64,000 bases of DNA from Octopus vulgaris (lineage: Eukaryota). Under the pieces are notes generated by a model, which worked only from the letters and a program-made list of their open reading frames with translations, had not been told where the DNA came from and did no database searches. Below, piece after piece: positions 1 through 64,000 of this stretch (positions are counted from its first letter, which is position 1; each line of letters begins with the position of its first letter). Position numbers and translations under genes: made by a program. The stretch lies in assembly GCA_951406725.2 (NCBI GenBank), contig OX597821.1, forward strand, positions 4,526,001-4,590,000, read 5' to 3'.

Positions 1-1811
1 TTTTCTATTCATATGCCATGCCTACAGGTGTCGGTGAAAATCACTTTCATGTCTTCCTGCCCAACATATAACATGATTAGACCGATACTCTTGAAGGCAG
101 CTCAAAACCCTATCATCGAACTGCGGTGGTAGTTGAATAATATTCTTAATACCGCAATTTACTCACACGCAGCAAATTTCAAAGCTTGTCGCTAATCCAG
201 TTCTTGACTAAATTTAAAATTGATAACGTCTCTGAAGACGACTGGTCCCTGGCTGCAACTCGTAGAAAAAAGTTTGCATAAAAATTTTGTAGCAAAGTTA
301 CAGGAGAGTAAGAAACGCCTCCAGGCAGGTTTAGATCTAAATAATTTTTTTTAAGCAATATATATTTATCTTAGCTTCAATGACAGAAAACGGCATGAAG
401 AATTTCATAGCTTTGGTATGAAAATGTTGTGAAAAAAATATGAGACAAAAAGTTGGATATAAGTATAATTAGCTTCTATATTTTAAAAAACGAACAATAT
501 TTTAATTAAACTTAAATGATTCATCTCGATACGAGGAATTTCAAGGTATCTATCTCATGGAATGAAGTTTTAAAAGAAAAAAAGTTATTAGTCTTTCTTT
601 CTCAAATCTGAGGGTGATAATATAGTTATATAAGAGAGGACTTTTAATATGTATCACCGGCATCATTGAGGTGAGGAAAAAACTATCAACAACACCGCTA
701 ACTGATATGTTTGACACATTATTAATTTGCATAATACCATAGCCTGCTAAACGCATGGATTTCATGGAAAGATGCGAGCAACAGAAGTAATATTCTGAAG
801 ATTATAAACCTGGAAAGGTAAAGAACTTGGAAAACTTGAGGACAAGTTATTACATCTTGTAAAGTACAGAACAACAAAATTCTTACTTACAATATTGCAG
901 CTAATTATAAAATTTGAATAGTAATTTAATTTTAATTTACAAAGTAACATTATAATTAAAAAAGTTACTATCATTTTATTTAAATATTAACACGCTAGAA
1001 TACTATAAAAATGAGAGCCAGACGTACCCATATAACTAAAGTTTTATAGAAAGTAGAATAGTATATTTAGTAGGCAAATTCATTATGTAAAAAGATAGGT
1101 ATTGTGTGATGACTTGTAAATGAAAACACTTGGCAATATCTTAGGCAACAACTCAAGCAAATTTTACTGTGAATTTGTTGTTACTGTAATATAATACCAT
1201 TTGTTTGTATCATTCTACTTATTATACTATATAATTATGTATTTCTATTATTTTTATAAAGATAAAACTTACTTGGAAAAGGATGCGTGGCGTTCGATCT
1301 TATAATAATAGAAATAATATATAAATATATGCATATATACATACATATATCTACATGCCTACAAAAAATGTATATATACAAGGCATAAAAAAACGTTGAA
1401 CACAATGAAAAACGAAATCATAACTAAATCATAGAAACGAACTTTTTCGAACAAGGTAAACAAACAAACAAAGAGAGAAAAGAGACATACAACATAAAGA
1501 CTATTCCCCTTCTTCAATTGTCCCTGTTTCAACTACTCCACGTTCCGAAGGCAAGGACAATACGATTTTCGAAATCGTATTACGTACTTGAATTTATTCT
1601 TAATTTCGAAGATATTTTTCTAATATTTATGAATAAATTTTCTATTTCAACTTATTTCCGACAATTCGTCGTATATGATAAGTAGACATTATATGCTACT
1701 ACCATATTCCACGTTTCAACATTCTTTCGTTGTGTGTATATACTATCGTATAAAACTATGTAATATTTTGATTTGTTTCAAAATTACGATTCTGGATGTT
1801 GTCGGCAATTG

Positions 1812-2765
1812 CGACATAATGTAAGACCCTTACCTCCATGTGAGGATAATGTGTATTTGTTGATGTGTGTCGATCGCTTTTCGAGATGGCCCGAGGCTTA
1901 TCCGATAAAAGACGTATCTGCAGTAACTATAGCAAAAACCTTATTTACCAATTGGATGTCTAGATTTGGCATCCCAAATACAGTGACAACAGATCGTGGT
2001 AGACAATTTGAGTCTAGCCTGTTCGCAGAATTCAATAAATTGTTGGGGATTAATAGAATTCGTACAACTTCATATCACCCACAGTCTAACGGAATGGTAG
2101 AAAGATTCCATAGGCAGTTAAACTCTTAATTAAGAACTTATTCTGATTCTAACAGTTGGCTAGAGGCCTTACCAGTGGTGTTGTTAGGAATTAGAAGTGC
2201 TGTTAAAGAAAATATACAATATTCTCCGGCTGAACTTTTGTACGGAACAACATTAACTCTACCTGCTCAAATGTTCGAAGAAACTAATTTTTTCAATGGG
2301 GATGTTAATGATTATGTAATTCGGCTAAAAAGATTTCTTACTGATATTCCTTCTTGTACAAGAAAATTGCAAAATGTTAAAAGCTTTCTTCCTTCGGATA
2401 TAAAATCTTGGACACATGTGTATGTCCGTAACGGTGCAGCTCATGATTCACTGAAATATAAATACACCGGACCTTTTAAAGTCTTATCAGTTACAGACAA
2501 AACTATGACTTTGGAAATGAATGGAAAGAAAGAAATTGTCAGTGTCGACAGAGTAAAAAAAGCGCATTTCGACCAATATCCATGTCATGAAAACGGAGAT
2601 ATGTGCAACACACATCAACATAACGTGAAAATAAGTGACATTCAAGGAAACAAATCCGATGTTGATGGAAAAACAAAATCAATTCTAAAGTTACCTACAA
2701 ATGTGAAAAAAACTAGAAGTGGCAGAATTGTACATTTTCCAAAAAAACTTTCTCAGTTTGTTTGA
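1812..2765 (+). pseudogene. Ty3/Gypsy LTR retrotransposon integrase (rve core plus GPY/F module), 5'-truncated, one in-frame stop
   Basis: ORFs 1773-2129 and 2175-2765 share a frame, separated by TAA at 2127-2129. Motifs: VDRFSRWPEAYPI, TTDRGRQFES, TTSYHPQSNGMVERFHR, SPAELLYG, YTGPFKV. Confidence 0.95.
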
Positions 2766-2837
2766 GGATAAAAAAAAAAATTGGTTTATATTCATGGATT
2801 ATATAAAAAAAAAACAAGAAAAAGAAAAAAGTTTTTC

Positions 2838-2918
2838 AGGGAAGGAAAGGAGCAGTATACGAACATGATAAATGTAAGCCGTTCATATATTTTAACATGT
2901 AAATGCATTTGTATATAT

Positions 2919-2985
<67 letters not shown>

Positions 2986-3803
2986 AACGAATTTCCTTCG
3001 CAAAATTGTAACAATTTTTCTGGCGAGAGGCTGATGTAGCATGGCAGTTTCAGACATTTTGAAATATGACTGTAGCGGTTTCTGATATCCTCACTTTTTG
3101 AAAGACACGACAGGAATGATCTTGTTTGAGGTTACAGCCATCTTTTACCGAGTTGTTCCTGTTGTAACCACTAAACTGATTGGTTGACAGGTGAAGCGAT
3201 TTGTCTCTATTCATTTCGGGCAAATGTCCCAAGCCAACCTATCACGGCCTTTGGTTAAGGTCCCATTTCTTAAGCTCGTTTGAGCCACCTTACTTGTATA
3301 TAAGGGAGTGTTTTCAGTATACTTGCGTCTTTGGTTCCAGTCCTTGTAAGGGCTAACTTCAGACCACAGGGCTACTCAACCCAGCGGTATACGATTGTTC
3401 CTGCTACAACTAGCGACGATGCTAATGTACACTCACCACAGAAAGCCTACTATCTTCGCCGTCGCCACCATCATGTACCAACTTCGAGTCGCCTCTAACA
3501 TCTTCGCCATACAAACTGCAAACCAATTTCCATTATTAACTTTATGCTTTGTACCTTTCTATGCCACACGCATTCACTCTGATGATATTTGTCACACACA
3601 CGAACACACAGACACAAAAACGTGTTGCATACGCACATACGTGCTAACACTTACACCCTTCTAACATCAGCACGGTTGTAAATAAAATAATATTTATCTC
3701 TCAACCGAAGGCTTGTCGTCAATTCACCTATGTTCTTTTGGTACTGCATTGTATTTATAATAATTCGTTAAGAATATGACCACCTGCGATCGTATTCCCT
3801 ACA
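2838..3803 (+). mobile_element. Probable polypurine tract and 3' LTR of the Gypsy element, interrupted by (TA)n
   Basis: Purine tract AGGGAAGGAAAGGAGCAG (2838-2855) follows the integrase stop. TATA-like TATATAAGGG near 3297, AATAAA near 3681, candidate terminal TACA at 3800-3803. No second LTR in the window to confirm the ends. Confidence 0.5.
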
Positions 3804-4149
3804 CAATGCGACCACGTGCGTTCATATTTCTTACACATGGAAGAAATGACTTTCAGGGCAGGTGATGAAATAAACGCGTCTCAAAAACCAGAAGAGAATA
3901 GGATGAATGAAGGGGCAGAAATGTTGGTGAACACAGAATTTGAGAAGATAAAGTGAGACACAGCACACACATGAACAAACGCGTGTACTGATACGATCTC
4001 TTCCATAACAAACTTCGCTGAAAGACAAAGTTAAGGCTAGTCGTATATTAAGTGAAAGCTAATAGTATATTCTCAAAGTTAAGCCTAAATTAGTATATAT
4101 TCTCTCACTAATAGTAACATTTAATTTTGTCACAAAACTATTAAATTTG

Positions 4150-4260
4150 GGGGCGTATCTAAGTCGATTGCATCGACACTAGTGTTTGATTGATACTTAT
4201 TTTATCGACCCCGGAAGGATTGAAAGCAAAGTCGTGCTTGGCAGAGCACAGAACTCAGTA
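4150..4260 (-). mobile_element. Degenerate SINE fragment (family of 11416-11996)
   Basis: Contains ACTTATTTTATCGACCCCGGAAGGATTGAAAGCAAAGTCG, similar to the core of the 11.5 kb SINE units. Confidence 0.7.
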
Positions 4261-5050
4261 ACATTAATTGCTCGGTTCTTCTCGATTTTCACCAACATGG
4301 ATTCTCTACGTTACACTTATATATAACTGATTACCGTATGGCTTTTTAACTGAGACCGTAAGGGAGGACAATTTTCCGATATTATATCTTATGCATGAAA
4401 AGTTGTAACGAAAGCATTCACGCACTAGAAAAAACTTCTTATCAAAAAAGGTGTACAACATCCTCATAAAAGAGTTCATAACATTTTAAAAAGTAAATAT
4501 ATTTCTTTTAAACTCAGCTTTTCACTTCGGAGACTATATTAAGTAAACCTCATATATTTTCAAATATATATATATATATAGCGGCATACTACACTTTGGT
4601 CTCCTATATGTAAGTATATATTTATCTAAATCACGTACAGCTCTATTGTTTTATTGCTTCCTTCTTTCTATCAGACCTTTCACGCTTACTCCGTTCATTC
4701 CGCTCTTAATTTAATTCGTCCTTACTCGAAAGACACATGTTCTTATATCCTGTTATTTTTATTTCGGCAACCTCCTCCCTTTTTTTCTCGTCCTTGTTTT
4801 CGTATACATTCGCTGCTTTCTTCCAAGGAATCAAAAGGGAAAAACTAAGCTAATGGCATTTTTCCCTGGGACTGGTCAGATTGGAGCAATCTCGAGAATA
4901 ACCAACCGAAATTGCAAAGATTATCTGAAACTCGACTGAGGAAAGAAAACTCCGAATGACCCGCCTTGTTTTATTTGTATCGTCTATCTGGATGTTTTGT
5001 TGTCCCTTTCTTGTATCACCGAAATGTCTGGATATTTTGAGTTCTTGTCC

Positions 5051-5139
<89 letters not shown>

Positions 5140-6090
5140 CATATATATATACACACGTATACTATATAATATATATATACAAATATATATATGTATATAT
5201 ATTTGTATGTATATATATATAATATATATATACATACAAATATTATATATATATATAATTATATATGTCTATATATATATATACAAATATATATATATTT
5301 GTATGTATATATATATATGCATATATATACATATATATATGCATATATATGCATATATATATATACCTATATATATCCACAAAGCGGATATATACGAAGA
5401 ATGGCTCAACCAGACACCGCTAATCCTCCCACGTAAATTCCAGATCAAAACCATTACAGAGGAACCTGAAACACAAAGACGCCTCAGGGAGAGAATGTCA
5501 CTACTGGAAAAATGAAAATGGAAATAGAACTTCCAAAATTGAGGGCCCAAACGAATGAGGATAAAGTAAAATCCACAGATGAAGAGATCAACCAAGAAAT
5601 TCGAAAACTGAACCAAGGCCCCGATCAAGAGAAGATCCCCAAACTAAGGAAATAGGACTGTGAAAAAGAAGAACTGAAATCTCTCCAACGCTGGGAGAAA
5701 AGCCCCACTTGGTTCTCAAACTATGAAACCGTCTTTCAAACAGAGCACGCTTCCAACAATCCTTTCCAGAAAATAAGAAAATCAAAACAACACGCAAACA
5801 CCGATACACACCTGTCTAAAAATCGGAACCATCACTACTATCAAAAAAAGAATACAGGACCTAACCCTAACTTTGTCAGCCACCAGCGATACAATATCAG
5901 GAATACCCTCACTTGAAACAGAGAAAGGATAAATCAATACCCACAGGATAGATGCTGCAACCTCCTCCCCACCCAAAAGAGTCACCAACGAAATTTTCGT
6001 TCCAACTGCCTGCCAAACAACCATGCACAACAAACCTACACAATTCACAATGATTACCAACGAAGGCCTCCTAAAACACCACACCCGAAT

Positions 6091-7779
6091 ATGGGATATC
6101 GGGACGCACTTCTCAATACTGTTTCAAGAACACACACCATAAATCACAACAGGGCACCACACATCAACAAGGAACAACTACATAATAGCTACCGTCCCAA
6201 CCACCGCAAGATAGCAGCAAACTGGCAGGAGGAACCAAAAGTGATAAAAATTATCAATCTAACTCACAATGAACTAACAGCAAACCAAATAAATATACTC
6301 TCCAAAGGACTCAAGTTTACACCCACCACACAACATCCCAACTACAATCAAATGAAAGAAGGCATCGCAGAATTCTGTAGAAAATTACGGCTTACTGAGG
6401 AGCTATATGACAAATACAACGAGGACGAATCGTTGTTCAAAAATAGGAGTAACTACACCACCTCAAAAGGTGAGAACAAAACACTTGATCATTTCTGTGA
6501 ACACATCTCGAATTACCCATATCAACACTTGCACAAACAAAAACCCAAACCAAACTTCAGCAAAAAAGAATGGGCTGAGCTGAACAGATTAAAACAAGAC
6601 AAAACAATAACAATCAAAGAGGCCGATAAAGGGAGTGCAGTTGTTTTAATGGAGACGACATTTTACATAACTTTAGTTCTATCTATGTTGGAAGACACAA
6701 TATATTATGAAAAGGCACAAAACTACAGTCAACAAAAAATAATGAGGGAACAAAAATCCATTTTAAACCCATACAAAGAAGATCTCACCGACAAAGAATA
6801 TGACTATATGACCAATTTTACAAGTAAAACCTGCCAATTCTACGGTATTCCTAAGATACACAAAATTGAGAAAATAAGTAACGCATGCAAGATAGCCACA
6901 GACAAAATAATTAAAGTCCCTAATCCTAATGATCTCAAATTGAGACCCATTATAGCAGGTCCCGCATGCAAAACCCACCGCCTCAGTAACTTTTTAGACA
7001 CCCTGTTAAAACAACTCTTCAAACATGTCAAAAGCTATATAAGGGACGACCTGGATATGCTCAATCACCTACCTAATATTATAAACAAAAACACCTTACT
7101 AGTATCCTTCGATGTAGTCAACCTCTATTCCAATATCCCCCACAACCTAGGAATAGAGGCAATTCAATTCTGGCTAGAGAATCACGCCAACGAACACCTA
7201 CATTGCATCAAAAAATAATTCGTGATAGAAGGCGTTATATTCATCCTGGATAATAACTTCTTCGCCTTCAAAGACAACTTCTACCGACAACAATCGGGGA
7301 CTGCGATGGGTACGCGAATGGCCCCCTCCTTTGCCAACCTAGTCATGGGATATCTAGAAATCAGTCCGTATCGTAAGGTTCTAGAAAGATATGGCAGCCC
7401 TTTCTCCCTCTACACAGAAAACAAATGGAAAAGATACCTAGATGACTGTTTCATCCTTTTGCATGAAAATATAGAGAAACTCAAAGAATTCCAAGCAATT
7501 TTAAATGGACTGGCCGTAAACATCCAATTCACGATGGAATATAGCCAGCAACAACTCCCCTTCCTCGACATCCTCATTAAGAAATCTAATAATGTAATAG
7601 TAACAGATATATACTATAAGCCTACAGATTCTAAGCAATATCTTCCATTCAATTCATGCCACCCCAGACACACCAGAATGAATATCCCCTTCAATCTAGC
7701 AAAAAGGATATGTACTATAATTTCTAATGCAAACACCAGAGACACACGAACTACCCACCATCACCTTCACCATCACTAA
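6091..7779 (+). pseudogene. PLE reverse transcriptase with an in-frame TAA at 7216-7218 and a frameshift near 7750
   Basis: ORFs 6091-7218 and 7222-7779 are in the same frame and carry the PLE RT motifs, including catalytic YLDD. Confidence 0.93.
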
Positions 7780-7789
7780 TTGACATATG

Positions 7790-8501
7790 CATTCAACGTG
7801 CCCTTCAACTCAACATCCAGGAACTCAGACATCCCAAATTAAAGAAAAATTTACGACCAAAAGCCTTACCATACATCACACACAACCCTCTCAACTATGA
7901 AGCCTTCGACACCATCCTCCAAAACATACCCCTGCTAAAAAAAGACCACAGAATGAACTTAATCCTCCAAACACACACGATCATAAAAAGTAAGAGACAG
8001 CCCAAATCTATGAAAAGTCTCCTAACACATGCCCGAATACGCTCTCCAACACAGAAGCCGACAGTAAAAAAATGTGGAAGACCCAATTGCGGGATATGCG
8101 ATTATCTAATTGAGGGATCAGATTTCTCCTTCATACAGGGACAACGGTTCATAGTGAAAAGCAACTTCACATGTGCTTCGGAGAACCTGATATACACACT
8201 AACCTGCTCTGGGTGTCAAGAGCAATACATAGGCCAAACAAAACATAGTTTGCGTAAAAGAATGGCCCTGCACAGATCCCAGATAAAAATTCCCCAAAAC
8301 AGAAAAATAGCATTCAGCCAACACATAGATACTTGCGCCAACAACAAAACACCAAGCTTCAGGATTTTCCCCCTCTACCAATTCAGGGACGATACAACCT
8401 CGAGCCAACGAATAAGTAAAAAAATTCTCTATATTACAATATACAGGCCCCATCTGAACGCATCTACAACAAACGATATATCCACCTCAGCTTTAGAATA
8501 A
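7790..8501 (+). pseudogene. PLE linker zinc finger plus GIY-YIG endonuclease
   Basis: CGRPNCGIC (CX4CxxC linker), NLIYTLTCSGCQEQYIGQT, LRKRMALH, FSQH. CxxC between the GIY and YIG equivalents, as in Neptune/Poseidon endonucleases. Confidence 0.93.
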
Positions 8502-8631
8502 CACAAATACACACGCAAATATTACATTCCTAAGAATCCATTAAAAATCGACACCAATCACAGACATAACCCATAACGTGCCAACTTTAATTCATACAAC
8601 ACCTCACTACTTCCATGCATTCATATTCTCC

Positions 8632-8760
8632 CTTCTTCTTCTTCTTCTTCTTCTTCTTCTTCTTCTTCTTCTTCTTCTTCTTCTTTTTCTTCTTCTTCAT
8701 CATCATCATCATAATTATCATCATCGTTATCGTCATCATCATCTTCATCTTCTTCTTCTC
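8632..8760. repeat. (CTT)n/(CAT)n compound microsatellite 3' of the PLE
   Basis: Directly visible tandem trinucleotides. Confidence 0.95.
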
Positions 8761-9188
8761 CCCCTTCTACTTCCTAACTTCATCACTAATGGTTTTTAGT
8801 ATAACACCTACGCAAATTCTATAAACAAAGCTTTCAATAGAAATATTTTCATGAATTGAACAGCAGGAACTGCTAGCAACCACTGACCAACGACAATCAA
8901 GGCAATCCCAATTCTTCCTCCACTTCTCTCCCTCCTCCTCCTCCTCCTCCTCCTCCTCCTCCTTCTTCTTCTTCTTCTTCCCTACCAAGAATTCACCACG
9001 ATCTCGAACCCACGAGTGTTAACAAGAGAGACAGAGAAAGGCAGAAACAAGGAAAATGCCACTTATATTTGAACACTATACAAATATTCGTTTAAAAACC
9101 TTTTCTTTTCATTTTTCAGTACCGAAACCTGTACTGAAATATTCTTTATAAAATTATTTTAGCATTTTCTATCTAGACTTGTTTTTTC

Positions 9189-9254
<66 letters not shown>

Positions 9255-9256
<2 letters not shown>

Positions 9257-9386
9257 AGTGATCACGTGATCACGTGACCGACCAGACCAGACCATCAGAT
9301 GTTGTTACACATTGCTGGTCACAATGCGTTCGCATTGTTTTAGCCTTCGAATGACGCCACCCCGCTGCGCTGGCTAACCAAGCAGG

Positions 9387-9390
<4 letters not shown>
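9255..9390. mobile_element. Short retroposon-like cassette between (TA)n tracts
   Basis: About 135 bp of GC-richer sequence with short terminal tandem repeats (GTGATCAC)x2 and (GACCA)n, embedded in (TA)n. Family not assigned. Confidence 0.45.
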
Positions 9391-9465
<75 letters not shown>

Positions 9466-11415
9466 ATATACACACACATATATATAATATATATTACATA
9501 TATACAAATATATATTCATACATATATATGTATATATATATATTTGTATGTATAGATATATATATTTGTTGTATATATATGTGTGTGTGTGTGTGTGTTA
9601 TATGTTATATATTATATATATATATATAATATACATACACATATACATGGGTACATACATATATACATACATACATATATACACGTGCACATACAGCTTA
9701 CACTCGGTGCAAATCATTGATTGATTCTACGGCGCATTATTCTTCACAATGGCGGAGAGATATCATTAACGTTTATGTTATCTTTTCCACATGAATGCAG
9801 TCATAAGTCGCATTTCGCCGTTACCTTCGCCATCACAAGTCTATTTACGGAATTAACACAATAAATATAAACATTAAAATCTTTTTACCGGAAAGCTAAA
9901 ATTTTCACTTTCTGCATCATTGATTAGGTATTCTACTTAAGAAAATTTCATTAATTTCTGATCCACATACACACTTTGTCTACAACACCATTTAGTCTCA
10001 ACTCATATGAAGAAATCTTTTATCTAATTGCTAGGTATTTACGACAATTGTTCATCGGAGAACATTGTGAAATACTGAATGGCTAAACCTGTATTCTATT
10101 GCTCACAAGGGAGCACTATCCTAGAGTCATATATATTTATACATTTCTAAATAGACTAGTTGACCAATAAGTTACTAACCTTAAGGATAATTCATCTCCA
10201 CATTATATAAATCCTAGCGGTTTAGTTAGTAAATCATTACAAGATATATAGATATACATATATATATGTATTCATTTGTACCTCGTTTAATAAAAGTACA
10301 GTTAATTTCGACGAGCAATAGCGGCTGTCTGGAGAATAATATTGTATGCAATAAAAATAGAAATATGATATGATATTTGATTTGTTTCCGGGACTTTACA
10401 ACTTATAATATTGATGGAAACAATCTGACCTAAGTCGAACGACTTTCTAAATCACTTGCCTCAGAATGCGACTGTTTTGATACTTGGTGGAAATTTAAGA
10501 AGAAAACACAGTTTAATGATGGATAGCCATAATAAAAGGAACGGTTATAATCAAAACATTGTAATATCTTATCACCGTATCACGCTTTCCATTACTTTGC
10601 ATAAATAGGATGATATACATTTATTATAGCACCATTGAGTTATTGGTAAACATGTTATATGTATCATTTCTAAATATAGAAATCTGCAAAATACACACAT
10701 AGGGAAAAACACAAGCACTTCCATCAGCAAACACACACACACACACACACACATATGAACAGAGAAATATAGACATGTATATACAATACCAAATAGGACT
10801 GTGTATGAGTGTGCGCGTGTGTGTGCGTGTGTGTGTGTTTGTGAGTGAGTACGTGAGTGTGCTTGTATGCATTTATATAGGAATTATATAAATGTATAAG
10901 TTCAAGTGTGTTTATGTGAAGATGTATGCACGGTTTTATTTACGTGTACGTAAGAGTCAATTTTAAAATCATAACTTGTGTTTTAAAATAACAAAGAGTG
11001 ATTAATGGAACACTATATTGATTTAACATGCGCGCGTGTGTGTGTTTGTGCTTGTGTGTGTTTGGTGTGTGTGTGAAGGTAAACGCGTCTGTGTATGTAC
11101 ATATACATTTATACATATATACACACACACACATAAATATATTACATATATATGTGTGTATTTGTATATATTTAATTTATATATATATATGCATGCATAT
11201 ATACGTACAGACACACGGATGCATTTATACATACAGATATGTGTATATGAATATGTTTGTTTGTGTGTGTGTGTGTGCATGTATAGTGCGTGCAGTTCAT
11301 TCCGTACGCAAGTTCTACATTAGTGACTAGAATTTTGGCCTCATCCATCTTCAAAAATCGTTTGTGTAGAAACTGTAGACAATAACGATATGAAATCTAG
11401 CACAGCCGCTAGCTT

Positions 11416-11996
11416 ATATATTCTTTTCTACACTCGGAACAAAGTCCGAAATTTGGAGGAGGTGAGTCCAGTCAATTAATTCGACCCTAATACGCAACTT
11501 AATTTATTGACCCTGAAAGGATGAAAGGCAAAGTCGACCTCGGCGGAACTTGAGCTCAGAACGTAACGGTAGACCAGTTACCTATTTCTTTACTACCCAC
11601 AAGGGGCTACACAAAGAGAGGACAGACAAGGACAGGCAAACGAATTAAGTCGATTATATCGACCCCAGTGTGTAACTGGTACTTATTTAATCGACCCCGA
11701 AAGGATTTAATCAAAGTCGACCTCGGCGGAATTTGAACTCAGAACGTAACGGCAGACCAAATACCTATTTCTTTACTAGCCACAAGGCGCTAAACACATT
11801 GAAGATAAACAAGGACAGACAAACGGGTTTCGTCGATTATATCGACCCCAGTGCGTAACTGGTACTTATTTAATCAACCCCGAAAGGATGAAAGGCAAAG
11901 TCGACCTCGGCGGAATTTGAACTCAGAACGTAGCGGCAGACGAAATACCGCTAAGCATTTCGCCCGGCGTGCTATCGTTTCTGCCAGCTCGCCTCC
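11416..11996 (-). mobile_element. Tandem trimer of a tRNA-derived SINE with a Meta-domain-like core
   Basis: Minus-strand head GGCGAGCTGGCAGAAACG, B box GTTCAAATTCC, core GTCGACTTTGCCTTTCATCCTTTCGGGG...AAGTACCAG. Period about 183 bp (CCTATTTCTTTACTA at 11581 and 11764). Confidence 0.9.
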
Positions 11997-12764
11997 TTGC
12001 GCTACTTTATATATTGTCTCGAAAGGGGACTGTATTTTACACTATGTCAGCGGTTTGTCATTAATTTCGAACAGCAGAACGTTATCAGGTTTGCATAGAT
12101 GAATACGCGATATTATTCATTTTAACCAGTTGCACAGTTTCACGTGCGCTACTGGCACCATTTGCTCTTATAATTCACTCTTTACAGCACTTCAGGTTAT
12201 GGAATCCCTGTATGCGGGAATGTGCGATTGCGTTTGTATTGAAATGACCGTAGAATAATATCTATTTGCCTATATATATTAAATGGTGTATATATATACG
12301 TATATACGTACGCACCCCCACACACCCCATCCACCCGCACACACAAACACACACAAACACACACACATATATATATGTATATGTATATAGACACATATAT
12401 ATATATGTACAAAAGATGACAATTGCTTTCTCTGGTAGGCGACTGAGAACCTGCGTCTGAGCAGCAAGGCATCACACAAGCCGTGTGTATGTGTGTGTGT
12501 ATGTATATATGTGTGGTCGTGTGCGAGTGTGTGTGTGCGTCTGTGTGTTTGAGTAGATATGCTTCTATTGTGATCAACGAGTCATTTGCATGTTCTGATT
12601 GTAGCGGAACGTTATAATCTGGCTGCATTCGAGGCTGATGTTACCCTTCTCTTCTGTAAGTCCAGAGAATGTGAGTCATTCGTTTTATCAAATAAGCGAG
12701 TGGTTAAAAGAGCTCTATTTTCATTATTCATTTTTTAAGACTTTCTGTCTCTCTTTATATATAC

Positions 12765-12832
<68 letters not shown>

Positions 12833-12916
12833 ATGTATGCATATATATATGTGTGTGTGTGCGAGTGCGTGTATATAAATATATATATATACATACATAT
12901 ATGTGTATATATATAC

Positions 12917-12961
<45 letters not shown>

Positions 12962-13559
12962 TAAATATATATGTGTGTGTGTGTATTTGTGGGGCGCTAA
13001 TAACTGCGAAACAAATTTGATATATATCCCTGTGTCCTCTCTAGACAGTTTATTTAAACATTGCCATCAATTTTAGTAGAACTGTGGAAAAGAAAATATA
13101 CAATCAACAAAAAAAATGTATATATATGAAATTCTTGGTAAATTAAATATTGCATTATTAATACTCAGATTTGACATCAGATTTATATCTAATTATTTAA
13201 ATTTCAACTGCTGAGAGTTGAAATTTTCAGGAGGTATCAGTAAGAAAAATATATCATTCTCTGGACCTGAATGTCAGTATCTCAGAAATGTGAAATTATA
13301 AATTTATTTTTCCTTGAAATTTTCCACTCTCTTGATTTTTTTTTTTTTTTTAGGTTTGAGCTATGACGATTTGCACTCGCAATACTATTCTGCAATAACG
13401 ATTTGCCCACGCAATACTACAAAATAAACTAGCTTTGTTCAATAAGGTTGGCGGTTCCTTTGCACTTGTTAAGTTTATTCAGCAGATGGAAGTTGAATTT
13501 GTCTTTCATCAGTGAAATTATGGGTTGTCTACCCTATATTTTCTCCATTTACTTTTATC

Positions 13560-13990
13560 AAGTTCAACATAGGCGCTTGGTATTTCCGCCCGATATTTCA
13601 AGGAAAGATTTCTCACAGTCCACTTCTGGATGAGATATTACAACTTGCTCGTCATAGCCTTTCAATCATCTTGAAGATCTGAAACAAAACATACACCGTG
13701 CAGTATAACCGGTCGCTCCGACTATCAAACCCATGATGCTCCGGGACAGAATGGATCTTCCTCACTAGCTGCCGAGCAGCAGACCGTTGCTTTTAGCTCA
13801 TGTCACCACTTAGTATTCCTCACAACAGATCAATGAGCCAGGTTTCCGACACAACAGTGGTATCCTCCTAGTATGTTCCCAATGTGCGAATTCATACAGA
13901 ATGTCCCTCAACGTTTCCATTTCCCTCATTAATGGCTGCCAAAGAGACAACCTTGATGGATTGACCGCGTGATACTGTATGGTTTCCATA
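13560..13990 (-). pseudogene. L1/Tx1-clade LINE reverse transcriptase relic
   Basis: Manual minus-strand translation gives PYSITRSIHQGC (QG motif, 13947-13982), VILHGVCFVSDLQ (LG motif-like) and QKWTVRNLSLKYRAEI (W..R.LSL.GR-like). Many stops and frameshifts, so absent from the ORF track. Confidence 0.75.
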
Positions 13991-16243
13991 GTTTTACATG
14001 ATGTGGATATTGAGGATAATTCTGTCAGAGATTAATTTCACTCTCCCAGAGAGTTAAAGAATGATCTATCGATGATTGCGAAGGAGTGGGTATCCTATAT
14101 GTTTGTAGCTTAAATTTTAACGACTTCCTTATATTTGGATATTTAAGATGTAACAATATTCGAGGAGCTGGAGCTAATATGTTTTTATTGAAAATCCTAT
14201 GACTTTTGTTGCTAAAAGAGAACACTTTTCAGAGTCAATCTCAACTATCATTAGCTTCTTCGCTTATCTTCTATAGGGCAGGTATAAAGAAGATGAAGTT
14301 TATTTTCCCATTTAAACTGCATTGTCGAACACTACCGCAATATGAAATATTCTGTTTGCGTACGCTTCTTGTAAGGCATGTTTGCTGTTACACGGATTAA
14401 TATTTCTGTTTAGATATTTTCCGTTGCATATGGCATATTAAAAATCTTTATTGATTACTGGATGATTCTTGGAGTAATTAGGAGTAGTTCACTAGTTTAA
14501 CTCAAATTTGATGGGATTTTAATCAAGGTCTATCATTAGGTAAGACTATTTTAGAATTAAATTCCTGAATTAACCGTGTTAGATCTGAACAAAACCTATT
14601 CATGTTATTTCTCTTCAAATGTAGGTAGACTACAAGACTCTGTATATCCTTGCGCTCTATGAGTTTGTACCCCTCCTCAAGGTTTTTAAAATGTAAAAAG
14701 CATTTATTCAGTGCCAACGCTACCACTCATAATACATTAAAAGTATACGGTATTTTCTCTTTCTGTCAAAATAAATCAGGTTAAGAAAATGTTGAATTCT
14801 TGGGGTTATGTCTAGTGTCAAGCAAATTGTGATCAAAGTCATTCAATGTCCTGCGGTTATTTGAAAATAATATTGAAAAATTGATGTTTGAAATTATACC
14901 ATGTTAAAACAGGTAACTATACAAATCTGAGAGAGCTATTGATATAGTAACTATAATAGCATAAGCTTAGGCAAAGAGAAACCTTTTAGCAGAGCTATAC
15001 TCTTTACAAATCTGATTAATAATTATACAGGTAGAATTTCAATTGTTTTCTGACTTAGTTTATGAAGATAATATTGGATCAAGATACTATTTTATCAAGG
15101 AATCTCAGAGAAACGAATGTTGGAATGCATTTGCCAATGTTTGATGACAATTGTTATATTGATGGTTTTCAAAATATCTACAATTATTTTCATGTATTTT
15201 GCTATGAAGATAAATGGTTAACTGCGAAAGTCCTGATTCCTGAATCTATAATCAATTTTGATACATCTTTACTTTATTTTTGCGCGAGGATACTCAAAAC
15301 GGGATTATTCAGAACAATTTGACACCACTTTTTGGTGACTGCCAATTCTCCGTAAGGCGACATTTAATTCTTTTAGTATAAATAGCAATTTTTTAATACT
15401 GACAGTTACGTACATTTTTGCCCGTTGAATTGAAACAGCAAAGGTATTTCGAAAATATATCTAATATGAGGCAAAGAGATATACGAAGAGAGAAAGAGAG
15501 AAACAGTGCAACAGAGAGAGAAAGACAGATATATGTAGTGATTCGGGTAGTTCCTACGTATAGGATAAACTAAATGAACTGGAGGAATAATGGGAAAAAC
15601 GCTGCTGTAATGAATGGCCGCAAAACCCGTTTTGGTATAAACTTCGTAAAATTTCATTTACTGTAAAGGAACAGAAATATGTATTCAGGTTTCTTGAGAG
15701 ATCTATTTATGTATTACGTACAAGTCTCAATATATTTTCCTTCCTATATTTTAATTGTATTTGGAGACTCATTCAAATTAGATTCATACTTTCAGAAAAG
15801 TTATCTAATGTGATAAATGAATTTAGATTTTCTTAAGTATATGAGAAACTTAGAGCATCAGACATATCAGGACATGTAACAACGATAGACATTCGACATA
15901 ATGATCAACACAACACATGTAGGAATAGTTTGGCATTTTTCCACCACCGAAAATGTAACGAAATGGTTAAGTTATCTAACTGCTCGCTCACTGTGCAGAT
16001 ACCATTTAATACATATATAAACTACAGCTAGATGTCATGCTACTGGAAGGTTGTAGATATATGATCAAAGGAACATGACAGATCAACTGAGGTGTTACAA
16101 ATTCATCAACCACAGGCTAAGGAGCCAAAATATCTATTCTGCTATTGCGATATGTCATTTCATTTTAAGCCACACGGAAAGCAATTTATATTAACATATG
16201 CTTAGCTTAGTATGAGTGATAGATTTAGTTTAACGTGTTTACG

Positions 16244-16299
<56 letters not shown>

Positions 16300-16301
16300 A
16301 C

Positions 16302-16370
<69 letters not shown>

Positions 16371-16890
16371 TATCTATGTTTGTGTCTGTGTATTTATATG
16401 TACGTAAAGTAGTAAAATTTTGATTCGAACTGACAAGCTACGCTTTAACACCAGGACATCTATGAAGAACAGCATAGATGCCCTCAAGCTCAAAGGCTAT
16501 TCGTCTTACATTTATTGATTTATATGATAGGATAGGCTGCAAATGCTCTAGGCAGGAGAAATATTTTGGAGATCAAAGAAACTTTGGCTTCGTCTTGGGA
16601 AATTATTAAAAAATCCATAACCCAACAGGCTTAACCAACCTAGATTTGCATTTTTGATCTTTCGTTTTTACGCTCACAAATTCGTGCATAACAAGATGAT
16701 GGTATTGTTGGCACAAAAACCTGATTTAAAAAATATATATATATGTTGGAAAGAATAGCCATTTGGCGTTGAATGGTATGTTAATTTCAACGTAGAAATA
16801 ACACAGATTGATGTTTTATAAGGGTAATAAGACAAATATATATACACATACAAACACACGTATAAATACATACATAAATACACACGCGCG

Positions 16891-16941
<51 letters not shown>

Positions 16942-17492
16942 TTTGGTTAGTGTATAGAGATATTTAGTCAGAAAGTTAGGCATGTTGCGAGCACCTATAT
17001 CTGTATGTGTGGGTATTATAGCTCCATTTATGTACATTACGTATGTGAGTTACAACAAGGATAAATAATGAAACAGAAGGAAGCATTTTACTCTATTTCT
17101 TTCTCCATGGTAGATGTTAATACTTGTATAGTTAATATCTGGATATAAAGATTATATAAATACCGATATCTATATATATGTGTGTGTATGTGTGTGTCTG
17201 TGTGTACTTACACAAACACGCCTACAGAAAAGCACGTACACACACACACACATATATGGTGCGGATGTTTGTGTGGGTGTACTTGTATGGATGAAACATT
17301 TATACATATTTACGTATGCTTACGTTTGCATGCATATATCTACACATGCGTATATATATATACATGCATATATGTCAATCTTCACTCACAAAAGATGGAA
17401 AAAGAACATACTTCATGCACTGTATGTTGTAGCTCACATGCAGTATCTTGCACATTAGCAATGAATCTATATGTTCATATATGTATATATGT

Positions 17493-17795
17493 AAAGGGTA
17501 AGGGTAAAGACCCCCTTCGGTCATGATTGACCATGGGATTGCACCTAGAAAGTTACCCTCCTAGACACAAGTCCGGGCAAGGTTGTTTATGGAAGGCTAG
17601 CAGTCGCCCATGCATACCAGCCTCCCCTCTCCACGCCACCAATGTTATCCAAGGGAAAGACAAAGGTCGATACAGCTTGGCACCTGTGACGTCGCAACTC
17701 ATTTCTACAGCTGAGTGAACTGGAGCAACGTGAAATAAAGTGCCTTGCTCAAGAACACAACACGCAGCCCGGTCCGGGATTCGAGCTCACAACCT
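17493..17795 (-). mobile_element. tRNA-derived SINE, 5'-truncated
   Basis: Minus-strand B-box-like GCTCGAATCCC followed by GTGTTCTTGAGCAAGGCACTTTATTTCACGTTGCTCCAG. Paralogous to 19950-20247 and 59666-59980. Confidence 0.85.
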
Positions 17796-17824
17796 ATTCG
17801 TCTTAGGCAGGAGAAGACGAATAG

Positions 17825-17866
<42 letters not shown>

Positions 17867-17885
17867 CATATATATGTATTTGTAT

Positions 17886-17937
<52 letters not shown>

Positions 17938-18245
17938 CTATGCGATTGAGTGTTTTCTTTGTGTAAGTATATATTTACATACATGTTTGTACATTTATCA
18001 AACTCGGCACACGCTTATAGAAATATAGTCTTCTCTGGCCTCATGCAAACTATCCACTTATGTGATACCGAGCATGAGTATAAAGTAGCAATGTTTTTAT
18101 AACATATGTATACAAATAAGAAACTTTCGGAAGACAAGTAGCGTTGGAGCATACGTATTATGTCGGATATTGTCTTCTAACGTACGGTCGAAGTTGTACA
18201 GGAAGAAATACAGTCTTTCTGAAGCAGTGTTTGTGCACACACACA

Positions 18246-18286
<41 letters not shown>

Positions 18287-18990
18287 GCATACTTGTAAAT
18301 ATATCGTTAAAATAAATCTATACATATATATGTGTGTGTGTAGTTCTGTGTGAATCCATCATTACATAAGTGATTAAATATGACTAATTTCAGTTCAGAA
18401 TGGTAGACTGAAGCGCATAAATGCCAAGTAATTAAAATTGTTTTGTTACGAAACGAACTGCGGAATGTCTTTACAAGTTTGCTGCACTTTCGCAACTCTA
18501 ATCAAGTTCTCTCATAATTAAATCTCCGCACCATACATAAAGTATATCCATTATAAGTACATAGCATTTTACTGAAATGGTATGTAGTAGAGGTGAAAAT
18601 ATAGAGAGTTAGCAACAGGAAATGCAAGTGAACTTTAAATCCAGTATCACCTAATTTACATAGGAGAACAGCAGTGACGAGATAATGGTGTTTCCGAAAA
18701 CCATTGGTGTCATGGTTAGGTAGGTTACAGAGGCAGTACACTTACGTGAAGAAGAAAATGTACTGAATCAATTCAGCATAGTGAAGAGCTGGAATAATAA
18801 TACCTACCCATACACAGTTATCGCAGCCTGCAAAAAGAAGACGACATTAATTATACTGTGCACTTTCGGGTCCATAGACGTTCAAAGTATATTGTATGAA
18901 GCACTCAACTGGAGGACGTGTCTATCTACATGTTGGAACTAGAGTCTGAAGGAAAACTGAGAATTTACTGTTGTAGGAAGTGCAGACACA

Positions 18991-19376
18991 TTTATAAATC
19001 CGATATGTAAGATGTAGTCGATTATAAATTTATAGAAGAACTTAACTCAATTTCAATTAATAGGGGCAATTGTTATTAAGGTCACTGCACATAAAATTCT
19101 ATAAAAAGTACGTATATTTGATGAAGTGGCACATTAAAGATTGAAGCTGCAAGCATTACCTAACTTATAACATGAAACTTTTGCGTTCAATGCCGTTAAA
19201 ACAGATTAGTACCAAAACAATTGTAACTAGTAACTAAAGATGGGGTAGAAATGTATTTTATTTTCTCTTTTGCAACATATATATGTATATATATATATAT
19301 ATATATATAAAGTTAATCCAAACAAGAAAGCACAAAAAAACACAACGCAAGGACGTGGAACAAATATAGTAACGTA

Positions 19377-19408
<32 letters not shown>

Positions 19409-19637
19409 CAACAGCAAAATGTGACCTCGTGTGTACCGTTGGCGATTTTTTTTCCTCTGTCTTCCCTTCTCTGGATCTTTCCTTTTCCTATGTTTCCGAG
19501 AAGAGCTCCGCTCGAAACGTTGAACCCTCCTTTTTCCTTCTTTCCGAGCGTCGAAAACATAGGAGAAGGAAAGATCCGGAGAAGGGAAGACAGAGGAAAA
19601 AATCGCCAACGGTACACACGAGGTCACATTTTGCTGT

Positions 19638-19683
<46 letters not shown>

Positions 19684-19769
19684 CATATATATAAATATAC
19701 GTTACTATATTTGTTCCACGTCCTCGCGTTGTTGTGTTTTTTTGTGCTTTCTTGTTTGGATTAACTTTA

Positions 19770-19832
<63 letters not shown>

Positions 19833-20539
19833 CAAAAGAGATAATAAAATACATTTCTACCTCATCTTTAGTTACTAGTTACAATTGTTTTGGTACTAAT
19901 CTGTTTTGGTACGCAAATGTTTCATGTTATAAGTTAGGTATATGTCTCAGAGTAAAGACAACATTGGTTCATGAATGAACATGGAACGCAACCAGAAAGT
20001 TACCCTCCGTGGCAAGTCTAGGCAAGGTTGCTTATCAAAGAACACCAATTGGCCATGCATACCAGCATTTCTCCACGCGACCAATGTTATCCAAAGTAAA
20101 GGAAAAGAACCAGTAACGTCGCAACTCATTCCAACAGCTGAGTAAACAGGGGCAATCTGAAAAATATACAACACCCAGCCAGGTCTAAGAATCGAAATAA
20201 CTAACTCATGATTGTAAGTTCGACGCTCTTGCTACTGAGCCATGCGCGTATGTCTGTGTGTGTGTGTGTGTGCATGTGTGTGTATGTGTCTCGAGCGTGT
20301 GTGTGTATGTATAAACTTCTGTGTGTATGTATGGCGGGAAACACTATCCTACCTATATGGTTCCAGATTCAGTCCCACTGCGTGGCGCCTCGTGCACATG
20401 TTTTCTGCTATAACCTTGTGAGTGGAGTTGGTAGACGGAAACTAAAAGAAGCTTGTCTATATATATATATATCTACATATATATATATATATATATACAT
20501 ATATAAACATATATATGCATATATATATACATATATATG

Positions 20540-20584
<45 letters not shown>

Positions 20585-20877
20585 GTGTTGCGAAAGAGAA
20601 AATAAAATACATTTCTACCCCATCTTTAGTTACTAGTTACAATTGTTTTGGTACTAATCTGTTTTAACGGCATTGAACGCAAATGTTTCATGTTATAATT
20701 TAGGTAAAGCTTGCAGCTTCAATCTTTAATGTGCCACTTAATCAAATATACGTACTTTTTATAGAATTTTATGTGCAGTGACCTTAATAACAATTGCCCC
20801 TATTAATTGAAATTGAGTTAAGTTTTCCTCTATAAGTTTATATGGACTACATCTTACTCACACATCGGATTTATAAA
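18991..20877. repeat. Nested inverted repeats: outer arms 18991-19277/20586-20877, inner palindrome 19157-19499/19551-19940
   Basis: Reverse-complement matches read directly; the two strands give near-identical translations ([10 protein letters not shown]..., CFFVLSCLD). Confidence 0.92.
19950..20247 (-). mobile_element. tRNA-derived SINE, diverged copy of 17493-17795
   Basis: Shares AGAAAGTTACCCTCC, CATGCATACCAGC, CCAATGTTATCCAA and ACGTCGCAACTCATT. Confidence 0.85.
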
Positions 20878-20891
20878 TTATATATATTACT

Positions 20892-20923
<32 letters not shown>

Positions 20924-21504
20924 TGAAGGACAAGTTAAGATGGTGTGTGAAGTGGAAGCCTTACAGCAACAATCATAGATGAAAGTCAGGCGACAGGACA
21001 ATAAGGTTTTGTGCGAGTGGCGGTCACGTGGGAGGAAGAGAGATGTAGAGAGCAGAGGGATTGAAGAATTAGGAAACGAACTAGAGAGAGAGTAGGGGAG
21101 AAAGAGGGAATGATACACGGGAGATAACAGAGGAAAGTGGAGAGATTAAAGAAAGAGAATGCCAAGAATTATGAGAGAGGGAGAGCGAGAAAAGGAAAAT
21201 GGAAAGAAAGAAGAAAGTTGTACAGAATTTAGATATATACTTACAAGCTGGTCAAAAGGTTACATACGTCGCTATATGTGTATATGTATATAAATTAAAA
21301 AAAAAACGGAACAAGAATATAACGGACATACATCATACACATATATGCTCTTATTTGTATATATTAACTTATATACTCATATTTGAATATATATGTGTGT
21401 GTGAGTCTGTGTGTGAGTATGTGTGTGTGCGTGTGCGAATGTGTGCCCTAAGATGTTGCTGCCTTAATATTAAGAACATCATTTCCTGTAAATACCAGTA
21501 GAGC

Positions 21505-21905
21505 CCAATCCAAATTGTAACTGTAGAGAGCCTGCATGGCAAACTACGTCGCAGAAGTCACAGGAACGCTACTTGATAACCTAACCGAAAAGGAGAATTA
21601 TATCGGGTTATGCGAAGACGAATTCAAAAAGTACCGTACAAATCACCAATCTACCTTCTAGCACATAGACAATAGTAATGCCATTAAATTAGCCAGCCCT
21701 GTATGTGTTTGGAAAAGCAACACCACATCACATACAATGGAGTGAAAAATCGTAGAAAAATCCAATACCATTGGTTAATGGCTCCAGGAAAGCTTAGCTG
21801 AGGATTCTATATAATTTGTTTTTTTTTATCTAAGAATCCCACCACACTGCTGTAGTGCAGATCGGAAATATCAAGCCAATGCAAACATATAGACAAATGT
21901 CCTTT
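21505..21905 (+). pseudogene. PLE GIY-YIG endonuclease relic of a second clade (Naiad-like)
   Basis: Manual translation: PNCNCRE, frameshift, then NYVAEVT...ENYIGLCEDEFKKYRTNHQSTF*H...LASPVCVWK...*KIVEKS and C-terminal EISSQCKH. CxC linker, no CxxC between GIY and YIG. Confidence 0.8.
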
Positions 21906-22964
21906 GCCGAATCGCAGGACACCGTGCTCTCCATATTACGCAGCAGTATCGCAAGATTTAGACTTTCTTCTGTGATTATACACACACTAGCATTATCAAA
22001 GAGGTCATAACTCAAATTCTCCTTGTTTTAAACTTTTTTTTCACTTTTCCAAGAATTGCAACCACCTTCCTCACGTTAATTTCCCTTGATCTCTCTTGAT
22101 CCATTTAAAACTCATATAGTCTTGATTTGTAACTCGTAATGGCTATGTGCACAGAGGATTGCTTCGAGACAATATGTGTGATATAAATTTCTGCTCGGAA
22201 AAGTCTCCAATGTATGATGCTATCATTAGCTCATTGCTATGAAAAGTGTATGTATATATATATATATACGTGTGTGTGTGTGTGTGATTGTGTGGGCGCG
22301 TGTGTGTGTGTGTGAGTGCGTGTGTCTGTATGTATATATATATATATATATATGCATAATGGAAATTGTGTCTGCAGCAGTTGTGTTTCTACATATATAC
22401 ATCAGTAGAGTTCACGCAGTATTTACAGAAACTTTAATATCGCTCTCTGTGTTTTCAATAGAGTTCCGGTAGAGTTCCAGTCTTCTGATTGCAATATTTC
22501 TATTAAGATTTAATTAGAAAATTGAAATGCCATTTTACTTGAAGTTCTAAAATGAATGTTCCCTATTATATTCCTCTCAATAATATACATGTATTTTTCT
22601 AAAATTATTCAAATAAAATGAATTCAATTAATGCAATGATTAACATTTTTTCGAAATTTTTCCTAGCATGGAATAAACAACAACGACAAAACGTTAGTTG
22701 TGAATATCAATATGTTTTATTGTAAGGAATGAGTTCGACAGAGTAGATTTTATTCACTTTGTTGAGTCTAGAGAGTTTATCATTAGACTCCAGAGAGAAT
22801 CTTCGCTGAAAAGTAGACGCAGAGGCACAAAAATGTGAATGGGGTAACATTGGTTATTGTTGTAGTCATAAGGATTCTGGTGGACGTGTTTGTGGGAAGG
22901 ATTGAACGACATGCGACAATGATAGCTGTGCTAGTGACGATGACAGGAATATATATAATTATGG

Positions 22965-22982
22965 AGGTGGTGATGATGATGG

Positions 22983-23017
<35 letters not shown>

Positions 23018-23089
23018 GTGTTGGTGGTGGTGGTGGTGGTGGTGGTGGTGGTGGTGGTGGTGGTGGTGGTGGTGGTGATGATGATGATG

Positions 23090-23178
<89 letters not shown>

Positions 23179-23185
23179 GGTGTTG
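22965..23185. repeat. (ATG)n/(GTG)n compound microsatellite
   Basis: Directly visible. Confidence 0.97.
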
Positions 23186-24245
23186 GAGGATTTGAGGATT
23201 TTAAGGGATCAGCAATTAGAATGATAATGGTGGCTTTGGGGATGACGATGATGGTGGTATTAAAGCGATGCTAGTGGTAAGGGTAGTTATTAGGATAACG
23301 ATGTAGCAAGTTCGTCTCTAGTTCCTCAATGGCTGTTGGTGATGTTGGTGCCGCTACAGTGGCTGTTACTGATCTTGATGTCGATGATGTTAAACTTTAG
23401 TGAAGGTAGTGACTCCAGAAGCGACGGTGGTGAATATGATAGGTGTTTGATGGTGATGGTGTTAGCATTAATGCTGGGGTGCGGGTGGAATTAGTGGTAT
23501 GAATATTGTTCTCGGTGTTGTTGCAGGAGGAAGCGTAAAGGGCCGTGGGAATGAATTCACTTGTGATGGATCTCCGTATTTTAACTTCAAAGCTCTTAGT
23601 GGGTGAAACGCTGACAGAAATGTTGTCAGTGATTGACAAGCTGGTAGCAACGTTTGTCTTAGTGAAGGAGAGTTTATTGTCAGCAACAATGGTAACAATT
23701 TCTTAGGGTTTTCTCAATCAAGGGATTTGTAGCTATAAAAGGCCATCAGGTAATTCTTCGATAAAATTCCAAAGACCACACCCAGTGCCTCAAAACTAGT
23801 GACAGTCTAACCATCAAAACACGCACCGATACCTACATACTAAGTCATAGTTTTACGGATATAGTCAGTGGCAAAGAGATCTACATAAAAACCTAACTTC
23901 ATACTGATAACTATTGATGTTCATACATGACAAAGATATAAGCATGGGAATTTAGAAAGGGTATACCGATAAGAATACGGCTATAGCCTCAGTTGTTATT
24001 ATTATTTTTTTTTTTTTTGCCAACCACTAGGACTACTTATAAATTCATCTTTCTCACTAACGCTCTAAATTTAGAACTAAATAATCCAGTTCTGCAATAA
24101 CAAACATATCATGGTTTTTAACCCTATCTATTTGTCTATGAAAGATTCTAAATAAATCTGTCACTCTCTCGCACACACTTTCTCTCTCCCCATATGCATG
24201 TGCGTATGCAAACAGACATATATGCGTGCATCCAGAGATTGATAG

Positions 24246-24292
<47 letters not shown>

Positions 24293-24534
24293 TATACACG
24301 AGGGTGCAAAAATAGGTGTACATATATGGAAAGAGAAAACACGCACTATACCGATTTATTTCTATCGAAAAAATTAATAGCTACAATAAAATTAGCATTA
24401 TAGTTATGATAAATGTATTATTATGATTAATGACACTGAACATATCAGAATGAGACTAACTAAGTTAATCTGCTAATAATCTTAATATCATGACATTCAT
24501 GTGATATTTATTGTATATCTACATTTGCACCGAC

Positions 24535-24584
<50 letters not shown>

Positions 24585-25107
24585 TGTATTGTTGCATATA
24601 TATATATATATATATTACACACACACGTACGAATATGGACGTATATAATCATGTATGTATATAATCATATACCCGGACACACTCATATTTATATATGTTT
24701 GTGTGTATGTGAGAGGCGTGTAGGTCGATCACGTCAACCCCGGTACACGACTGGTACGTATTTTGTCAATTCTGAAACTTTCAAAGGCTAGGTTGCCTGC
24801 GGTTTAGCTACTCCACTTTGAAATGAGGCGAGTGCCCCGAAAACGTCTGTGGGTGCTGAACCAGCAAATAGAGGGCGTTATGCACACACATTTGTGTATC
24901 ACATAGCTAGCTAGAGGCGATGCCCTCTCGAAGCTAATTAACAGTAACATTTTTCCTATTTCTCTGGACTGTCACGTTAGCTTGGCGATAAATATTAACA
25001 CCCAGTACAACTGCCGTATCTCTCCTTTAGAGAGGTTTAGAAATAATAATATATTTATATATATATAATGTAGGTTGATTAATAACAGTTAAAACTTAAA
25101 AGAAAAT

Positions 25108-25197
<90 letters not shown>

Positions 25198-25201
25198 TGT
25201 G

Positions 25202-26470
25202 TAGGTTAGCATGTAAGTTCCCGCCGTTTTTTGTTTTAATTAAAAAAATTAACAGATAACAACTAATTAATCAATAATGTATTCACCCTTTTTGTTTAAA
25301 ACTTTTTTACAACTTTCAACTAGATTTTCAATACCTGGTTGGTAGAAATCACCCGATTTCGACTCGAAAAATGGATCCAACCAAGCTCTTAATTCCGTAT
25401 CAGAACTGAACGAAACTCCGCGCTTAATATTTGAAAGAGATCGAAAGAGGTAGAAATCCGTTGGTGCCAAATCAGGATAGTACGGCGGGTGTGACAGCAC
25501 TTTCCAGCCATGCGTTTGAATAGCATCCTTGGTCATATTGGCGATATGAGGGCGGGCGTTGTCATGCAGCAGAAGAACTCCATGTTGACGATTAGGTCAT
25601 TTCTTTTGAACAGCCGTGTTAAGTCGTTCCATCTGTTGAACTTAGAGTTCCGCGTTGACTGTTTGGTTCCATTCAAGCAATTCATAATGCATAATCCCTT
25701 CCCAGTCCCACCATAAACACTACAACGTTTAACGCGGACGAAGATCTTGTTTCATGCGCGGTGTCGCTTGTTCACCGGGGCTAAGCCATTCCTTACGCTG
25801 CTTCATATTGATGTACAGGCACCATTTTTCGTCGCCATTAACGATTCGGTGAAGAAATCATTGCTTGTATCTATGAGTTGATCGGTGATGCGCAAGCAAA
25901 CTAGCGGAGATTTTGGCTCGTTGATTTTTGTTGTTGTCACATAAAGCATGCGGAACCCATTCTCCATACTTCTGAACGTTTCCTATCGAGTGAAAATTCT
26001 ATTCCATAGCAGTGTGGGAGCATTCCATTTTCTCTACCAGTTCCCTTATCGTTTGACGAGTAATTTTGTACAAATATTTGTTTAATCGCTCTATATCGAA
26101 TTCAACTGGACGGCCACAATGAGGTGCGTCTTTTGATTCAAAATTTGGCATCCAATCACGAGCGTTACTTTCGGCTATGGCACCTTCTCCATACAAAGCA
26201 CAAATGACTCGCGCAGCTTTTGCAGCTTTAGAACTTTGCTTATAAGCAAAAAGAAAGAAGTGTCGAAAATGTTCGTTTTACTTAACTTGACATTCCATTT
26301 TAATGATGTGAAAATAAACAAAACTTAACTAAAATTAACTAGAAAAAAATAGATTTCAACATGATTCAAAAATAGAATTCTGGAAAAAAATGAAATTCCA
26401 AATTTTAAAAACGCAGTAAATTCCAAAAGTAAAAAAAAAAACGGCGGTAACTTTGGTTGCTCACCCAATA
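25202..26470 (-). mobile_element. Full-length mariner (DD34D-type) DNA transposon relic
   Basis: Imperfect TIRs TAGGTTAGCATGTAAGTTCCCGCCGTTTTT and AAAAACGGCGGTAACTTTGGTTGCTCACCCAATA. Transposase relic 26298->25267 with GEWVPH, IVNGDEKW, LLHDNARP and HPPYYPDLAPTDFYLF. Confidence 0.95.
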
Positions 26471-26483
26471 TATATGTGTGTAC

Positions 26484-26551
<68 letters not shown>

Positions 26552-27709
26552 ATATATTCATAACAATGTATGAATGTATGTTTGTGGAAAATATTCTTAC
26601 GAAACAGATTGCTGGGACCTGTATTTCCACTGAAATAGTTAAATGATTATCCTTCGTTTCTCGTGTGTGACTCTCTGAAGTTTATCCCTGCAAATAAGTT
26701 AGAAATGACAAGTAGAATAGATCATTTCATTTAAATAAAAGCTTCGACAATAATGGTTAATCCCGACGGTGATGCGTCGTAAAGATAGGATTAGAAAGAA
26801 ATTTGCCTTTTCAGATTGATCTTCAACAAAAAGAATAATACAAGGACAGATTTCGATCGATGTCGATGTATTGCAAACGTCTGTTAAGTATGAATAGTGA
26901 CGATTTCAGATCAGATTTCAAACAGAGCGATATTATTTTAATAATGCTGCCTTGGAAAGCAGCGGCAAATAATTGGCAACAATCGTTTTTTTTTTTTTCA
27001 GGTTAAAATTCCTGGGGTGAAGCCGAAAACGCGAGAAACTCTAAGTAGTGACACTAAGTTATACAATTTTCACGAATGAAATACGATATGTCTCGTTCTC
27101 GTATGCACACAGATATACACACCTACGCATACGAAATAAAACACATACACTAACACACACACGAACGTATAAATATACATACACATAAGTTTAGTTATGA
27201 GAATAGAAAGAGTTGAGTAAAACAAGGAAAATGCAATGTTTAAGATTTTTATTTTTATACTTTTTCCTATTTTCTTTTTGATACAGGAATGGTCATAGAT
27301 AATTTCACATATGGTTCGTTCCTTACAGCATATATTCCACTACAATTTCCCATTCTATCTACGTTTCTGGCATCCATCCATTTTCATGGTTCTGTCCGTT
27401 CTTCGATCGGTTTTCGTTGGTAATCATAAATTTCGTTTGCTGCATTTCAGCATTTATATTTCTGGTGGGAATCTTCCCAGGAGTAGCAATGATATTATCG
27501 TTAGTAATAGCATTCATCCTTCACACAAATACACAAACACACTCACAGACAGACACACATACACATATGTGTGTGTGTGTCTGTATATATGCAGCTGTGC
27601 TTGTGTCTGTGTGTACATATATGTATATATATATATATACATATATATATATGTACATATATACATACACACCCACATACACAAACACACAGATATATAT
27701 ATATATATA

Positions 27710-27771
27710 TAGATAGATAGATAGAGAGAGAGAGAGAGATAGAGAGAGATCTACAGATAGATAGATAAATG

Positions 27772-27862
<91 letters not shown>

Positions 27863-27880
27863 TGATAGATAAATATAGAC
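27710..27880. repeat. (GATA)n/(GA)n microsatellite
   Basis: Directly visible. Similar tracts near 31950, 32900, 35990 and 39340. Confidence 0.95.
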
Positions 27881-28022
27881 ATGGCCTCTGTTTTATCAAT
27901 CTGCTATTTTGAGCTGCAATTTATGAAAATTTAATGTATTTCCCTGTGGTACGTTTATGATACAATTATGATTCAATCATCCCATCAATGCTTGCTTTAT
28001 ATGTGCTTATATATGTATATAT

Positions 28023-28108
<86 letters not shown>

Positions 28109-31100
28109 ACATCAAACCACGTTTGTGCCTCTTAGTTATAACTATACCTGGTCGGAATAACAGCGAAAGTTTCTTCGAGCCACTGTTCTATAAGCGAAAT
28201 GTAGTTTAGAAAATGAAGTCATACTTATCTGAAAATATGGGATGATGTCTGCAGAAACCTGGTTTAATAAAGATTTGATTGCCCCTAGATTTATTGTAAC
28301 TAAAGTGAATCAATATATGTATAATATGCAATAGAATTTTAAGAGAAATTCAGAATGTAAAATGCGAACGTTAATAACATGCCTGAATAAATAGTTTTAA
28401 ATTTAATCTGTAATGAATGGAGCATTTTAAATTTAATTGGAAATATCTTGCACCCCAAACACACGTTTTCATACTATGATCTAACAAAAGAAATAACAAA
28501 AAGTGAAGTATATATTTTTTAAGTATATATATTTTCCTTAGTTTTGATGATTTTCTTCAGGTTGTTCAATTTTCCCGTCTTCATTCCAATGAGCAGGTTG
28601 TTGCCCTTGTTGTTTAACTCTGATTTATCACATCTATGATCACAGGATTGCCGGTTGTCATTTCTTACACTATGATATGCATGCTTGCGTTACGACTGTA
28701 GACTACGAGTTGGGTCAATTTTTTTTACTATGCAAACTACGAATTACTACTAAATTATAGTTCAGCCCCTGTTGGGATAAGCATTGCCAGCCTAACCTTC
28801 CCTCTCTTATGTTGTTATTCAACATAACTGATGTCAAGACATGCTACTACAGCGCGGCCAATAAACATGAGACCCTTACTTTGGAACTTTCATAAAATAC
28901 TTCAGTATTCGAAGTAATATTGAACAACGGTCATGAGTATGTTATCTATTGTGACATGTACACATCATTATTGATTGACTGAAATAATTATCTGACTTGC
29001 TTACCTAAGGGAGTAACATGTTCAGAATCATTGAAACTCCGTGTCAAAAGTTTTTGTACATATGTTAAGTTCAGCTGTAGTCAAATTTGCAGTTCGTCAT
29101 TCAGGAATCGGAGAATTCAAGTAAAGAGATTGATTGAATCCACAAACTTCTCATCTAACTGTTGTACCCTTGTATCCTAGGTTAGAAATTATGGGATTTG
29201 TTACGTTTTAAGTAGCGGAACAGGCAGTATCCAACACAGCAAAAAAGCCACGAGACTAGTTCATGGAGACTGAGAGGAAAGTGTTCGTAAATCGAAAGCC
29301 GCTGAGGTGAAGCTCAGAAGAATAGATTTCACCAAAGGTACACAAGATACCATATATGATTCATAACTTCAGTATAACTAGGCTACGACGGAATTTGTAA
29401 TTTAAACACGTATAGAAACAAATAAAATGGAGACACTCGCTCTTTCATTTCTACCATTCAACGACCTTAGAACCATAATTTCCTCGACCATGAAAGGATA
29501 AAAAGCAATGTAGAGCTCGGTAAATGTTGAACTAAATGCCTTGAGTGTCAAAATAAATATCAAAACAACGATTTATCCGACGCTCTAACGTCGCTGCCAA
29601 TTCGATAAATGGAAGTTCTTAAAATGGTTTGAAAGTGTGTTTACACTCCCTAATTTTCTGATGGACATGTGGGCAAAATACTAATCTAATTTATAGGCTT
29701 AACAGTAATGTTCAAAATTGATTCAAACTTCAATTAGTTGAAACTATATTTTTGAGTTATTTCTATATCGTTTAAGTGTAAGACATGTCCTCAGTTACGT
29801 CTAGAAACCTTAATTAAGTGAAATACAAATATAAGAGCTGAAAACTCATGGGAAATTATATCCCGATTTGATATTTGATCAAATAGGTTTATGTACATAA
29901 ATTACCAGGGATTGAGAAGTACTTTACACATACGCTCTCGCTCACTATCTCTCTCTCGCTCACTATCTCTCTCTCTCTCTCAATCACTTTCTCTCTCATT
30001 CTCACACACAAATACATACGTAGGAACTTCAATCTAAGTACATATCAATTCAATTAGAAACAGGTAAAGATATACACAAACATACATATGCATATATGTA
30101 TATATGTGCTTATATATACATATGTGAATATGTGTGTGCATGCGTGTGTGTGTGTGTGTTTGTGTGTGTGTATGTGTGTGTGTCTATGTATATTCCAAGG
30201 TTACAAGAATGCATCGAGCCTGGCGTGTCCTACAAATGAGGTTCAATACCCAGCAAGAATACAATGGCATGTTTACTGACTCCTGGGTAGAAACCAGAGG
30301 GCGGTGATTAACCTTATGAGTTGAGCTTCGCAAATGTGGCACAAATTGGATTCAAGCTCCAAACCATGGCAATGATCGTGAAATATGGAAGATCATAGCG
30401 ACCAGTTCGTGAGAGGCTGGATGAACCAGATACATATACGTGGACAGACACATCGACAGACAGAGAGACAAACAGAGAGAGAGAGAGAGAGAGAGTGTGT
30501 GTGTGTATGTGTGTGTGTGTGTGTGTGCGCGTGTGTGAGAGAGAGAGGTAGACAGGCACACAGAGATGGTGAGTGTGTGGGGCATGGTCACTTATAAAGT
30601 TAAAGAATACAGGGAGAATATCGTTTGAGATTTCATTGAAGTTACCGGTACAAACCCCACAGTGGATTTCCATACAAATCTTGTTTCTCCAAATTTTCGC
30701 ACAAGGTACGGGTTGATCGGAGGTTATAAAAAATAATAGTTTCAATTCATACTGTGTCCATCAGTAATTGCGCCAAATATTCATGTATCTGAGGATTTAT
30801 AAAGAAATAGGTAACCCAGTTGGTCGAACAACTAATTTCTCTGTAGCAAGAATTATATAGCTCGAATTATTCCGTCACTTTTTTTATGGTTTGCGTTATT
30901 TTAATTTCTATTTATAACGTTCATATTGTGAATTACAGACGTATGGGAATTGCCTGGTAATTCTAGCAAGCTGAATGACCGAGTCATAGCTTCGATGACT
31001 GGATGGTACATAAATTATAGAGAAAAAAAAACAATATAAAATAAAAAAATTGTGTCGATTTAACACTTTTCCGTATGTGATACAAAAATCATCTCAATTG

Positions 31101-31949
31101 CAATATGTGCCACCTCTCAAGACAGTGATAGGATATTTTTGAATATTCCGTTTTTTTTTTGTGTATGTGTGTTTATTTTTATAGTTTTTATTTGTTTTAA
31201 CGTGATAAATGCTGTATTGTAACTCCTTATCAACGTAGAAGTGCGAAAACGTTATGAGTAATGTCATACGGGAATTTTAGACATGTGGCACTTCGATAAA
31301 AGCATAAATCTGGTGAATAAAAAATGTTTCTAAGAAACATCCCAAAGGAATCTGAGAAACAAAATGTAAAAATTCCTCTTAGACACTTGAGATAAACATC
31401 TATAAGTTTATATTCTGCAGATAATACTTGTTAAATTATGAGAGTTGTGAGTATGGTGTATATATGTTTCGGAATAGTTTTATTGTGTAGATACACAAAA
31501 ATATACATACCGAAACAATGTCACCAACACATAAATGTATAGAAAAATACTGAGGATACCGAGGAAATCACAGATAAAATCAAAGAATTTAGTATTGGAG
31601 TAAAACAAAAATTTTGTTGATGGAAGATAATGCAAAAGTTAGAAAGCAGAAGAATATATTAACTTCAGAAAAGCACTGATGGAGATGAAATGTGATGGAG
31701 ACGGCAAGAGAGTGAATGAATGAAATTATAAATATATCAGTAGAGCACCGAATAGAGAAAGGAACAGTAACATAAAGATGTAATGAGATGTGGATGCTGG
31801 AGTAAAAAATACAGGGACCAGGGATCGTATATTATTAAGTTTCGGCCTGGATTCGAGATAATATTTGATAAGAATGCTTGAATGTGTGGATATGTGAATG
31901 AAAGAATGCTTGTATGCATATATGTATAGCTGTGTTTTTCTATATATCC

Positions 31950-32007
<58 letters not shown>

Positions 32008-32010
32008 TTA

Positions 32011-32082
<72 letters not shown>

Positions 32083-32091
32083 TATATATAT

Positions 32092-32129
<38 letters not shown>

Positions 32130-32131
<2 letters not shown>

Positions 32132-32375
32132 GGTAAACTCTACATTTGACAAACAGGAATTTTGCTACGTCAAAGAATCACCATTCACAAAGAGCAAATA
32201 CGTCACCCACAATACAGACAGTTAAAGGTGAGTGAACACATGGAAAGATGTGCCAGGAATCTTAATCCCGATTTCCAAATATTTCCCTTTTATCAATGTT
32301 CACAGAACACCACAAGGCAACAAAGGCTGAATAAAGAGATATTTTCATCAACTAATTTCTCCCCCAACTAAATAT
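32130..32375 (+). pseudogene. 3' fragment of a Neptune-type PLE GIY-YIG domain
   Basis: LRQRITIHKEQIRHPQYRQLKVSEHMERCA...FQIFPFYQ aligns with LRKRMALHRSQIKIPQNRKIAFSQHIDTCA...FRIFPLYQ of the 8.2-8.4 kb endonuclease. Confidence 0.88.
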
Positions 32376-32799
32376 GAACACACAACCCAATACAGAACAC
32401 CACTAACTCTTCAATTGAAACCACTAAACCCTATAAACTACCTACATCACTCACATCTCTAATTCCAGAACTACTTACCTCCCTTACAAATAATCTTTTT
32501 TCTCAGGAACTATTAAACCTGACACCGTATATTAACCGGTGTTGTTCAAACGATGAATAGCCTTCGCGTAAACTACTGGTTCGTTTTGTTCTCTTACTTT
32601 ATTATCATCTTATAATCATCTCATAATAATGACCTTTATGACTCGTATTACTACCTCAGTCAATCTAAATGTATATATTTGTCACTACCTGTCATAAACA
32701 GCCTTTTTCTATTTGCAATATGCATTTTCGTTGATTTTTTTAATATTTAACCCTTACATTTCCACGTGTATTTTATATTTTCCTTTCGTAACATATTTC

Positions 32800-32857
<58 letters not shown>

Positions 32858-32893
32858 ATAGATATATATAGACAGACAGGTAGATAAATAGAG

Positions 32894-32975
<82 letters not shown>

Positions 32976-34173
32976 TGGATACACACACAGATGCGAACGC
33001 ACATATACACACATATAAACCTATATATATATATATATATACGAATGGCTGGATGCGTTTAGCGCACAACAGTTATACCATTCGTCTCTCATTGTCAATC
33101 AGATTAAACTTACACCGTTATATGTTCACACGAGACCCTGCGCATTCATATGTGGGCTGTAACACAGTACAAAGAGCACATCGATAAAGAGTCAAGAGGA
33201 CACGGCTTGAACTTGTTGTTTCGTCCGTTATGTATATTTCGATATTCAGTAACACATGACGCTCTAGATGCAAATAGATGACCTTCAAAATAACTTAGCG
33301 ATTCCATGTGTGTGTGTATGCTTATGTGTGTGTGCGCGCGCATATGTCTATGTATGTATACACACGCACATCTAGTTTAATTTCTGGCGACCGAGACACG
33401 TTTGTCACCTACAAAGCACGTTATATAAAACAAATAATAATATTCAGATTCAAATTAATACGCAGAGCCAGAAATATGCATCACTATATTAAGCATGAAT
33501 GTACTGTTATCTAGGGTGGAATGCTCCGTCTGTCTCATCAACCACAATATTTAGCTGGAACACTTGTTTACGGACTCTGCAAGGATAAACGAATAAAAAT
33601 TCGCTAGAATTTTCTCCATAGAATAATATATAGGGAAATTATTACAGCTGTAAGGAATATTATTTGATACTTACACATTTATTTGCAATTTATTTCTATG
33701 TTAAGATTAATAATCGCTCTTATGCTTTAGACCAGTGATGCATATACATGGGACATTAGTTATAACTGTATTTTTAGCAAAACGGATTACAGAATTTCGA
33801 AGCTAAATTTATGCAGATTAAATTATTCACGATAAATTTATCCAGATTAAGTCACAGACATTGGTCTGTTCGAGCGAAGTTAAGCAGATCTTTCCAACAA
33901 ATATAAGAGGATATTTGTATATGCATATTTTCGATTCTGTTTATTGATTTAGTGAATATGTGAATTACAACGTTTCACGTAAGTTGCAATAAGACTAAAA
34001 CATGCTTAAAATCGCCATAATGTCTGCAAAATATGTAATAATAGTTCCTGAACACCACTGAAATCTTTCATTTGCTTTTAGCATTATTTTGCTGTTGTTA
34101 ACAGGACAAATTCTTTGGAACTGCAAACCTATGTAACAGGAAGTGAATTTTCAGTTATCCTTCTAATTATTCT

Positions 34174-34461
34174 GACACGACAGAGTTGGTACCTATATAC
34201 ACTGAAAGCTATGCTAATACTATGGAATAACGACAGAAAAAAAGATGACATAAGCACTACTATGGGATATGCCAATACACACAGATAGCAAGTAAGGCAA
34301 ATAGGCCGGATACAGTTGTCAGAGATCATGAAAAATAAAAATGCTTTCTAATCGAAGTATCAATACCAACAGATGACAACGTTTCTCTAAAAGAAATGGA
34401 GAAACTTTCAAAATACAAAGACCTGCGAATAGAGGTAAGACGAATGTGGAGTCTAAAAACA
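34174..34461 (+). pseudogene. R4/Dong-like non-LTR retrotransposon restriction-like endonuclease fragment
   Basis: Manual translation across frameshifts: HDRVGTYIH*KLC, LLWDMPIHTD, KANRPDTVVRDHEK*KCFLIEVSIPTDDNVSLKEMEKLSKYKDLRIEVRRMWSLKT (PD..(D/E)..K..KY signature). Confidence 0.88.
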
Positions 34462-35994
34462 TTTTGTGTAATGGAAAAAGGACATGGTCCATAAAATACT
34501 AGTGGGAGGGGCGAAAAAAAGGTGGTCTGAAACCAGGAGTTGTCCAGAATGTTTGCAACAGTACAGTGATATTGTTTGTTTTTTCTAATAGAGAGAGAGA
34601 GAGAGAGCCAATACGCCCAATGTTGGTGGAAAGTTGGGAGAGCAGTTCAGTTCATCACTCAAGTTGACCAGAGCGAGATTTCAAATCAGAACCCAAAGAT
34701 ACGGGACAAATAACAAATGACATTTGTTTAATGACGCATGCTTCCTAAGGTCTCAACTCACCAGTTCGCCAATTAATCGAACCTAAGGTATACACGCATT
34801 ATCTGAAGCCTCATCATACTAAAATCATTCCACAGTACACAACTATTGTATTCATAGTTTGTGAAGTATGTTGAAATAATCTACAGCAGTATTACTCCTT
34901 TATTTTATAAAAGACATCTTTCGACTTCGATATAACAACAACGTTGTCTACTCTTTTGAATGACCTCTCTGCACTGCTAGCTCACCTAATTGATTCCCTA
35001 GGATCATTGTTTTTAGTCTCTCCTATTTATATCAATTTTTCCAAACTACATATGCCACAATCCTCAAGCAGCATCCTTACCTTAACAGAATTCTTAATCC
35101 CTGAAATCCCTTATGTCGTCAAATACTATCTACATGCTTCAACATACATCATTTCAAAATATACAGTAACAGGAGTGAAGATGTGGATTTTGTAGAATAC
35201 TATACATTATCTATGTGTGCATTCTCTGCTTTTCTGGGTATTACAGAATATAATATGCGAAACAAAATAATGCGGCATTATTGTGAATCTGCGATTACAA
35301 TATTGATAACATTTCGCTGCAAATAATGTGCACTTGAAACAAACTCAGTGTACAGCTCACCTCAAATATCTTACTGTGACATTGAAATTAGTTCTATACT
35401 TCAATATTTTTTCTGCCTACGAAAATGTGTTTTATATATTTACATTTGTTAGCTTACGAAATTATTCAAGGAGTTTAGGCGTAATGATATCATTTTTGCA
35501 CGGAGTCTTCTATGTTGGTGAACATCTAATCTAATAGAAATTTCACAAGTAATTTTGAAGATAATAGTTAGGTAATTGAATTTATTTCAAATATCATAAG
35601 TGCTAATAAATTTAGTGTTATCTTAGTCATATACATTTCAGTATCTTTTGTAATTTACTTTGCTCTCTAGTAAAATATAATGAAATATTGGCAATAAGAT
35701 GTAAAATTGTGATGTAATAAAACGCGTTAAACATATACCACTACATAGACATTTTAGTGAGGCAAATTCCATATTGACATATTCACCATCAACGCACACA
35801 CATATACACGTACCACACGTACATACACACACCAACACAAACACACCCATATATATAAACATATATATGCGTGTGTGTGTATAAAGAGAGAGAGAAATAG
35901 TAAAATAGATAGAGAGACAGACAGACAAATAGACAGACAGGCAGACAGACAGATAGATAAATAGATAGATATATAGATACATACATACATACAC

Positions 35995-36069
<75 letters not shown>

Positions 36070-36462
36070 CAGATATGAATGTATGAATATTCTGTTGTGT
36101 CTGGGGAGAGTCCTTCTCTTTTAGTGCCTTATAATTTAACACACTCACCAGTAAAATTTCCATTTATTTATTTTATTTTTGTAAAATTTTCGTTGCTTCT
36201 TGCCACGTTTTAATAGTTGTCGACAAATCCGCATTTGCCTTAGAATTCAAAATTAGTTACTCTCACAGCGTTACATAGCCGTACCTTTTTGTGTTCTATT
36301 CACAGAATAATTATGGTGACTTTAAATGTCATATATTTTGTCTTTGATATTATAGACACTCGCAAAAAACCTGTTCAGTGTTATTTTTTCTTGTTTCATT
36401 GACTGATTTTGAAGAAAAACAAAGTATATTTTAACGTTAGGGATACACCAATATTTCCATTT

Positions 36463-36790
36463 GTGGAGGTGCAATTGCCCAGTGGTTAGGGCAGCGGACT
36501 CGCGATCGGAGGATCGCGGTTTCGATTCCCAGACCGGGTGTTGTGTGTGTTTATTGAGCGAAAACAACTAAAATAAAAGCTCCGCGAGACTCAGGCATAG
36601 GCTGGTGGTGCCACCTGTTATATTCTTTCGTAATAACTTTCTGTCACTCTCTCTTCCTGTTTTATTGAGTAACGCTGCGATGGACTGGAGTCCCGTGCAG
36701 CTGGGGTGATCATATACGCCACAGAAACCGGGAAAACGGGCCCATGAGACTGGCTAGGCTTCAAAGGGCGACAAAGAAAGAAAGAAAAAA
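36463..36790 (+). mobile_element. tRNA-derived SINE, full length
   Basis: A-box-like TGCCCAGTGGTTAGG, B box GTTTCGATTCCC, 3' GCTGCGATGGACTGG..CCCGT..GAAACCGGG segment and an (AAAG)n tail. Confidence 0.85.
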
Positions 36791-38290
36791 TATTTCCATT
36801 TAAACGAAATGCTTCTCAGTAAAATTGCTTATTATATTTAAAATCTTGTATACGCTTTTCGGGAATTATATTACTCTCGGCTTCACTAGTGACCAGCAAT
36901 GTTTGAACTGCCTGCTTCACTTCTTTTCTGTTGGAGATCAGCAACCACGTATTCGAAATGTGGAGTAAAAGGGTGAGTATCCAGAGCAAATATGTCAAGA
37001 CTCAGCGGTTCACACAAGGATGCCTGATATATAAGTTGCTGAAAAAATTCAAGTTTAGCATTTACTATATCGCTCTATTTTAGCGATCAGCTAAGTTACC
37101 TAGACGTCAATGTTCTAAAACTGGTTGTCAAGCGGTGGGGAGAACAAACACGAACACAAAAACGCACTCACATACATATAAATATGAATAGACACATGTT
37201 CGAAGACGAACGAATGTTCTAATAATAATGACGAAATAAAAAAAAAAATCTTTTTTCCAAAATACTGGTGACTTCTTTTCTCAATATTCAATATCTGTTC
37301 ACCACTTTTAACAATTTATCCATACACATATAAAATAGACTCTAATTGAAATAAGGTTTCCTCAAAATTAAACATATCTAATATAATAAACGTGAATGTG
37401 TCCCCTACTGCAACTTTAATTAATCTTTTCTACTGGAAGCACAAGGATTCAGATTTTGGGGAAGGAATTAAGTCGGCTTCAACGACCCCACTACGTAACT
37501 GGTGCTAGTTTTATTGACCCCGAAAGCATGAATCAGAGAGAGAATCAGACGGCGGGCTTCCATAGAGCTACCGTTTACCAAGTTCCCTTACAATGCATTA
37601 TTCGGTCTGGGGCTATGCTAGAAGATTTTTACACAAGGGTCTGCGAAGTTGGACGGAAAATCAAAGTAGAAGGCTGCAAAGCACGTTTTAACATCGTAAC
37701 CACACCAGCCTTAGGAAAATACATAAAAAAATATACGAATGAGAAAATCATCGATGTAGCTATTGTGAACAATGTTTTTCTCACAACAAGTCGGTCAGGA
37801 AGTACAGCTGCAATAGTAACATTCATCAGAAGGAAAAAAGAGAAACCTCAACGGAATCCCTGTACACCAAATAGCAATTCTAAACAGGACCAACTTCGGC
37901 ATCAACAACAATTCTACAAATTAAATATGCACAACGAAACAATAAATTTATAATAACAACAACAAATATACACGAAAAAAGCTAAAACCAAAACATATAA
38001 CAATAATTTAAAGCAAAATGCGAAAAGAAATACATTCTGAAGAAAATAGAAAGCGAGATTCTAGAAATTAATAGACTTGAGTATTTTAATGATATTGTCT
38101 TGTGCGTGAAGTTAAATCTCTGCTTTAATTCATTAAGACTGTCGAATTAAACATAGAATATCTTTAGAATATATATTGTTTTAGCTGGAAATTTAATTAA
38201 CATTTTGAAAAGGAAATTTCATGTTAGTTTTTGTAGGGAAGGTTATTAAATTACTATTCTGTATGCATACATATACATGCATAAACACAA

Positions 38291-38327
<37 letters not shown>

Positions 38328-38350
38328 CACTCATACATATATATGTATGC

Positions 38351-38390
<40 letters not shown>

Positions 38391-38407
38391 TCATACATAT
38401 ATATGTA

Positions 38408-38438
<31 letters not shown>

Positions 38439-38715
38439 GCATGCGTGTGTGCGTTCGTGCATTTGTACGCGTGTTTCAATGTTATTTCGTTCACAAATAA
38501 ATATATAGTGGTTTATTATTATTATTATTTTTATCTATTTCCGTTTTGCATTTAAATTTTTCTCCCCGTTCTTGTTTGTTGTTGTTGTTCTTGAGTTCTG
38601 TGCATATATTTCTTGAGTATTGCTTTTTTACATTTTCTTTAACCACCATACCTGAGTGTTTCTTCCCTCTATTGCTACTTGTGTCTAGTGCATGTATGCA
38701 TATGTACATATATAT

Positions 38716-38763
<48 letters not shown>

Positions 38764-38764
38764 T

Positions 38765-38828
<64 letters not shown>

Positions 38829-39380
38829 TATATGTCTACATATTTATATATATATATATATATGTATATATGCCAAAAGATCGTATGTATACTTATGCAC
38901 GTATCCATATATATATGCGTGTTCTATGCATACGAATGTGTGCATGAAAAATCTTGCGTGTTTGCTATTAATTTGCGTGTATTATTTTTTGTAATTTTAT
39001 TTTTGTTTATGCAGTGTGTAAAGAGTCATGTGGTCTGTATGTGTGTGGATAGAGGAATCCGGTGAATTTCCACATTCACTGACGTACTTGCACATGCTGG
39101 CTTAGGAAAATAATTTATATCTCCATGCGCGCACAAAGGAGGACATCAAGATTGACACACACAAGCATGCACACACACACGCGCATACACACGCACACAC
39201 GCGCACACACATATACACATACACATGCGCACACGCACATGCGTAAACAAAAACATACACATATCTACATACATATATGTATATGTTTGTATGTGTGTGA
39301 TTAAATATATATATATATATATGTATATACATATGTATATAGATAGATAGATAGATAGATATATAGATATATAGATAGAG

Positions 39381-39449
<69 letters not shown>

Positions 39450-39630
39450 TAATTATATATATACGATATTTATGTACCCATCTGGATGTCTACGTGGTGT
39501 TCCATGCTTAAATCTATGTGTATACTTTCCTACCATTGTCTCTAAAACTCTATATTTTTCTGGAAATATTGGTGACGAGGCTCTTTCCCGACTGAGTCTT
39601 TTTACGCATAAATGTTCCGAATTGAATATA

Positions 39631-39687
<57 letters not shown>

Positions 39688-39780
39688 ATATATATATACA
39701 TATATATATGTATATATATACATATATATATACGTATATATACATATATATATATATATAAACGTATACATATATGTATA

Positions 39781-39815
<35 letters not shown>

Positions 39816-39907
39816 GTATATATACATATGTATACATATATATACATACATAGTATATATACAAACATATACATGTGTGTGCTTTGGCATATCATTATAT
39901 ATATATG

Positions 39908-39951
<44 letters not shown>

Positions 39952-42147
39952 CATACATACATATGTATAAATATGTGCGTCTAAGAGTGTGGGCTGTTTG
40001 TGTATATGTGTTTGCGTGCTTATGGGGGGGGGGGCGTATATCTGTGTATGCGTGTGTGTGTGTTGTAGCTTTATATATATATATCTATGTCACAATGAGG
40101 AAGATTTCTGTTTTCTCTATCTAGGAATATGTTTTCCACAGTAACCACATTTATTTATTTTTCTACTCAATTTCCTTCATCATGTCGCTGCCACGAATGT
40201 TTAATATCCGAGTTATATGTTGGTATGTGTGTTTCTCCCGAAGTAGTTTTTCTTATTTGTTCGCTGAAATTTTTAATATTTATAGAAGAAAGTCATAAAA
40301 TATCTAAAATAAAAATAATTAGTTTGAAAAATTGCCTCATTTATTTAAAACAAAATTAATTGCTTAATGACATCACGTAATTTAATTTGTTGTTAAAAGC
40401 TCAGTCGCGGAAATTTCATTCGTTTAATCCTGTTAACGACAGGTCAGTATTTCAAATTTGCAAATGTACCTGACCTTTTGTATTGATTACAATAGAAGAA
40501 GGTATTTATGCAAAACATTAGCCAAATGTAGACATGCTGTGCTACAAAAGAATAGAAGTCAATTATTGTGTTTCATAATGTTCATTATTATGAGATTTTA
40601 ATTAATTCATTTTAAATATTTTAATTAATACAAAAATCATGTTTTCGAGCATAGTTCAAAAGTTTAAAATTTAAATTTTGTTTTACTGAATGTCACGAGT
40701 ATAATTTATTCTTAGTAGAAATACAGAACCTTGAATCAAAGAGGAGAGAGTTATACCTTTGCATAAGACACTAGTCTACTGTGTGTGACTCATTAACGGT
40801 TACGGCTGTACGGTTAACCACTTCATTTCTCAAATGCATATTTCCAGCTTAATTCCACTGCATAGTAGCTTGAGCGTTTCTCTGCTACTTTGACCTCGAA
40901 AAGACCTGTATTTTCAGAGATTTGGTAGACGGAACTCAATGGAAGTCTGGAATGTTTGCGTGTGCGTGTGTGTTGGTGTACACGTGCGTATAGATTTGTG
41001 TGTGTGAATTTATGTGTGAGTGTGTATGAGTGTCACTCAATTTGATGGACTAAACTTTTGAAGACAACGCAGCAGTTCCACCACTTTCTCCTAACTGAAA
41101 GAAGAGAAGAAAAGAATAAAGGAACGCATCAGTTGGATTGCTATGTGTCACATTATATCTCCAAGCAATATAATGGCAAAGCTTTCGTGATTTTGAAAAT
41201 ATATTATCGACTGACAATTTCTGTAATAGTGTGCCTATTGAAGCAATTGATTTTTTTTTCAAAAGTTCGTGTCTGCGCTAAGGACTTCACATATATAATT
41301 GAAATAAACGGATTTCAACTAGATTGGAAGATAAGGTTTCAGTTGTTAGATCAATTGAATTTAATGCTCATTACATTAGCATAAAAGTGGGTGAGTATTC
41401 CAGAGTTGAGTGTACGGATAAATTAATTTTCAGATACAGTGGACATTGTATGTAAGCATGCATTCAATTTCAATTACAAGTAAAATCTGCCCGATGCCCT
41501 TCCGTATAGATTCCTTCTCATCAATTTCACTTACAATGATTTTGCCGCCTTTCTAAAAAAACAATGTGGTTGGTTGATGGCAGTCTCGTGATCAAACGAT
41601 GGTTCTGCTTTTTAAAATAAAGTGGCTTAGAATTGCTTTGTCTTTAAGAACAGTGTTCTACATTGCTAGGGTGCGTCCATGCTTACACCGTCAAGCCAGA
41701 AAGAGAAAAAGGTGCGACCACTTCGATTGGGTGACCACGAGAGTAACAATTATAAGCACGCATGCGCAGAAGGCAGTGTGACAACAATAAAGATATGGCA
41801 AAAGTGCAAATAATTTTGACTGCCTCTCGTATATAAATATATTCAGATAGGTAAGTATATATAGATAGATACATAAAAACAGATATACGTATAAATATGT
41901 ATGCATATATATATATATATAAATATATATATATACACATATATGCACAAATATGCATAATTATTTGTGTGTGTATGTGTACTCACACGTAAGTACATAC
42001 ATACACACAGACACACACACAACACATACACATATGATGTACCGATCCGTGAAAGAAAATTCAACAAAATAAGTACCTAATCGAAGTTTGAGTTTGATCG
42101 CACCATATGTATCGATGTACATATTATTTTATTCTTTCATTATTTTA

Positions 42148-42365
42148 ATTGTTTCAGTCACTTGACAGCGGCCATGCTAGAGCAACGCCTTTAGTCGAGA
42201 GAATCGATGCCAGAACTTATTCTTTGTAAGCCTAATAGTTACTCTGAGGGTCTGTCTTTCCGAACCGCTACGTTATGCGGACGTAAACACACCAGCATCT
42301 GTTAGGGGAAGAAACACAGACACACAAACATACATACACACATACGAATACATGCATACATACAT

Positions 42366-42460
<95 letters not shown>

Positions 42461-42480
42461 TGTATGTGCGTGTGTACATG

Positions 42481-42543
<63 letters not shown>

Positions 42544-42604
42544 CTCTTTTACTCTTTTACTTGTTTCAGTCATTTGACTGCGGCCATGCTGGAGCACCGC
42601 CTTT
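42148..42604 (-). mobile_element. Two 3' fragments (42148-42330, 42541-42604) of the SINE family also at 48950 and 51128
   Basis: Shared TGTTTCAGTCA(T/C)TTGAC.GCGGCCATGCT.GAGCA.CGCCTTTA. Confidence 0.8.
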
Positions 42605-42611
42605 AAAAAAA
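42605..42611 (-). terminator. Pol III oligo-T terminator downstream of the tRNA-Leu fragment
   Basis: T7 tract 7 nt after the tRNA 3' end on the minus strand. Confidence 0.55.
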
Positions 42612-42618
42612 GTTAAGC

Positions 42619-42644
42619 TGGCAGCGGTGGGATTCGAACCCACG

Positions 42645-42647
<3 letters not shown>
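42619..42647 (-). tRNA. 3' fragment of a tRNA-Leu gene (non-functional), with genomic trailer
   Basis: Minus strand AGGCGTGGGTTCGAATCCCACCGCTGCCA matches, from recall, the T-arm and acceptor 3' strand of metazoan tRNA-Leu(AAG/TAG). The 5' part is replaced by (TA)n. Confidence 0.8.
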
Positions 42648-42705
<58 letters not shown>

Positions 42706-42720
42706 GTATGTATATATATA

Positions 42721-43408
42721 TCCCTTTTGCAAACATCCTTGAAACGTAAGAGCGGTCTACCCACAGACCTAGTACTCCTAGCAAGCTCTCCGTAGAGTTA
42801 GTTTTGGGGGATTCTGCCATCTTTCATACGACTAACATGCCCAAGTCATCTCATACGTCTTTGTGTGAGGAGTGCAAACATGCTTGGCATTACTGCTTGC
42901 CTGAGGACATCTTTGTTGGGGATATGGTTCTGCCATTTGATGCGGAGGATTTTCCGGAGGCAGCGCAGGTGAAAGATGTTTAGGCGACGCTCTTGGCGTG
43001 TGTATAGCGTCCAAGTCTCACTTCCATACAGTAGAGTGCTAAGTACACATGCCTGGTTGATCTTCATTTTCGTGGTCTAGGCCTGCAACATCAATATTAG
43101 CGGTTGGGAGGCAGTTGCCGGCAACCGTGGAGACTGGCGACGTACAGTAAGAGAGGGAATACAAAGGAGTGACAGAGAGAGAGGAGAAATGGAAAGACAA
43201 GAAAAGACGTCAACAAGAAACTATGGCATTACAAACAGCCAGGAACAGTCTTCGCTACATTTGCGGTACCTGCCAGAGGGAGTGTTTGTCCAGGATAGGA
43301 CTAAACAGCCACAGCAGGAAATGTATCAGGACATGAAATGTAAAAGCCGGACTAGACTACTTTATGCGCAACTCGAGTGTCTCCCGAGACAAAAAGGATG
43401 CCACCAAC

Positions 43409-43412
<4 letters not shown>
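42721..43412. mobile_element. RTE-clade LINE 3' portion with 5' inversion (42721-43073 minus, ~43076-43412 plus)
   Basis: Minus part: VLSTLLYGSETWT..HLRCLRKILRIKWQ..LGHVSRMKDGRIPK..GRPLLRFKDVCKRD. Plus part continues ACNINISGWEAVAGNRGDWR...YICGTCQRECLSRIGLNSHSRKC* and ends in a (CAAC)n tail. (TA)n on both sides. Confidence 0.92.
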
Positions 43413-43453
<41 letters not shown>

Positions 43454-43474
<21 letters not shown>

Positions 43475-43668
43475 GGGATTGCCTGACTGGCCCCCGTGCA
43501 TGTGGCACGTAAAAAGCACTCACTACACTCTCTGAGTGGTTGGCGTCAGGAAGGGCATCCAGCTGTAGAAACTCTGCCAGATCAAGACTGGAGTCTGGTG
43601 CAGCCATCCGGTTGCCAGTCCTCAGTCAAAACCGTCCAACAAATACTAGTATGGAAAACGGACGTTAA

Positions 43669-43708
<40 letters not shown>
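43454..43708 (+). mobile_element. SINE 3' portion with (ATG)n tail
   Basis: GGTTGGCGTCAGGAAGGGCATCCAGCTGTAGAAAC core, ending in GGACGTTAAATGATGATG, a tandem-repeat tail typical of RTE partners. Confidence 0.75.
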
Positions 43709-43709
<1 letters not shown>

Positions 43710-44399
43710 ATATGTATGTATATATGTACTCGCTTCATTTCTCACCAAATCTGCCCTATATATTCTCCATGTTCTTCCTTTTAATATCAACAAAAGAGGA
43801 AAAAATTTCTTAACAAGAATTTCATTTCACTGCGAAATTAAACACCAATGTTTCTAAAATAAATTACTCTTGCATTTTGATCTCCTTCTCTCAAAACATT
43901 GTTATAACGAATGTTATCTCATATTCTGCAGTCATTTCCCGAACGACTCCAATTCTGTACAAACACAATGAAAATGTTTTCAGTATCTTGTTTAATGATA
44001 TTATCGTTTGAAAATATTAAAAATTTTCAAGTTCTACATTGTAATTGAAGAATTTTAGGCTATGGGTCATAAGTAGAAAATTAAATATATATAAATGTAT
44101 AAAGAAGGAAAATAAAATTAAATGTTAAAAATGAAGCAAAGAAACGTAAGAAAACGGTAAAAAAAGATATGCAACATCATTGTTCGCTATTCGAATCTAT
44201 TTGAATTGAAATAGGTATCAAGGAAGATGCACATGGGTCCTGATTGACTATATGTAGTTATAGCAGTCTTTACATGTCGGAGGGATCTAGCGTATATACA
44301 TATATACACACAAGAATACGCGCGCGCACACACACACACACACACTCACACAAGAATACGCGCACAAACACATACGCAAGCATGGATATTTACATTATT

Positions 44400-44419
44400 G
44401 ATCAATGATGATGATGATA

Positions 44420-44450
<31 letters not shown>

Positions 44451-44529
44451 CGATGACGATGATGACGATGGCGATGATGACGATGATGATGATGACGATG
44501 ATGATGATGATGACGATGATGATGATGAC

Positions 44530-44566
<37 letters not shown>

Positions 44567-44600
44567 TTGATGGTGACGCTGATGATGATGATGATGAGGA
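44400..44600. repeat. (GAT/GAC)n microsatellite
   Basis: Directly visible; source of the poly-D/M/H/I ORFs. Confidence 0.97.
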
Positions 44601-46530
44601 AGATAAGGGGGAGGAGGATCATAATGGAGACGATTATGATGTACACGGTGGGTACACATTGCCGATATGCACTGTCATCTTAGCACGAGTACTGCAGTAA
44701 TTTATCAACGCTCTTTTACGGGAAGCATAACATATAGTTGGCAATTGTAATTTCATTCTATCTTGATTGCACATACCGGATTTTTGTTGAAATGCGAGGC
44801 TATTCGCCACCTCAGTGAATATTGTATTCAATGATTCATATATCGGAGGCGTAGAATTCACCTTGAAGCACGTATAATTCATTGAAGAGATGCAGCGGGC
44901 GAAATGCGTCTGGCATGCCCTCACACTCTTGCTGGGTCCTTTTATCGTCTCACTCCGATATTTATTGCATTTTTAACACTACACATCTGTGGAAGATGTG
45001 AGTATCAGGGCGAATACTAGACTAAACGCCCAATCGACTGTCTATGCATATTATCTATGATAAGTGCACGACTACTTTCATTTAATATTGCTTCAATCTC
45101 TTATACCAGATGTTTATTCAGCCGGGTGTCTATTTGCAACACCAGTGAATGTATTATTCACCGTTCGTGTATTGGAAGCAACTCAATTGCATATCCCGCT
45201 CCCGTATGCCAAATTTCCTTCATTTGCGCCGTTGTAGTCTGTCTATATCAACGAATACTGAGATAGATGAAGGTGAAATACACCGTGACACGATTACATA
45301 GATGGATATCAAAAGGAAAGAGAGAAGCATGAGAGAGTTACCATCTCTCTGTACTTCTCTCTGTACATATGCACATATAAATGTGCATATACGTATGTAT
45401 GCATGTGTGTACGTACGGACGTATGTATGTATGTATATATGCATGTATGTATGCATGTATGTGAGTGGGTGAGTGCGTATCTTCATGCGTGCCGATTATA
45501 AATGTGTGCGTTTCTATGTGTTTCATTGATTGATGTATGAAGTCGGTACGTAGAAGAACACTTCTGTCTGTATATGCATCTACGCCGATTCATTTCCTCG
45601 CTATCCTTTTTCTTACTTTTGATATCATCTATCGCAGTACCGCTCCCTCTAGCCATTCTTTCATGAGTTGTTTAGAGAATGAAATTCCTCGGTCTTAATT
45701 TTATTACACAATGATCTACTACTCGCTCCTTGCATTCCATCTCCTACACTGTCTCACCACTTTCTCCTCCTCGCCTTTCTTCCTCTCTCACACAGAAACT
45801 CTCTGTCTGTATGTCCCTCCTTTTCTCTTTTGACAGCAATGATCTTAACTATCTTACTAAGATCCGCTATTTTTCAAAGGGAAACTTTAAAGAAGAATCG
45901 TGGCTCAATGCAACGATATATCGACATTAAATAGAATTTTCTGAAAAGAGGTTGACAACATTCCTGAAGGAAAAGAAATTTAGAATTGCAAGGAGATAAA
46001 AATCAATACCGAAGAAATTCGAGACTTTAAATAAATAGGGAAACCAGAGTGATTTTACCGATGCTTTTTGAAGATGGAACAACAAAATAAAAATACAAGG
46101 AAAAAGAATGGTAAAAGGAAAAGGGTAGGATGTGACGTGAGTGTTGGAAAATAGAAAAGGGAATAAACCTGATAAAGAGAGATATGTCTGTTAAATTAAA
46201 GGAAATTATTCGGGGAAGAGAATGTTGGATCTTCAGTATTCTCTAATCACATCAGACTCTACGTAGATTGCTTTCGCTCTCAATGGCCGTCACTATAGAG
46301 GTGTTCGTGTGTGTATTGTCAGGTTGCGTCTATAGCATGACTGTTACTGTGTGGTTGTGTGTGATTGCGTGTCTGAGTAAATGAATGCTTCAGTGCATGT
46401 ATGTATGTGTGGTTTTGTTTGTGCTAGTCTGATAAGATGTGCAGATACTCAGAGATATGCAGATATGGAGAACATTTAGATAACTATAAAGTTGAAAGCA
46501 TACATTATACACACACACATACATATGCGC

Positions 46531-46571
<41 letters not shown>

Positions 46572-46620
46572 TCTAAATACGCATGTATATGTATATACTT
46601 GTATATATATCTTTATATAA

Positions 46621-46684
<64 letters not shown>

Positions 46685-46839
46685 AAGAGACTGTATGAGA
46701 GACAGACAGACACACATATATATAGACACACAGGCAGACAGAAAAAAAGATAGTATGTGAGTATGTGAGAAAGAGACCGATTTATACAATGACAGCTTAC
46801 CACGAAGATATATAAGATGTTGTATCTGTACAGGAACAG

Positions 46840-46987
<148 letters not shown>

Positions 46988-47627
46988 GAAGTGACGGGGA
47001 TCCGTTAAAGTTTTCATTGGAGAAGTTTCGTTCAATGTGTTGGAAGAAATAAGAAAAGAATTGTAGCACAGGAGGAACAAGGTTTAACATATTAGTTATT
47101 TACAAATAAAGCCTAATGCTTTAACTCGAAGAGAACGTTTCGTAACCGTAGTTCTTCCTCAGAAAAGAAGCCAGAGAACCTGAGCGGAAAAGCAAGATAG
47201 TGTCAGAGAAAATAACTGGAGAAAGTATATGACATCTAGAGGAAAGTGCTATACTAAAGGAGGAAGATTTCTGAAAGCAGAGTGTTCCGCTGTGGAGAAG
47301 CAAATATATGTGTATATCCATATCTGAAAGTGGGTTTAATGTAGGGGCTAATGTGTGTGTTTAAGTGAGGTGTGTGTTTATGTGTAAAACTGTGCAATTG
47401 CTAAAGATTACGAAGCTGAGTTTGTGTGTGTGCGTGTGAGACGTTGATTTTTTTCTCCAATCGCGAAGTCGTTGCTTCGAATGGAGGAATGTAGGGTACT
47501 AGTGTGAGCGAAAAAGATATGGTAAAGAACTGATTAAAGTGGCAGGAGCAGTGCCTCATCATAGATTACTTACAATTTTCTACCATATACATCCTCACAG
47601 TTAAGGTTAGTTGGTATATGTACGTAT

Positions 47628-48230
47628 GTCATTATTCAATTTTATTTCAAGATTTCTTGCCAATAGAGAAAGAGCCGGTTTCTAATCTAGATGTAAAGCT
47701 CCTTCATTGGAATTTCAACAAAATCAAGAGGGCATTTTTGTATGTATATTTGTGAGTATGTATGTATGTATAGTAGTAGGTAGGTTAGGGAGGGAGGTAT
47801 ATGTGTAGATTTGAGTGTTTTGTTTCATGTATGCATTCTCATGCATAGAGCTACATGTTAAGACATGCTCATACGTACGTAAATGATAAACTTCTATAAA
47901 GGTGTACATATTTTTTGCGGTTGTAAAATTACACCAGTGATCGCTTCTGCCTGTAGTCTTCGAATCAGCTTTCTCCTTTCTGATTTTGAGAAGCTTAATT
48001 CCTCAAGATTGGTATTTAGGTAGTGTGTTACATATTCCGGTGCCCCAATGACTACAAGTATAAACCCGATCGTGTAATCTGGCTAGAATAAATGTAGATT
48101 TCTCAATAGTTCAGCGTAGGTATCTTCTTTTTCGCTGGTCTTGAGCTTTATTTTAACATCCGCCGGGCAGCTGATTTACACAACTGCACGCAGTTTCTCA
48201 TCTCTATCACATACTATGTGTTCTAAACAA
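47628..48230 (-). mobile_element. RLE-type (R4/R2-group) LINE 3' end: endonuclease relic plus probable 3' UTR
   Basis: Minus translation HIVCDRDEKLRAVV*ISCPADVKIKLKTSEKEDTYAELLRNLHLF*PDY..VVIGAPEYVT..LIRRLQAEAITG (about 48220->47930). Confidence 0.8.
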
Positions 48231-48469
48231 CAGTGAAGTTGATGAAGGAAGTACATACCCGAGGGTGTGACTGCTGGTCATTTTGTTTTTGGAGTGTTTC
48301 TTAATTTTCGTGTATTTTTGTGGTTGAGAATGTATGTGTAAAAATAGGTCTTTTGATGAAGACGTTGATGTTGATGTTGATTTGTTTTTAGATTTTTGTG
48401 ACAGATTTTGTTTTTACCGTCAATTCTTAGGACCTTCAATATGAGATGGTCTCTGATTGGTTTATATCC

Positions 48470-48925
48470 AGTCGTTTTGTGATCTCTCACAAAGGCCTTT
48501 TAGTGCAAAGTCAACACGGACTTTCGTATTGCGACGCCTGAGATGGAGGAAGGAGGCAGATACGAGGTAATAGTTTTTCCCCCACACTAAGGAGTTGGTA
48601 GTAACGGTGGAGAGTTTCCTACTCTCTCCAACGTGGGACAAAATGCTTTGAGGTGGTTGAAATACCCCCACACAAACACTCCTGTTTTTTTTTCCTTCTA
48701 GAGAAACTGATATGTGTTCGCATTCCTCAAAAGAGAAAAAATGGGAAATGCGATTTATTTCCTTCTGGAGAGACTACTATCTGCAATTTCATTATTATTC
48801 CAGTCCTGTTGAGTTGTGGGGAGGATTTTACTTCCACAATCTCCCCATACTCCTCCAGAATGACTAGAATGTTCTTGACTCGAATTCGTGTCAACCGTTT
48901 ATCCATGTAATGGAGATGCATTGCA
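48470..48925 (-). pseudogene. L1/Tx1-like ORF1 relic with degenerate zinc knuckle
   Basis: TRIRVKNI..LEEYGEIVEV, then across small indels EGKK.ECLC.GYFNHLKAFCP (CCHC-like). Confidence 0.55.
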
Positions 48926-48949
48926 AAAGCCAGGAACGTGCAAGTTATA

Positions 48950-49293
48950 CTCTTACTCTTTTTACTCTTTTTCTCGTTTCAGTCATGTGAAGTTGATCCC
49001 AGGACTTATTTTTTCTAAGCCTAGTACTTATTTTATCTGTTCATTTACCGAACCACTAAGTTACGGGGACGTAAACACAGCAGCATCGGTTGTCAAGCGA
49101 TGTTGGCGGATCAAACACACAAACATATACAAATACATACATACATATATACGACGGCTTCTTTCAGTTTCCCTCTACCAAATTCACCCACAAGAATTTT
49201 GCCGGCCCGAGGCTATATCAGAAGACACTTGCGCGAGGTGCCACGCAGTGGGACTGAACCCGGAACCATGTGGTTCTTAAGCAAGCCACTCCT
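48950..49293 (-). mobile_element. tRNA-derived SINE
   Basis: Minus-strand head with GGTTCAGTCCCACTGCGTGGCACC. Internal CTTCTTTCAGTTTCC.TCTACCAAA shared with 51128-51495 and, on the opposite strand, 20330-20455 and 40800-40950. Confidence 0.85.
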
Positions 49294-49479
49294 ACGCATA
49301 TTCTTCTGGTTTCTTGCTCACTGATGCATATAGCATCGTCCTTCCCCTGCCAGAGTAGAAATTTAAGTTTCCTCTCATTGCGAGAAACGCATTTTTATTT
49401 CTATGGCCTACCAATGTGTATAGTGAATTTCTCAGCCAAGACACCTGGCGAGAAATGGAAACAAAATTCTAAGATGACA

Positions 49480-49494
49480 ATAGTAGTAGTAGTT

Positions 49495-49564
<70 letters not shown>

Positions 49565-49602
49565 CAGTGGTGGTGGTGGTGGTGGTGGTGGTGGTGGTGG
49601 TG
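49480..49602. repeat. (GTA)n/(GTG)n microsatellite
   Basis: Directly visible. Confidence 0.97.
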
Positions 49603-49875
49603 ATAAAAAGAAGAAAAGGAGAAGCAGGCAGATGTGGTAATTTAAGATTCTCTTTTGTGTGATGTATGTAATACTTAAAACACAATATTTATTAATATTA
49701 TTAAAAGATCAGATATCCTGTAAGAATTTAGATGTGAATAAGTACGAACTTAAAAGGTGTAAACAAAATAAAGGTAACAGGAGATAGGACATAAAATTTA
49801 CTTCTCAAATTGATTTATGCGACATTGAATATACGAACGTAGGTAAAATACATACATACATATATGCATATATAC

Positions 49876-49910
<35 letters not shown>

Positions 49911-50002
49911 CATTATTATTATTATTGTTATTATTATTATTGTTATTATTATTATTATTTTATTATTATTATAATTATTATTATTAGTAGTATTATTATT
50001 AA

Positions 50003-50076
<74 letters not shown>

Positions 50077-50475
50077 GCTGATCATTTATAGAAATTCATT
50101 TCAGCGACAATAGAAAACGAATCGAGACGAGACATTGGTAGGAGAGGAAAAACGATATCTAAAGAGTTGGCAGAGAGAGAGAGAGAAATCACATTGTTGA
50201 AGGCGTAAGATGAAAAATAGATATATTAAAAAAAAAAACAAGTAGTCTGTTAGCATTCTTTGTCTTATTTATTTTGTTTTTATCTATTTTTTTGTATTCT
50301 CTTGTTGATATCTCATTATGCAGGAATATATCTTTATGAAAATGGTATTACCTCCGATAAAAATGTGTTACAATTATTCTATATTATCTGTCTATTTTTT
50401 TTTATCTGATATCAAAACAGTGATAAATCAATGTTAGAAGTGAGAATATCATATCATATCATATGTGTATGTATG

Positions 50476-50558
<83 letters not shown>

Positions 50559-51127
50559 ATACATACATATATATATATACACATATATATAACTATATAT
50601 TTATGTATAAATGTATATCCACATATATATACACACACACATATATATATATATGTGTGTGTGTGTATGAATATATATGCATATATATATATGTGTGTGT
50701 ATGTGTATGTATATAGCCATCTACACAGGTTACATACGTCTCTGTGTCTTTTTATTTCTTATGCCTGCGTCTCTATTTACTTATCTTTGTTCCTTTTTAT
50801 GCATGTTCGTAAAATTGTAGGTACGTTTACAAGACTTTGTCTATATCTATGAATATACACCTTGTAAAATATATTTCATACGGAGATTATAGTATATTAT
50901 ACACGTTATTATGTCTCTACACTACATTTGTTTTACAAAAGAAAATTTACTTATTATCTTTCCTTTTCCTTGAGGTTAGCAATGAAACTGATAAATTTCT
51001 GGAAGATTTTCTTCTTTACCTGAAATTTCTGCACGCAAAGAAAGAAAAGATTTACACCGCCATATTAGGATTCAAAAAAAGGGGGACGCTAAGACATATC
51101 ATCTATGACAGACTACAAAAGCTATTG

Positions 51128-51495
51128 TGTCAGTCATTTGACTGCGGCCATGCTGGAGTACCGCCCTGAATAAGTTTTAGTCGAGCGAATGGACTCCAGT
51201 ACATTTTTTACAAGCCTGATCCCTGGTATTATTCTAACGATCCCTTTTGTAAACACACCAACACCGGTTTTCAAGTGGTGATGCAGAAGACGGAGACAGA
51301 AAGTCATACACATAGATATATAGAAGCATAAGTATATTGTGTGCGTGTGTGTGGGGGGTGTATACAGGATTGACTTCTTTCAGTTACCGTCTACCAAAAT
51401 CACTCACAAGGATTTGGTCGGCTCGAGGCTAAAGTAGAAGAGAATTGCCATATGACTGAGAAGCGACCGCTTTACCACACAACCAAGCTGGCACA
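51128..51495 (-). mobile_element. tRNA-derived SINE, diverged
   Basis: Same family as 48950-49293 and 42541-42604. Confidence 0.8.
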
Positions 51496-51960
51496 TATAG
51501 CCACACCTTACAATTGGTTAGAAAATAGAAGCAGATACTTTGTAATGCAGTGATAATTGATGCACTATTCATGAAAGCTTCAGGCAATACATTTTATCAT
51601 AACTTTGCCTTCATCAAGTATGAGACACTGATAAAAAACCACAGAAATGTTGTCATTTTATACTCTATATACGTTGGTAGATTCCAACCGAAACTCTTTG
51701 TAACGCTACCCCCGCACAATTTTTTTATGTATGTTGCTTCAGATGTGCATACGCGCCACAAGCAAGAGTTTGCACCACGTCTTGAATTTGCAGTAAATCA
51801 CTAAATCATCCATAACCTTTGTATTATTCTCTCAAATTACACCAAAATTCCAGACACTAACAATTAATATCGTATTTATAAAAACTTATACCTTTGATAA
51901 AAACTTATACCTACTTTTCTGACGAAAATAATGCCGTTCTGAACATCTTGGCTGCAACTG

Positions 51961-51992
<32 letters not shown>

Positions 51993-52180
51993 ACCCATGA
52001 TTGATTCCTAGCCACTAAACTTTTTTTTTAATTTTCTCTTGCTGCTTATTTCTGTATTCATTTCTGTCGATGTGCGTATGCTGGAAACCTATAAGACTTT
52101 CTCACTTCCCGAGCGTTAAACTAATATATCTGTGTGTTGTTTACACACCTGTCTTCGGCATTCTTTGTTTTGTTTTTTGT

Positions 52181-52927
<747 letters not shown>

Positions 52928-53206
52928 ATATATTTTCATACACATATATATATATATCCGTTACGCATATATATTCATACACATATATATATATATCCGT
53001 TACGCATATATATTCATACACATATATATATATATCGAATATATATATTCATACACATATATATATATATCGACATGTTAAGGCCCCGCATTGCTTAGGA
53101 ATAAGCAAAAGTTTGTTAATTAAAATATATTTCTAACATATTCCAACTAATGTAAGGAAACACATAGATATATCAGTGTGTGTTTTATGTAATTATATAC
53201 ATATAG

Positions 53207-53291
<85 letters not shown>

Positions 53292-53550
53292 TATTCGAGA
53301 CAAAACCACTATTTTAAAACCAAACAAGGAAAGACTTAATCAATACATAAAATTTTAATATAAATTAAATAAACCGCCACTACAATTGTTTCATGTCTGC
53401 TACCAACATGTAAATATCTTCAACGCGCCCACCACCCGATTTCAACATACATTGATAAACAGTTTGGCCATGGGCTCTTATGAGCCTCCTCGTTCGATTT
53501 TTTTTTGCTGCGCCTCTGTTCTGTTTTTGTTCTGCCAACGGAATTCCTAT

Positions 53551-53633
53551 TTCTTCCTGAAGAGAAAGACACAATATGGTCTCCTTATTCAATCGGAATT
53601 TGGTAAATTGTGGCTTTCGAAACACGTGTAGAA
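53551..53633 (+). ncRNA. Type I hammerhead ribozyme motif (PLE-like) with intact core
   Basis: ttc-CTGAAGA (53557-53563); stem II GAAAGACACAAT/ATTGTGGCTTTC (11 of 12 pairs); GAAA (53619-53622); palindromic stem III ACACGTGT; GTA triplet; stem I ttc/gaa. Confidence 0.75.
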
Positions 53634-53993
53634 TGCAATAAAAGGATTTCTGTTCAATCTTCGTTCAACTCCATTTCTTCAATTCACTAATAATATTAAA
53701 ATTCAATTATCCGCACCAACGCACGGTTGCAACACCATATGGTTGTACCTCCAACCGTGCTTTCTTCTGCTGTGATTTTTGCGACCAAGGTATCGGTTAA
53801 ACTTTTGATTAATCTGCAACAAGATTATTCATCTTTCTATTTCACCAAATATATATATATATATATATACCGGGGGAAGCACATAAAAATGAAACAAGGT
53901 TGAAAGCAAGAGTACTCAATACTAAAGGTAGAGTAAAATACTTTATTTAAAAGCAGCAGAAATATAACAAATGCTATTACTCTGAGTTTCAAA

Positions 53994-54031
53994 CTGTCCG
54001 ACGAACGGGAGCGTGAAACTCTGAGTAACAG
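53994..54031 (+). ncRNA. Minimal hammerhead ribozyme motif with one core substitution
   Basis: ctgt-CCGACGA-acg(ggag)cgt-GAAA-ctctgag-TA-acag. Stem I ctgt/acag, stem II acg/cgt, quasi-palindromic stem III, GUA site. U4->C relative to CUGANGA. Confidence 0.65.
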
Positions 54032-54036
54032 TAAAA

Positions 54037-54259
54037 GGCGGCGAGCTGGCAGAAACGTTAGCACGCCGGGCGAAATGCGTAGCCGTATTTCGTCTGTTGT
54101 TACGTTCAAATTCCGCCGAGGTCGACTTTGCCTTTCATCCTTCCGGGGTCGATAAATTAAGTACCAGTTGCGTACTGGGGTCGATGTAATCGACTTAATC
54201 CCTTTGTCTGTCCTTGTTTGTCTCCTCTGTGTTTAGCCCCTTGTGGGTAGTTAAGAAAT
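54037..54259 (+). mobile_element. tRNA-derived SINE, full length (family of 11416-11996)
   Basis: GGCGGCGAGCTGGCAGAAACGTTAGC head, GTTCAAATTCC B box, Meta-like core. Flanked by AACAG (54027-54031 and 54261-54265), a candidate target-site duplication. Confidence 0.92.
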
Positions 54260-54423
54260 CAACAGCTTTTGTTATAGTTCTGCTGCATTTAAATAAAGTA
54301 TATGTATATACTTTATTTATATAATTATATATATATATATTGAGCTATGTATATATGAATGTATGTGAAATTTCTGTGAAAAAGTAGTGGAGAATGATAT
54401 TTATGTATGTTTGTGAATACATA

Positions 54424-54496
<73 letters not shown>

Positions 54497-55294
54497 ACTA
54501 ATTAGTATGCATTCGTATATATGCACATACACAGAGCCGGATGTTAAATGTCCTGCCGGCGAGAACGTGTTTTTGTATGCATATGAAAAGCAGCGTCACC
54601 CTCCACCCATCGGAATTTTTCCAAAACGGCATTAGTTTTACCTTGAAAAGAAAACGTTGGAAACTTTCTGAACGCATCGTATACACATACGTATTTTCAT
54701 ACACACACAAACACGCACACACTGATGCATATATGTATATATATACGAACACATACAAACGCACATAAACGAACACATACGCACATACGTGTGCGCTACG
54801 CAAACACACACACACTCATATATGCGCTCATCTTGGTTCATTTTACAAAATTTGTCATTAGCCCTAATTATATGTTACTTTTCATTATGGCTGTAATTTT
54901 AGTTCATTACAAATATTTCCATATCTCATTACATAAAATAGATAGATTTTACATAGATATACTGGCTCCATACTGAAGGCACCACTGGAAATTCTTCCCA
55001 TATTACATAGAAAAAGTACTTTTTCAAAGTGGTTTTGTTTCAAATTTGTTCTTTTCTAAGATTGAACAAAGAATTAAAAAAATGGGGCAATATGTGTTAT
55101 TAGGAGTACAAACATATATTTCACAACAATCCAAATTAGGAAATTTATTCCTGGCAACATGTAAAGACAAAAATAAACCTTTCAATATATGGACAAAGGA
55201 TGAAACTAAACTTGTATGTGTGTATGCCTCTGCTTGTGTATCTGTACTTGAGTGAGTATTCTGTGTGTGTGTGCGTGTGATTATATATATGTAC

Positions 55295-55364
<70 letters not shown>

Positions 55365-55369
55365 ATATG

Positions 55370-55403
<34 letters not shown>

Positions 55404-56045
55404 TGTATATAAATAATGTTAACGCATAAAAATAATGAACATTTCAAAGCATATACAACGAATGAAGGTTATCAGATGCTTTGAGAAATGACAACAAAAT
55501 TAATGTTTGAAGCAAATTACAAGAGACAAACAGACAGACGCACGCAGCTTTCATTTCATATAAATATATAATTAAACTAGGAAAAACAACAAAGCAATGC
55601 ATAAAATATTCATATTTGTATGTATGTGTGTATATATATATATGGACAGATTGATAGATATATTATATATAAATATATGTACGTATATGTGTATATGTAT
55701 AGATATATAGATATATATATAAATATATATCACATATGCTTGCGTATATATGTATGTATGTGTATATGTATGTATGAATGTATGTTTGTATGTATGCACG
55801 TGTGTTTGTCTGTACATACGTATATGACAAAATTCAACAGAGACAAATATACTTCAGCATCTTAAAACATTTTCAAAACTAAAATGAACCAACATAAAAT
55901 ATATGTATGTGTGAATATTTGACAGAAGTCAAATCTACTTGAAAGATATCGTTCAAAGAACATAGAACATCTTTCGATTCCATTTGAGTACACACATATA
56001 TGATTAATAATTGAAAAGTAAGTTTTAACAAAAACTTGTAAAACA

Positions 56046-56105
<60 letters not shown>

Positions 56106-56408
56106 TGTGTGTATTTGTTTCTGTGATTGTGTTTGTTTGTGCGTGTGTGTATCACATAGGTAAAAATTGAAGCCTATAAGAGAAGAGGCCACGCATAAAT
56201 AGACAATATTGTATACACACACACATATATATGTGTGTGTGTGTAGATATACGGTTTTCATGTGCATACATGCAAATAGATACAGTTGCATAATTATTTA
56301 CACATATGTATGCCTATATATGTATGCATGTTACTATATTTATATACTACAAAGATATATATAACTACGATTTACAAACGTTTGTTAAAACTCATTTTTA
56401 ATTATACA

Positions 56409-56477
<69 letters not shown>

Positions 56478-57177
56478 GAAGAGAGAGAAAGATAGATAGA
56501 AAAGAAAGATAGAAAAAAGAAAGAAAGAAAGGGAGAAAGGGAGAAAGTGAGAGGGAGATGAATATATTTGCTATTGATTCTTATTAACTTATTAAACGAA
56601 AGGTTAGAATCGTATAACTATTATTCTCGCGGTTCTAGAGTAATACCTTTACTGTTATAAGTTTTCAATCTTTAGTTCCCCATCATTTTGTTAAAAAAGC
56701 TATTTTGTCATCATTTCTGAAGATCTTTTCTGGTGAATCATTAACAATAACTGTAACTCAAATATTTGGCAACAGTTAAGCGTTTACAATATTCACAATA
56801 GACCTATAATCCTCATTTGCCTTATATCTTCCCTATCTTCGTGGGTTAGTTTGAATCTTATATTAGAAACAAGACACGAAATGTATTCTCTCTATAAGGA
56901 CACCATGTTTATGCTTCGTTTGTTTTATGCAGTTTAGCGTCCCTGATTTTAAAGGTAAATAAAATGACCTGAGATATGTTTGACTGCACCTTACATTTGA
57001 CATCGAGAATATGGTAACACTAGTAGTTATCTATCCACAGCAGAAACCTAGTAGTTGTTGTAGTAGTAGTAGTTGCAGCAGCAGCAACAGCAGTTGTTGT
57101 TGTTGCTGCTGTTATTCTTGCAGTCGGTGTCGTAAACGTGCTTTCATTTTTATATAAATAAGATTTAGATGTCATTA

Positions 57178-58420
57178 ATATCCGGCTGAGTAAAAAGCAA
57201 GCAACGTTTTGAAACATGAAATTCATCACAGTATATTTCAACAATGCAGAAATTTTATTCATGAAAATAAGTACCTTTACAATCAACACACATTTGTCAA
57301 CAAGTTACAATTTTGTTTATTCCGGTAACATAAAAATATGGAGTTCTGAAGCTGATGAAATTCTTCGAAGTCACTTTGAGAATCAGTTTGATTTTTGAAT
57401 TCCTTATCAAGCGATACTTTGTAGGGGAAAGGTCTGGGGAATACGCTAGATGGGGTAGAACTGCGGAGCGAAGTTCCCTCAAATTTTGGAGCGTCATTAG
57501 TGTGTTCGAACTTTGTCATGAAGAATGACTGTCCCTCTTCTGTTGACCAGTCTGGGACGGATAAGTAGCAGTATTTCGTTCATTTTAGCAATACCATGGC
57601 CGTATGTTTCTGCAGTGATGGTTTTTCCGGGTTTTAAGAAGTTTAAGTGGATGATTCTTGCAGTACACCACCAAACAGTCACCGTAACCTTCTGTTTGAT
57701 GGACTCGCGTTTAGGAAAGGTTTCGGTGCTTTATTTTGGTTAAACCCACTGCGAAGAACGTTTTATATTATCGCAATTTACAATACGATCATGAAATGGA
57801 TCGGTCTGGTAACGGAGAAGAGCGACAAGCAGATTTCATATCAGCGCACCTTCTGATTTTCATTGAAATCGAGTTGTACATATTTGTCGAGCTTTTTTGA
57901 TTTTTCGATCGCATACAAATGGTTGCAGGCAACTTTCTTGCTAACTTGGTCTTATTTTGCCAATTGTGGAGTGGTTTTACGTGGATCTTTCTCAATGACG
58001 GTCTTTAATTGACCGTCATCGATGAGAGGAACGCGTGCACTAAACTCACAATCTTCAAGTCTCAGGTATCTATTGCCAAGTCGTTGAAATCAGTTTCGAA
58101 CTGACCACTCACTTGTCATTTCCTCAGAAACGTTTCGGTGATATCGCGAGCAGTTTCAGCTGCTTTACGTCCTTTTTTGAAGTTGAACAGCAAAATTGCT
58201 CGAATATCGCGCTTTGGCAGTTCCATTTGATATCATTATAACAACAGTGAAAAAAATCACTATTATTTTATTGATACATTTGGGAAGGTCTATATTATGG
58301 TCTGTATAATCAGACAATTGCACAAAAACAACATATTTTTAAATATTCAAAACTCTGCAAAAATCTGGTACAAATTCTTCGTGATTCAAAACGTTACTTA
58401 CCTTGTACTCAACCTCATAT
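57178..58420 (-). mobile_element. Second full-length mariner relic, older and of a different family
   Basis: Imperfect TIRs ATATCCGGCTGAGTAAAAAGCAAGCAACGTTTTGAA and TTCAAAACGTTACTTACCTTGTACTCAACCTCATAT. Motifs VTVWWC..IIHLNFLKPGKTITAETY, ILHDKVRTH, LPHLAYSPDLSPT. ATG near 58226. Confidence 0.92.
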
Positions 58421-59665
58421 ATTCAGGAACGCAATGAAAATTTAATATACATCACACAAACAAACTTAACAGAACGCAGTTAATTAAACACGATAATGTG
58501 AGGTTTGTATATAAAATTATAACAATTTAATTTCATAATACTTCGATATACTAATGCCTAACTGTGCACTGACGAACTATGAATATATTTCAAACACACA
58601 ATACACCCATTGGCTTCGTTCCCAACATGTGCAATGCTAAGTCCGCTTTCGAATATATTTTATTTCTAAATAAAACCGAGTAAAAATTAATCCCATTATA
58701 GGATGTATTATTACTCAAAGTCTTGTAGATTTGGTGACAGTCTAATGCATACCACAATATCGGTAGCTATTGTCAATAATGTATCAAAGAAAGAAAATCT
58801 TCATTCCCGACTCTACTTGTACTCTTTCGTCCCTACAAAGAGGAATGAAATTCAAGCTTTCAAACTTTATCATAAAGATGTATGTGTTGAAACGCAAAAG
58901 AAAAAGGAATTATAGAAATATATAGAAATATAGAAATATTTGGAATAAACCTTCAGTGCTCAAATGGAAGCAAACTGAAATTATTAACTAATGTCAACAA
59001 AGTAGATGATGCCATCCATGAAGACAGATATTTATGTACTTGCAATTAGGACGCAAAGGAATCTGACACACGGAAATGTCTAATATATAGTTAACTCCCT
59101 TTGAGTAACAAATAATTGACAGCTAACACAAGGGAGGTAATAAAACCTATTTTCAGGTAGGCAGCGTCAAGGTTTACTATTCAGTCATGCGATATTCTCT
59201 ATCGGAAGAAACATGGATATCTCAACACCTCTTTAGCTTATAGTAAGTGTATACGTTTCATTAGAGAACACTGCCGACGTTTCATAGTTTATCAAATCGA
59301 CGTGGAATTTTTGTAGTAGGAGAAACAAGTCAACAACCAAATAAATGCTTCATTGAATTTATAAATTATTATACATAAGAGAGGAGCTGAAAAGAAAATA
59401 CAAGAAGACAAGCTGATTATAATTTTTTAAACATATTTGCCTCTCAGCTTCATATACTTATTGCAGCTGTCTTTCACTTTTTGTAAAAGAACTCGGAAGA
59501 TTGGGCCTACAACAAGCTTGGAATGTTTTCAATACATCCTTGCATGTGTGTCTTTGTGTGTGTGTGCTTGTGTGCATTTGCGTGTCTATTTTTATGTGTG
59601 TGTGTATTGTGGTGGGTACATACAAGTAGGCTGAGAGAAATCTTATTAATAATATGACAAACCTT

Positions 59666-59980
59666 AAGGGCACTCCGTCGGTTACGAAGACGAGGTTCCC
59701 AGCAGATACGATCAACGGAATAGATTGCTCGTAAAATTAACGTGCAAGTGACTGAGCAATCCAAAGGCGCGTGTGCCCCTAACTTAGTTCTCAGGGAGAT
59801 TTAGCGTGACATACAGTGTGACAAGGTGGGCTCTTTGAAACACAGGTACAACTCATTTTCGCTAGCTGAGTGGACTGGAGCAATGTGAAATAAAGTGTCT
59901 TGCTCAAGGACACAACGCCTCGCCGGGAATTGAACACACAACCTTACAATCGTGCCATAACAACTAAACCAAACGCCTCC
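59666..59980 (-). mobile_element. tRNA-derived SINE related to 17493-17795
   Basis: Shares GCTGAGTG.ACTGGAGCAA.GTGAAATAAAGTG.CTTGCTCAAG.ACACAAC; B-box-like GTTCAATTCCC on the minus strand; different 3' half. Confidence 0.85.
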
Positions 59981-60297
59981 ACAATAAAAGATGTATAAAC
60001 AGTGTAAATAGCACAAACTTATTCGAAGGCAGCTTTCAAGCGCCTTCACCATTTTCAGATGTTCAAACACACGTAATAGTTACAAGATTGAAAACAGCGA
60101 AACTTCTGAGATATATACCTTCCAAAAGGTTTGTTTCTCTCGATCGGGTTGTGTTTAAAATTGTATTTATATTATTAATAATTTCCAATTTCAAAACTTT
60201 TAATAAAATGTAATAATATGAATAAGTCTTTCTCAAACTTTAATATATACACATTCCTATGTATGCATATATATGCAAATATATATATGCAAATATA

Positions 60298-60339
<42 letters not shown>

Positions 60340-60722
60340 CATATATATATATACATATTTATATACGTACATGCATATATATATATGTATACATGTATAC
60401 ATACTTATATACATACATAGTTACATACATACATACATATATACATACATAAATACATAATTGTCAAAACTATAAACATGTTATTATCAGAAAGAATTAA
60501 TATTCTGGTAATTATCCAATTCAATATCATGTACTATTGTTAAACGATGTTTAACAGTAAGTATGCACGCTGTGAAAATCAATTTACTATTATTTACATT
60601 ACATAAGTTTTAATTTGGATACGGTACTCACTTTTTCAACTTCACGTCTACACTGAAATCTTTGTATTCATACACAAGTACATACGAACACATACATGTA
60701 TATACATATATGTATTTAGGCA

Positions 60723-60775
<53 letters not shown>

Positions 60776-60795
60776 TAAATATATATCTGTTTTGT

Positions 60796-60845
<50 letters not shown>

Positions 60846-61119
60846 ACGTCGTCAAAGAATAAACAACAATTGAATTCCTTTTTAAAAAATAATCACATAT
60901 TTTATATTTTTTTATCGCTCTTTCCCGCTGATAGTATAAACTGTATCAATTATGAAGCATCAAAGCAACCTATTAATGATATTCAAAAATAAGTATCGAT
61001 ATATGCAACACTCAGATAAAACAGTCACACATGCATATACACAGAGAGATATATAGCCATGCACAAATATGAACTGTGTCTCATACACACACACGCACAT
61101 ACAACGACACACATCTATG

Positions 61120-61165
<46 letters not shown>

Positions 61166-61317
61166 TGTGTGTAAGAGTATATGTTCGTGTGCGGTGCGCA
61201 ATTTGGGATATATACGCTTACAAACAGAAATGCAATATCACTCATATATACGTATATAAATGTGTGCATGTCTGTCCGTGTCTGTGTATGTATGCGCCTA
61301 TATATATACATACAGAT

Positions 61318-61368
<51 letters not shown>

Positions 61369-61504
61369 TATACGTATGTATAAATAAGCACGGTGTGTGA
61401 GTGTGTGTATTGACAAACCCATTTATATATAAATATATATATATATATATGCAGACACATACACATACAAAACCTGTATGAAACATGTATGCATGTGTGT
61501 GTAC

Positions 61505-61546
<42 letters not shown>

Positions 61547-61859
61547 AGAGAGAGATATAGGGAGATAGAGAGATAGATAGGTAGATAGGGAGATCGATTT
61601 GCAGATAGATAGATAGATATATATAATAAACTTATGTATGCATACATGCATATAAACATGCGAGTATACATCGATCTATACATACATATATATGTGGCAT
61701 TCAAGTAAAAAAAGAAAAGAAAGGAACAATAAAGTGAAAACCAAAAATAAAAAAAGGAAGACAACATCAAAAAGAAAGAGAGAAACAGGCAACAAGAAAT
61801 AGAATTTCAACGAATTTTAATAACAATCTAATGTTAAAACTTTCAAGAAATTTCATCAC

Positions 61860-62500
<641 letters not shown>

Positions 62501-62927
62501 AATTACTGATGTATTCCTGCTCATGGTGTTGATGATGAAGATGGGGAAGAATAGGGAAGTAGAGAATGGGGAAGTAGAGGGCAATAATGTTAATGCCGAT
62601 GAGAGTGATGTGGAGGATGTTAATGGTGGCTCAGGTGGCGATGGCGATCATTATTTACCAAATAGATGCACGTAATTAATGGACAAGTAAGGAGATATGT
62701 AATTGGCAAATATTAGAAAATTTTCTGTATAATTATGATTAGATATAATGACAGTTGTGATGCAACGCCTATCAAAGTCTTGTTGCATGTGACGGTATAA
62801 TTACAGAAATTCGATTGGCGCTAAGTCCATTTGTTATTATTATTATTATTATTATTGTTATTATTATTATTATTATTATTAATAATAATAATAGTAATAA
62901 TAATAATAATAATAACTATTTAAGCGT

Positions 62928-62970
<43 letters not shown>

Positions 62971-63700
62971 CTATCTTTGTGTGCACATGCGTGGGTGCAT
63001 TATTAATGAACGAAGAAATATACTTCAAATATTAAGAACTTGTCATCAAACTTTTTGAAGACAAATTGCCCTTGTTACAGTGGGTTCCTCTTTGGCTAAG
63101 CCTTACGGCAGAGTTTTTCGTACTCTTTCCTTTAAATCTGGATTGCCCTAGCAGATCAGCGATCAAATTTGGCCCTCGTCATGACAATGTTTTGCTTAGT
63201 TTTATTCTATCTTATTTGAGGTGTAAAATATACGTGCGCAGTCTGGTGGTTATGATGTTGTCCTCAATAAATTGTAATTACGGTTTCGGTTCCCGGTGCC
63301 TTATTTTCTTGATCAAAACTCTTCACTACATGTTCCTCGAGTTCTATATCATCTGTAAGTGAATATCTGCAGTTGCTTTCAGATTAAACCTGCGACGGTT
63401 TTGCGTTCCGTTTGCAACAGTGAGTGTTGTAGTCTCAGTCAATGTTATGCCACGGAAACCGCGGGAATCTCCAGCCTTATGGCACCCTATCACATGACGG
63501 ACCTGAGTAAATTCCAGATGTATTGATTGTTACTCGTATAGAGCAGTTAAAATATTGGATGAAGTGCTTTGCAATATTTGTTCTGTTAGTTTACGTACTA
63601 ACTGCATATTACGCCGAGATATTCGTGGAATTTCACATCTCTGAGAGCAAATATACGACCTACCTGTGAAATGTACATTATTTACCTTTTTTATGCCCGT

Positions 63701-63776
63701 GGGCATATGGTGTGGTGGTTAAGAGGGCGGGCTACTAATCCCACGATTCCATGTTCGATGCTAGGCAGTAACCGGG

Positions 63777-63833
<57 letters not shown>

Positions 63834-63975
63834 TCGAAAAATACCTTATGTTAGAAATATCCCCAAGACACATGATGAAGGCTGGAGGGTATGTCAGCCG
63901 AAACAAAATAAGGACAAATATCCGTCAAATGTAAATAATGTACATAATTTCTCATCTCTTAAAATATAGAACTAT
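63701..63975 (+). mobile_element. tRNA-headed SINE-like element with internal (AAT)n and a hammerhead-like 3' module
   Basis: A box TGGTGTGGTGG (63708), B-box-like GTTCGATGCT (63753), (AAT)n, then acac-ATGATGA-aggctg..cagcc-GAAAC (63868-63904). Confidence 0.7.
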
Positions 63976-64000
63976 ATTACATGTGAAATATTTTTGTTAT

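What the first reader, a model, noticed from the sequence alone, without database searches (positions are those of the whole stretch)
53283..53850. (TA)n-flanked non-coding cassette carrying an intact hammerhead ribozyme with an unusually long stem II
Seen: a ~570 bp cassette bounded by (TA)n, with no RT or endonuclease coding, containing the full core CUGAAGA...GAAA, a 12-bp stem II with one mismatch around a ~31-nt loop, a palindromic stem III (ACACGUGU), a GUA cleavage triplet and an AATAAA just downstream. Known: PLE pseudo-LTRs and retrozymes carry type I hammerheads with short palindromic stem III that can cleave as dimers. Inference: a non-autonomous PLE-derived or retrozyme-like element, possibly still self-cleaving. 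Stem I is only about 3 bp in this copy.
Basis: partly seen in the sequence, partly recalled or inferred. Interest (0 to 1): 0.75.

Follow-up and report, generated by a model that had tools for sequence, protein, structure and literature searches.

The report
Two Penelope retrotransposon ends joined head-to-head
The hammerhead ribozyme motif is real, but the 'cassette' is the clipped tail ends of two different Penelope-type jumping genes fused head to head inside a TA repeat; the join likely arose when one landed on the other, it may instead record two different RNAs copied into one DNA break, and self-cutting is predicted but untested.

Summary
The motif is present as described, conserved (core intact in 69 of 75 arms) and its long stem II covaries. 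Stem I is longer than reported: 3 bp, an internal loop holding the AATAAA, then 11 of 12 more pairs. The interpretation needs correcting. This is not a retrozyme or a replicating cassette. Bases 53409-53849 are the 5'-truncated 3' end (pseudo-LTR plus tail) of an abundant autonomous Penelope-like family A (about 20 intact 899-codon RT/GIY-YIG frames). Bases 53284-53408 are the inverted 3' end of a second family B, carrying half of B's own hammerhead. The junction was found only here. Same-family inverted pairs with one short and one long end are the rule; two-family joins were 2 of about 200 sites, and the second carries a 60-base 28S rRNA insert. Family A is Hydra-like but lacks the linker zinc finger and still targets (TA)n. 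The scan noted these Penelope ends and the short/long rule before on other DNA of this genome. Known biology with a modest twist; cleavage untested.

The parts
53251..53285 (.). (TA)n target tract, left side
   Evidence: all four end types of families A and B were found by patterns that include (TA)n
53284..53408 (-). 3' end of PLE family B, 5'-truncated, ending at B's 'short' end in the left (TA)n
   Evidence: 1082 first-look candidates, best hits 97-98% over query 1-125; other copies run on into B's hammerhead and a 729-codon RT/GIY-YIG frame
53377..53408 (-). 3' half of family B's hammerhead (3' part of stem II, GAAA at 53392, palindrome ACAATTGT, GUA, stem I 3' strand); the CUGAAGA half is lost, so predicted dead
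53408..53409 (.). head-to-head junction of the two 5'-truncated arms: no TA spacer, no filler, no clear microhomology
   Evidence: public contigs break here and go on with each family's own sequence
53409..53849 (+). 3' end of PLE family A: end of 3' UTR, hammerhead, leader; ends at A's 'long' end
   Evidence: 2815 first-look candidates, best 39 others 95-99% from query position 108-125 on; locus L008/L032 continues into the ORF
53537..53654 (+). type I hammerhead of family A: distal stem I 53537-53548/53643-53654, proximal stem I 53554-53556/53631-53633, core 53557-53563 and 53619-53622, stem II 53564-53575/53607-53618, palindromic stem III 53622-53629, predicted cut after 53630, AATAAA 53637-53642 in the stem I internal loop
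53696..53849 (+). 'tail' of about 154 nt between A's two fixed 3' ends (short end about 53695, 65 nt after the cut; long end 53849, 219 nt after the cut, 37 nt before the ORF's ATG)
   Evidence: 293 exact short-end and 84 exact long-end pattern matches in the genome
53850..53869 (.). (TA)10 target tract, right side

Best explanation
The stretch is a relic of two Penelope-like retrotransposon families: the ribozyme-bearing 3' end of family A (53409-53849, plus strand) fused head to head to the 3' end of family B (53284-53408, minus strand), likely because an A insertion landed in the TA tract beside an existing B arm and the DNA between them was lost. Shown: the two families, their autonomous parents with RT and C-terminal GIY-YIG frames, the two fixed 3' ends in each family, TA tracts at the ends, and a junction found once. 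Inferred from known PLE biology: the element's endonuclease nicks (TA)n, its RT starts copying inside the RNA at one of two fixed sites downstream of the hammerhead, and stops early, which leaves a short arm with the hammerhead intact. The hammerhead is a passenger in this copy: in full-length tandem copies (unit about 3.62 kb) it would cut the multi-unit transcript after the GUA, likely as a dimer through the ACACGUGU palindrome or with help from the element's protein; here it could cut only if this site is transcribed on the plus strand, and a single motif cannot release a circle. Odds: identity as PLE ends about 0.95; junction by serial insertion with loss of the spacer about 0.55; family ribozyme active in some form about 0.8.
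For: Two families and a unique junction. [quoted passage not shown] Tandem trimer L092 with hammerheads 3625 and 3624 bases apart. Family B frame with 47% identity to A over the RT, sister to the A lineage at 99/95 support. Of 80 A long ends 61 have an inverted A partner, of 30 A short ends 24, of 70 B short ends 51, of 30 B long ends 24; where the partner's end was called it was the opposite kind in 117 of 119. Stem II: 7 of 12 pairs change on both sides in 16 chosen subfamily variants, 0 of 500 shuffles as high for covariation score. Serial insertion into one TA tract is common: L215 holds a B pair and an A pair about 20 bases apart, also L199, L274, L291, L325; 9 of 80 A arms abut other DNA without a near TA tract (three are one duplicated event, one is an assembly gap). 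Arms of same-family pairs share private variants (101 differences in 4,898 overlapping bases against about 222 expected), so a second template is not the norm. Two RT start sites and a protein-assisted hammerhead not needed for insertion are reported for the Anolis PLE (PMC11167929).
Against: Both two-family joins (window: A long + B short; L230/L328: A short + B-like long) obey the one-short, one-long rule, have no TA spacer, and have arms of similar divergence; the second has a 60-base 28S rRNA piece in the A arm's cDNA polarity. These fit a single event better. Pfam found no family in two A-lineage proteins at E up to 0.1, so the domain calls rest on motifs and comparison by eye. Rfam does not score the hammerhead. 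No cleavage or read-end evidence: only contigs were available.
Confidence: 0.8

Rival explanations
1. One integration event with two templates: the two DNA ends of a cut in (TA)n were each used as primer, one on a family A RNA and one on a family B RNA, and the two truncated cDNAs were joined. The usual inverted PLE insertion would then be a two-priming product whose second template is normally the same RNA but can be another.
For: No TA or filler at the junction. Short/long complementarity in 2 of 2 two-family joins. Similar ages: window A arm differs from the column majority at 5 of 434, B arm at 3 of 122, family medians 1.29% and 1.23%; in L230 the A arm differs at 6 of 222 and the B-like arm is 97% identical to its nearest copies. 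The L230 junction holds a 21-base fold-back and then a 60-base piece of 28S rRNA (98% to the rDNA array, Rfam RF02543), a sign that the RT changed RNA there. Foreign filler also lies between same-family arms in L124, L287, L289.
Against: Only 2 cases among about 200 sites; chance of both being short+long under independent insertion is 1 in 4. Same-family arms share private variants and many junctions are perfect palindromes, which fits fold-back or one template. Serial insertion and direct joins to unrelated DNA are common enough to give about 1% such chimeras (rough estimate, not measured). PMC3846280 reports no cross-mobilisation between PLE types in a rotifer and explains inversions by self-priming.
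Confidence: 0.37
2. A non-autonomous retrozyme-like element that is copied as a 570-bp unit through a self-cleaved RNA.
For: Non-coding, TA-flanked, intact type I hammerhead; retrozymes are proposed to derive from PLE pseudo-LTRs (10.64898/2026.07.22.740005).
Against: No second copy of the unit among 40 scored candidates in each of two searches; one ribozyme only, no tandem units; the two halves face opposite ways and each belongs to an autonomous family; no listed public contig bridges the junction.
Confidence: 0.03
3. The junction is an assembly artefact joining two repeat copies.
For: No listed contig of four public runs bridges it, though such contigs break in repeats and prove nothing.
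Against: The site lies inside a 119-Mb contig without N nearby; the two families share no homology at the joint that would invite a mis-join; a second join of the same type exists.
Confidence: 0.04

Closest known systems
Hydra clade of C-terminal EN+ Penelope-like elements, including Hydra-1_Obim of Octopus bimaculoides (Craig et al. 2021, PMC8557442; passages, section 11 and supplement parts read)
   Same: Single ORF with RT and C-terminal GIY-YIG, DKT for DKG, no CCHH, CxxC and CxH around E and N, canonical hammerhead in the pseudo-LTR, (TA)n targets, 5' truncation, partial tandems, inverted 5'-truncated copy, tail at one end.
   Different: Family A lacks the CxCX5C linker (114 of 115 homologues with an endonuclease end have a CxCx4-8C linker), has RWL for RWK, is 3.6 kb rather than under 3 kb, has a tail of about 154 nt rather than 30-40, and a 55-nt stem II domain where the paper's Hydra hammerheads have stems of about 3-8 bp and loops of 3-10 nt (File S2). 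The inverted partner here is from another family.
PAc, Poseidon element of Anolis carolinensis (Frangieh et al. 2024, PMC11167929; abstract and main text read)
   Same: Two fixed RT start sites inside the RNA downstream of the hammerhead that define the tail; AT-rich targets; both DNA strands cut and extended; insertions retain the uncut hammerhead.
   Different: PAc's start sites lie in the ORF and are adjacent; A's lie 65 and 219 nt after the cut in the leader. No biochemistry was done here.
Metazoan PLE hammerheads (Cervera and de la Pena 2014, PMC4209133, abstract and passages; review PMC6765202, passages)
   Same: Type I, short proximal helix I, larger helix II, palindromic helix III, expected dimer action with low in vitro activity; an intron ending just before helix I, as in family B.
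   Different: Helix II is 12 bp plus a 31-nt insert, against 6-8 bp reported; an extended distal helix I is predicted here.
Animal non-LTR retrozymes (Cervera and de la Pena 2020, PMC7229834, passages; Li et al. 2026, 10.64898/2026.07.22.740005, first 10,000 characters)
   Same: Non-coding, low GC, type I hammerhead, PLE origin.
   Different: Retrozymes are tandem repeats with at least two hammerheads and multiply as units; this site has one hammerhead, no tandem and no second copy.

Membership tests
Type I hammerhead ribozyme | Core CUGANGA, GAAA, UH with three helices, open helix I | tested here: met
   core intact in 69 of 75 A arms that span it
Type I hammerhead ribozyme | Helices supported by covariation | tested here: met
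   stem II 7 of 12 pairs with two-sided change; distal stem I 158 of 192 cells paired against 54-120 when slid, one G-C/A-U change; proximal stem I and stem III invariant, so uninformative; inner hairpin of the 31-nt insert not supported
Type I hammerhead ribozyme | Rfam hammerhead model match | tested here: not met
   no hit at gathering score or at E up to 10; likely because of the long stem II (inference)
Type I hammerhead ribozyme | Self-cleavage after the GUA | not testable with these tools
   only contigs were on offer; predicted active monomer fold costs 4.5 kcal/mol on a 103-nt stretch that omits part of the distal stem I, palindrome duplex -10.3 kcal/mol
EN+ Penelope-like element (parent of the A arm) | One ORF with PLE-type RT and GIY-YIG endonuclease | tested here: met
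   899-codon frames; motifs compared by eye with published alignments; Pfam silent
EN+ Penelope-like element (parent of the A arm) | Pseudo-LTRs from partial tandems, inverted 5'-truncated copies, tail at one end, hammerhead in the pseudo-LTR | tested here: met
Hydra clade | DKT instead of DKG; CCHH absent; CxxC and CxH around E and N; C-terminal EN | tested here: met
   four A-lineage proteins
Hydra clade | RWK motif | tested here: inconclusive
   RWL in all four A-lineage proteins
Hydra clade | CxCX5C linker between RT and EN | tested here: not met
   absent in four of four A-lineage proteins, present in family B; A is therefore filed as Hydra-derived, not as a canonical member
Hydra clade | (TA)n insertion and canonical hammerhead | tested here: met
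Hydra clade | Groups with reference Hydra RTs in a tree | not tested
   published reference proteins were not available as tool sequences; the tree holds 5 own proteins and 30 unnamed or little-named homologues and only shows A and B as sisters
Non-LTR retrozyme | Tandem units, each with a hammerhead | tested here: not met
   one complete hammerhead, no tandem array at the site
Non-LTR retrozyme | Multiplies as a non-coding unit | tested here: not met
   junction single among scored candidates
Non-LTR retrozyme | Expressed as small circular RNA | not testable with these tools
   contigs only

The most novel reading that the evidence does not exclude
Two-family head-to-head joins like this one are single integration events in which the two ends of a cut TA tract were primed on RNAs of two different Penelope-like families, one at its short start site and one at its long start site. 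The inverted arm of PLE insertions would then come from a second priming event by a (predicted dimeric) RT that can take a foreign RNA, not only from fold-back, and the rule 'one short end, one long end' would be set by the integration complex. As a second, independent twist, family A targets (TA)n without the linker zinc finger proposed to confer that bias.
Probability: 0.37. Interest if true: 0.62.

Novelty: new variant of a known kind. Interest (0 to 1): 0.33.

Why it matters
As a ribozyme it is ordinary: one of hundreds of near-identical hammerheads at the ends of an active Penelope-like family. What is useful is the record of mechanism. How PLEs make their inverted, tailed insertions is open; this genome offers two young families with two exact start sites each, hundreds of paired arms, and rare two-family joins that can separate fold-back from second-template models by counting alone. 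Family A also tests the proposed link between the linker zinc finger and TA targeting, and its hammerhead (long covarying stem II, extended stem I) is a natural variant for cleavage assays.

Tried and rejected
Rfam, whole window and local with E up to 10: no hammerhead. Pfam on two A-lineage proteins: nothing. Reading the first 125 bp as the end of an endonuclease ORF: rejected, it is family B's antisense non-coding end. An inner hairpin in the 31-nt insert: predicted by folding but not supported by covariation. AATAAA as a plain poly(A) signal: present within 15 nt of the cut in 16 of 16 variants but it lies in the stem I internal loop and the element's 3' ends are 53 and 207 nt further on; role undecided. 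The first junction classifier was spoiled by TA runs in the reference and was redone with masks; one search filed L230 under 'other DNA' and labelled some long arms 'solo', so its counts are approximate; a protein search of the 50 unexplained stretches found only L230, and families without a nearby ORF or hammerhead half could have been missed. L291 looked like a second chimera but has a TA spacer; L259's 'filler' is an inverted duplication of flank. Public runs: three probable-RNA contig sets cover both arms, but contigs show no strand, ends or locus, and the kind RNA is a guess. Rfam on the 60-base insert alone found nothing; it was identified through its genomic matches. PMC5785218 (Lunse et al., dimer cleavage) is not held; seen only as a citation. 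Literature searches showed no paper on two-family inverted PLE joins; subscription papers, bioRxiv supplements and figures were out of reach, so this is no proof that none exists.

Full report
1. Observation. A descriptor scan finds this one motif in the window against 0.05 per shuffle (at least one in 5 of 100 shuffles). Rfam has no matching model at gathering score or at E up to 10.

2. The cassette is two repeats. The window lies at C8:4,526,001-4,590,000 of a 2.8-Gb animal genome; it is likely an octopus (inference: the nearest named homologue is from Argonauta hians, and earlier scan notes say so). A search with 53286-53830 gave 2815 first-look candidates; of 40 scored only the window's own copy covers the whole query, the others start at query 108-125 and are 95-99% identical. 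A search with 53284-53440 gave 1082 candidates whose best hits stop at query 125-127. Public contigs break at 53408/53409 and continue with each family's own sequence. So the right 441 bp (family A, plus strand) and the left 125 bp (family B, minus strand) meet head to head at a junction seen once.

3. Family A is an autonomous Penelope-like element. One copy runs on past the long end into an RT frame. That protein finds 151 matches, about 20 with an open frame of 899 codons. [quoted passage not shown] L092 holds three units in tandem with hammerheads 3625 and 3624 bases apart. The window's arm is the end of the 3' UTR, the hammerhead and the leader up to 37 nt before the ATG. DKT, absence of CCHH, CxxC and CxH fit the Hydra clade as defined in section 11 of PMC8557442; the CxCX5C linker is missing in four of four A-lineage proteins, while 114 of 115 homologues with an endonuclease end have such a linker. 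Family A still ends in (TA)n. I file it as Hydra-derived. An octopus Hydra family (Hydra-1_Obim) is already published, with a different, short hammerhead.

4. Family B is a sister family. Its copies carry their own hammerhead with a short stem II and palindrome ACAATTGT; L133 holds a 729-codon frame with the CxCX5C linker, 47% identical to A over the RT. A and B group at 99/95 in a tree of 35 RT regions (5 own, the 30 best homologues). The window keeps only the 3' half of B's ribozyme.

5. The ribozyme. The core is intact in 69 of 75 A arms that span it and the window's motif is the commonest variant among the loci fetched (overlapping loci inflate those counts). In 16 variants chosen from 60 to represent subfamilies, stem II has 7 of 12 pairs changed on both sides; covariation score 0.275, reached by 0 of 500 shuffles and at most 0.074 when slid (related sequences can beat shuffles, but RNAalifold finds the same helix unaided). 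Proximal stem I (3 bp) and the first two pairs of stem III barely vary. Beyond an internal loop that holds the AATAAA, a distal stem I of 12 positions pairs at 11 in this copy and in 158 of 192 cells overall (54-120 when slid), with one G-C/A-U change; it is weaker in the A2 subfamily. An inner hairpin in the 31-nt insert is not supported. Long stem II domains are not unique: other motifs in the fetched loci have 51-83 nt, and PLE-X1 of Selaginella has a 9-bp stem with a long loop (File S2), though the paper's Hydra motifs are short. By established knowledge such motifs cut weakly and as dimers (PMC4209133; PMC6765202), and the Anolis PLE motif needs the element's protein and is dispensable for insertion in vitro (PMC11167929). 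Cleavage is untested here.

6. How the arms were made. Each family has two exact 3' ends downstream of the cut: A at 65 and 219 nt (293 and 84 exact pattern matches), B about 95 and 180 nt (376 and 149). This matches the two internal RT start sites and the tail of PMC11167929. I examined 210 anchored ends at about 200 sites (my count of overlaps from the coordinates; 80 of 84 A long, 30 of 293 A short, 70 of 376 B short, 30 of 149 B long, taken in list order; some are segmental duplicates). 160 have an inverted partner of the same family; where its end was called it was the opposite kind in 117 of 119. Overlapping parts of the two arms differ at 101 of 4,898 bases against about 222 expected from other loci, and share private variants (36 pairs): normally one template.

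7. The two-family join. The window (A long + B short) is the only such case among the 80 A long ends. One more turned up among the A short ends: L230/L328 has an A short arm, a 21-base fold-back, 60 bases of 28S rRNA in the same polarity as the A cDNA, and then a B-like family from its endonuclease end to its long end 2.8 kb on. Both lack a TA spacer, both pair short with long, and arm ages are similar. That is what one event with two RNAs predicts. But these elements pile up in the same TA tracts (L215, L199, L274, L291, L325; and a third family right beside this cassette), and several A arms abut unrelated DNA directly, so serial insertion with loss of the spacer can give about this rate. 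I put the serial route at about 0.55, one event at 0.37. PMC3846280 explains inversions by self-priming and saw no cross-mobilisation between PLE types; five searches showed no report of two-family joins, within the limits of the library.

8. Verdict. Real hammerhead, known context: the pseudo-LTR of an active Penelope-like family. Not a retrozyme. Earlier notes of this scan describe the same kind of ends, the long stems and the short/long rule elsewhere in this genome; I read them after reaching the same result, and a look-up for chimeric junctions showed none. New here: the two-family join with a second example, the extended stem I, and loss of the linker zinc finger in a TA-targeting lineage. 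Interest 0.33.

Noticed in passing
L036, L047, L133 (unspliced) and L040, L049, L059 (spliced); family B: Family B has a GT..AG segment of about 1.27 kb that ends 14 nt before its hammerhead core; copies with the segment precisely removed outnumber those that keep it (49 against 14 junction matches in 100 B arms, overlapping loci counted twice). Retroposition of spliced RNA argues for a sense template, against the antisense self-priming idea of PMC3846280.
   Followed up: partly
L230 / L328 (G000:C1:14.750-14.753 Mb): Second two-family join: A short arm, 21-base fold-back, 60 bases of 28S rRNA, then a B-like family arm of 2.8 kb with a long-stem hammerhead.
   Followed up: yes
window 53870-54035: Remnant of a third TA-associated repeat family directly beside the cassette, with inverted halves of a hammerhead-like stem III (GAAAC..GT at 53990 minus and 54015 plus); relatives occur in about a dozen fetched loci. 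Parent not traced.
   Followed up: partly
window about 6400-8540: A broken, nearly whole Penelope-like element of another type (DKG motif, CxxC linker, GIY-YIG end, followed by a (CTT)n tract); Neptune-like by recalled motifs.
   Followed up: partly
L083, L095, L097, L093 proteins: The A lineage replaces the linker zinc finger by a Ser/Asn-rich low-complexity stretch of variable length (778 to 907 residues in all), reminiscent of the Asn-rich inserts reported in rotifer Penelope elements (PMC3846280).
   Followed up: partly
L124, L287, L289: Foreign sequence of 60-180 bases between the two arms of same-family inverted pairs, in L287 a piece of a common SINE-like repeat.
   Followed up: partly
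family A 3' UTR, e.g. L002, L113, L122: A tandem repeat of about 100 bp in the 3' UTR with variable copy number.
   Followed up: no
fetched loci L014, L022, L042, L067, L098, L100, L115, L124, L149, L153 and others: Many further hammerhead-like motifs with palindromic stem III and stem II domains of 19-83 nt: the genome holds many such families.
   Followed up: no
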